Source: Octopus vulgaris (Eukaryota). Taken from it: a stretch of 64,000 nucleotides of DNA. Both the position numbers and the translations under genes were made by a program. The stretch is taken from the NCBI GenBank assembly GCA_951406725.2, contig OX597818.1, forward strand, positions 73,284,001 to 73,348,000, in the 5' to 3' direction. Shown in pieces: positions 1 through 64,000 of the stretch (position 1 is the first letter of the stretch; each line of letters starts with the position of its first letter). The notes under the pieces are model-generated. The model did no database searches and was not told the origin of the DNA. It saw only the letters and a list, made by a program, of their open reading frames with translations.

Positions 1-989
1 AAAAAATGTAATTAGTGTAATTATATCCTATTTAGGAAATTTACAGAGTCTGTACATCTATTATTACATCATTTAGTTTATGCGAAATATCGGTGTTCTT
101 ATTATCTTTAAAGTTTCTTAAAGGGTGTTGTTTTGAAGACAAGAGAAAATAACATTCCTTTGGTTAATTTTCTCTATTTTTCTATATCATCACAGTTTCG
201 TCGGAATATTTTCTTTTGGGATTATTATTAAGATGAATTATTTTGTCCAATAAAATGGGAATCATTATATCCTGTAATAAAGAATATTTGCATCAAGGTT
301 CAACACAAACCGTAACAAGTGCTAACCTTAAGTGCGAATGCTTGCCTCGAATATCTGAAATCTTTAGTCAGCTTCGGAAGAGCAGCAGCTCACAGGGGTC
401 TTGACATATTCACATCGATGAAGGCAAGACCTGCTTCCAGGAGAGTGTTTCGCTAGTAACTCTGAAAACCTAGTTGCCCTTACAAATATGTAAGTTAAAA
501 AGATATGTGTGCATAAAATCTTCATGGTCATATTAAATATCTTTTGAAAATGTTATATATCCATTCACCACTCAGAAGGGAGTACTTAAACCAAACTCAT
601 ACAAATTATGCATTTGTTCTGTAATATGTCCTCACGGAACTTAATGTCTTCGTCTGAGCTCAATTCAGTTCAGGGTTAAAATAAAAATATATATTAAATA
701 TAAACTAGGAATAGATAGTGTTATCCCTTACATTAATTCTTCAAAGTTGTGCAGCGAAGACAATACTATCATTGTAGAATATATATTTGTTTACTCTGCG
801 TGAAAAATGAATACAACGGAGTGAACTGGAATAAAATCATCAAACATGTCTATGAAATATGCACAGGTAAAAGAAGTGTAAACTATAAACGTTTGTAGAA
901 AAGTAGAGACAAGAACCAACACTAATCCGAAAACTTCACAAGAAACACAATCTTACCTCTGGAATAAAGAGCATAACAATTAAAATTTA

Positions 990-1939
990 CCAGGTTGAGT
1001 AAAAAGTAAGCAACATTTTGAACCATGAAGAGTTTGTACCGGATTTTTGCAGAGTTTTGAATTTTTTCTAAACACTTTTTTAATAAATGTCTGATAATGC
1101 AGACATAGACTTACCCAAATTCATCAATAAATTAACATTGATTTTTTTTTTCGCCGTTGTTACAATCATCTGAAACAGAACTGTGGAAGCACAATATTTG
1201 TGCAATTTTGCTATTCAATTTCAAAAAAGGACGTAAAGCGGCTGAAACTGCTCGAAAATAGTTTAAACGATTTCGCCGTGGAGTCCTGAGGCTTGATGAT
1301 CGTGAGCATACTGCACACCCATTTGTCATCGATGACGGTCAATTAAAAACCGTCATTGAGACAAATCCATGTAAAACCACTCGAGAACTGGCGAAAGAAC
1401 TTCAAGTTAGCCAGAGAACTGCTTGCAACCATTTGCATGCGATCGGAAAATCAAAAACGCTCAATAATTGGTTATCATAGGATTTTTTAAAAAATCAGAA
1501 AATGCACAGATATGAAATTTTCTCCACACTTCTTCTCTGTAACCAGACCAATCCATTTCTCGACCATTCTTCATTCTTCATGAAAATGATCTACCTCACG
1601 TTTCGCTAATGACCCTCGAGAAGTTGAGGGAACATGGTTACGAAGTTCTGCCCCAACCGGATTATTCTCCATGCCTTTCTCCTACCGACTATCACTTTTT
1701 AAAGCACCTTGATGGTTTCCTGCGAGAGAAATCAAACATGCTGAAAGTGCATTCAAAGATTTCATCAGCTGCAGGACTAGAGATTTTTATGTTACTGGAA
1801 TAAACAAATGTGTAACTCGTTGGCAAAAATGTGTTGATAGTAATAATACTTAATTTAATGAATAAAAGTTCCGCGTTGTTGAAATATATTGTGATGAATT
1901 TCCTGTTTCAAAACGTTGCATACATTTTACTGAGCCTGA
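990..1939 (+). mobile_element. Mariner DNA transposon, internally deleted and defective
   Basis: Imperfect TIRs (ccaggttgagtaaaaagtaagcaacattttgaa at 990; right end revcomp tcaggctcagtaaaatgtatgcaacgttttgaa), TA at 988-989 and 1940-1941. Transposase remnants ILLFNFKKGRKAAETARK (~1207-1260) and LPQPDYSPCLSPTDYHFL (YSPDL-type motif, ORF 1609-1803). Confidence 0.9.
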
Positions 1940-2681
1940 TACTGCCACTGTAGAAAGGAAATGCAATTCGGAACAGGAAAGAGAACCAACTAAGACGAGC
2001 AATATTTACAAAACAATATACCAATACAATATTATATAGCAAATTTTTGTTGATACCCAATCTAGAGACTCAAAAATAATTTTGAGCAGTAATCAATAAA
2101 AAGCATTCTAAAGCGTTTACAGTGTTTTTTGTGTAACGTTATTCTTACCTAAGAATTTTTGAGTAGGTTGTTGTCAAAGTAGATATATTTTCTGTCTGTA
2201 CATTATCTTTGTGTAAGAAAAAAGAAAGACAGTTGGACTTGTCCCAGTTCTATGTAGAATTTCCTCAACGATTGTGTAATCACATTGACACAAGCTATGG
2301 AACAACTGCTAATAATTATCGTATCATTAGGGGCGTAATTAAGTTAGCAGACCATGTTTACATGTCTATATTGAATATTGAATATAATGTTAGCTTAGAT
2401 ACTTTGATATATTCATTAGTACAGAAAAGCAATTTCAGCCAAATATCATTAACGATATCTCTCGAAATGAATTCATCTATAAATAATAATTTATAATACA
2501 GTGGATATCATAAAACCACTGGACCAGGAAAAGAGCTGCAAGCTCTCATGTGTAGCTTCAAAACAAGTCTTTAATATACGCGTTATTCACATATTTCCTG
2601 TTGTTTATATAGTTCCTTTTAAAGGAAAACAGTGTTAACTAAGTAGTATTTCATTAGCCGAGCAAACTGAAAAGAATGTCA

Positions 2682-3477
2682 TCTCTCTATATATAAACAG
2701 CAGTTTGTCTGTCTGTGTGTCTGTGTGTCTGTCAGGTTGTACCCTCACCCTGACCACGGCTTTCAACCGATTCTGATGAAACTTGACACACACATAGCCC
2801 AATGTCATAATTCAACACTAACGCAGCGAAAATTTTGAAAAGTTCCTACAGTTCTGAAACAAATTGATAAATTCGACATGGGGTCGAGAATCTAAGCTTT
2901 TTATATGCAACACATTTTCATGGTGAAGCTTAATGTTACCTTAAGAAACTTAATTGTTACGTTAGTTTTCCATGCAATACCTTACCATAAAAAAAATCGA
3001 TAAAATCAAGCAATTTTGGGAAATCGCGTTCAAATTCAAGATGACATATTTTCGACAATATCTTTCACAAATTGGCAGGAATTTTTTTTTAAATTCACAG
3101 CGAGCATCATGTCTGCTCCAAGGAGCTATATGACCCTTTTTATTCCAATAGGATACTTTATTACTGGAAAAAATCGGTTAAGTAAATCATATGTGGCACA
3201 CATAGCAAACCGATTTGTGAATTAAACACAAACCACTGACTGTCTAGGGGACGCAACTCGACCTTTTTAACTCTCTTGGGAGGCGCAATGATGTTTTCAT
3301 GTTTTCGCCCAAAGGGACAGCTAGGAACATCGTATACACAGAAGTATTCGAGTGAAGAGAAGACATTGCAACCTACACATGCGCCTTCGTTCCCAAGAGG
3401 GAAAGGACTAGATTGGGATTAGTCGTTGCCTACTATGGGCTCTTACATACCCGGGCAACGCCGGGCTATGCTGCTAG
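2682..3477 (+). mobile_element. Non-autonomous Helitron
   Basis: Starts TC after an A (2681); subterminal hairpin cccgg-gcaacg-ccggg (3450-3465); ends CTAG (3474-3477) followed by T; no TSD; (tgtc)-rich tract near the 5' end. Confidence 0.8.
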
Positions 3478-3990
3478 TCTATTATATAGAAGCCAATGTC
3501 TTTATATGTGTTCGTTTGTTACACATATAAAGATGACTCGAAAACTACGGGACCGATCATAATGAAATGAACACAAAATCTAAGCCAAGGGAGAAAAGTA
3601 ATGCCATATGTTTCATACAATTCTGAGGGGGCATAAAGCGAACAGAACCATCCATAAAAATTCATATGCTTGGGATTTTGATTAAATTTGAACGGAAATT
3701 GTATTCTATGCATAAGGGCAAATGTAACGCAGTCTATGTTTGAAAGTGAGGGGGAATAAATGAGGCCATAAGTCCCATGAAAATTCATATATATTTACTA
3801 TTAATGAAATTTTAACTATAGCTATATATCTATACTTAAATATATTAGACACAAATGAAGTAATATTCCTAAAATTTCAACTTCTGGGGAGGTTAGTAAG
3901 ACCCCTTAACGGGGGCTTAACCCTCACAATTTAGTCCTTTTTTCTAAGTCAAGACGAATACAATTGTAGTCCTGGAAGTTGTAGAGTTAC
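3478..3990 (+). mobile_element. Probable second Helitron-like element (5' part, 3' end not found)
   Basis: Begins tctattatatag right after the upstream CTAG; contains accgatcataatgaaa, resembling accgattctgatgaaa at the equivalent place in the upstream Helitron. Confidence 0.35.
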
Positions 3991-4939
3991 CCGAGGATAC
4001 GAGACGAGCTTTATTTGTAATTCAGTGGTACTACAGTGTAAGCGTTTGCTTTGAGATATACATAGGCTACGATTTCTGCAATGCGGTGCATAGGAGTAAA
4101 CGAGAGGCATCTTCGCCTCCCCTGATTCAGCTGCAAAATGTTATTTTGAGTAAAAATATTAGTTTGCAGACATCCTTTTAGTCTTTTTATTATCACTGGG
4201 TCAGATATAGACTATGATAGTAACATTGATATCAAGGCCTTTGCAGATAAGTGATTGGCCATTCAGAGAGATTTATAGATTGCAAATATATTCTGTTCAG
4301 TTACATATTGGCATAGGTACCATTGGCAATCTCTAGAATTGACACTTTCATTTCCCCTTAGCTTTCACGGCACACAGCTGTTAATGCTTATTTAAGTTGG
4401 GTCACGCCCTTCCAACTCTTATAGATCCGTAATGCATCTTAAGACTGTGCCGGGTGAGGAATTCTACATTGAGGAGTGGTAACGACAAGAGTAGGATAGC
4501 TAACTGCTTATCGTGATTATTCGTCTTACGGTTACCTCTAGCTTTGCTCTCTTTTACAAGCCCAATGAACATGCATGTATTTCCGATTTCAAACTGATTC
4601 CCAACAACTCAACATCTCTGGTTGACTTTAAGACACCCCTAATAGGGGCTTTGACTCCCATATTTTAGGGTTCCATGGGTCCAAGTGCTCCATTTTCCAG
4701 GAGCAAAACTTTTGAATATATTTTATAAGATTTGGATTTGGGAATCTCGGTATAAAAATGAGTAGTATGGCATAAATATGTTATGATTAGAATTTATGTT
4801 ATGGCGTGTAAAGTGAGAAAGAAACCCCTTTAAAATTCTTAACCTTCAATTTTGATGAATTTCGAACCCTAGGTATTCCACTTCATTAGAGAAAATATAA
4901 AAGAAAAGCCTAATTCTTGAATTCCATGTGACACAGGCA

Positions 4940-4984
<45 letters not shown>

Positions 4985-5369
4985 TGTGTGTGTGTGTATG
5001 TTTGTATGCATGTATATATGTATGTATACATATGAGTAAGACTATCTAACTTAATGAGATTTTAAGCCTATCGCCACAGACTGATAATATGTATACAGGT
5101 AGTTTAGATAATCAATATACTGAATTGAATCAGGATCTGCTGACCTTTGTTTTTGGCTTCAGCAAAATATTATATATAAAAACAGAGTAATTACATACTT
5201 AAAACTGTAAGCTATGCTTTGGCGTAGAGCAGAGTCGAGTCGAAAGACAACATCCTAACAACTGTATATTTGGAGACTAGCTCAGAAAAATATCCAGTGT
5301 GGATGGCAAAAATAGAAAATAATGCTATGAATGTCGAATTACCAGAAAAATAAATTAGCTAAATTAAAA

Positions 5370-5663
5370 GTCACGTGATCTCGTTAACGCCCAGACTATG
5401 CACTTTGTATAATCACAATGCGCTTTGCTATATTTTAACTTGCGAATGATGCCACACCGTTGGTTAGGGGAGCGGGCCAACATAATGAACTGATCGGAAG
5501 GCTGGTCAGTTGCAGAGTCACCCATTTGTAGCTGAGTGGATTGGGGAAACATGACCTGAAGTGTTTTTCTCAAGAGCACAACGCGTTGCCCTGTCTGAAA
5601 ACCGAACCCATGATCTGGCGATCATGTGTTCAGTGCCTTCACCACTAGGATGCGTGCCTTCAT
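5370..5663 (-). mobile_element. Degraded tRNA-derived SINE
   Basis: Minus strand has a tRNA-like head (tgaaggcacgcatcctagtggtga ... ggttcg) followed by gcgttgtgctcttgagaaaaacacttca; a related fragment lies at ~13180-13290 (+). Confidence 0.6.
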
Positions 5664-7217
5664 AAATTCAAATACATTATGTAGAATATGTATTATGCAT
5701 TGTCTAGTCTCCAGTTTCATTTTAAATTTGCAGTAATTTAATCATTTTTATCTTTCTTTATACGAGTCAACGTGTGTGTGTGTGTGTAGTTTGCTGAAAC
5801 TGAACTTTCATTTCGTTTTTCAAGTTTCAATCTCACAGTAATTATCGTGGCGCAAACATTTTTTATGTATGCACATACATACTAGTTGCACAGAGGCACA
5901 AAATTATGCACACACCACACAAGCAGACACACATACACACACACATTTTCAACAAAATATAGACATCCACGCACACACATACGCAGGGAGATCGGAGATA
6001 CGTATTTTATGCTTAAAACAATGTATCTAACTCCGTGTAAACTGCATCATGAACGAACATGTGATAATAATAACACGACCATTATCCCTATTACTCTCTC
6101 TGAATTACATTCATGGAAAGCTATATCAGCAAGTTAACGTTCGATTTTTATTAAAATTTTAATCTAAAGAAGATCGTCACGAACACCATATAATGAACAG
6201 CATCAAATAATGCAATTATCATTAACTGGGTTTTTAGGGAGACAAAGGGAGAGAGAGAGAGGAGAGAGAGAAGAGAGAGAAAGTGATGGGGGTAAAGATT
6301 TAAGAGTGACTGGTGAGAGACATGTGCACATAGTATTTTGCAGCTTTTACGTTTCTTTGAACAGGATTTTGAAGTTTATCTGATAAACTGATAAAATGTG
6401 TATTTCATAGAACAGGGAAATATAGTTACATACGAAATGTTTGTATTCTCTTGCCATTTAAGTTTAGTTTTATATCAATCCTATGATACTGCATTATCTC
6501 TATTGCATTGATGGAGAGTGAAGTTGCAAGCTGCTACTTTTATTTAATAAAGGCATTACTGATATATAAGGGAAATAAAATAGCTGTTACAATACGGAAT
6601 CAAAATCGGATAAAATACTTTGACTTTTCCTCCTCCGAACAATTCGAACTTTTTTAAAAAGTGTGTAATATCGATTGAACTGCCAGCAAATGGTACACAG
6701 AAAATATTATTTAAACTCGGAATGTTAAAGGCAATGTCATAAAATGATAGTATTAAGGATTTGACATTGAAACGCAGTCAAAGTCGTTGAATATATACAC
6801 AAATGGCAATGTTATATGTTAACCAACATGCTATCAATACCTTCCCAATTCTCAGAGGTGTTTCTAACCACATAAATGTACAATGAAACGAATATGTTAT
6901 TTCAAAACTATCTCGTCATTTATTAACTTGTATGTCAAATAAGCTCGCTTTATGATTTATAAATGCAGACAATACACTTAAGGAATGTAAATATTTAGAA
7001 AGGAATACTTTTAAGACATTTTATGGGAATAACACAATGTATTATTCCGAGGAAATTATAGAATGATAACACACGTCCTCTTAAAGGTTTTCATCCACAT
7101 GATACTCTAAGTACTGGTTAGTGGGCTACAATTTAAATTTTAATCACGTCCCGTCGTGAGCTGAAACTAGATAAAATAAATAAAAATTAAAAAAATACAT
7201 ACATACATCATTAAATT

Positions 7218-7249
<32 letters not shown>

Positions 7250-7589
7250 CAGTGAGAAATTGATAGAGTGAGAGAGAGAGAGAGAGAGAGAGGGAGAGGG
7301 GCAATTATGCGATACACACATTACATATAATAGCTGGGGGATTGATATACAAAATATGTATATATGCATATATGCAAAACAAAAGAAACAAAAGACTGAT
7401 GACGTTCAGACGATGAATAATTAAGTACAAAAATATAGATATTGATATTAATAGATGAAACTTACACAGTGTACAAACGACAGAGTAAATTAATGGAGAA
7501 GTGGTAAGGAGTCATAAGACCAACAGCTGTTTCTTACTTAACTCTTCCCTTTTAATTTTCTCTGTTCTTTGTACTGTGTAAGTAAGCAA

Positions 7590-7960
7590 GCCTTGCAAAA
7601 TACTTAATGGGATTTCAGCAGTCTTTACCTTTTGGGATCAAATTCGTCGACATTTTTTTCTTTTTTATCCTTTCGGAATCGATGAAATAAGCACCAATAC
7701 TGAGGTCTATGTAACCGAGTAAACCGTTCACCAAATAATTTCCGGTCTTCTGCCTACAAAGAATTATGAAGAAGGAAAGCTGGCAGAACTGTTACTGTGC
7801 CAGACAAAAATGCATTTCTTTACGTTCTGAGTTGAAATTGCGCCGACGTTGCTACAGCCTTCAACCCTTTAGGCCTCCATAGAATTCATGACAATCAATC
7901 ACTTATTTTACCACTGAAACTGAGTTGCCTCACCCCTAAAATATTGCTGTTTTTGGACTA
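7590..7960 (+). mobile_element. Two degraded tandem SINE copies (family of 23441-23668)
   Basis: Motifs gctggcagaa, tacgttctgagttgaaatt and tcctttcggaatcgat match the young copy at 23441. Confidence 0.6.
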
Positions 7961-10900
7961 AAATTACTATTATTATCAAGTTTTATGATTTGCGAATTAA
8001 ATTTCCTTAAGACCGTTATTAGTTGTCTTGAAACTTAAACCTGCAATTTAGGGAGCTTGATATGGTTGTAAATTGTTTTACAGAAATTCGTAGTGAAACT
8101 GAAATTTGGAATGTGACAATAATTATTAGTTAAAACTAAAGTAAAAAATAACTGTCAAAAGATGGCCCAAAAGTTTGAAATATTAGATGAAAGCTATTTT
8201 GTAGCATTCAAAATATGACGATGTTCTGAAGTAAGAAGCTTCATGGCTGGCAAAAGAAATATATTTGAAATTATATATTTTTAAAGACAAATCATACTTT
8301 TGAATTCTATAGAAAATATATGATTTATGTTTAAAAGTTCTAATGTCTATTTCGAAACTTACGTTATAATTTACAAATTTTTATAAGCTAAATATATATG
8401 TATGAATTAATATGTCTGTGCGTGTTGTATATTTTTCTGAGATTTGTTTAAGTTCTTTGCAAAGGTCAAGTCGTTTAATATCGACATTATGAACAATTCT
8501 ATTTTCTTCATGAAATTTCCTGAAATTTCTGAATAAGCAATGCGCACACATTTGAAGAAAGAAGCGCCAGTATACTTGAACACCTCTAATAGCTGTACAT
8601 ATGCAATAGTACACATTCTGCATAATTATTCTTCGTGTACGCGCGTGCGTTCATGCTATAACCAGTCAGGCACACTTTTTAACTCCAGAATATCCAATGC
8701 AGAAATTTCCTGTGTTTTACATATCTTCAATATACCACTGATTGATTTTTTGTGAGAAAAACTTGATTTTCTTCTTTCTTGAGAACATTCGAGCTTTCGA
8801 ATTTCTTTTTAAATCTCTTTCTACTTAGAAAATTGTATCTGAACTTTTTCCTTCAGACACACACTTACAGACACAAAACATTATCTGCTGTCATAATACA
8901 TGGACCTGAACCAGGGTTGTTTCGACACACAGAATCCAAAACTGGCATCCGTTTATTACCATCATGTAAGGTTTTAAAATGCTGGATCTATATATACATA
9001 TTAAAACAAGGACTGGAAAGTTTGGAATGGTTTCAGTTCCATATTACGTGTGTTTCGTTACATTATGAATATAATACATTATGAATATAAAACTTCATAA
9101 TGATATGTTATCAATTTATATTATCATTATTAATATTTATATTTATACTCGAAATATATTTCCTATACCGTAAAAAAAGCATATATAACAAGGAATAAAT
9201 GCAAATATGCCAAACTTTTCGGAATTTCTTTTAATATATATTAATGCTACAAATATGACTCGCCAGGACTTTCAGTTAATATGTATGACTTTCTCATTTG
9301 AAATAAAATATCTATGTACATACTTTTGAATAATGGAATGTGCAGATGTGCATCGCTAAGACAGCTTGGCTTATAACCTCTTCAAAACACACATATATAT
9401 TATATGTGTGTGCGTGTGAGTGTGTGTGTGTGTGTGTTTGAGTGTGTATGTGCGTGTGTGATTTTGTGCGTGCGTGTGTATGTATGCATACATATATGTA
9501 CAGAGACAGAGATACAGAGGGAGTACATGCTTCCGTACGGGTTTCGTCTACCCCTCTGCAATTAAATATTACCACTCGATTAGTGACAAGCATAAAAAGC
9601 ACTTATTCTTCACCTGTTTGACAGGAGAATTTTTCATGACACGAACGTATTTGTGGCCCTATTTATGTGTATATAGTGAGTTCGTTTCCTGCCGAAGTCG
9701 ACTTCGCCTTGTGCTACACACTCGTCGATATAGCAGAGAATTGTCAACTAATAGGTCAATCCCTTTATCTTATATCCCTTCCAAATATATTGTGACGTTT
9801 TACCAAGGTTTAAAGTAATATTAATCACTTACTTCAACAGCCAATTTTTCCAAGCCATAAATGGAACAATATCACAACTATCATTAATTTAAATACAAAA
9901 TAAGCTTCATAAAACATGACTAACACAAAAAGCCTCGTTTAAAATTATTTTTTCTTTGATTAATTCAATGGTGATGTTGTTTCGCTTTGGGCATCATCTA
10001 ATTGATTTCTGTTTTATCGAGATGAAAGCAACTTAAAATTTTAGATTTCACTTTTCTTATTTTATATCCTCATTGTGACTACTCCGTTTACAATCATTTT
10101 ATAAAGATTGTCATTTATTTTTATTCTTATTGCTATTGTTTTTAATTATTCATGACATTGTTCTTTCTATCATATTCTCGTTATTGTTGTTGCTGTTGTT
10201 TTGTTAGTCTCTGAGCAGATTTTTCTTTTATATTTGTTTACACTTGAACGCTATGGGACGTGAAAGGAAGAGATTATTTTGTGTAAAAGGGATAAAAAGG
10301 CAACCGTCTTCCAATATTTTTTCACATAAATCACTATGTTTACTATCAATTGGTTATTTTATCGTCGTCCGCGCTAAAATCTAATTAATTAATTCTTACG
10401 GGAAATATGATCTATTTTTAAAATTTATTTTTATTTAAAATTCCTAAAAAGCATTATGTATTGCTTCCTTTTAATTCTAGAAAATACAATTAATGTTTTA
10501 TATAACTGACATTTCATTTGGTCTTATTAAAAACGCTAATTACTTAATTATAATTCTGTATTAATTTACTTCAGTTTGCCCTCTGTTATTTACTTAATTA
10601 TATAAAATAAAATTATGAATTTAATCCAATTTAACGAATAACCATCAAAGACGATATGGTTTTGGTTTCGTTCCGAAAAACCCTCTGACTTAATTGTAGA
10701 AAAATGTTGTAAAGTTTCCTTTATCATTTAATGTCAAGCAAAAATAGAAAAAAAAAATCATCAATTTACCATTAAATTTTTTAAAATGTCTTACCATCTA
10801 ACAAGTTTAATGAGAATGTTTCATAATTGCTTTTGTAAATTTCTATGATTCTTTCAATGATTTTATGCATTTAAGTTCAATAAACTGTTAAACAATTATG

Positions 10901-12954
10901 CCAGAGGTTACAGAGAATAAACTGTGGTTTAATATTTGAAAATTTCTTTCCTCAAACTGAGAATATCAGTAATGCTACGTCATTGAGGATTCTATTTCAG
11001 CAACTTACACCTGTTGTAAAATGCCTTTTCTATATCTATTTATGAATCTAATCTTCGAAAGAACACTCTTTACATAAGAAAATAGTTAGATACAACATAA
11101 TTATCTTATAAATATTCCATCTTACTAGTAGGAATGTATGTGCATGTATACATAAATTTGAAGTGTGCAAGTTCCTCAGTTTACAATGCTGAACATGTGG
11201 TTTTCGAGGACGGAGTATTAATATTGATTGTGTTGGTGGTGGCGTTTCTGATAGTCGTGGTCGTCGTGGATTTTTGTCGCTCGATTATGAAGATTCCATT
11301 ACTCAACCACCTGAATGAAGTTCTCTTGAAGTTGAGTATTCTACAGACACTTCACCCTTAACGTAATTATCAGGGAACATATGACAAGACTGCATCTTTT
11401 GATTTCCAGATACCATCAACTCGACACATTTCCATTTAGTTTCCGGCAAACAAATTTTATTCACAGTGTATGGGCCGACACTTAGCTAAGGAATACAACA
11501 AGGTCTGTTCTACTTGCTCCGCAGTGGAATTGCATTCGAAAGCTAGTTTGCCAAATTAACATCTTAATCATCCGGCCATACAACGACTAGTCCAAGTATA
11601 ACAATATTAATATAAAAAGCAACTTCATTTTTGTTCTTGTTTTTTTTTTTTTTACTTTTGATAATAAACCTTATACGCAATATTTCTTATAACACAAGTT
11701 ATCGACAACACATTTCATGGTGTATTGTTATTAAATGTTTCCATGTCGATCCCAGCAGCGAAAGTGTACGTACAGAACAGCGTTCAGGATTTTAAGCGGA
11801 TATTGTAAATATTCGTACATTTGTTTCTCAGTATTAGCATTGCAGACATCCTCAACTCGTCACTTCTAAAGCCTATTTACATTGCACGTGGATTACACAG
11901 AGGATTAGTATGTCGCAGCTGTACATTTTTCATCATGATTTCCACCCATAAAGAATTCTTTGTTATTTCAACCTTAATCACTGGGAATATTAACCTCGTT
12001 AAACAAGGACCAAATGAATATATGTTGACAAGTAGTCTCTGTGCATATTCAGTTTTCCAATCAATAAATTCGCACATAAGAAGATTAACAGGACGGTATT
12101 TCTTTTATATTCTGACTCAAATTCTTTCTCCTGCATTTCTCATACCACCTCTCTATGCCTATGCCTTATCACACAGCCACAAATTGATAAATAACTCATC
12201 TAATATTTCTATGAAGTGCCCAAGTGGGAGTTCAATGCACTGAACTTTTCTTTACCAATGTGGAAGACACTAGTGCTTCTTCTTATTTTGTATGATGTGG
12301 CTGCTAAATCACCATCACCTCACTTCGTTACGTCATAAGGAAAATGCATGCAACTGTGATACAAGTTTATATGGATTACAGTTTTTCTCGCTTAGAGCAA
12401 ACAAGAGCTAAATAACTACAACACATCGCGTTGGCATCACGTCTGTCCTCACCCACCGCCATGACAAAGGTGAAGATAGAATTGTCTCCTACCATGGATC
12501 ACCGCATTAGTTATTCCACAATTCTATGTCACAAACATCCTTCAATATTTCCACAACTCTAAACATAGCATCCGCACAACCATCAAGAAATATTCTCCTG
12601 TCACACATATTCTCCTGTTCAGCATATTCTACATCACCACATTATATGCCATTTGTAAAGGTATGATATAAAAATAAATGCGTGCGCGCGCACACACTCA
12701 CACATGTTGCTATTATATTGTTTCATGCATACTTAACATCCTGCATATTTATTTGAACAACTTTTAAATCACGATTCAAACACTATTCAAGCCAGGTACC
12801 TATATGATGTGCCACTCAGGTAATCGCCTGGAATTTACTTATCTGTTCAGTTCTATAAGATATCCAACAAAGTTATCAAAGAAGCCTACGAAACCGCAAG
12901 TTGTATGGAACCGAAGAAAACTGATATTAAATACTACTAGTATATGTACTCCAT

Positions 12955-13170
12955 ATGATGGCGAGCAGGGAGAGTCCTTAGCACACCGGGCAAAATGTTT
13001 AGAGTATTTCATCCTTTACTTTCTGTGTTCAAACGCGACCGGGGCTGACTTTGCCTTTCATCCCTTCTGTTTTGATAAAATATGTACCTGTTGAGAAATG
13101 TAGTCGATGTTATCAACTCCTTCCCCATACCTCGAAATCGATGGGTTTGTGCCAACATTTGAAGCCTTAT
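12955..13170 (+). mobile_element. Degraded SINE (family of 23441-23668)
   Basis: ggcgagc...ttagcacaccgggcaaaatg...gactttgcctttcatccc matches the 23441 copy. Confidence 0.7.
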
Positions 13171-13633
13171 TATATATGATCTAGTGGTGCATTCCCTAAC
13201 GCGAGACCGTTCTTACAATTCGTAGACTGGGTGTCGTGTTGTGTTCTTGAGGAAAAAAAACTTCATCTCGTGTTGCTCTACGAACTCTTCGACATTTGAT
13301 GTGTGGTATACGCACACACACACACACACAAACACAAACACACACACACATGTATATATACATGTAATGTTCATTGCCACTTCAGTGTGGCTGTTGCATA
13401 CGGAGACAATGTTACTGCATTTTAACATCTTTTCTAGCTGATTAATGACACACAGCCTGTGTCAGAAACAAGTTGTGAGTCGTTAACTTGCTGGAAAAGA
13501 TGTTTCCTGGGTTTAAAGTATAGTAACATAGTTCCGTGTAGAACAGCCAATTTGAAATTGCAACAAACATTACGTTTTAGTATCGTTATTATTTGTATCT
13601 CTTTTAGAGATTTTAGAACTAGCTACTTTGTTT

Positions 13634-13695
<62 letters not shown>

Positions 13696-14094
13696 GTTAT
13701 GGTATAATCTATTAAGAACGTAGTAGAGTACAGTATCAAGTTCGCCCACCTTCAGATTTCGACCTGTGCTATCCAGTAGTAGTATTATGCGTATTTGCAG
13801 GTTTGCTTTTGGGCATCTGTCGCGAGTGAATTGGTAATACAAATAATTTGGAGTCAACAACGAGTACAGTTGGACATTTATTTTCAATCACTACAATTGT
13901 TTCTATGCAACGTAGTTCGCAAGATACTTGATTATGCAACCGTTTCCCCGCATTATTAGATCTGGTTGTGTTTCCTCAGGAGATATGTAAATATCATATC
14001 CGTAAGCTCAAATTCTCGGCTTCAAGAGCATCCTTTCTGCCTGCCGTTGCCATACAACCGTACTCCTTGTTGACTCGAAATTTCTTCAATTCTC

Positions 14095-14138
<44 letters not shown>

Positions 14139-14344
14139 AACACAGAACGCACACACAAATATACATATTTATATGTAGACGCAGACAAGTGTATACATAT
14201 AAAATATGAGGGGTTTAGTTCACTTGTGATATAAACAAATAGATAAGGTGAGTAATTGTGTTATAATTGGTCATCCATTAAGTTCCAAATCCACAGCTGG
14301 GTCTAGAGCTAGGGATCCGTATTACGCTTCTGAGGTAATAGATA

Positions 14345-15130
14345 TATATTACATTACAGGAAAAAAGACAACAAAAAAACAAGGCAAGACATGTATCTTA
14401 AGTCATTTAGAATATTTAATTAGGGTTGAAGTCTTAGAGCTGATTCTGGGATATCTCAAGTGATAGGCTAGCATGTCCGTACACTGGGTTTTCCGTCATC
14501 AGAGATAAGGTGAGTATGTATAAATGACAGGGAAATTCACAGTCTATAACGAATAAAATATTAAGATAATAGATAGAAAAATAAAGAGTAAAGCAGTAGA
14601 TAGAAGAATACAGTCAAGAGAATAAAATTCACAGCTCATCTTTTTCCAGGGTGTATGGAGTTTAGTCCATACTTTCGTGAAGGTATAATGCCAGGTAAAT
14701 CCAGGCCCTTAGGTGTAATCCCAGGTAGTGTTTTGAATAGAATAGAATTAAGTCGTTAGCTAATATGAAAATGGTTCATGTAGGTATCTAAAGTGAGAAC
14801 AGATATCATGATAGACAGATATAGGTTGTGAGTGAGTGAATAAAAGAGAGAGGAGAAAGAGAGATAATAAACGAATGGGATAAGTGTGGGAAAGAATGAA
14901 TGAGTAGAAAGTAAGTAAAATTTAAAAAATAAAAATAAAGAGGAGATGCTAGTATTATTCTACGCAAGGCTCGGTTAGGGGTAATGTTAATGTTTGTTAA
15001 AGTGGTGGAGGAAGACCACTGAAATAAATTCTCTTTTGGAGCACACCGAACCTAGAATTCATCTATTTAATTAATAGGCAGTGGTCAGTAGGGATAGCTT
15101 AAGGTATAGTTAAAAGCAATAGTAATAATA
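14345..15130 (-). mobile_element. Inverted pseudo-LTR of the Penelope-like element at 19560-21550
   Basis: Reverse complement of ~20330-21550 once the SINE at 20521-20944 is removed, e.g. gcatgtccgtacactgggtttt (14471) vs aaaacccagtgtacggacatgc (21414) and agtattattcta vs tagaataatact. Confidence 0.8.
14432..14505 (-). ncRNA. Degenerate type-I hammerhead ribozyme motif in the pLTR
   Basis: Revcomp tct-CTGATGA-cggaaaacccag...cttgagatatccca-GAAT-cagctc-TA-aga; helix I tct/aga; GAAA mutated to GAAT. Confidence 0.55.
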
Positions 15131-15139
15131 TTAATAGTG

Positions 15140-15183
<44 letters not shown>

Positions 15184-18100
15184 CAGAGATTACGCCGGGG
15201 ACGTTAAACATGTGAGAGCGATAAAACAGCGCTCCGAAATCTATCCACAAACATCGAATACAAAGACATCATATGGAGCCAAAAATTTACTGACAAAGGA
15301 TTGGACTATATCCGAGTAAGTAATACCCATTGAAATTTATTACTATTTTCGAAACGAAATGATGTATTTTAACTCGATATCATCTCCACCTCGAACACAA
15401 CACATGTAAACATGCGCGAAACATTACGACCCATCAACACCAGATCACCTCCGACCCCAAACACAATGTACAAAAAGACTACGAAGAAATTAAATAACAC
15501 CGATATTATTCAACCCAAGAATAGCAATCGGGAAGTACGTACGTTAAACCTACAACATAAAATGTACGAAAAACTACACGTGCAAAACAATGTGACAACA
15601 GAAATGAACGGACCGGTACCCTACGAAAATGACGACCGTCAAAATAATGGGCCGGACGTTGTTCCTCATGTCCCGCAAATAAAACCCAAAAGACATAAAT
15701 GGACACGTGAGGAATACATTTCTATCCTACATGCTTATTTTACAGCAGTGCTCTACCCAAAGAATGAAAACACAACAACACATACATATAAGATATGGAA
15801 GGAAAACCACATAAATACAGACTTGGATACAGCAATGAACCCTAACAAACTAGCTAACGTACGAAGATACATTCTCAACGCAAAAAAATATCAGAAAATT
15901 ATCAGAAATAGAAATAAAACATCTAAAAGAAAAAAATACATCAGGAAAATGTAGATAGAAGCCACACAACAATGCCCAATAATATAAACAGTAAAACACG
16001 AAGACAAACGTAACATTCCCAACAAACACGATGTAAACAAAAAACAAGAAACCCAGACCGTAGGATGCATAATAATACACGACAAACAGCAAGTCAAAAC
16101 ACGACAAACAAACATACAAATAAGAAAGAAAACGACACAAATCTAAAACCTGGAAACAATGAAGGGGAGCCTAATGAATATGATAATATAAAAAGTGGAA
16201 TAAACAAAGAACTGAAAACCACAGTGCTCAAAATGGACCACCGACCATACCTCCCAAAAATCAAAATAGACGAAACAACAACACCAATTATAAACAGCAT
16301 AAACCTAGCCGTCACGGAACTAATAGCCACTGAAACAAAAAGCGATATCACTGAGCTAAATAACTTAGTATACGCAGCAGCCACTGCAGCCACAAGAGAA
16401 GCTGGATACTCACTCAAACCGGTCCAAACAGGAGTACCACCACCCAAACAAACCCCGTGGATAAATAACATCCAAAACAAAATACAAAAAATAAGAAAAT
16501 ATCTGTCGATTCTTAATGAAATCAGTAGACAATCAACGCTACTGAGCAACAAAAAGAAAACAAAAATACTCCGCAAATACAACATCACACAAAAAGATTT
16601 ACCTGAGATAAAAGAAAAGCTTAAGCAAGATATGCTTGCCAATGCACAAAGGATCCGCCGGTAAGAGAAACGCAAGCGTTTCTTTGAACAAATCAAAAAG
16701 TTCACCTCCAACCCCAAAAAGTTCTACCAAGAAATTGGCAAAAATAAAATAGAAATCACTGCAGCACCAACGGCAGAAGAAGTGGAAGAATTCTGGAGAG
16801 AAATATGGTCGGCGAACGAACAACCAAAAAAAAAGGAGTATTAAAACAACAAACTCAGCATCTGAGCAACTTTGGACCCCCATAACAACTGAAGAGGTCA
16901 CCCAGGCACTACAAAGACTAAGCAACTGGAAGGCACCTGGGCATGACAAGATCCCCAACTTCTGGTTGAAATATCTAACAGGAATGCACAAAAAGCTGGC
17001 TGAAAATTTTAACAACATACTAGCAGAGCCAGAGACAATGCCTGAACGGCTCACGAAGGAGAAAACCATCTTAATTCCCAAATCAAATGAGACAGCAAAA
17101 CCAGAAAACTACAGACTAATAACCTGTCTCCCTACGATGTACAAGGCATTTACTGCAGTGATAACGCAAAGATTGAACAAGCACCTAGATGAAAACAACC
17201 TGTTTCCAGAATAGCAGAAAGGATGCCGCAAAGGCTCATACGGCTGTAAAGATCAACTAATGATCAATAAAGCCATAACTGAAGACAGCCACAGAAAGAA
17301 GAAAGGCCTCAGTATGGCCTGGATCGACTACAAAAAGGCGTTTGATAGCATCCCCCACACATGGATCCTCGAAACACTAACCATTAACAAAGGAGCACCA
17401 ACAATTATAAAATTCATTGGGCACTCTATGAATAAATGGCAAACAGTTCCAAACGAAAGAGGGACTGATGAAAACCAAAGCCATCCCCATTAGAAGAGGA
17501 ATATTCCAGGGAGACACGCTCTCTCCACTCCTTTTCTGCTTGGCACTGTCACCTCTATCTGATATGCTAAATAGAACTGGATGCGGATATAAATGTTATG
17601 GCAAAACAATCAGCCACCTTTTATATATGGATGACCTAAAACTATACGCTGCAAATGACAAACAGCTGGAAACACTATTAAAGACAGTTCATGGATTTAC
17701 CAAAGAAATAGATATGAAATTTGGATTAGAAAAATGCGCCAAAGTAACCATGAAAAGAGGAAAACTAGTTAAGAAATAGATATGAAATTTGGATTAGAAA
17801 AATGCGCCAAAGTAACACTGAAAAGAGGAAAACTAGTTAAGAGTAGCAACATCACACTAGATAAAACCAATGAAATAAAAGAATTAGACCAAAGCCAAAC
17901 TTACAAATACTTAGGAATCCATGAACTAGATAAGACACAACACACACAAATGAAAGAGAAAATAAAAAAAGAATATTATAGACGAGTTAGATCAATACTA
18001 AAAACAGAGCTCAATGCTAAAAACAAGATAATATGTATTAACACTTTAGCTGCCCCAGTTATAAGCTACAGCTACAATATCCTTAACTGGACACTAAATG

Positions 18101-19437
18101 AACTGACCAAAATAGATAGGAAAACAAGAAAAATAATGACAGGATCTAGGATGCATCACCCAAAATCTGACAGAGAAAGACTATATATACAACGTATAGA
18201 AGGTGGTAGAGGCCTTATACAGCTTCAAAACTACTATAAAATAACCACCATAGGACTGCAAAAATATTTACTTCAGAAGGAAGGAAAATTGATACAAATA
18301 GCGGCAAAACACGAGCAAAACAAAAAACTGTTCTCAGTATTAAAGGAGGCTGACAAATACAAACAAGAAATCATACCACCTAAAAAATATGAAGAAGAAG
18401 AAGAAGAAGAAGAAGAAGAAGAAGAAGAAGAAGAAGAAGAAGAAGAAGAAGAAGAAGAAGAAGAAGAAGAAGAAGAAGAAGAAGATGATGATGATGATGA
18501 AGAAACAACAAAAGCTATAAAACAAATGAAATCCAAACTAAAAATAGAACAGCAAAGAACCATGATAAAACGATGGCAAGAAAACCCCCTTCATGGTAAA
18601 TACTGGACTAAACTAAATGCAAAAGAAATAGACAAAGAAAAATCCCAGCAATGGTTGAGAAGCTCAGGACTCAAAGCAGAGACAGAGGGAATTCTAATTG
18701 CAGCACAAGACCAAAGCCTCCCCACCAGAAATTACCAAAAACATGTAATGAAAGAAATATAACAAGTAACTGCAGAATATGTGGAGATGGACAAGAAACA
18801 ATAAATCATATTATCTCTGGCTGCCCAGTCCTGGCTAAGAAGTTATATATTCACAGACATGACAGAGTTGGAACCTACATACACTGGAAGCTATGCCAAC
18901 ATTATGGAATAACAACAGAAAAAAGATGGTATAGGCACACACCAGAAAAGGTCACAGAAAACGAGAAAGTAACCATACTCTGGGATATGCCGATACACAC
19001 AGATAGCGAAATTAAGGCCAACAGACCAGATATAGTTTTCAGAGATCACGAAGAAAAAACATGCTTTCTAATTGATGTATCAATACCGGCAGATGACAAC
19101 GTGTCTCTAAAGGAAATGGAGAAACTTTCATAATACAAAGACCTGGAAATAGAGGTAACCAGAATGTGGAATCTAAAACAGAAACAATTCCTATCATATT
19201 AGGTGCATTAGGCATGATAAAAAATATTCAGACAAATACATAACAAAAACACCAGGACTTACAAATACATATAACATACAGAAAATTGCACTTCTAGGCA
19301 CTGCACACATCCTAGGCAGAACACTTTCCATACAATAACCATCAGAGCATCACAACAAATCACAGCACATACCCAAGGTGCACAGAGCTGCGCGCGGTAG
19401 TGAAGTGAAAGCACGATATATAAAATATAATACTGAA
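15184..19437 (+). mobile_element. R4/Dong-type RLE non-LTR retrotransposon, near full length, frameshifted (family A)
   Basis: RT motifs NYRLITCL, WIDYKKAFDS, GIFQGDTLSPLLF, LLYMDDLK; CRIC-x5-ETINHIISGC zinc knuckle; RHD; RPDIV...LIDV RLE; (TAA)n on both sides (15141-15183, 19440-19530); ~68-bp tandem duplication at ~17705-17840. Confidence 0.95.
18391..18504 (+). repeat. In-frame (GAA)31(GAT)5(GAA)2 inside the retrotransposon ORF
   Basis: Poly-E/D run in ORF 17782-18762. Confidence 0.95.
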
Positions 19438-19462
19438 TGATAATAATATTAATAATAATAAT

Positions 19463-19533
<71 letters not shown>

Positions 19534-20520
19534 TGATGATGATGATGATGTTAATAATAATCCCCTATTGTAACACTAAACTTTAACTTGTCCACAAATA
19601 GTTCAGCACCATCCCTTTCCACAACTAACCTACTTAAGACAGATATCTGTAACTGCCAATCTGGGACCGACTCCCCGCTGCAAACAAATTGCTGAAGGTT
19701 AAACGTGGTATATAAATGCATTATCCACAACATATTACAGAATTCTATGAGTTATTATATTGGTTCTATTATTAATTTTTAACAGAGATATTCTGCAGAT
19801 CTAAACTCATTTAAATATGAGAAGCATAGCAAATCCAACCCCTTAGCCTACCGCATACATCATTTGATAAATAAGAAAATACGATAGAAAGTATCCTGGG
19901 CGATAATAGATTCTGGAGTTCCATACCAAGGCCAGCGCTCCATGAGTGGGCTCTGCCTGAAAGAAGCCCTTCAAATATTTATTCATAACTCACCACAATT
20001 GCTCAATAATCAACACGAAGCGACTCTATGCGACTCTATAGACACTATCGCACCTTTAGATTCCTCCATAGGCTCAAATGCAGGCAAAATCAACAAACAG
20101 AACACTTGCCTATATGCCTTCACGGTCGTTACAATATACGTACGATTTATTTTCTTTTCTTCTTTATAAACATAAGTATCTTATAAACTAGCTAGCTGCA
20201 ATAATCGTTTTTATTTTTTAAATTTTCAATTTTCTCATTTTTAACGGATAACCTTTAAAACATTTTTAATAGTTAGTCTTTAATTTTTATCCTGTATCAG
20301 TTTAATTGTATATTATCCTATATATCCTCTCTTAAGCTAGGCTCTATCTTAAGCTATCCCGACAGACTACTGAACTAAATTCTCTTTCTGACCACACCGA
20401 ACCTAGAATTTATCTAGAATTCAATCAGTAGACATAAATCCCTCCTCTTCCACTTTAGCAAAACCTTAACGTCTGACCTCTCACCCCTAACCGACCCTTA
20501 CATAGAATAATACTGGCATC

Positions 20521-20726
20521 TTTACTCTTTTACTTGTTTCAGTCATTTGACTGCGGCCATGCTGCAGCACTGCCTTTAGTCGAGCAAATCGACCCCGGGA
20601 CTTATTCTTTGTAAGCCCAGTACTTATTCTATCGGTCTCTTTTGCCGAACCGCAAAGTGAAGGGGACGTAAACACACCAGCATCGGTTGTCAAGCAATGC
20701 TAGGGGGACAAACACAGACACACAAT

Positions 20727-20772
<46 letters not shown>

Positions 20773-20944
20773 CATATATACGACAGGCTTCTTTCAGGTT
20801 CTGTCTACCAAATCCACTCACAAGGCATTGGTCGGCCCGGGGCTATAGCAGAAGACACTTGCCCAAGATGCCACGCAGTGGGACTGAACCCAGAACCATG
20901 TGGTTTGTTAGCAAGCTACTTACCACACAGCCACTCCTGCGCCT
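20521..20944 (-). mobile_element. tRNA-derived SINE with CORE-like box (octopus OR-type), young full-length copy
   Basis: Revcomp ggcgcaggagtggctgtgtggtaagtagcttgct...gggttcagtccc...ttgggcaagtgtctt, internal (TG)n/(TA)n, tail aagtaaaagagtaaa; possible TSD atcttta; absent from the matching inverted pLTR arm. Confidence 0.9.
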
Positions 20945-21400
20945 ATCTTTATTTTTTTACTTTTGTTTTTATTTATTTACGCTCTCATTCATTCTTTCCC
21001 CACAACTATCCCATTCCTTTCTTTTCTTTCTGTCTGCTCGCCTATTTACTCTCTCACAACCCATATCTGTCTATCATCATGTCTGCCTTTCTCACTCTAC
21101 ATCTCATGGACCATTTCCGTACTAGCTACCCACTTAATTCTATACCGCCAACATGAAAGCAACATTGAAAACATTGCCTGGATTTGCCTGGGACTATACC
21201 TAAGGGCCTTTAACTTCACGGAAGTACGGACCAACCTCCTTGCCCTCAGGAAGACGATGAGCTGTGGACTTTATTCTCCTGTCTGTATTCTTCTATCTGC
21301 TTCCTCTTTATTCTTCTCCCTACTATTTTATTCATTATTTTATTCCTTATAGACTGTGAATTTCCCTGTCTGAAAATTTCATTCATAAATACTCACCATA

Positions 21401-21474
21401 TCTCTGATGACGCAAAACCCAGTGTACGGACATGCTAGCCTATCATTTGGGATATTCCAGAAACAGATCTAAGA
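21401..21474 (+). ncRNA. Type-I hammerhead ribozyme motif in PLE pLTR (helix III degenerate)
   Basis: tct-CTGATGA-cgcaaaacccag...tttgggatattcca-GAAA-cagatc-TA-aga; helix I tct/aga. Confidence 0.6.
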
Positions 21475-21545
21475 CATCAACTTAGTCTAAGCATTCTAAA
21501 TGACTTGAGAGAGCTGTCTTGCCTTGGTTTTGTTGTCCTTTTCCC

Positions 21546-21584
<39 letters not shown>

Positions 21585-21651
21585 AAAGAAAATGTGAGAA
21601 CAAAGATAAGGCAGCGTGAAATTTCTAGGGCATTTATAAAGAGAAAGGTAG

Positions 21652-21697
21652 TTTTATAGCTCTTTCAGGGATGTGAGGGATATGCCTTCATCAAAGA
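21652..21697 (-). ncRNA. Degenerate hammerhead motif in a short (TA)n-anchored element (~21581-21800)
   Basis: Revcomp tct-TTGATGA-aggcatatccctcacatccct-GAAA-gagcta-TA-aaa. Confidence 0.45.
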
Positions 21698-21882
21698 CAA
21701 TATGAGAGAGTTAAATTGAGGAAAATAGTAGAGTTCAATATAAGAAGGTATTTTGGAAAGGGAGAGATATAGGAAGTATAAAGAGAAGTACGCACTGCAT
21801 TAGACTCCTTACTCACAGTATTATCGAAACGGGAGACTAACTACGGTCCTTCTGTAGCACTTATATCGCTCTACCTGTCAAG

Positions 21883-22160
21883 GCGCAGATTGACTACGTG
21901 GTAAGAAGCTTGCTACTCAACCGCATGTTTTCCGGTACAGTCGCGCTGCGTGGCACCTTCGGGCCAGGTATTTGTGTGTCTGTGTTTGTTCCCTCATCAT
22001 CTCTTGACAACTGATGTTGGGGAGTTTATGTCCCCGTAACTTTGCGGTTTTGCCAAAGGCACCCATAGAATAAGTAAGAAAAAGTACTGTTGTTGATTTA
22101 TTCGACTTTCAAAACCTCCAGTATGGGCGCAGCCCAGTGAATGACACAAGTAAAATAAAA
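21883..22160 (+). mobile_element. Degraded, internally deleted OR-type SINE
   Basis: ggcgcag...gtggtaagaagcttgct...ctgcgtggcacctt...cttgacaactgatgttgg...tccccgtaactt. Confidence 0.75.
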
Positions 22161-22183
22161 AAGTTTATATGCATACATACATA

Positions 22184-22223
<40 letters not shown>

Positions 22224-22881
22224 TATATATACACATACATACACTCAAACAGACACACGCACACACACATGTATATGTGTGTGTGAATACACTTATATAC
22301 GTATGGCAACACGTACGCTACCAGTGATCTCTATTTCTGTAATATAACAGTTGTTAAATAATATATGCTATATGAGCTTTTAAGGATCTTGGCACAGGAA
22401 CGCGGATTCGATATCAAAGATTTCATCACATACACACAGTATACAGTATGTACTGATTTGAAATCACTATTTAACAGACAAACAGAACTATTATGGCTTA
22501 CACAGCAACAATTAAACATTAGATGATAACAAATATACAATTCTTGAGTGTGAAGATGACTACATTAAAGGTTTATCTCTACTACCATAATTACAAATAA
22601 TTATATACCATCCGACACTTAATAGACAATCGTCAGCTTCCAATACAGTCTTAAACTAATAATTACTGCCTCAGAATAGATATAAATCACATTTATCACA
22701 CTGTCCACAATGCTTTACCAAAATGTCATTTCTTACCATTCCAATGTTAATCGAATTCTCTTATCGAAAAATTGTGCTGATAAAGCAAAAGGTATTTTAT
22801 TTCCAATAACAATTTGTTTAATGGTACATATACACAAACGTACACACACACGCACGCGCACATATATGGATAATTTATATT

Positions 22882-22945
<64 letters not shown>

Positions 22946-23440
22946 TATGTGTATGTATTTAACATGTGTGTATATTAATGTGTATGTGTGTTTGTCTGCT
23001 TGCATGTGTGTATGCATATATGCTTATGTGTATGCCAGTTGGCAGAATCAAAGTTGAGGATAGAACGTCATCTGGATTTTGGGCTAATGCGCTCCGGTTT
23101 CAATTCCATGTGACATGAACTTTATTTTTAATGGGTTTCGCGTTGATAGCAATAGTATTATTTCCAGTTTGGAATTGCTTATTCTTCCCTCATAATTTCT
23201 TATTCCCATTCTTTTTCCGTTTCTTTCTCCCATCCACTTTTTTCGTCTACCTTCCTCTCGTTTTTCTTGTGATTTCTTTTGTCTCATTGTCCTTATTTGT
23301 AACATGGGTAGCCCTTATACCTAGAGCCAGACGGTTGGTTAGTTAAGCTAGTGTGAGCGTTTGGCCAATCAGATTCGCAAGGAGCCATGACAGCTACGAT
23401 TTGTGGGTTCGATTCAGCCTGAGATTAGCTCATTATTAAA

Positions 23441-23668
23441 AAGGCGGCGAGCTGGCAGAAACGGTAGCACGCCGGGCGAAATGCTTAGCGGTAGTTCGTC
23501 TGCCGCTACGTTCTGAGTTCAAATTCCGTCGAGGTCAACTTTGCCTTTCATCCTTTCGGGGTCGATTAAATAAGTACCAGTTACGCACTGGGGTCAATAT
23601 AATCGACTTAATCCGTTTGTCTCTCCTTGTTTGTCCTGTTTAGCCCTTGTGGGTAGTAAAGAAACAGG
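23441..23668 (+). mobile_element. tRNA-derived SINE, young copy (central box resembles the Meta domain)
   Basis: aaggcggcgagctggcagaa...gagttcaaattcc (B-box-like)...gcctttcatcctttcggggtcgat...aagtaccag; a partial copy follows at ~23744-23862 and other copies occur across the window. Confidence 0.85.
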
Positions 23669-24201
23669 TTGGTTGGTTAAGCTATACGCACGCACACACA
23701 CACACACAAACACACACATAAACAGGCACACACACACAAACTCTACGTTCTCAGTTCAAATTCAGCCGAGGTCGACTTTGCCTTTTATCCTTTCGGTGTC
23801 GATAAATTAGGTACTAGTTCCGTCACACCCCAAATTTCAGGACTTGTGCATATAATAGAAAAGCATATTGTGACAGTTGCAGAATATAGAAAGAAGTGTA
23901 AAACCGATAACTATATAATCCAACCAAAATACTTTAGTTATGCAAACGTAAACAGAATTATTATTTACCCTTAAAATATATCATACGTATTCAGAGAAAC
24001 CTTGGTTTAGTGGTATGGAATGTTTTTCTCGTTTACTTTTATTCTTTCACTTCTTTCAGTCGTTTATCGGTGTACATGCTTGAGCACCACCCATCAGTCG
24101 AAGGAAGTGACCCCTGTAAACCAGGTGCTTATTTTATTTGTCTCTTTTCTGAACAGCTAAGTCACAGGAACGCAAATACACACACGCATAAGTATATATT
24201 T

Positions 24202-24325
<124 letters not shown>

Positions 24326-24858
24326 TATGATGGGCTGGGCTTGGAGGTAATGGTGATGCTGGTTGGTGCGATTTTGTAGTTTGCTGGTATGCCGAGAAAG
24401 ATCAAGCTCTCTTTCTCATATTTTCTAAGTACAGCTGCTATTGCTCTTGACGCATGCCTTCTCGATTCTGTTGATCTCTATCTCTCGTATTTAAAAAAAA
24501 AGTACTTCTCTTTCGTCCTGGCTCATTTTTTCTGTCCTTTACTGATTTCTTTCCCGCTTATGCTGTAGGATATTTTCCCTCTCCCTATTTCCTTTCTTCT
24601 CTGTCTCATCCTCGATTTTGATTCCTTATATCCAGCCGCTGTTCCTCGCACAACCGTTCTTTCCTATGCTGGTGCTCCAGATTGATTCAGAGTGTTTCAG
24701 TTGAAAAACGTATATGAATGTATTAGGCAGATTTTGTATAAAGGTGAAAGTTTTTTTCTGAAATACTCACCTAATATGCAAGGACGCAGTATATAAGTTA
24801 TTGTAATAGGTTGTATTGTAGGAAAGTAAAAAGTAAAGGGGCAAATAGGATTAATATA

Positions 24859-24960
24859 TGTTTGGCTCTATGAATTTAATTTTTTAAATTAATGTCCGGT
24901 TCGATGAATTTAGTTTTTTAAATTAATGTTCGACTCTATGAATTTAATTTCTTAAAAAGG
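24859..24960 (+). repeat. Three tandem 34-bp units within a ~200-bp segment repeated at ~25387-25545
   Basis: Units begin tgtttggctctatgaattta (24859), tgtccggttcgatgaattta (24893), tgttcgactctatgaattta (24927). Confidence 0.75.
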
Positions 24961-26006
24961 ATTTCATCAATTGCTTCATACAAGAAAAAAGAAATTGGTA
25001 AAATCCTGACCAAACAGAGAAATTCTAACAAAACAAAAAATATAGAAAGAGAAAATTGCGTTTATTTCCACAACGCAAGACTTATCACACACACACGCAT
25101 ACGGACAACCATACATTCATATATATAGAGAGAGATTTCGATACTTCGAACATATCTTCACATCTTTCGAATAATGGATTTGCTCGCAAGATATAAACAT
25201 TTATGAGAGTAGTGGCATTCCCTCTATAGAGTCTTTCAATGTGTGTGTATCTTTTAGTTTTTGTTTACTCATGCACATCAAGGAATGAGCTGACTGAACA
25301 ACTGTGTGGTTGTCCAATTTGCTACAATTAACAGCCAAATCTCTCTCATACTATGCTCTTGTTAGTATTACGGAAAGGTAAAAACAGGATTAATATATTT
25401 CATTTTGTTCGGCTATATTAATTTAATACTTTTTAAAAGCTTTCGTCCATTACTTGATGCAAGAAAAAAATTGGAACACTCCTGACCAATACAGAGAAAC
25501 TGTAACTTAACAAAAATATAGAAAGAGAAAGAAAAGTTGCATTCGAAAGCCAAAAGATGGTTTTTAAAACAAATTCAAAAATTAAATATCTGGTTTATGG
25601 CCGAATTCAAATGGGTAGATGTCCTAAAACAAATGTGTGTGTATGAGTTCATGTGTGTGTGTGTTTGTGTGTGCGTGTGTGTGTGTGTGGCTAGGCCTTT
25701 AAAAACCAGGGGTCAATAACAGTTCAATCGTAGAAAGGAATTCAAATAATTATCATCTGCACCCTATCACTCTTTCTCTTTCTCTCTCACTTCCTCTCTG
25801 CCTTGCTTGACCCACACCTCAAATTTAAGTATCTTAATTTTCTCATTAAGATCGTTGTTGCATCGGTGGTTGTTTCAAATCTCTTCCAGAAATTACTAGA
25901 AAGAGATCTAGCTAAATATTTTATTTAAGCAGCAAATTTTCTTTCAAAACTTTCTTTCTCTTAAGCGTGACACACGCGTCAGGTACGTACGAAAAACTAA
26001 TTGGAA

Positions 26007-26097
<91 letters not shown>

Positions 26098-26098
<1 letters not shown>

Positions 26099-27238
26099 TA
26101 TGTTTGACTTTTGCTTTATGTCTGTACAAGTTGGGTCCAAGTCTCACCCAGAGACCTCAAGAGACAACAGGTTGGAAGTTCACGTTGTTGTTATGCCTAG
26201 TGTGCCATATATTTGGTGTTGTACTTGTGAATGTGTAATACATAAAAAAAAGTTTGTTTTAAACCTTGGGATTACATAGAGAGTATTTTGCTTAGGATAT
26301 GAGCAGTTCTCATGATCACTATCTTTTGAATTTCTGCCATTTTGGGGTTTCCTGGTATCTGAATTAGGTAGCAATCAGTCCCTTTCGCTATCATTCCTAG
26401 GGCACCTATGACAACAGGTATTGTTTTAGTCTTCAGTTTCCACATTTTGCTGATTTCTATTTCAAGGTCTTTATATTTGCTCAGTTTTTGGTAGGTCTTG
26501 ACAGATACGTTTATATCGTTTGGGACCGTCATATCAATGAGGAGGCATGTTCTTTGTCTGAAGTCTTTCAATATAATGTCTGGCCTATTTGCATCTATCG
26601 TTCTGTCAGTTTGAATGGTGAAGTTCCAGAGCAGTGAGATGTGGTCATTTTCCAGCACTGGAAGTGGATTGTGTTCCCACCAGTTTTGTTTCATGGGGCA
26701 AATCCAGGTTTTTGCAAATTAACCAGTGAATATATTGTGCAGCTCTATCATGCCTGTTGAGGTACTCTGTAGGCACTAGAAGACTGCATTTGGAGACAAC
26801 ATGATCAATGGTTTCATTTTCTTGTCGGCATACACGACATGTTGGGCTACTGCCGTTCTTTAATATGTTGGCCTGGTAGTTTCTTGCTGGTAGGCATTGA
26901 TCTTGGGCTGCTATGATAAACCCCTCTGTTTCAAATTTTAAGCCAGAGGCCATTAGCTATTTATTGGTCAGGACTTTGTCAACATCTGCATTATTCGATC
27001 TCTTTGGGTATTTGCTATAGAGAGGTTTTCTTGCCATTTATTATTCAGAATATCTAAGGCCGCAGTTTTGGCACGGGTTTTCATGAGCCTAGCATTTTTT
27101 GTGCTTGTTTCTTGTGTGCCTATATCTAATTCCGAAATTGGTTGTATTCGAAATTCACTTAGATATTCCTTTGCCTGTTTTGTTACTAATGCTTTCTTGT
27201 TTTCATGTTTTGAGACAGGTTTTAACATCCAGTTTTAA

Positions 27239-27240
<2 letters not shown>
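26098..27240 (-). mobile_element. 5'-truncated R4/Dong-type element (distinct family)
   Basis: SGLKFETEGFIIAAQDQ, CRVC-x5-TIDHVVSKC, RHD, NRPDII...LLIDM, IPVVIGALG; (TAA)n tail at 26008-26097. Confidence 0.92.
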
Positions 27241-27269
<29 letters not shown>

Positions 27270-27315
27270 GTCATCATCATCATCATCGTCATCGTCGTCG
27301 TCGTCGGCATCATCC

Positions 27316-27348
<33 letters not shown>

Positions 27349-27435
27349 CCACCACCACCACCACCATCATCATCATCATCCCCACCACCACCACCGACAC
27401 CACCATCATCATCATCATCATCATCATCATCATTC

Positions 27436-30077
27436 AGTAGCTTTATTTTTATAGCGTGCTTTCGCTTCACTACCGAGCGCAGCTCTGTGTGCCTTAGGTA
27501 TGTGCTGTGATTTGTTGTGATGCTCTGATGGTTATTGTATGGAAAGTGTTCTGCCTAGGATGTGTGCAGTTCCTAGTAGTGCAATTTTCTGTATGTTATA
27601 TGTGTTTGTAAGTCCTGGTGTTTTTGTCATGTATTTGTCTGAATATTTTTTTATCATGCCTAATGATAGGAATTGTTTCTGTTTTTAGATTCCACATTCT
27701 GGTTACCTCTATTTCCAGGTCTTTGTATTATGAAAGTTTCTCCATTTCTTTTAGAGACACGTTGTCATCTGCCGGTATTGATACATCAATTAGAAAGCAT
27801 GTTTTTTCTTCATGATCTCTGACAACTATATCTGGTCCGTTGGCCTTAATTTCGCTATCTGTGTGTATCGGCATATCCCAGAGTATGGTTGCTTTCTCGT
27901 TTTCTGTGACCTTTTCTGTTGTGTGCCTATACCATCTTTTTTCTGTTGTTATTCCATAATGTTGGCATAGCTTCCAGTGTATGTAGGTTCCAACTCTGTC
28001 ATGTCTGTGAATATATTCCTTCTTAGCCAGGACTGGGCAGCCAGAGATAATATGATTTATTGTTTCTTGTCCATCTCCACATATTCTGCAGTTACTTGTT
28101 ATATTTCTTTTCATTACATGTTTTTGGTAATTTCTGATGGGGAGGCTTTGGTATTGTGCTGCAATTAAAATTCCCTCTGTCTCTGCTTTGAGTCCTGAGC
28201 TTCTCAACCATTGCTGGGATTTTTCTTTGTCTATTTCTTTTGCGTTTAGTTTAGTCCAGTATTTACCATGAAGGGCTTTTCTTGCCATCGTTTTATCATG
28301 GTTCATTGCTGTTCTGTTTTTAGCTTGGATTTCATTTGTTTTATAGCTTTTGTTGTTTCCTCATCTTCTTCTTCTTCTTCTTCTTCTTCTTCTTCTTCTT
28401 CTTCTTCTTCTTCTTCTTCTTCTTCTTCTTCTTCTTCTTCTTCTTCTTCTTCTTCTTCTTCTTCATATTTTTAGGTTGTATTATTTCTTGTTTGTATTTT
28501 CAGCTTCCTTAAATACTGAGAACAGTTTTTTGTTTTGCTCGTGTTTTGCCGCTATTTGTATCAGTTTTTCTTCTTTCTGAAGTAGATATTTTTGCAGTCC
28601 TATGGTGGTTATTTTATAGTAGTTTTCCAGTTGTATAAGGCCTCTACCACCTTCTATACGTTGTATATATAGTCTTTCTATGTCAGATTTTGGGTGATGC
28701 ATCCTAGATCCTGTCATTATTTTTCTTGTTTTCCTATCTATTTTGGTCAGTTCATTTAGTGTCCAGTTAAGGATATTGTAGCTGTAGCTTATAACTTGGA
28801 CAGCTAAAGTGTTAATACCTATTATCTTGTGTTTAGCATTGAGCTCTGTTTTTAGTATTTATCTAACTCGTCTATAATATTCTTGTTTTATTTTCTCTTT
28901 CATTTGTGTTTGTTGTGTCTTATCTAGTTCATAGATTCCTAAGTATTTGTAAGTTTGGCTTTGGTCTAATTCTTTTATTTCATTGGTTTTATCTAGTGTG
29001 ATGTTGCTACTCTTAACTAGTTTTCCTCTTTTCAGTGTTACTTTGGCGCATTTTTCTAATCCAAATTTCATATCTATTTCTTTGGTAAATCCATGAACTG
29101 TCTTTAATAGTGTTTCCAGCTGTTTGTCATTTGCAGCGTATAGTTTTAGGTCATCCATATATAGAAGGTGACTGATCGTTTTGCCGTAACCAGTTCTATT
29201 TAGCATATCAGATAGAGGTGACAGTGCCAAGCAGAAAAGGAGTGAAGAGAGAGTGTTTCCCTGGAATATTCCTCTTCTATTGGGGATGGCTGTGGTTTTC
29301 ATGAGTCCCTCTTTTGTTTGGAGCTGTAGCACGTTTGCCATTTATTCATAGAGTGCCCTATGAATTTTATATGGGTTGGTGCTACTTTGTTAATGGTTAG
29401 TGTTTCGAGGATTCATGTGTGGGGGATACTATCAAACACCTTTTTGTAATCGATCCAGGCCATACTGAGGCCTTTCTTCTTTCTGTGGCTGTCTTCAGTT
29501 ATAGCTTTATTAATCATTAGTTGAACTTTACAGCCATATGAGCCTTTGCGGCATCCTTTCTGCTCTTCTGGAAACAGGTTGTTTTCGTCCAGGTGCTTGT
29601 TCAACCTTTGCGATATCACTGCAGTAAATGCCTTGTACATCGTAGGGAGACATGTTATTGGTCTGTAGTTTTCTGGTTTTGCTGTCTCATTTGATTTGGG
29701 AATTTAGATGGTTTTCTCCATCGTGAGCTGTTCAGGCATTGTCTCTGGCTCTGCTAGCATGCTGTTAAAGTTTTCAGTCAGCTTTTTGTGCATTCCTGTT
29801 AGATATTTTAACCAGGAGTTGGGGATCTTGTCATGCCCAGGTGCCTTCCAGTTGCTTAGTCTTTGTAGTGCCTGGGTGACCTCTTCAGTTGTTATGGGGG
29901 TCCAAAGTTGCTCAGATGCTAAGTTTGTTGTTTTGATATTTCTTTTTTTTGGTTGTTCGTTCGCCGACCATATTTCTCTCCAGAATTCTTCCACTTCTTC
30001 TGCCGTTGGTGCTGCAGTGATTTCTATTTTATTTTTGCCAAGTTCTTGGTAGAACTTTTGGGGGTTGGAGTTGAACT

Positions 30078-30080
<3 letters not shown>
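27436..30080 (-). mobile_element. 5'-truncated R4/Dong-type element, family A
   Basis: ORF pieces nearly identical to 15184-19437 (YMDDLK, CRICGDGQETINH, same 3' UTR); (GAA)33 at the homologous site (28366-28464); 5' end abuts (TAA)n, 3' tail is (TGA)n-rich (27240-27435). Confidence 0.95.
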
Positions 30081-30145
<65 letters not shown>

Positions 30146-30207
30146 CATCATCATCATCATCATCATTATTATTATTATCATTATTATTATTATTATCATC
30201 ATCATCA

Positions 30208-30242
<35 letters not shown>

Positions 30243-30249
30243 TTTTTTT

Positions 30250-30960
30250 CTTTGCACACCCTCTGACGCTGCAGATGTACTAAAGCGTCAGCTGTTCACT
30301 ACCAGTGATCTAAGAGAACATCTCTTATATTTCGAGCACCTTCCGGAGTACTTGAGCGTTTCCAAGCAGTGCTGTTTTCTGCAAGTGCTCCACCCTTATC
30401 AATGATCTGACAGTATTTGTCTATGTTATTCAATATGAAAATATCCGGCCGACGGTGTTTGCTTACACGATCCGTCCGAAAATCATTATCCCAGAGTATC
30501 GTTACTCTTCCATCCCTATGTATATCTTTACTTGGTATATGGTCATACCAGTTCTCTGTTACTTCATATTGGTATTTACGGCATAAGAGACAATGGAGTT
30601 ACACACACTTTATCGTGGCGGCGTTTGTATTCTTTATGTGCAAGACTCTCACATCCACTTACCAAGTGGGTTACATTTTCCACACTCTTTACCTCTGAGT
30701 TTGCATATCTGGGTGTCATAACTTTTATAGATGTTATACTTCACTGAATTGGTAGCGAGAACCTGAACTTGTGCAGCAATGATCAAGCTTTCGGTGGTAT
30801 GCTTCGGATCACTTCGCTCAAGCCATGCCCACGATTCTGTATTATCCTTAACGTCCTGTGTATTCCTTTCAAACTGTCCATACATGCTCATTTCAAGGTG
30901 TTCTTTCTCTTCTCCTCATCTCTTTGGTTAAACTCTTCCTTGCCCATAATTTCATCTGCA
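30250..30960 (-). mobile_element. Older degraded R4/Dong-type 3' fragment
   Basis: MYGQF...SWAWL...TESLIIAAQ.Q.L.TN, RHD-like motif, ILWDNDF...RPDI; (TAA)n tracts on both sides. Confidence 0.85.
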
Positions 30961-31027
30961 TTATTATCATTTTTATTATTACTGTTATCATTATTATTGT
31001 TACTTTTATCATTGTTATCATCATCAA

Positions 31028-31120
<93 letters not shown>

Positions 31121-32065
31121 CATTATGCATTTATTTACGCTCACTTATATATGAACAGATACACACACATGCGCACATACTCACTCTATAGTACAAACAT
31201 ACAAAGAGAAAGTTAGAAATGTAGCAAGAGTGAGAGAAAGGAATGAGAGAGAAACAGCAGACAAACACGCAAACAGAGACAGGTATATAGTGAGGTTAAC
31301 TGATTGATTAAGAGAGGCGAAGAAGCTAACAGGCATACGTACATTACACACACACACATACACACGCACAAACGAACACACACACAAAACACACAACACA
31401 AACATATAATATTTTGGCAGATATAAAGAAATAGAACTAAACAGGGCATCGGCTTGTTGTTTGCATGAAGTGCATCACTCTTGTCTCAACTTTTCTCTAA
31501 GTAACAAAGAAAAGACAACAAATCAATGAGGCAACATATAAGTATATAAGATATAAACGCAGAGGAGAAATGCTACATCAAATATGATTTCTCTGAAGGC
31601 TTCTGACAATGGAGAACAGTATACAATGAAAATATCACGACAGCATTGAAGAATTCACGAGAGGAACAGATGACGTGTGTCGTAGCAGACGTCTGAGAAA
31701 ACTGTATTCCAGTCAATGGTAATGGAAAAATAAAACATGACTTTGATAAAGATGCTCGTTAACAATAAACAGAAAATACGAGTTATTATTACTAGTAAAG
31801 TATTTTTGATTATATTTATATCAAGTCTGATAAAAAAACAAAACATTTGTGAACGGTATTCTAATTGTAACCTTACGTTTTGTATTTTTATACTTACAAA
31901 GATTTAAAATACATTGTTCATTTCGATTTAGGGGTAGACAGGGAGCTGGATGTTATCTCGACCAATTCACTCGAATACTTTGACTCGTATTTCAGAAATA
32001 AACAAAGAAAATCGATTAAGGTGTTAGCCAGTAAACATTCTTTAACAGGAAGAAAAGAAATGAGG

Positions 32066-32104
<39 letters not shown>

Positions 32105-32719
32105 AACAACTGTAAAATCTGATTGCCTTGATTCCAGATGGACATACAGTCTGTGTTTTGATTGTATTTTGTTGTCATAAAACCATAGAACTTTGCAAAA
32201 TGTAGTTATTTTTGCTGCTATTAAATACAAGATTATCATAGATTTTGATAGGGAGGATATACGAATGTGGGATTGAATTTTCTTTCGTGAATTAACAATA
32301 GAGCTGGAAATGTCAGCTACTTTACTTTGTACTACAACCACTGTACACACATAATCATTAAACAGAACATTATAAAAATAATATTACTATTGTAAGTTAA
32401 TGTTTATACGTTACATGTCTTTGGTTTCCGGTACAGCCAAAATGTACGCATCTTCCAAAACGTATTCTATTATAGCCCCTGGCTGTAAATGTGTTGTGAA
32501 TGAATTTGATAGACAGATATTATGAGCACATGTGTGTGCGTGTGCGCCGTCAATGGCACGCACGTCTTTGGCTTTGTAGTTGTCACTCCACTACCGTTGG
32601 ACAACTAGTGTTGATTATATACCCGTGAATTAGTGTTTCGATAAAAACTAATAATATAAGTATCAAACTTAAAAGACTGAGGACCGGGATCGATTTGCTC
32701 GTCTAAAAAAAAGATCGAC

Positions 32720-32865
32720 AGAGGTGTTCCATGTTGACAATTCACTCTATCGGTCACTTTGCCAAAATACCTTGTTACAGGGACGTAGACATATCATCAG
32801 CGGATGCCAAGCGGTGACGGTGGAGACAAACGCACACACAAAGGCGCGCTCACACACACACACGA

Positions 32866-32896
<31 letters not shown>

Positions 32897-33071
32897 TATA
32901 TAAGACGGTCACGGACTTCTTTCAGTTTCCTGCGACCAAATCTATTCTCAAGGCTTTGGTCGGCTCGAGGCCATAGGAGAAGATACATGCCCAAGATACC
33001 ACATACTGGGTCTGAACCCGATACCATTTGGTTGAGAGGTAAGCTTCTTACCACACAGCTGCTCCTGCGTC
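32720..33071 (-). mobile_element. OR-type SINE
   Basis: Revcomp acgcaggagcagctgtgtggtaagaagctt...tcttgggcatgtatcttct; a degraded + strand copy lies at ~32410-32710. Confidence 0.8.
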
Positions 33072-33082
33072 TCTCTCTCTCT

Positions 33083-33085
<3 letters not shown>

Positions 33086-33135
<50 letters not shown>

Positions 33136-33325
33136 CATATATATATATACACATAGATATATATACATATATATGCATATATATATATACATATCTATAT
33201 ATATATGCATATATATATACATATACATATACATATATATACATACACATATATGCATATATACATATACATACATATATATATATATACATATCTTTAT
33301 ATATATATATATATACATATACATA

Positions 33326-33374
<49 letters not shown>

Positions 33375-33406
33375 GTATATATATGTACGTATATATATAT
33401 ATACAC

Positions 33407-33463
<57 letters not shown>

Positions 33464-33480
33464 TATTCATATGTATATAT

Positions 33481-33548
<68 letters not shown>

Positions 33549-33566
33549 GTATATATATATATATAT
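33086..33566. repeat. Long compound (TA)n/(TACA)n microsatellite
   Basis: About 480 bp of TA-based repeat; source of several spurious YI-rich ORFs. Confidence 0.95.
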
Positions 33567-33668
33567 CCGGAGTAAGCACATAAATCTGAAAAAGGTGGAA
33601 AAAGAGTACTCAAACACCAATGGTAGAGTAATATGCTGTAATTTGAAGCAGCAGAAATATAATAAAAG

Positions 33669-33706
33669 CTGTTACTCAGAGTTTCAAATTCCTGTTCGGC
33701 GGACAG
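33669..33706 (-). ncRNA. Degenerate minimal hammerhead in a (TA)n-anchored element (~33567-33720)
   Basis: Revcomp ctgt-CCGCCGA-acaggaattt-GAAA-ctctgag-TA-acag; helix I ctgt/acag and helix III ctc/gag intact, core has two mismatches. Confidence 0.5.
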
Positions 33707-34789
33707 TTTTGTTAAAATAGAACAGAAATAACAATATGATCAGAACTAGTTAAATGATACACTTTTAAATATGGATTTGTTTCATTGGTCCTTTCAAATA
33801 ACGGTCTTGAGCATGCGATAAACAAATAAACAAAATAAATGAATTCAATATAATTTATAAATTATAAATATCGAGGGGAAATCCTTAAATGGAAGAGCAG
33901 ATTCAAAATACATATTGTCATTAATTATATATGTAATTTAATTCGATTAATACAATTAATACATTAAAAATTTAAATATTTCACAACAGTATATACGCGG
34001 TGCCCCAGCATGGCCACAGCTCATGAGCTGAAACTGGAAAAATCAAAAATCATACTAAACCATCAATATACATATATACATTAAAATACACAGATGGATA
34101 TTCACAGACCACATACATATGCAGACATATATATACAAAACATAAATATACACGCAAATACACATATGCGTATGTATACGTAATGTTGCGCGCATTTAAA
34201 AATCACTTGGTGTATACATATAGACCAGTAGTAAAACGCAGATAGGGGGAAGAAAAAGAAAACGAAAAGGTAATGATCTTATAAAGCAACAGTTAGCTAA
34301 AAAAAGTGAGTAAGAAAAGAGGAGGGGGCGTAAAGTTACAGAACTCTATGCAAGTAACGAATAGGAGGAGAAAAATATTTTTCCTTAACGAAAGAAAAGA
34401 AAAAAGAAGTCTGAATATGTGTACCGAACGTATACAAAACAAAATTACGTACGCATGTGTATATAAAAGTGTATATTAGCAGTAAATACAAACATAAGAA
34501 CAAATATATAAAAATTTATAGACATAAGTACGTAAATACACACTCACAGACACCTTCAAAATTTCTGTCCTCCTGCTTCAAGCAGAAAGAAAGTTTAATA
34601 AAGCGGCAATATGCCTTACTTTTAAAGGCAGAACCAGAATGTTTCGTGATATATTTTAATATAATCTACAATCTAAGCTCAAATCGCACAATGACCAATT
34701 TCGCATTTCGTGGTGAGTTGTAATATATATATAAGAAATTTTAAAAAGAAAATACGCACACTTTACACACCTTTAAAATAATTTTTACT

Positions 34790-34824
34790 ATATCGACCGG
34801 TTTCGCTTTCGCTATTCATGATAT
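34790..34824 (-). ncRNA. Minimal type-I hammerhead, A3-U8 core variant
   Basis: Revcomp ATATC-ATGAATA-GC GAAA GC-GAAA-CCGG-TC-GATAT: 5-bp helix I, GNRA-capped helix II, palindromic ACCGGT helix III, GUC triplet. Confidence 0.75.
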
Positions 34825-35213
34825 TAAGGTTTACTTATTTGAATATGTATTTTCTTAAGAAGAAATTTTGTCCATATTGTGTGTGATGATATTTACGAGT
34901 GAATAAACTTCACAAGTACAAAAACAAGGGGAGGTAATTGGTCATCGTTATTATTGTTATTGTTGTGGGCAAAGGAGATAACAGTTCAGTTTTCGATAAG
35001 GGGAGGGGAATATATGTGTACAGACAAAAAAAAAAAAGGTTTCGAAAAACATGGTGTACATAAATCCCCTCAATAAACAAATTGTTCGAAACCTTTTTTG
35101 TTTGTCTGTACATATATATTCCTCTCCCCCTTAGCGAAAGCTGAACAGTTATCTCCCTTACCCACATGAACAAAATTGCTTATTAAAATACATATTCAAA
35201 TAATTAAACCATA

Positions 35214-35248
35214 ATATCATGAATAGCGAGAGCGAAACCGGTCAATAT
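35214..35248 (+). ncRNA. Minimal type-I hammerhead, A3-U8 core variant (second arm)
   Basis: ATATC-ATGAATA-GC GAGA GC-GAAA-CCGG-TC-AATAT; mismatch at the core-proximal pair of helix I. Confidence 0.7.
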
Positions 35249-35313
35249 ATTAAAAATTATATTAAAAGTATTTAAAGTGTGTATTTTCCTTTTTAATTTC
35301 TTATATATATATG

Positions 35314-35387
<74 letters not shown>

Positions 35388-35392
35388 TATAT

Positions 35393-35810
35393 AGACTTAA
35401 TAAGTGGTTAAAGTAGCCTCATTAACAGACAAAAATATCCAATGAATTACTGTTTCATTGCCTAGTATTTTTGTGAATGCTGATATTTATAAAATATAGG
35501 TCCAAATAAAAAGTTTGGTTTATAAATATTCAAGAGAAAATTCAAAAAATCACGATGTAGCAACTATATTATTAATCGACTGCAAAATGCCAACATATTC
35601 TTTTACAGCTGTTTTGCATAAGGATTAAATTACAATAATTAAACAAAATAATATCCAGTGTGTTGAGATAATTTGAAAACACAACACCCAATAACATTAT
35701 GGTATATCTTTTCTACTGCTTCGATGAAATTTTGCCTTATACAATGATTAATTATTTTACATATATATATACACATACACACGCACACTCATGTATATAT
35801 GTATATTTAA

Positions 35811-35854
<44 letters not shown>

Positions 35855-35965
35855 ATCTATCTAATACAATAATTTAATTATTGTAATTTAATGTTTAAGC
35901 AAAATTGAAACAGCTGTAAGTGAATATGTTGGATTTTTGCAGTTAATAAATTATATTAATACTGC
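35393..35965. mobile_element. PLE-derived relic with inverted repeat and extended-helix-II hammerhead remnant
   Basis: ~35565-35643 is the reverse complement of ~35875-35960; motif TCGATGA (35721)-aattttgc...gcaaaatt-GAAA-cagctg-TA-agtg (35922). Confidence 0.55.
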
Positions 35966-36004
35966 ATCTCCAATAACTGAATTTTTTTCACTCTCTCTCC
36001 CTCC

Positions 36005-36069
<65 letters not shown>

Positions 36070-37094
36070 CGTGTATATATATACACACACACATACATAC
36101 ATACATACATACAAGCATATGCATATGTATATTTATCTATCTCTATTTATATGTGTGTATGTGGGGCGGGGGTGTAAAATGAATGAATAATGACATATTA
36201 TTTAGAAAATGTTATATTGACACGTATGTCATATACATGGAAGAAAGACTTGATGTTTTAATAAATCATTAATATATACAGAAATACTACTAAAATAATT
36301 TAAAATCCGATTAAATTTGTATTAGTAATTAATTTTCTGAGTTAATATCTAAATAGCAAATATGATTATAATAGTGACGTTACTTACAAATGCATTCAAT
36401 TACCTCAAATATGAGATTGACTGGAATGGTGCATCTGGAAAATTAAAAAATTATGTTGTATTATTGAAATAATAGACGTTCAAATCAGTATTTAATAAAA
36501 ATAATTCAAATACAGGAGTGAAATTTTTGTTGTAATTAAGAAAAGAAATACGACTTTTCATGAAATAGTCAATATTGTACCGTTTAAAAATAGTCATGAT
36601 GTACTGTTTAAAAATATAGGTATTTGCAGTTTGGATCACACGTAACCTATTAGTTTATACATATGTTCAGGAACACAAGCTGATATGTAGTTCATGAAAT
36701 ATTAACAAGTCCCCACTTAAGATTCTTAATGTTACATGAAATTGAGGGGAAAGTAACAGAAAGTTGCATGTTCATTCTCATATTTTTATTCAGATAATCT
36801 TCAGATCATGGATATATGTGACAAAAAAGCAGGGTAACATGTTATAAGCATGATGATACGAGAATATATATAATACGTATAACTGTGTGAGACCAAAGTA
36901 CTAATACGAACACATACATATATACACACTCACATGCAAATAGAAGTGTTTCTTATTCTGGTGTCTATCTGTCTGTCTATCTATCTATCTATCTTTCTAT
37001 CTGTCTGCCTGTTTCTCTATACATATATATATACACGCACACTCACATGCATACGCACACGCATACATATATACATACATACGAACGTACATAC

Positions 37095-37125
<31 letters not shown>

Positions 37126-37659
37126 CATACATACATACATACATACATACATACATACATACAGAAAATGATAGACAGATCAAGGAAGATCGTCACTGCA
37201 AGATGTCACTGCAAGCAAGCATCCTGTAGGAATGATTAATAAATATTTTAAATAGTGAAATAGTTTATATTAAAATATAACTAATTCTGTTTAAATTACT
37301 CTACTCTTCAAGTGGTCGAGAATGAATACAAAGCATCTGTCTGCAGTTGTAAAGTCTATTGAGCAAATTACTATTAAAATTTAAGCGCTCGAAAATATAT
37401 CTAATTTTAAACATAATATCCACATTAACACCACTACGTTTCATTATAACACGTTAATTTTCTTAGTTTCATAAATTTAGTAGCCACATTAAAATATAGT
37501 CGAGCGTTTAATGGCTGTGTTAAAGCATACTATCAGGTGCTCTTAAACTTCTTCGATCTTAATTTTACAGTGGCCGGTATTTTTGCGTTTGAGCTAAACA
37601 AATAATCTTAATGTAATAAACTCCAGCCACTATAGGTTTTATACGAGTAATTTATTTTC

Positions 37660-38340
37660 ATATTGGTTTCAAATTTTGACACAATGCCAGCAATTATGCG
37701 GAAGAGTAAGTCGATTACCTCTACCCAGTGCTCAACTGATACTTATTTTAAGAAGCTCGAAAGGATGAAAGGATAAAAACCGACCTCGGTAGCATTTGCA
37801 CTTAGAACGTAGAGACAGGCAGGATGCCGTGAAGTATTTTTATTTCGTTTTACTCGCTAAACCTTTTGCCAGCTTGGCCCCATAAACCAGCATATTTTAA
37901 TATTAAATAAAGTGTAAGGCATCAAACTGGCGGAAGTACTAGGGGACAGTCAAAATACTCGTATTTCCTCCGACATTACGTTCAAATTCCGCCGGGGTCG
38001 ATTTCGACTTCCGTTCTTTCAGGATCCATACAATATATATTATGTGCACACTGGACTCAATGTAATCCACTTACTTTCATTCCCAAATTACTGACCTTGT
38101 GCCACAGTTTGAGACCAACATTACATGAAGCTTTCTGGTGGCACACTGGCAGATGAGTTTGCATGACTGGAAAAGTCGTAGCGGCTTCTCTTCGGGTAAC
38201 TTATGCTGTGAGTCTGCCGAGGTGAATTTTGCTTTAAACATTTCAGTCAAAAATAAGTAACAGCCAAGTACATTGATCGATGTAATAGACTTGCAGACAC
38301 CCTCCAAATTTCTGTCCTCCAGCTTATAGCAGAAAGAACG
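37660..38340. mobile_element. Cluster of three degraded SINEs (family of 23441): one minus, two plus
   Basis: cgaaaggatgaaagg (minus), tacgttcaaattccgccggggtcga, ctgccgaggtgaattttgcttt. Confidence 0.7.
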
Positions 38341-38552
38341 TTTAATAAAGCGGTAATATGCCTTAATTTTAAAGGCAGAAAGAATCGTGGTATATTGTAA
38401 TATAATCTGCAATCTAAGGTCAACTCCCACATTGACCAATTTCGCATTTTGTTCCTTCAGTCATTGATTAGTAACTCAGACAGACAGACGAACACACACA
38501 AGCACACTTACACAAACACACGTGTGTGCATGTGTTTTTATGTGTATGTACA

Positions 38553-38599
<47 letters not shown>

Positions 38600-38698
38600 T
38601 TTTGCATGCATTTAGGAAAATCGTTAGATTTAAAAATTATTAGATCATGTGCGTATATTAGTATTTATATTCAAAGCCCTAAAAGTTGTAAAATATGC

Positions 38699-38731
<33 letters not shown>

Positions 38732-39292
38732 TGTATGTATGTATGTATGTATGTATGCATGTATATACGTATGTATGTATGTATGCATGCATGTATGTAT
38801 TATGTATGTGTGTGTGTGTGTATCTATATATATACATGTACCTATAAATATTTTATATTTCTGTTCCTCGATATTTTCTTTGCCTTATGGTCCATATAAT
38901 TAAATGTTTCTCCTTCTGTGACCTCATTTCTTTCTTCCAATATATGTTGCTATAGGCAATCAGTCATATGAACTATGTTCAATACGGTCTTATAAAGTAC
39001 TGTTTGCGTCTCTCTCTCTATATATATATGTATACATGCACACATATCTCTGGGTTTGTCTGTATGCATGTATGTTTGCGAAACATACAAATACATATAT
39101 AGACGCACACGCATACACGGATGGACGCGTTCACAGACACACACTTACACACGTAGAGACACAGACACACGCACACACACATGTATCTCGGTATTCAAAA
39201 TTGAAATTTTATCTCGCGACAATTATTTCAGTAAACCATATAACTTGCAACACGTATTCACCGCAATTAAATGTCTGCATATAAGTGTATGT

Positions 39293-39332
<40 letters not shown>

Positions 39333-39468
39333 CAAACATATGTATATATATATTACAAATAGATAATAAAAATAAATATATATATATATATATATATACA
39401 GACACACACACACATATATATATATGTGTGTGTGTGTGTGTATATATATACACATATGCATATATGGG

Positions 39469-39660
39469 TATAGGGTGTCACTAACGGGGCAAATAATATG
39501 AAATACGTGAACAACGGGGGAAATGGAAAGCAGAACAAGTTAACACAGAGAAAAGACCCTCCATGAGTTGTCGGCTCTTTATCTACTCCCCATTTCGAGC
39601 ATTCAACGACAATATAAGTCTTGAAAGACGGTTGCTCACAGAAATTCTAAAATAATATTT
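39469..39660 (+). repeat. Copy of the short element at 40183-40401 (left arm and body)
   Basis: Shares gcaaataa.atgaaatacgt.aacaacg...cagaacaagttaacacagagaaa...tctactcc.catt..gagcatt with the 40183 copy. Confidence 0.75.
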
Positions 39661-40182
39661 AGGATTTATGGAGGATCACATTTAGGAACAGAAAATGATA
39701 GTGAGAACATACAAGGAAACAGAACGAAAACAAACTTGGAGTGTTGTCAGTCCAGAAAGTGATGAAAACAGGGAACGCTAGGGAAAGCATTTTTTTGAAG
39801 AGAGAAAGATAAAAGAAAAAAGGCACGTCTGCTCGTTTAAACGTTCGTGCAGGAAAAGAAAGATGGTCAAGTGAGGAAAAGAAAGATGGACGATGGTCAA
39901 GAGTGAGCAACGAGAGAGAGAGAGAAAGAGAACGAGATAGAGAGAGACAGATAGAGAACGGTGAATGAAGGAGTGGTAGACAAAGGGAATTAGAGAAGGA
40001 CGGAGTACAAAACAGTACAGAGTAGAGCGTCGCATCAAAACTTAATTGGAAATGGATGCGTTGCATTTAATTAAACAATAAATAATGAAAATAGTATATA
40101 ATATATACACTTTTACTACTTTCAGCCATGCGGTCGTGGTCATGCTGGAGCACTATAGGTGTGTGTGTGTGCATATATAGTT

Positions 40183-40401
40183 ACAGGACGTCCAAACGGT
40201 GCAAATAACATGAAATACGTAAACAACGACAAAAAACGGAAACCAGAACAAGTTAACACAGAGAAAGGACATATCATCAGTGGTTGGGTGCCTGTCTACT
40301 CCTCATTTTGAGCATTGAACTACAATATGAGTCTTCACAGACGTTTTACTCACGTCTGCTTACGTATTTCATGTTAGTTGCGCCGTTGGTGACATCCTAT
40401 A
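40183..40401. mobile_element. Short element with ~40-bp terminal inverted repeats (MITE-like or PLE-derived)
   Basis: aggacgtccaaacggtgcaaataacatgaaatacgtaa vs ttacgtatttcatgttagttgcgccgttggtgacatcct. Confidence 0.65.
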
Positions 40402-40498
40402 CACAGACATGTATATATATATATGTATGTGACCTCGTGAAGACTACCTGCAATTTTTTTCCTCTGTCCTCCCGTCTCGGGATCTTTCTTTCTCCTAT

Positions 40499-40533
40499 GT
40501 TTCCGACGAAGAGCTCCGCTCGAAACGTCATAC
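40499..40533 (+). ncRNA. Minimal hammerhead motif (U4C, probably inactive) in element ~40430-40630
   Basis: gttt-CCGACGA-a-gagctccgctc-GAAA-cg-TC-atac; same family as 63723-63757; element ends at (TA)n (40630). Confidence 0.6.
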
Positions 40534-40624
40534 CCTCCTTCTTCCATTTTCCTGAGCGCCTAATAATAATAATACTGTAATTGTTCCACGTGTTGTTGTT
40601 TTTTCTGTTTTCTCGTTTGGATTA

Positions 40625-40690
<66 letters not shown>

Positions 40691-40703
40691 TATATGTGCG
40701 TGT

Positions 40704-40755
<52 letters not shown>

Positions 40756-41451
40756 GTATAATATCAACTTAATGTGACAGTCCCATGAAGGGAATCACAC
40801 TACTGCTATTTAGCCCTAGGAAGCAGCAATGCTTCCTGTCGACCTTGACACATATCCTGTGTCCTTATGTTTACAATGATGTTATTTGCACCATTTGTAA
40901 TGTCCTGTACCCATATATATATATGTATATAAATATATATAATATATACTATTTATTACCTATATATATGTATGTATGCATATATGCATGCATGTATGTA
41001 TGCATGTTTGTATGAATGCCATTTATATATAAGCAAACAAACGCATATCTATCTATCTGAGTATATGTATATTGAATTAAGAATGAATTTATTTCATACG
41101 CACTGTACTATATAGAATAAAAGCCATAACTGAGTAATATTTGAATATATGGAAATATAAGCATGAATAAAATCTGTGAAAGAGTGTACCAAGCAGAAAA
41201 TAACGAATGAAGTCTTTTCACCTGTAGAATTATTGCTATGAATAATTTCTTTGGCGGTAGATATTTTCTTTCTTCAATGAGTGCACTGTCTTTTTTTTTT
41301 TTTTTTTTTTTTTTTGCTACTGAAATGCTTCCCGAAACGTTAATCTATAAATAGCCATGAGACATGTACGCAAACGTATCTGCGAGTAAATACAAATGAA
41401 CTTCAGAAGCACAAACAAACATAGCACACCTATGCATAATACACATACACG

Positions 41452-41500
<49 letters not shown>

Positions 41501-41515
41501 ACACAAACACACACA

Positions 41516-41580
<65 letters not shown>

Positions 41581-41974
41581 GGAGAACGAGATTGAAAGAG
41601 AGTAAATGTCTTTGAGTATAAGTAAATGTAGAGATAATGAATACAAAACACAAGAAAAAATCTTCTGAAACCGAATGATTGTGAAATAAATGAAATATAT
41701 ATAGCTGGTGGGTAAGATATGATCCTTTTAATTCTTATACTTAGCCTAAACCACAGATAAGTTCCTATAATATCGGTCAGTCTGTAAATACATATATGAG
41801 TTATTATGTATACTTCTTGTGTATATATGCAAAAGAATGCAATTACCAACGTGTATACCTAGTTTAAGTTCCGTTCGTATCTCCTATTATAAATCTCTAT
41901 CGTGATAGTGCGGATGTAGTATCACTTCAAAAGTTTATTGATAAACAAGTGTCTGTCAATAATAATAATGATAA

Positions 41975-42037
<63 letters not shown>

Positions 42038-42064
42038 CACTACTGCTGCTGCTGCTGCTGCTGC

Positions 42065-42098
<34 letters not shown>

Positions 42099-42101
42099 TA
42101 G

Positions 42102-42157
<56 letters not shown>

Positions 42158-44743
42158 CTTCATTTATTGACCACTAGGACCTACATATAGGGGACAATAC
42201 TGTAGACGAGAACAGAGATTTCCCCAATAGTGGGATGAACATACAGGGATGGCTCAGGCACCCCACCAATCCTGAACCACCCGATGCTTCAAGCGTACTC
42301 GGGAAGGGTAAACCTCTCCTCCTAATTCACCAGCCTACAGGTGCATTATCAGATCAGGTCCACTCAGATGCGCCATTTTCGCTACACTCACCCACCTTTC
42401 AGCAAATGTACTGGAGGTGGAGCATCACTTCTCTCTCCACTCTCATCTTACCTTCCAAGTGAAATTTGAAAAAAGTTGATGAGATATTAGCAGAAGAGAA
42501 AAGTGTCTGTCTTCAGTCCTTTCAACCCTGTCCCGTTTACAACGTCTTTCGATACTGCTATCAGACAAAGGAAAATTGCCTGCCCTTCCTGGCCAAAAGT
42601 GGGTGGCGGGTCAGTCTTCTCTATAGGCTCGACCGATAGCATCATCCGTCCTACACATGACAACAAATGTTTGACGTAACTCCACAAGTCAGTAATGCCT
42701 GGATACTGGACGAGTGCGTGCTGAACAGTTTCATCTCTCTGCGCTCATCTCGGGCAGATTGGTCTGACAGTATTTCTGTGCATGTAGATTTTATCTCGAT
42801 CTGGCAGTGACCCGGTTGCACTGGCAAGCGATGGATTTCTGGAAGTTATCCACCATCCCAGGTTCCAATGTCCTTCGGAACAGACACTCAGTTCGACTTC
42901 ATCGACTCCCAGCGTCTCTCCGAGTGCGTCATGGCACTTTTTCACAGTTAACTCTCTAAAGAACTCAAGAGTCGATGTTCCACTAATCACATTGCCCGCA
43001 TGCTAGAGGGCAGTGAGTGCCTGGCAAAGTTCCAGATACCCCTCACTCTGTGTGGGTCTCTTCTTGACGTCGGACAACAGCTTAGTGAAGGGGACAAGAC
43101 GAGGAAAGGCCCGGGTGTCGATTTGCTACATGTTCACAATTTAGGCAGAACATCTGTAGATACCGCCGTCTCAGCACGTGTCTACGTATCATTAGCCACG
43201 CATGCCCGGCCCTCCACACAGAGGGTACTGACAGCAGATGAATCGCCTCAACAAGGGAACTTGACCCTTCCGCAAAAATTTAAAGAGGCAGCACTCCAGC
43301 ATGGCGAGGATAGAACGGGGACAAGGCATGACGGTAAGGTGGTAGTAGATGACGTACGGATGTACGCATTCGCCACCACCGCTGGACCTTTCAATGACAG
43401 CTTCCTCACACCCTGTTTCTGGGTGAGACTGGCAACTCTGTTCGTTACCCCACCCCAGTTCATATCCACCTGGAGGTGGAATCTAGGGAATGCAGACACG
43501 CGCTATTCTTTTTCCCATGTGAGATGGATACATAATGAACTTGCTGGTTTTATGAGAGGTCATTGTGCGCTTTACAGCGTGGGTTCTTGACTTAAAAAGC
43601 ATCGAAATGGTGCTATGTTGTTCGCTCCTCGCTATGTACTCGGTATCATCTTTGATACATCTCAGCTCAGCTTCAATATCTGCCTATGCTTTTATTGCTG
43701 GTCTCTTTGTCTCTGCTGAGATGCCTCTGAAATTAATTGTTTTTCTCCACAACTTCAATTGCCCCTTTCGGGATGATTAAGTTGGACCAGATTTGCTCAT
43801 ATTTGATGCGTTTCCAGGCTAGGGCCAACATTTCCACTTTACTTGTGAGGTCTATGCTTTAACGTGGTCTCGTTTTGGCTGATGCTGCGAAGTGTTCTTT
43901 TTGTTTTGGGTAATATTGGTACTGTTGTTCTCGGTGGTGTTGTTGGTGATGGTTTTATTGCCGTCGTTATTGTTGCTACTGTTTCTGTTGCTGTTTGTTG
44001 TGGAGGTGGGTCTTAGGCGCTTTGTGTTGTTTCCACGATCACCGCTACCACTGCTGCCTTCAATTTCTTTTACACTACTGCTTTTGTTGGTTCTGCTGCC
44101 GCCGCCTGTATTGCTATCAATACGACTGTTGCTGGTATTATTACCGTTTTTGTGACTGCTACTACCTGTTGTCTCGTTGCGGCCTTTGCTGTCTCCACCG
44201 CCATCATCACTACTGCTCCCGTCTCCTCTAATATCGACGCTCGTGTCAATGCTGCTGTTTTTGTTGTAACTGAATTTATAAGCTCCGCATGCTTTCACAT
44301 CGATTAGACTGCTATTGTTGTTGTTTTTGTTGTTGTTGCTGTTGTTGTTATTGTTCTTATTGTTGTTGTCACTGGAAATGAGTGATATGAGGGGGGAAGT
44401 CTTCTGTGCGAGGGCTGGTGGGAGAGATGGATGTCCTCCTCGGCGCTTCCATGGTTGCTGACGCCGATGATAAGAGTGTTGACGATAGTGTTGATGACGA
44501 CGCCATCTTGTATGTTTGTATTTTTTAACAGAAGATGGGACGTTTTCTGAATGCAATGGATAAATAAATGAATATATACTGCCCCTTTCGGAGTAGAAAT
44601 AGCTGCCGAAAGCCTATCCACAGGTTCTTAGTGTTCTTATTGTCAGTTTATAAGAAAAATTAATAACATATATTTCTACAGAGAAGGTAAAAAGCACATA
44701 ACTTAAAAAGCTTGTTCGAGAGAACGTCTTACGTATTCCGCAG

Positions 44744-44745
<2 letters not shown>
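42158..44745 (-). mobile_element. L1/Tx1-clade retrotransposon with large internal deletion (ORF1 N-half joined to post-RT ORF2)
   Basis: ORF1-like KTINFRGIS...DTEYIAR...KFIMYPSHMGKRIA (43501-43743) followed by NWGGVTNRV...KLSLKGPAVVANAY; late ORF2 C..C...ETVQHALVQ remnant (~42710-42765); aataaa then (AAT)n tail at ~42100-42170. Confidence 0.8.
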
Positions 44746-44809
<64 letters not shown>

Positions 44810-45300
44810 TGTTATTAATTCTCTCTGGTCGAACACAACTTCTCTATTCACAAACAATACGGAACAGCCCTTCCTTAATTTTTCTTAAGCCTAATAGTAG
44901 TAAACATCTGAACTTTTTTTGACCGATAGGTGATGGTGGTGATGATGATAATAATGATAGTAATAGTGCTGATAATCTATCTATCTATCTACACACACAC
45001 ACACACTCAAAGAGTTCAACCAACACAAATAAAGTATTATTTGACAGGCAAGAACTCTGGTGTTGAAGACAGTCAGCCAGCCAACCACCAAGCCAGCCAA
45101 CGAGACAGACAGACACTACTGTGATGGTGATAATGATAAAAAAACAAAAATAACAATAATAAGATACTGCTGTGACTACACATAAAACAATATCATTGAT
45201 GATGATGGTGGTGATGGTGATGGTGATGATGATAATGATGATGGTAATGGTGGTGATAATGATGATAGTGATGGTAAGGGTGATGATAATAACAATAATA

Positions 45301-48300
45301 AGCCGACTACGGCTGCTATAATGGTACGATTATAATTGTAACGGCAATGATGGCCGTCTCCTCACGAGCCAATCAAAGCTAAAAAATGATAACATTGTCG
45401 TAGCACCAAAATGTTTTTGGAAACTAAAAGGAAAACTAAATCAGTATACCAAATCGCTTGTCCTATGGTTAATCTGGAAGCGCGTCCCCCAGGGAAGAGC
45501 CAGCCTGGGATCGAAAAGTCATCAACTGGCACAAACTCTTCTCCGAATACGGACATGGATGGTCACTTGAACGGGAAATCCCCCAACTCGAGCCCTCCAA
45601 GTTCACCACCACAACCACCACAGAAAGAAAAATGTAAGCGGAACAAATGGACCCGAGAAGAGTATAAAGAAGTAATATACGCTTATTACTATGCATTAGG
45701 TAGGCCATCTCAAGAGAGACACACCGCAAACTCTTACAGTATATGGAGAACACGGAATCAAGACAGTAGGCCCTATTTGGACGAGAACAAATTAGCAAAT
45801 GTGAGGAGGGATATCCTTAGAAATAACAGACTCACAGACAGTGAAATAAGCGCGATCAAGCACGCAACGGAAAATGACATAAATATAAGACACAAAGGAA
45901 ATGAAGAATCAGATGAACAGTATAGCCCGCCACGAGGCTTAATTGAAAGACTGCCATCTGACCAAAGTACGCAAAGGCCTGAAGATACAAGAAATTCTAT
46001 TGTACCTGTTAAAGATAGCCAGGAAAACGAAAAAACAACAGTAACTGAAGATCTCGCATTTGCTGAAGAACACAGAGAGTCTATGGCAGAAATGAGGCAG
46101 AAAATCCTGAATACGCTTGAAGTTGTAAGACATACAAGTATGAATGATAGAGAACCACTTCATAAACTCTCAAATACAAACCAAAATAAAAAACAAATCC
46201 AAATTGGCAACTATGTAACAAATGAAATAATACGAGAATTAAAACCTGATTTTACTGAGTTAAATGAAATTATTTACGCTTCTGCTAGGGCAATTGAAAC
46301 CAGCTGTATGCCCCCGAAAAACAAAGAAAACAAAACCTGGGAAGAAATCAAACCTGGAGAAGTAAAATTGAAAAAGAGACTGAATTTATGAGAGGAGAAA
46401 TATCAATATTAAATGAACTAATATGTGGAAATGATGTAAGATCCAGAACAGGAAGAAAGATGAAGAGAAAATTTGGATCCTCACCAAGAGAAGAACTGAT
46501 ATCAATAAAAGAAACGCTGAAACAAAAAGTCCAAGCAAAAGCCCAAAGAATACGAAGATTTGAGAAGAGAAACAAGTTTTACAAGCAAAATAAGCTGTTC
46601 ACATCCAATGCCAAAAAATTCTACAGAGAAATAGGGAAGGAGAAAGTAACCGTTAAAGACCCTCCTCCCATAGAAGAAGTTCAAAACTTTTGGAAAAGAA
46701 TTTGGAGTGACAAGAAGACGTACAACATAAATGCAGACTGAATTATACAAACTGAAGGATCCTACCAAAATTTACAACAAGCATGGGAAGACATCACAAT
46801 AGCAGACCTAAGAAAGGCACTCACGAAGGCCCATAATTGGAAATCCCCCGGTAAAGATAGGGTGCCGAATTTCTGGCTCGCATCGCTCCCATGCGCACAC
46901 GGTAAGCTAGTTCAGCTGCTCAATGGAATTATGAGAGACCCAAAGAAAATACCTGAATGGTTAGCAAGTGGCATTACTTACCTACTCCCAAAGAATAACG
47001 AAACCAACCTTCCAAAAAACTATCGGCCTATAACCTGTCTATCCACCACGTATAAAATCCTAACATCTATCCTGGCGGAGAAAACATATGCATTCATGGA
47101 GAAGAACGATATTTTCCCCATCGAACAAAAAGTGTGCCACCGAGTCTCTTACGGATGCAAAGATCAACTGCTAATCAATCGTATGATCCTTGAGAACTGA
47201 CACAACAAGCGCAGAAATCTCAGCACCGCATGGATTGACTACAAAAAGGCCTTCGACAGTATACCGCATCCATGGATCTTGAGGTCGCTGGACATCTTCA
47301 AAATTTCCCCTGTGATTTCAAACTTCCTGAAGCACAATATGTCGTTGTGGAATACGAATCTCCAATTATACCACTCTAATGGAGTACTTGCCTCAGAAAA
47401 TATAAACATCAACTGTGGAATTTTTCAAGGTGACTCACTTTCACCTTTAATATTCTGCATAGCCCTAATACCCCTTACAAGTGAATTAAACAGAACAGGG
47501 TATGGGTATAAAATTGCCAATAAAAAAATAAGCCATCTATTTTATATGGATGACTTAAAACTTTATGGTAAAGACAATAATGAACTTGAAGGCCTATTGC
47601 GCACCGTGAAAGCATTCAGCGATGACATCGGGATGGAGTTTGGACTTGAGAAGTGTGCCAAGGCCACTTTCCAGAAAGGGAAAGTGAAGACCACAAATTC
47701 AGCCGTGTTAGATGTTGACACAGTCATAAGAGAGCTTGAGCAAGAACAAACATACAAATATTTAGGGATAAATGAAGGCTCTGGTATTCAGCATGCAAGC
47801 ATGAAAGAGAAAATCAGGAAGGAATGTTATAGGAGAGTTCGTGCAGTCCTGAAATCTGAACTAAATGCACGTAACAAGGTGTTAGCTATAAATTCCTTAG
47901 CAGTTCCAGTTGTTACTTATAGCTAAAATGTGTTGAACTGGAATATGAGTGAAGTAAAGAATATAGATAGAAAAATACGCAAGCTGCTGAGTTGTAATAG
48001 GATGCACCACCCAAAGGCAGACGTAGATCGCCTTTACCTTCCCAGAGCCCAAGGAGGTCGAGGCCTGATCCAATTTGAACTAGCTTACAAAACAACCACA
48101 ATTGAACTGGCCAAATATCTCGAAATATCGAATGACTGGATGCTAAAGCTCGTGGAAAATCACAAGAGACGAAAGAAGCTTCATTCTATCATAAAGGAAA
48201 GCAAAACATTTGCTATTGATCTCGTGCAGGATACCCAAACTGAACAACCCGAGGGAAGTACGGCAACTATTGTTGCAAAGAAGGTGAAAATGATGGCAAT

Positions 48301-49253
48301 GAAAAAAGCGCACGAGCAATTGGCTGATAGATGGGAGGAGAAACCTCTGCACGGCAAATATGTGACCCGCAGCAAACAAGCTGATGTTGACTAGAAGCAA
48401 ACCCATCAGTGGCTACGGAGCTCAGGGCTAAAAGCAGAGAGCGAAGGTTTCATCCTGGCTGCTCAAGATCAAAGCCTATTAACCCGGAACTACCAGGCCA
48501 ATGTGATGAAAAATGGAGCAGACCCAAAATGCCGATTCTGCAACGACATGATTGAAACAGTGGACCACCTAATCTCTGGATGTAAAGTCTCAGCACCAGT
48601 GGAGTATAAATTAAGACATGACAGAGTTGGCCAATATCTCCACTGGCTAATAAGTCGGCATTACAATATCAAAACTGCCGACAAGTGGTATAATCACCAC
48701 CCTGAGGCTGTAACTGAAGGAGAAAATGTAACCATTCTGTGGGACTTTCCAGTACATACAGACCGAACCATCAAGGCCAATAAACCAGATATTGTTGTGA
48801 AAGACCAAAACAATAAACTTTGCTTATTGATCGACATGAGCATCCCCTGTGATCATAATATCTCAGCGAAAGAGTTTGACAAGCTCAGAAAATATAAAGG
48901 CCTACTCATTGAAATTGAGAAAATGTGGCATCTCAAGGCGGTTACAATACCAGTGATCGTAGGAGCACTAGGAATGATCGAGAAGGGAACCGAAAATTAT
49001 ATGAGAATGATCCCTGGCTTACCATCCCTGCAAGAAGTGCAAAACATTGTCTTAACTGGTACATCACACGTATTTAGAAGAGCATTGTCGATGTGAGAAC
49101 TGTTGCTGCTCATGTATTTAAAAATAAAAAAAATGAACGAACTACTGAGTTTGGTTTAATGGCCTACCAATGTATACTATGAGTTTCTTTGCCCTAGGAG
49201 TCGGGAAGACACTCGGCAAGAAATGGAAGCAAATTTGAAAGAAGAAAAAAAAA

Positions 49254-49254
<1 letters not shown>
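45301..49254 (+). mobile_element. R4/Dong-type RLE retrotransposon, apparently full length, with stops and frameshifts
   Basis: N-terminal KWTREEY...Y...NKLANVRR shared with family A; NYRPITCL, GIFQGDSLSPL, LFYMDDLK, CRFC-x5-TVDHLISGC, RHD, KPDIVV; (TAA)n tail 49255-49335 and TAA/TGA tract upstream. Confidence 0.95.
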
Positions 49255-49325
<71 letters not shown>

Positions 49326-49919
49326 TTAATAATAATCTATTATAATCATGAGCTTGTTTGTAAGTTGGTCTGAAATCACACAATAAGGAAGTAAAAAGAA
49401 GAGACACAGTGGTAATAACAATGAGAGAGGGAGTGGTAACAAACTGCGCCTCTGGACCTCTCTCTCTCTCAACAAAAGCCTTTTCACTTTATTGATGGGC
49501 GCTGCTTTTCTCTCTTTCTCTTTCTCTCCGTCTCTATCTCCAGAAGCACACACACTCTCTCTTTTTCACTCTCTCTCTCTCTCTGTTATATCTCTCCCTC
49601 TCTTTCTCTCTGAACAACAACCTTTTCATATTTATTTGACGAATGCTGATTTTTTCTGATAAACATTAATAACAATATATAAGATAAGTAAATACGATTT
49701 TTACACCTCAAAATTATTTCTTCTGTATCTCTATGGATTGTTGACTGTTCTGGAAGCTTTGTATACTTAAAAAGTTGCAAAGTTAATAGAATATAAGATA
49801 AGTAAAAAATTAGTAATTTTTCAGTCATAAAATTAAAATATTGTCTGTTGAAAGAAAGCTTCATCATATTGTGTTTAAAGAAAGCTAAATATAAAAGGAA
49901 GGTAATTATAAATATGACA

Positions 49920-51945
49920 AACGTACAGGTCACAAGTTCGTGATCGCTGTAGTTGACGTGCGTAAATTGTGGACACTTAGCTATATCTTTATCAGACCTT
50001 CTAATAAAGATTCTAAGTAAGATCTAGAAGAGTCATCGCAGTTGGTCCAGGTTCATAATGGGGCGTCCGGGAATTCTAATCTGTATAAATCTGCCAGCTG
50101 AAACCCTTCTATCCTCTGTTAAGCCAACACAATCTACGCGTGCATCGCAGTTTGTGTTTAATGACCTAAGAAAACTATAGAAATCAGACTGTCTGCCATC
50201 AAAAGGCGCGTAGACAGCCACCAACGTGATGGAGTTACCACTGCTGAACGTCACACGTAGGACAACCAGCATGCTCTCCGGGTCAACAAAGATTGTCTTT
50301 GTTTCTTGAACCGGGTTTTTCTTCAGTAGAACAGCGACACCCCTCCCCAACTTTGGTCCTGCAGGAGAAATGAATAATTTCTCGTATCAATCTAAAATCG
50401 GAAAGAAGCCCCTCTGACCATTCAACCAGTTTTCAGTGGCTGCATCCAAATTATGCAGCCGAAGGTCGTGTAGGAAACGTCCTTGTTTCCACAATGACCC
50501 CAGGCCGCGCATATTCAAACAACCTACATGAATATTATGTATGGAATAATCTTAACTGCTTTTTTGAGATGTCCAAGTAATACCATCTCTAACCTTCCAT
50601 TATTCGGGAGCCTTTGTGGTAGTTGTCTCGATGAGACTCTCAAAGATTTGCGATGAGAAATCCTTTCGTATGGGGCCTATATCTTTCGGAAACTGTTCCC
50701 GCAGTTCCTATTGTTCATCTGGTCTATTTGAAAGTTTTATGTTATCGGGAGTGTCCCGGTTTACGGCCTCTGCCGTGTGGGTATATTTTATTTTTGATAA
50801 AAGTCTTGAGTTCGTTGTTCTATCTGCCATGAGGTTAAGATCTAAATTGGATGGGAAGGCAGAACCTCGGGATGGGTGTGATATTTTTCGTTTGTCTGTG
50901 CCATGTTGGGTTTTTTAATACGTGTGGTACTCATGGGGCTGTTGTGTGAGATTTTACTTTAGTCCTTTTTTCTTTGTTTTGGTTACCCACCACGCTTTGT
51001 TCTCTGGGGATGTCACACAGGATCCCACCTTTTCTAAAGACTCCACGTCCAAGGGAGTTTCATCTGCTTCCGTGGTAGACTTTTCCTCCTGGGGTGAGGA
51101 CTCCGTTACTTTCTTGGTGGTGAGGTCGCAGTCTGCTCTTATGTGACCTGTCAGGACACATTTGAAGCAGCGCGGCTTCCTCCCCGCCAATCTGGATAGT
51201 TTCAACTAACTCTTCTAAATCATCTGCTCTATCTTTTTTGCTCGATTACTGACGCCTGCTCTATAGAGATATTTTCTTCCTGTTACATAGTGATGGCCGC
51301 CACTACCCAAGCAGCATCTACCTCAGGTGGTATTTCTTCTGCCCTTACTTTAGAAGTAAACCTTCCTAAGTATGTGGATAGGAGAACTTCCGCCGTTTTG
51401 AGAGTGTCTGTGGAGTACTGTGGAGTGAGGTAAGAAATGTCATTCCACACAAGGTTGAGATATTTTCCACTGCTTCGTAAGATGTTGTATGCCCTTTCTT
51501 TCTTTTGACTGCGAAAACTTTATAAATTATCGACGTTCTGTTGTTTGTGTGATTTTCTCCGGAGGGGATACTTTAATTACCAACCCTTCCTGGTGCATCA
51601 TTTCCTAGTATTTGTTCAACTTACTGGGTTCTGCATTGATTGCTTTTCTTGACACGCCAGCTGCAGCAGCAAAATTGGTTATTTTTTTGGTATCTACTCC
51701 GCTGGTTGTCTTTGTTTCACTTGACGTATAATTAGATCCAATGAACACATTTTTTACACAGTTTAACACGTTTCTAAAAACATTTGACACAGAGTTTACT
51801 CTGTTCTTCCCATATTTTTTGCAGATGACGTTGCAACGTCAAATAAATCTTTTCTAGGCTCCGAAGCAATATATTACGACAAAGTATAAGAACAAAAGCA
51901 TTCTATGCCGTTTTAATCCCTAGGAAGGCTGGGTATGTCTGCTCG

Positions 51946-51948
<3 letters not shown>
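49920..51948 (-). mobile_element. L1/Tx1-clade element: 5' UTR, ORF1 with CCHC knuckle, APE endonuclease; ends after APE
   Basis: CFKCVLTGHIRADC (CX2CX4HX4C); APE motifs VGCLNMRGL, GVAVL, VYAP, YSDHELV (~49930-49955). Confidence 0.85.
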
Positions 51949-51989
<41 letters not shown>

Positions 51990-51991
<2 letters not shown>

Positions 51992-52027
51992 CGCAGAAGT
52001 GGCTGTGTGGTAAGCAGCTTGCTTACT
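51990..52027 (+). mobile_element. OR-type SINE head (continues at 54078)
   Basis: ggcgcagaagtggctgtgtggtaagcagcttgcttact. Confidence 0.85.
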
Positions 52028-54077
52028 GCTACCAAGTTGTCGATTTTTTTTTCGTCGCGGTGGAAGTCACGTAGTACGTGAAAAATTTGAACCACGACCA
52101 CAAGTAAAGCGTTTCTTTTAGGGAAGCTTAGTGGGATCTGCTGTTTGTATTTAAGTATTTTTCCGAACAGGGGTCGCCACTAGTTTCCAGGCATATATCT
52201 ACCAGTGATCGTGCAAGAAGACTCACTTCGTAGTAAGAATTGTGTTTATTGTTGGAGGTGTGTCCATCCGAAATTTTTGGGAATTTTCTATGACTGTCTT
52301 TGTGCCCTTTCAAGTGGATTTTTACCTAAAAAGATAGGAGTACAGCCAGAGTTGATCGGAATACTATTTGTGCTGCGAAGGACTAACAGTATGGATAACC
52401 AGAGTAGCTGAATTGTGTTGTGTTTTGTTACCAATTTCGATTATCTTCCTTCGGTCTTTCTTCTCCTGTCTGTCTTTCTGATCTTTTTTGAGTTTTTTAT
52501 AGACTTTTAATTGAACATTTTGATTTATGTTTGTGGATTTTTATTTTTGTTTTGGCTATCAACATGGCAGCTGTGAAATTCGCTTTAGAGTGGCAAATTA
52601 TGGCCCCCAAAGAATGTTTGAAAAATTGTAGGGAGAGAACGGTGGTGTCAAGGACCTCTTCTAGGGTCCTTGACACCATCAAGGTCTTCTCTGAGGAAGA
52701 AATGGATGAGAAGTTGACAGACTATCTGCCAACTCTTAGGTTTAGCCGCAGGGGTGCGAAGTATGCAACCCTGTGTGTACTTTTTGACACCCCTGTGGAA
52801 GCTCGCAGTTTTGCGAGCATGCCTTTAGAGGGGGAAAAATTTTCTTTCTCCCTACTTATGGCGGTAGGAAGTTGGCAAGAGCCCATATAGAGGTCGAGTG
52901 GATAGAAGACAGTATTTGTCGGGGCCAGGGCGGCGGCCCTGCCAGGTTCTTAAATTTAAAAATGTTGCCTGCGGTCGATTGGGTCGGGCCAAAAGCAATT
53001 TTGACCCTATGGATCTAATCAGCCGATGAGCTGGTTTTACCATATTTTTTAACAATGGCCGGTCCCAGTTACCCGATGATGGTTGAGGACGTTGTCCGAA
53101 GTGTCACCTATGCCTGGAATAAGGCCATATAAAGAAGAACTGTCACATGGACCAGGCAAGGATCCTGGAACTGTTAACTGAAAAAGTGTCCCCTGCTCCC
53201 CCAGTGGAGGAAAAAGTCGAGGAGGAGGTGACCTCGAAAACAAAGGGGCAGAAAATAAAGCAGGTGGACAAAAATGGTTGCCCACCGATGGATCCTGAGA
53301 CGGCAGCGGGGAGAGAGGGTCCTCCGGAGATGTCGGGGGAACTCCACCCTGCTGTTGTAAAAGGTAAAATAAGAGAAAAAAGGAAAACGGGACATTGCCC
53401 GCGACGGCATATCCCGAAACCCCTCGGTGGGATGTGTCCCACCGGAGGAGGGGAAGAAGATAACCTCGTCAGTGGGATGTGTACCACCGAGCGAGGGAGT
53501 TGAGGCCCCTCCCAGTGAAGTGGTGAAGAATATATGTTCTTCTATCCTAGGGGAGGGGCTATTGACAGTTTTGTCGAGAATAATATGTATAGTCGGGTCC
53601 TGGGAGACCCGACTTGTATTGACAGCCCTGTGTGGCCTCCGCAGGTGGATGTTCTGGTGCTGGAAAGAAATCATTGTGATCTCATAATTGATTCGTGTAA
53701 AAACGTGAATTATAGAATTTTTTTCTTTTTTGGAGCCCCGGACTGCTGTTGCAAGAATGCCTGCAAGTTGCAAGAAAATTACTCGGGGAAGTACTGTAGA
53801 GTTTTATCGCCTCCAATTTGTGTATATATTGTGTTTTATAATTGTATGAACTTTTTAGTCGAAATATATGGTATTTTAAATGGTAAGAGAGTTAAGACCT
53901 CTGTATACGCGGTTTTAAAGAGCAATGTTTTAGAGAAGCAGAGGGTCGGCAGGCGCTTTCTGCCTTCCCCCATTTCTACCATTTTTGTATCATAATCATT
54001 TGCCTCATCAATGTCTGTGTCCAACTCGCAAAGCTACCATATCTATGTGCTGCCTATATGGCAAATTTAATGAGGAA
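52028..54077 (+). mobile_element. ORF1-only (HAL1-like) non-autonomous L1/Tx1 derivative
   Basis: TSD aagcagcttgcttact (52012-52027) / aagtagcttgcttact (54078-54093); decayed ORF1 ~52564-53500 with CHLCLE*GHIKKNC knuckle (53102-53143); no APE or RT motifs seen. Confidence 0.75.
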
Positions 54078-54218
54078 AAGTAGCTTGCTTACTAGCCACA
54101 TGCTTCCGGGTTCATTCCTACTGCGTGGCACCTTGGACAAGTCTCTTCTACTCTAGCCTCGGGCCGACCAAAGCCTTGTGAGTGGATTTGGTAGAAGGAA
54201 CCTGAAAGAAGTCCGTCG

Positions 54219-54271
<53 letters not shown>

Positions 54272-54472
54272 CTGTGTGTCTGTGTCTGTCCCCCCAACAT
54301 CGCTTGACAACCGATGTTGGTGTGTTTACGTCCCTGTAACTTAGCGGTTCGGCATAAGATACCGATAGAATAAGTACTAGGCTTACAAAGAATGGGGTCG
54401 ATTTGCTCGACTAAAGGCGGTGTTCCAGAATGGCCGCAGTCAAACGACTGAAAAAAGTAAAAGAGTAAAGAG
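54078..54472 (+). mobile_element. OR-type SINE body
   Basis: Collinear with the 20521-20944 copy from the tRNA-like region to the aagtaaaagagtaaag tail. Confidence 0.9.
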
Positions 54473-54521
54473 TAATAGAATATATATACCCTGCGTATAC
54501 ATAATGTGTGTATGTGTATAC

Positions 54522-54557
<36 letters not shown>

Positions 54558-55111
54558 AAGCCGAGTATAGAGATAGAAGAGGTAAACCACAATATCATTG
54601 GATATATGGGCTATTTTTATTGAATGATATTATGGACAGTTATATACAGAACTTCAAATTTCTGACAGATATTCAGCTATCGTCGGCCCAGTGTGTTGTG
54701 TGTAAGAAACGTCTAGTGAAAACGCCTGTAAATATTCACTGAATGGTCAATAAACAGGCAATATTAATTTCTATTGCCATGTCATTAGAATTTGAGGGAT
54801 ATTTACACACGCACTCACACGAATATATGCGCGCTCACACATACTCACAGATATACACACATGTACACACACACACAAACACATACACGCATATATACTG
54901 ACACACACCCACTGCTATTCCCTCCCTTCCTCTTCTTTCTCCCTCTGTATTATTCTCATAACAATTTTAGTTGACATTTGTTATTAATTAGTATGCGCTC
55001 ATAAATAATATATCACATTTGCCCGATTTAGTAATAAATACTATAAGTATCCCATTGTTGCATTATATTAGTTGGGGCTATGAAACTTATTTGCAGTCAT
55101 ATATGAATTTC

Positions 55112-56110
55112 TTGTAGGGGTGACTGTGTCGTAAGAAACTTGTTTCCCAACCACATGGTTCCGAGTGCAGCCCCACTCTGTGGCCCCTTTTGGCCAAGCA
55201 CGCGGAATTCTGTTCTTGATTCGACGGTCATTCGGAATGCTCACAGCAGCCATATTCCTACCACTCTATGTCACGCTGGTGAGACCCATATTGGAGTATG
55301 GGATTCAAGCCTCTTCTCCTTATCTCCTCAAAGACATACAGCATCTCGAAAGAGTCCAGAAGCTGGCTACCCGCATGGTTCATGGTCTCAAAAATTTGTC
55401 CTACGAAGAAAGGCTGAGGACGCTCGACCTTTATTCTCTTAAAAAACGCCGCCGCCGTGGTGATCTCATTCTCGCCCACAACATCATAAGCGGAAAGTGT
55501 AACCTCTCGAAAGAGCTGTTTTTCACTCCTGCTCCAGAGCGTCGGCTGCGGGGTCATTCCGAAAAGCTCTACCTGCGACGATTTCATCTCAATCGAAGGA
55601 GAGGAGCTTTCTCCGTCTGGGTTGCGGATCCGTGGAACAAGCTGCCAGACGAGATGGTGAAGATGCCGACGACCGCTTTGTTCAAAGCCTCCCTTGACCT
55701 CAAGTGGCCTGAACTCTTTACATGAACACCACCCTGTACTTAACTCCATGTCCCCCTACATGGCCTTGCTATTTGCTTTTGAGCCAAATTAACTAACTAA
55801 CTAACTAACTACTATAGACTCGGGTGACTAAGGCCTTGTCAGTGGATTTGGTTGACCGAAACTGAAATTAGCCCGTCGTATATATATATATTTATGTGTG
55901 TGTGTGTGTGTGTGTGAGCGTGTGTATATGTGTGTGTTTATTTGTGTGTCTGTGTTTCCCCACCATCGCTTGACAACTGGTGTTGGTGTATTTATGTCCC
56001 CGTATCTTAGCGGTTAAGCAAAAGAAACCGATAGAATAAATACTTGGCTTACAAAGTATAAGTCCTGTGCTCCAGCATGACTGCAGTCAAATGTCTGAAA
56101 CATGTAAAAT
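55112..56110 (+). mobile_element. OR-type SINE split by a CR1 insertion
   Basis: Head ~55112-55197; resumes ctactatagactcggg at ~55809 through gtcaaatgtctgaaaca. Confidence 0.8.
55197..55810 (+). mobile_element. 5'-truncated CR1-clade LINE (ORF2 C-terminus and 3' UTR)
   Basis: LYVTLVRPILEY...LERVQKLATRMV.GL..LSYEERL..LDLYSL..RR.RGDLI...WNKLP; (TAAC)n tail at 55790-55810. Confidence 0.92.
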
Positions 56111-57293
56111 TGTAACCACCGAATTTTCGCTGGGTTGTACATGATGAGGAAATATAATTGTACAATTCAACAACGAACAAATTTACTCTGTACAGTTAAA
56201 GTAAAAAAAAAATATTGAGTCTGCATCTTGTATCTTCTTATCACTAACTAGAAACATGACTAATACAATTTTCAACATTTGGAGCATGATAACTACTAAA
56301 TTTGCAACATTAGTTCGACCGACATAGAAACAAGTATAGTGCCATCTATAGACTGTTCTATAGACTATTCCCTATATTCTCACGAGCCAACGAAGGGAGA
56401 TCACAAATTCTTCTGGTAATGGAGTCCAGTTTTCCCTCATAACACACCATATCATCATAGAAAGCTGACATATTAGATACAAATACATGATGGTCGCGGC
56501 GTAAATGATTTTTATGAAAAGTTTTCGATAGCCATGTTCTAACTAAGGTTAATTGAAACAAAAAAGATCTGATGAAAACTGATCTTGACTTAAGCGGAAA
56601 TATGTTCATTAATCGAAGGCGATTTTTACTGCCAATTTGGTATTTTGTTGTTTCTAGTTTATCATTAGATAATTGAGGTCACAGGTTCGAGCAAGTAAGT
56701 TATGAAACCATGACCCATCTAAATTTAAAATATCGCGGAATATAAATAATTTCACGTCTCAGCAACTCTTGATTTGGAATATTATTCATGGTATAGATGG
56801 TGTGCTTTGAGTACTTTAGGAAATAAATAAGCTGTGTCAAACACAGACCTTTGCAGTAGCAAAACTACAAATGATCAAAATTGAAATCTTTGGTTCATGT
56901 AAATTGCATTTATTGTTTATGAGAACGGTGTCACGAAGATACATTCAGTAAATTGTCTTGAAATCTTCATGGTCAGTATTGTTTAGAAACAATATCGAAT
57001 TTACTCGGACAGTAAAGATACAAAGTTCAAATATGTATGACGTCGTGCATTTCCACTTCAGATATTCTATCGGTTTTGATAAATCTTGTGTTGGTAGTGA
57101 AATGCGTTTTAGGGAATATAGGAAATTATTGATTTTATATGCACTTTTAAAAATTTAGGAAAGAGCAATATAATTGACTGAATCGGTTCCTTTTTTCTCT
57201 TCAAAGTTATAGAATAAACCCCACCTCAAAAGAATGAACATATATTTCAATGTATCAAAATAATAAGAAAAATGATATTTTTATTATTATTAT

Positions 57294-57347
<54 letters not shown>

Positions 57348-57360
57348 AGTGTTGGTAGTG

Positions 57361-57420
<60 letters not shown>

Positions 57421-58290
57421 AGAGTTGCCAGGATTGTATTGAAGCAGAGGAAAACAGCCTAGGTACTACATAAAAAATGCCGTGGAGCCACGATGTCATC
57501 AAAACTGAAAATTGTGTAACTAAAGAAAAATTTAAACAAACGAACAAAAAATTAAATAAATAAAAAGCATGGGACGAAAAGGAAATGTACGGTGAGTTTG
57601 GAGGCCAAGACAGATACAGAGGACCGGTGGCTATGGATGAGGAGGACTGACCTGAAGTTAGAGATAGAAGCACTCATATGTGCAGCTCAGGACCACCTAT
57701 ATGAAGTAAAGAATTGACAACAGTACCGGTTGTGACAAATGCAGAATGTGTGGTGAGAGGGGTGTGGCACATCTTTAGTGAATGCCCGAAATTGGCAAAA
57801 CGTGAATGCAAAAGACGCCTTAACCAATGTGGCAAGTATAATCCATTAGGAGCTCTGTCTAAATCACAGTATACAAAGAGCAAAGACGTGGTATGAGAAA
57901 AGTTGGGAAGGAGCCACTGTAAATAAGAATTGCAAAATCCCGTCGGAGGCAATGATCCAATGCGATCCACCGACCAGACATCGGAAACCGGACTTTGTTG
58001 CGGTAAATAAAAAAGCAAAAAACATGCATGATAATCGATATAGCATGTCCCGGGGACAACAGGATCAATGTGAAAGGAGGGAAATAAACAACTATGACGA
58101 TTTGAAGAGGGAAATACGAAGATTGTGGTCAATGAAGAGAGTAGATGTCATACCTATATTAATTGATACATTTGGAACTATCAGCACCCAGCTACCAACA
58201 TGGCTCAAAAATATCGGTACAAATGTAAACACAGAACATCTACGAAAATCAGTATTGCTTCGAACTGCAAGAAATCTTCCCAGGTACAAA
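57421..58290 (+). mobile_element. Degraded R4/Dong-type 3' fragment
   Basis: WDEKEMYGEF, EALICAAQ, WHIFSECPKLA, KPDFV, RRLWSMKRVDVIPILI; preceded by (TAG)n. Confidence 0.8.
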
Positions 58291-58444
58291 GGAATAATGT
58301 ATCGTGATATATACTATGATATACACATCTGATATATATATGATATATACTATGATATGCAGATGTGTAATTTATGCATTTTGCACTCGAGTTCATTAAT
58401 TTCTAAAGAATTTCGTTTACAATCGTTTATGCGATATGCTAATG

Positions 58445-58508
<64 letters not shown>

Positions 58509-58509
<1 letters not shown>

Positions 58510-59016
58510 CTTCGTAACACAGTGTACGTAAAAATGCACCGGAGTCTTTAGTCATCTGTCAAGTCACAACAAGGACCTCAGAGAGATAATACATTCCGTA
58601 AGATGTGCGCTATGCCCAATAAGGCTGCTTTTTACAAGACGTCAATCTTGCATGGGATTTCTCGTTGCCTTAAGAAGTTTTGAAGTTTCAATGGGATTGC
58701 GCCCTTTTATGTACCAAATTGTTTCCCCATAATCCGCTCCAGAATTCCGTGGCTTGATTTGCGTCAGGAGCAACATTTCCCCGATTCTTTACTAACGTTC
58801 TAAAGAATTACTCTGGGTTATTTTTGAACAATCTGTTCTCCTCTAAGTGCTTATTTCTGTTCACAAATCTTGTGATCTTCTGGCTTTTTGCCATGATCTT
58901 CTGCTCTAACTGCTCTATTACTGCATCAAACCTGTTCTTCCATATTTTATATTTCTTCTCTAATTTTTCCCGGTCGGTCTTTTTCCCATTTTCCCATAAC
59001 CTCTTAACTTTAAGTG
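58509..59016 (-). mobile_element. Deleted R4/Dong-type fragment
   Basis: (TAA)n on both sides in element sense; RLE C-terminal remnant resembling KAALLGIAHILRNVL. Confidence 0.6.
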
Positions 59017-59042
59017 TATATTATTATTATTATTATTATTAC

Positions 59043-59111
<69 letters not shown>

Positions 59112-59113
59112 AT

Positions 59114-59162
59114 CTGCGCTCGGTAGTGCAGTGAAAGCACGTGATAAATATGACTACTGAAT
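59114..59162 (+). mobile_element. ~50-bp 3' tip of a family-A-like Dong element
   Basis: ctgcgctcggtagtgcagtgaaagcacgtgataaatatgactactgaat matches the 3' end at 19388-19438; followed by (TAA)n then (GAA)/(GAT)n to ~59365. Confidence 0.8.
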
Positions 59163-61158
59163 AGTAATAATAATAATAATAATAATAATATGAAGAAGAA
59201 GAAGAAGGAGAAGAAGATGATGATGATGATGATGATGATGAAGAAGAAGAAGAAGAAGAAGAAGGAGGAGAAGAAGAAGAAGAAGAAGAAGAAGAAGAAG
59301 AAGAAGATAAAGAAGAAGAAGAAGAAAAATTAGAAGAAGAAGAAGAAGAAAAAGAAGAAGACAAAGAAAGCATTGATATGTCGTATAAACGAACATAAAC
59401 CAACTTCCTTAGAAATTAATGAGCTCGAGTGCAAAATGCACAAATTACAGATGTGTATATCATAGTACATTACAGTTTATCTGTCATATTCTATTCAATG
59501 TATAGTATATTTGTTATATTTAATATATATTTCAGTAGGCAAGATGGCAGGCTGGTTAGCTCGCCGGATGAATTGCTTAGCAGAATTTCGTCCGTCTTTA
59601 CGTTCTGAGTTCAAATTCCTCCGGGGTCGAATTTACCTTTCATTTTCTCAGAGTCTACCTAAGCCCTCCCTAAAATTGCTGATCTTATGCCAAAATGTGA
59701 GACCACTGGTAATATTATCATATTTGGTAGGCAAGTGCAAATATTTATGAACTAATATAAAACTATGCAGCTTTCACAGGGGAAATGAAGTGAAGAAACA
59801 GAAGGTAAATCTGGACGAGAAATAGAAATTCGGAAATTTTCTCATCAGATTTTTCCTCTTCTGCCCATGGAGCACATGTCATACTGTATCATCGAATTTT
59901 AGGATTAGTCGAACAAATCGAAGCCAATAATAATCTTAAATCTGACACTTCTATGCGACATTTTCTGCTGAGCCACAAAGTTACGAAAATGTGAACAAAA
60001 TAACGCCTCTTATAGAGCGGTGGTGGAAAAACATAGACTTAACGCGATATACATGGATGTATATATTCACACATGTCTTGAGCAAGAATCTCCGACTGTA
60101 GTCCCGCACCTACCAGAAAATATTTTTTGGTTTAGGAGTGAACCTGAACCATATGATTGCGATGTGAGCTTCTTCACTTGTGGGCCGTGTCTCTTAATAA
60201 ACTGGTTATACCTCTGAAAGCAATCTATGCATACACCAGAGAAATTTGACAGCGACGAACGAATACGCATTACATTTCAGAAAGTAACTGCTATTTCTAA
60301 CAAAATAATTTTGATGTTATATCTCATTTACATAAAATTCAACATAATTAGATTTTACTCTCCTTTCATTTTATGGATAAATATGTACAGGAAATCCGAC
60401 TCCCATTTCTTGTTTATTATCGATTGTAATAATAACTGAATGAAGATCCAATATTTATCGTCTATAGACAGACTGTCAGTTTTCAGTTTTAAGTTAACGC
60501 ATGCTATGTTGATTAAGCTATCTTTGCCATCTCAATATAATATTTGATATAAATGTTGGTTTGTTGATTTCTCTATTCACGCTTTACATTGCATACAGAA
60601 GAGAGTAAAAGTCTGACAAATTTATAATAAGCAGTGCAGGAGTAGAGGACATACCAGGCATGGTGCCACCCAATGGGTAAAAGAACGTTACACAAACAGT
60701 GAGACAGATAGGATGATAGAGACATATAGAAGTGGGGAAGAAGGAGGAGCGGAGTAAAGGGAGTAAATTACAGTGTATTTATGGGAGCAGTTACGCAAAA
60801 AAGAAACACGCGTAAGGTTATTTTGTTATTTACGTAGGCACAGTGTGACAGCGATTGGCATATTTATATTTCATTCCGTAGTAACATATTGTGAATGACG
60901 AATGAGTATGCCATCCCTTTGTTATTTAATTTCATTTTAAGTACTCATTATATCATATGTATAAGCACCAAGAAAATTTACATTAGCTAAATTATAATTA
61001 GTGATTGTATTCCATAATTCCCGATACCACCCATGGTGGCAAAGTATATTTTAAAAGTTACCCATTATATTATAGGTAAGGGATTAATTGTTCTAACATT
61101 TAGCTTCCATGGTGGTTGTAAGATAATCAAAGTTATTCAGATGTTTATATGGTAAGTG

Positions 61159-62541
<1,383 letters not shown>

Positions 62542-62645
62542 TATATATACATACATACATATATACTTTTTTCTTTTACTTGTTTCTATCCTTTGACTGT
62601 AGCCATGCTAGGGCACGACTTTTAATCGAATTTTAATCGAACAGA

Positions 62646-63048
62646 TTAAAGTTAAAAAAATATTGAGTCTGCATCTTGTAACCTCTTATCACTAACTAGA
62701 AACATGACTAATACGATTTTCAACATTTGGAGCATGATAACTACTAAATTTGCAGCATTAGTTCGACCGACATAGAAACACGTATAGTTCCATCTATAGA
62801 CTGTTCTATAGATTATTCCCTATATTCTCACGAGCCAACGAAGGGAGATCACAAATTCTTCTGGTAATGGAGTCCAGTTTTCCCTCATAACACACCATAT
62901 CATCATAGAAAACTGACGTATTAGATACAAATACATGATGGTCGCGGCGTATTGTTATGAAAAGTTTTCGATGGTCATGTTCTAACTAAGGTTAATTGAA
63001 ACGAAAAAGATCTGATGAAAACTGATCTTGACCTAAGCGGAAATATGT
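62646..63048 (+). repeat. Direct copy of 56196-56605, flanked by ~100-115-bp direct repeats
   Basis: High identity by eye from ttaaag...tattgagtctgcatcttgta to taagcggaaatatgt; flanking repeats 62533-62647 and 63055-63155. Confidence 0.92.
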
Positions 63049-63084
63049 ATATATGACACCCTGTATATATACATACATATATAC

Positions 63085-63520
63085 TTTTTTCTTTTACTTG
63101 TTTCTGTCCTTTGACTGTAGCCATAAATTTTAATCGAATTTTAATCGAACAGATTGAAGCCAGATATTTCTTAAAGTCTTATATTTTCTCCGCTAGGTTA
63201 CGAGGGCGTAACACACAATCACCGGTTGTCAAGCGGTGATTAGGAGAGAAGCACAGACACAATGACGTGCGCGCACACACACACAATGACGCGCGCGCGC
63301 ACACGCACACACACACACACACGTACGCACATACACTCATTCCTATATAAATGTATCCGAGAGTCTTTTTTCAGTTTCCGTCTACCAATCCACTCAGAAG
63401 GCTTTGGCTAGATGGATGCTATAGTAGAAGACACTTTCCCAAGATGCCACGCAGTGAGGCTGAACTCGGAACAATGTGGTTGAGAAACAAGCGCCTTGTC
63501 ACACAGACACATCTGCGCCT
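63085..63520 (-). mobile_element. Degraded OR-type SINE
   Basis: cttttacttgtttc tail, ccggttgtcaagcggtg, tcagtttccgtctaccaatccactca, cccaagatgccacgcagtg, tctgcgcc. Confidence 0.8.
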
Positions 63521-63573
63521 ATTTACATTCATATATGTATATATACACAGACACACAAACATACATGCATATA

Positions 63574-63629
<56 letters not shown>

Positions 63630-63722
63630 ATTCAAATATGAACAAAGAGAAAACACAACAACGCGAGGACGTGGAACAAGTATAGTGTTAAGGAGGCTCA
63701 GGAAAGGAAAGAAAAAAGGATG

Positions 63723-63757
63723 ATTTAACGTTTCGAGTGGAGCTCTTCGTCAGAAAC
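63723..63757 (-). ncRNA. Near-intact minimal type-I hammerhead in a (TA)n-anchored element (~63626-63900)
   Basis: Revcomp gttt-CTGACGA-a-gagctccactc-GAAA-cg-TT-aaat: intact core, gag/ctc helix II, palindromic ACGT helix III. Confidence 0.7.
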
Positions 63758-64000
63758 ATAGAAAAAGGAAAGGTCCAAGAAAGGGAAGGCGGAGAAAGAA
63801 AATCGCCAACGATAAACACGCGGTCCCATATTGAAATGAGGGGAATTGGTGAAGAAAAATTTCTTTCAAAGACAGGAGAGAGCAAGAGAAGGAGGTATGT
63901 GTTTGTATGTCTGGGTATGTGCGTGCGCGCAGGTCTGTGTGTGTGTGTGCATACGTTTGTAATGAGAACACGTATATATATATATATATATATGGGTGAG

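Follow-up and report, generated by a model that had tools for sequence, protein, structure and literature searches.

The window analyzed here (the whole stretch of 64,000 nucleotides of Octopus vulgaris contig OX597818.1) carries two copies of a minimal hammerhead motif, one in each arm of a fold-back that spans positions 34709 to 35312. Nucleotides 3 and 8 of the motif, which are established to pair as C3-G8 in the active hammerhead (PMC3088659, PMC9901934), are A and U in both copies. The locus comprises the following features:

34790..34824, minus strand: left motif, an intact A3-U8 minimal hammerhead (from sequence)
35214..35248, plus strand: right motif, a damaged A3-U8 hammerhead (from sequence, family comparison, and cofolding)
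34709..35053, minus strand: left arm, the 5′-truncated 3′ end (pLTR) of a Penelope-like element (PLE), without an ORF (79-91% identity to genomic copies of the same TATC-type subfamilies)
35055..35312, plus strand: right arm, an inverted 5′-truncated copy of the left arm’s pLTR (from self-alignment and alignment to family copies)
35301..35395, no strand: (TA)n microsatellite at the 3′ end of the element, the usual flank of the family (from sequence; most family copies shown end in (TA)n)

The 22-mer TGAATAGCGARAGCGAAACCGG is matched at positions 34797 to 34818 on the minus strand and at positions 35220 to 35241 on the plus strand, with 0 matches in 100 shuffles, which agrees with the preliminary description of this DNA as having the motif in both arms. 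The left motif consists of helix I (AUAUC/GAUAU), the box AUGAAUA, helix II with its loop (GC-GAAA-GC), the GAAA segment, and the palindrome ACCGGU. Its A3, U8, and C17 are located at positions 34819, 34814, and 34795, respectively, and the cut is predicted, by hammerhead numbering, 3′ of the C at position 34795. In the right motif, the same nucleotides are found at positions 35219, 35224, and 35243, and the cut is predicted 3′ of the C at position 35243. The A at position 35244, which is the base after GUC, opposes C2.1 and breaks the first pair of helix I next to the predicted cut of the right motif. An A in place of the pairing base occurs at this pair in only 6 of 153 family copies. When the two halves of helix I are cofolded, they pair in the left motif (−1.3 kcal/mol) and remain unpaired in the right motif, whose loop, GAGA, is private.

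The left arm includes the first ~15 bases of an optional tail (34709-34723), as determined by tail comparison, and the right arm has lost about 90 internal bases near position 35165, which correspond to 34875-34963 in the left arm. Around the motif, the two arms are 87% identical (133 of 153 positions). No PLE ORF was detected by tblastn anywhere in the 64-kb window. Whichever strand is read through, 34 of the 35 motif bases are paired within the fold-back of the resulting RNA, and a cis dimer of the two window motifs can be ruled out, as they are on opposite strands, point apart, and are absorbed in the fold-back duplex. Because inverted 5′-truncated copies and opposite-strand pairs are already typical of PLEs, we attribute the twin motifs to a single insertion event. 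The twin arrangement, which contributes nothing to function, is an ordinary inverted PLE insertion with motifs that are unable to pair in cis. Given that the two copies point apart on opposite strands, fall in one duplex, and, in the case of the right copy, lack the first helix I pair, they are probably inert, and the locus is probably a fossil.

A 165-base segment, repeated at 34542-34711 and 38289-38452 with 87% identity, abuts the truncated tail of the left arm; it has no match among the genomic loci compared. Elsewhere in the window, a canonical C3-G8 minimal hammerhead motif of a different repeat family is present on the minus strand (position 3 at 63753). This motif has an extra A before helix II and is without helix III, and similar motifs occur at loci L303 and L008.

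State of the 3-8 pair across the family and its carrier element

The genome (2.8 Gb in 227 contigs) was searched by exact matching, with a reversed control, for a family pattern in which positions 7 and 8, loop II, and the center of the palindrome were left open. This search yields 1018 matches in the genome and 0 in the reversed control. The A3-U8 state (AUGANUA) is found in 943 of the 1018 matches, another 34 have A3 without U8, and the remaining 41 have a base other than A at position 3 (G-U in 14, U-U in 12, C-U in 8, U-A in 6, and U-C in 1); C3-G8 and G3-C8 each occur in 0 of the 1018. The same picture emerges from a motif-independent sample. A search that used the family endonuclease as query listed 150 loci, from which the top 30 and 60 of the lower-ranked ones were taken. 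The motif region is missing from 10 of the 90 loci, and the 80 that keep it include 78 with A3-U8, one with G3-U8, and one with a gap at position 3. The A3-U8 pair is, therefore, the state of the family, as had been proposed, and neither private to this locus nor a departure from a CUGAAGA consensus. The literal CUGANGA box combined with this helix II layout has 0 matches in the genome, and a CUGANGA-based search would indeed miss the family, as anticipated. Inside the family, no 3-8 covariation was seen: the copies with G8, C8, A8, C3, or G3, and most of those with U3, each seem to have undergone a single change during decay. The genome search with a 3-8 covariation check that the preliminary description had suggested thus upheld an A3-U8 consensus but revealed no covariation within the family.

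At the sequence level, the 3-8 pair is a Watson-Crick pair, A-U in this family and U-A in the sister families found by protein search. Nucleotides U4, G5, A6, A9, G12, A13, and A14 and the NUH site are the majority state in all flank-defined clusters and in the protein-selected loci. A three-helix core with an open helix I is present, with helix III existing only as an intermolecular palindrome; pairs G10.1-C11.1 of helix II and A15.1-U16.1 are kept, and helix II has 2 pairs only. No tertiary contact was seen in the A3-U8 motif. Loop II varies among GAAA, GAUA, and GAUU, with most copies having GAUA or GAUU. Its third base is U in 67 of the 90 protein-selected loci, and GAGA occurs in 2 of the 100 matches listed, so the retention of GNRA loops inferred earlier from the two arms does not hold for the family.

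Covariance models from Rfam yielded no hammerhead match in the window at E values up to 10, and they missed 8 of 8 control loci. Because canonical C3-G8 motifs of the genome also fall below the gathering score, the Rfam miss is not specific to A3-U8. Two sequencing runs of unspecified type (organisms C and F) also contain the family, and among the rows listed they show no other base at position 3 or 8 at an 8% threshold.

In family copies, an ORF encoding a reverse transcriptase (RT) and a GIY-YIG endonuclease ends about 300 bases upstream of the motif on the same strand, and in the tandem copy L012 the motif is located ahead of the ORF start. Since the motif is located both after the end of the ORF and before its start, it lies in the pLTR, which corroborates the earlier assignment of a minimal type I hammerhead motif to a PLE pLTR. 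A 628-amino-acid frame of the family matches RVT_1 with an E value of 1.1e−6, just under the Pfam cutoff, and GIY-YIG above the cutoff; the family translations contain a CX4CXXC linker (CGRPNCGTC) and the CCHH cysteines. Copies have either of two fixed end points, which are separated by about 55 bases, and most of the copies shown terminate in (TA)n. Opposite-strand pairs of copies are common. The family copies thus have the RT followed by a C-terminal GIY-YIG with CCHH, the pLTR hammerhead, the inverted truncated copies, and the optional tail of EN+ Penelope-like elements, and also the CX2-5CxxC linker finger before GIY-YIG that marks the Neptune clade. The domain order, the finger, CCHH, the pLTR, the inverted 5′-truncated copy, and the optional tail are likewise shared by Neptune PLEs (Craig et al. 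2021, PMC8557442). We therefore refer to the carrier as a Neptune-like Penelope element, a placement suggested by domain features, of which the linker finger is also shared by Nematis. The Anolis Poseidon element PAc (PMC11167929) also has a hammerhead near the ORF start and two 3′ end points that form a tail. However, PAc has C3-G8 and its cleavage has been assayed (PMC11167929), whereas the present family has A3-U8.

None of the A3-U8 ORFs seen is intact, and among the loci listed the longest open frame has 635 amino acids. Individual copies are 7-14% away from the majority sequence of their own subfamily, and the family seems extinct. The ORF located upstream in L001 and L043 was ruled out as the ORF of the A3-U8 family, as it belongs to a nested U3-A8 element (in L001, a copy of the F3 family described below). 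A non-LTR retrozyme was also ruled out, given that the A3-U8 copies are scattered, are associated with PLE ORFs, and do not form short head-to-tail repeats. Tandem units of ~360 bp found in this genome carry C3-G8 or U3-A8. Retrozyme-like tandem units of this length at L088 and L097 (also at L070-L076 and L109) have near-identical flanks, with U3-A8 in the former and C3-G8 in the latter, and represent a direct natural 3-8 covariation pair.

Origin of the A3-U8 pair and conservation of the motif core

Genome-wide counts of exact patterns (reversed control in parentheses) are 3322 (4) for U3-A8, 1111 (8) for A3-U8, and 3 (3) for G3-C8, which is at the background level. C3-G8, counted with a looser pattern, has 373 matches (15 in the reversed control), and U3-A8 by exact pattern outnumbers this looser count about nine to one. 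The A3-U8 matches listed all resemble this one family. The related PLE families F1, F2, and F3/F3b carry U3-A8. Protein search identified two of them, F1 and F2, which are very young Neptune-like families with many intact frames of 753-784 amino acids (784 in F1 and 753 in F2). The motif of F3/F3b differs from the A3-U8 motif mainly at positions 3 and 8, in loop II, and in helix I. Among the F1 and F2 loci (including L160, L161, L321, and L337), the site in F1 is GUA, and in F2 the GAAA segment is followed by an extra A; F1 is also split into an upstream frame of 446 amino acids and the frame of 784 amino acids.

A tree of 41 endonuclease rows includes 30 from the A3-U8 family (5 of them labelled unknown at the tree stage), which group together with support of 83/94 (not starred). 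This group forms a polytomy with F2, F3, and L300, and F1 falls outside at 97/83 when the tree is rooted at the midpoint on two distant rows. Because the nearest families, found by protein search, carry U3-A8, ancestry from U3-A8 is favored, and parsimony suggests that A3-U8 most likely arose by a flip of U3-A8 and not from C3-G8. The preliminary description had presented A3-U8 as standing in place of C3-G8; the likely change is instead from U-A to A-U.

An old divergent subfamily with AGUC/GACU in helix I (loci L306, L308, L309, L300, L177, and L311) has U3-U8 three times, A3-U8 twice, and U3-A8 and A3-C8 once each, its U3 copies being a biased sample drawn from the list of non-A3 matches. 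As a lead only, these sequences point to U3-U8 as a possible intermediate stage in the oldest subfamily. Across 18 representatives, the 3-8 pair is U-A in 7, A-U in 6, C-G in 4, and other in 1 (0 of 500 shuffles), counts that are illustrative only, as most of the rows were found by patterns that fix a paired 3-8.

Selection on the motif was evaluated in 207 motif segments, 162 of which were assigned to five groups defined on motif sites and 45 of which were left out. When the oldest subfamily is compared with the youngest, none of the 20 constrained positions differs, whereas differences are present at 3 of the 5 free positions and in 49 of the 204 columns of the flanks (P = 0.004). The P value is above 0.05 in 7 of the 10 subfamily comparisons and is about 0.10 when the downstream flank alone (5 of 46) serves as the reference, and the sequences of the oldest subfamilies, having come mainly from motif searches, are biased toward an intact core. 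We consider the outcome of this test modest. In a motif-independent reclustering on upstream flanks only, which kept 153 of 200 rows (the right arm of the window is among the dropped rows), the clusters differ only at N7, at bases 3 and 4 of loop II, and in helix I. Pairs 1 to 4 of helix I are formed in 139 to 143 of the 153 copies, with compensatory swaps: pair 3 is A-U in 112 copies and G-C in 28, and pair 5 is A-U in 90 and G-C in 16. Within subfamilies, the core decays at the pace of the flanks, and because the decay after insertion matches that of the flanks, single inserted copies are neutral. Between master lineages, the core remained unchanged through successive subfamilies, unlike N7, loop II, and helix I.

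Proposed function and its alternatives

We propose, with a probability of roughly 0.68, that the locus consists of two defunct 3′ fragments, inverted relative to each other, of a Neptune-like PLE and that the family-fixed A3-U8 motif was likely a slow self-cleaving ribozyme, assisted by a dimer partner or by protein, in the active master elements. In the hammerhead, the 2′-OH of nucleotide 8 is the general acid and G12 is the general base (in part, PMC6155905). Under our proposal, A3 would pair with U8 in place of C3-G8 and would hold nucleotide 8 for this role. Two motifs would pair through ACCGGU, the duplex of which has a computed energy of −8.3 kcal/mol. Because helix III of a monomer would close a 2-base loop, cleavage would need a dimer, perhaps with the help of a PLE protein. 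The cut after GUC would trim the RNA of the element out of a longer transcript. For other PLE hammerheads, both dimeric cleavage (PMC4209133; reviewed in PMC6765202) and protein-assisted cleavage (PMC11167929) have been described. Two contigs from a single run, the RNA type of which is a guess, terminate at position 34798, which falls 3 bases before the predicted cut, and nothing past that position is covered; this is one study, represented by contigs only, and we do not count it as evidence.

The closest known system is that of the min-HHRs of metazoan PLEs, which include the U3-A8 hammerhead of Schistosoma mansoni Cercyon (Cervera and De la Pena 2014, PMC4209133). The present family shares with them the type I topology, the location in the pLTR, the short helix I, the palindromic helix III, and covariation at 3-8, as well as the prevalence of solitary truncated copies and the opposite-strand pairs 100-700 bp apart. 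However, helix II has 2 pairs here and 4-8 pairs in the min-HHRs, the unpaired base between positions 9 and 10.1 is absent here, and the 56 representatives aligned in that study comprise 53 with CUGA, 3 with UUGA, and 0 with AUGA, whereas the present family is A-U. Judging from its title and from a review (PMC6765202), the work of Lunse, Weinberg and Breaker (2017) on PLE hammerheads with a very short palindromic stem III and dimeric cleavage concerns similar motifs. Natural compensatory U3-A8 hammerheads were reported by Perreault et al. (2011, PMC3088659), and A3-U8 is not among the variants in the section of that article on 3-8. We found no report of a natural A3-U8 hammerhead in the literature searched, where spellings with a colon, slash, or dot are unsearchable and where the alignments of Lunse 2017 may contain examples. 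Natural U3-A8 is already published, and A3-U8, as a sequence variant, was not found in print. The A3-U8 family does not reveal a new ribozyme class.

Covarying 3-8 pairs are noted as active in vitro (PMC3088659). When all pairwise mutants of a single type III hammerhead were scanned, the G-C swap alone rescued 3-8, with the other double mutants at this pair showing low activity (PMC9901934). In the octopus genome, this in vitro-competent swap, G3-C8, is at the background level. Context evidently matters, because U3-A8 occurs naturally and is the pair of the young families here, and the result of the scan would rule it out as well. Przybilski and Hammann reportedly found in 2007 that any Watson-Crick 3-8 pair is cleavage-competent in two type III ribozymes.

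The strongest alternative, although we regard it as unlikely, is that the A3-U8 motif keeps the fold and cuts negligibly, acting as a structural handle for RNA dimerization via the palindrome or for binding of the PLE protein. This would be in line with the failure of A-U to rescue 3-8 in the one scan (PMC9901934), with the low in vitro activity of PLE hammerheads (PMC4209133), and with observations on one PLE, PAc, in which hammerhead mutants had no effect on insertion in vitro and no RNA-seq ends were found at the cut site (PMC11167929). The possible U3-U8 stage in the oldest subfamily would also imply a weak catalytic constraint. A structural handle, however, does not readily account for the retention across subfamilies of U4, G5, A6, A9, G12 to A14, and the NUH site together with a Watson-Crick 3-8 pair, which has a known role in the active fold.

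It is improbable that ribozyme function was lost in one master element and that the motif was then copied passively in a declining family, with the A3-U8 pairing a coincidence. The apparent extinction of the family and the thin statistical margin in most subfamily comparisons would fit such a loss, and a second change restores the pair with a chance of about one in three. Yet, at least four or five subfamilies in succession inherited the motif; over this course the flanks diverged by 24% and helix I underwent two compensatory swaps, with 0 changes in the core. Finally, we give very little credence to the idea that A3 was favored because A3-U4-G5 is an AUG start codon and that U8 followed to keep the pair: the A3 change does create AUG, and the ORF of one Poseidon element begins inside its hammerhead (PMC11167929), but the frame closes after 16-20 codons in 8 of 8 copies tested and its residues vary between subfamilies.

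A bolder form of the preferred reading, that of a self-cleaving ribozyme in the master elements, is that the family is the first among natural hammerheads to show a purine-pyrimidine 3-8 pair, that it is active, and that the path from U3-A8 (sister families) through a U3-U8 master (oldest subfamily) to A3-U8, fixed in about a thousand copies, is preserved in the genome. The intervening valley might have been crossable with a PLE protein or a dimer partner propping up the fold. We offer this sequence of events as a speculation that is tentative at best.

If the A3-U8 motif is active, nature would have a third way of forming the base pair in the hammerhead core, this one in purine-pyrimidine order, and hammerhead descriptors should permit any Watson-Crick 3-8 pair. 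A search for CUGANGA in this genome would catch a small minority of such motifs, given that C3-G8, even with its looser pattern, is far less abundant than U3-A8 and A3-U8. The U-A and A-U relatives, built on a near-identical tiny scaffold, form a series suited for testing the need for cutting by PLE hammerheads and for examining how a compensatory change crosses a mismatch.
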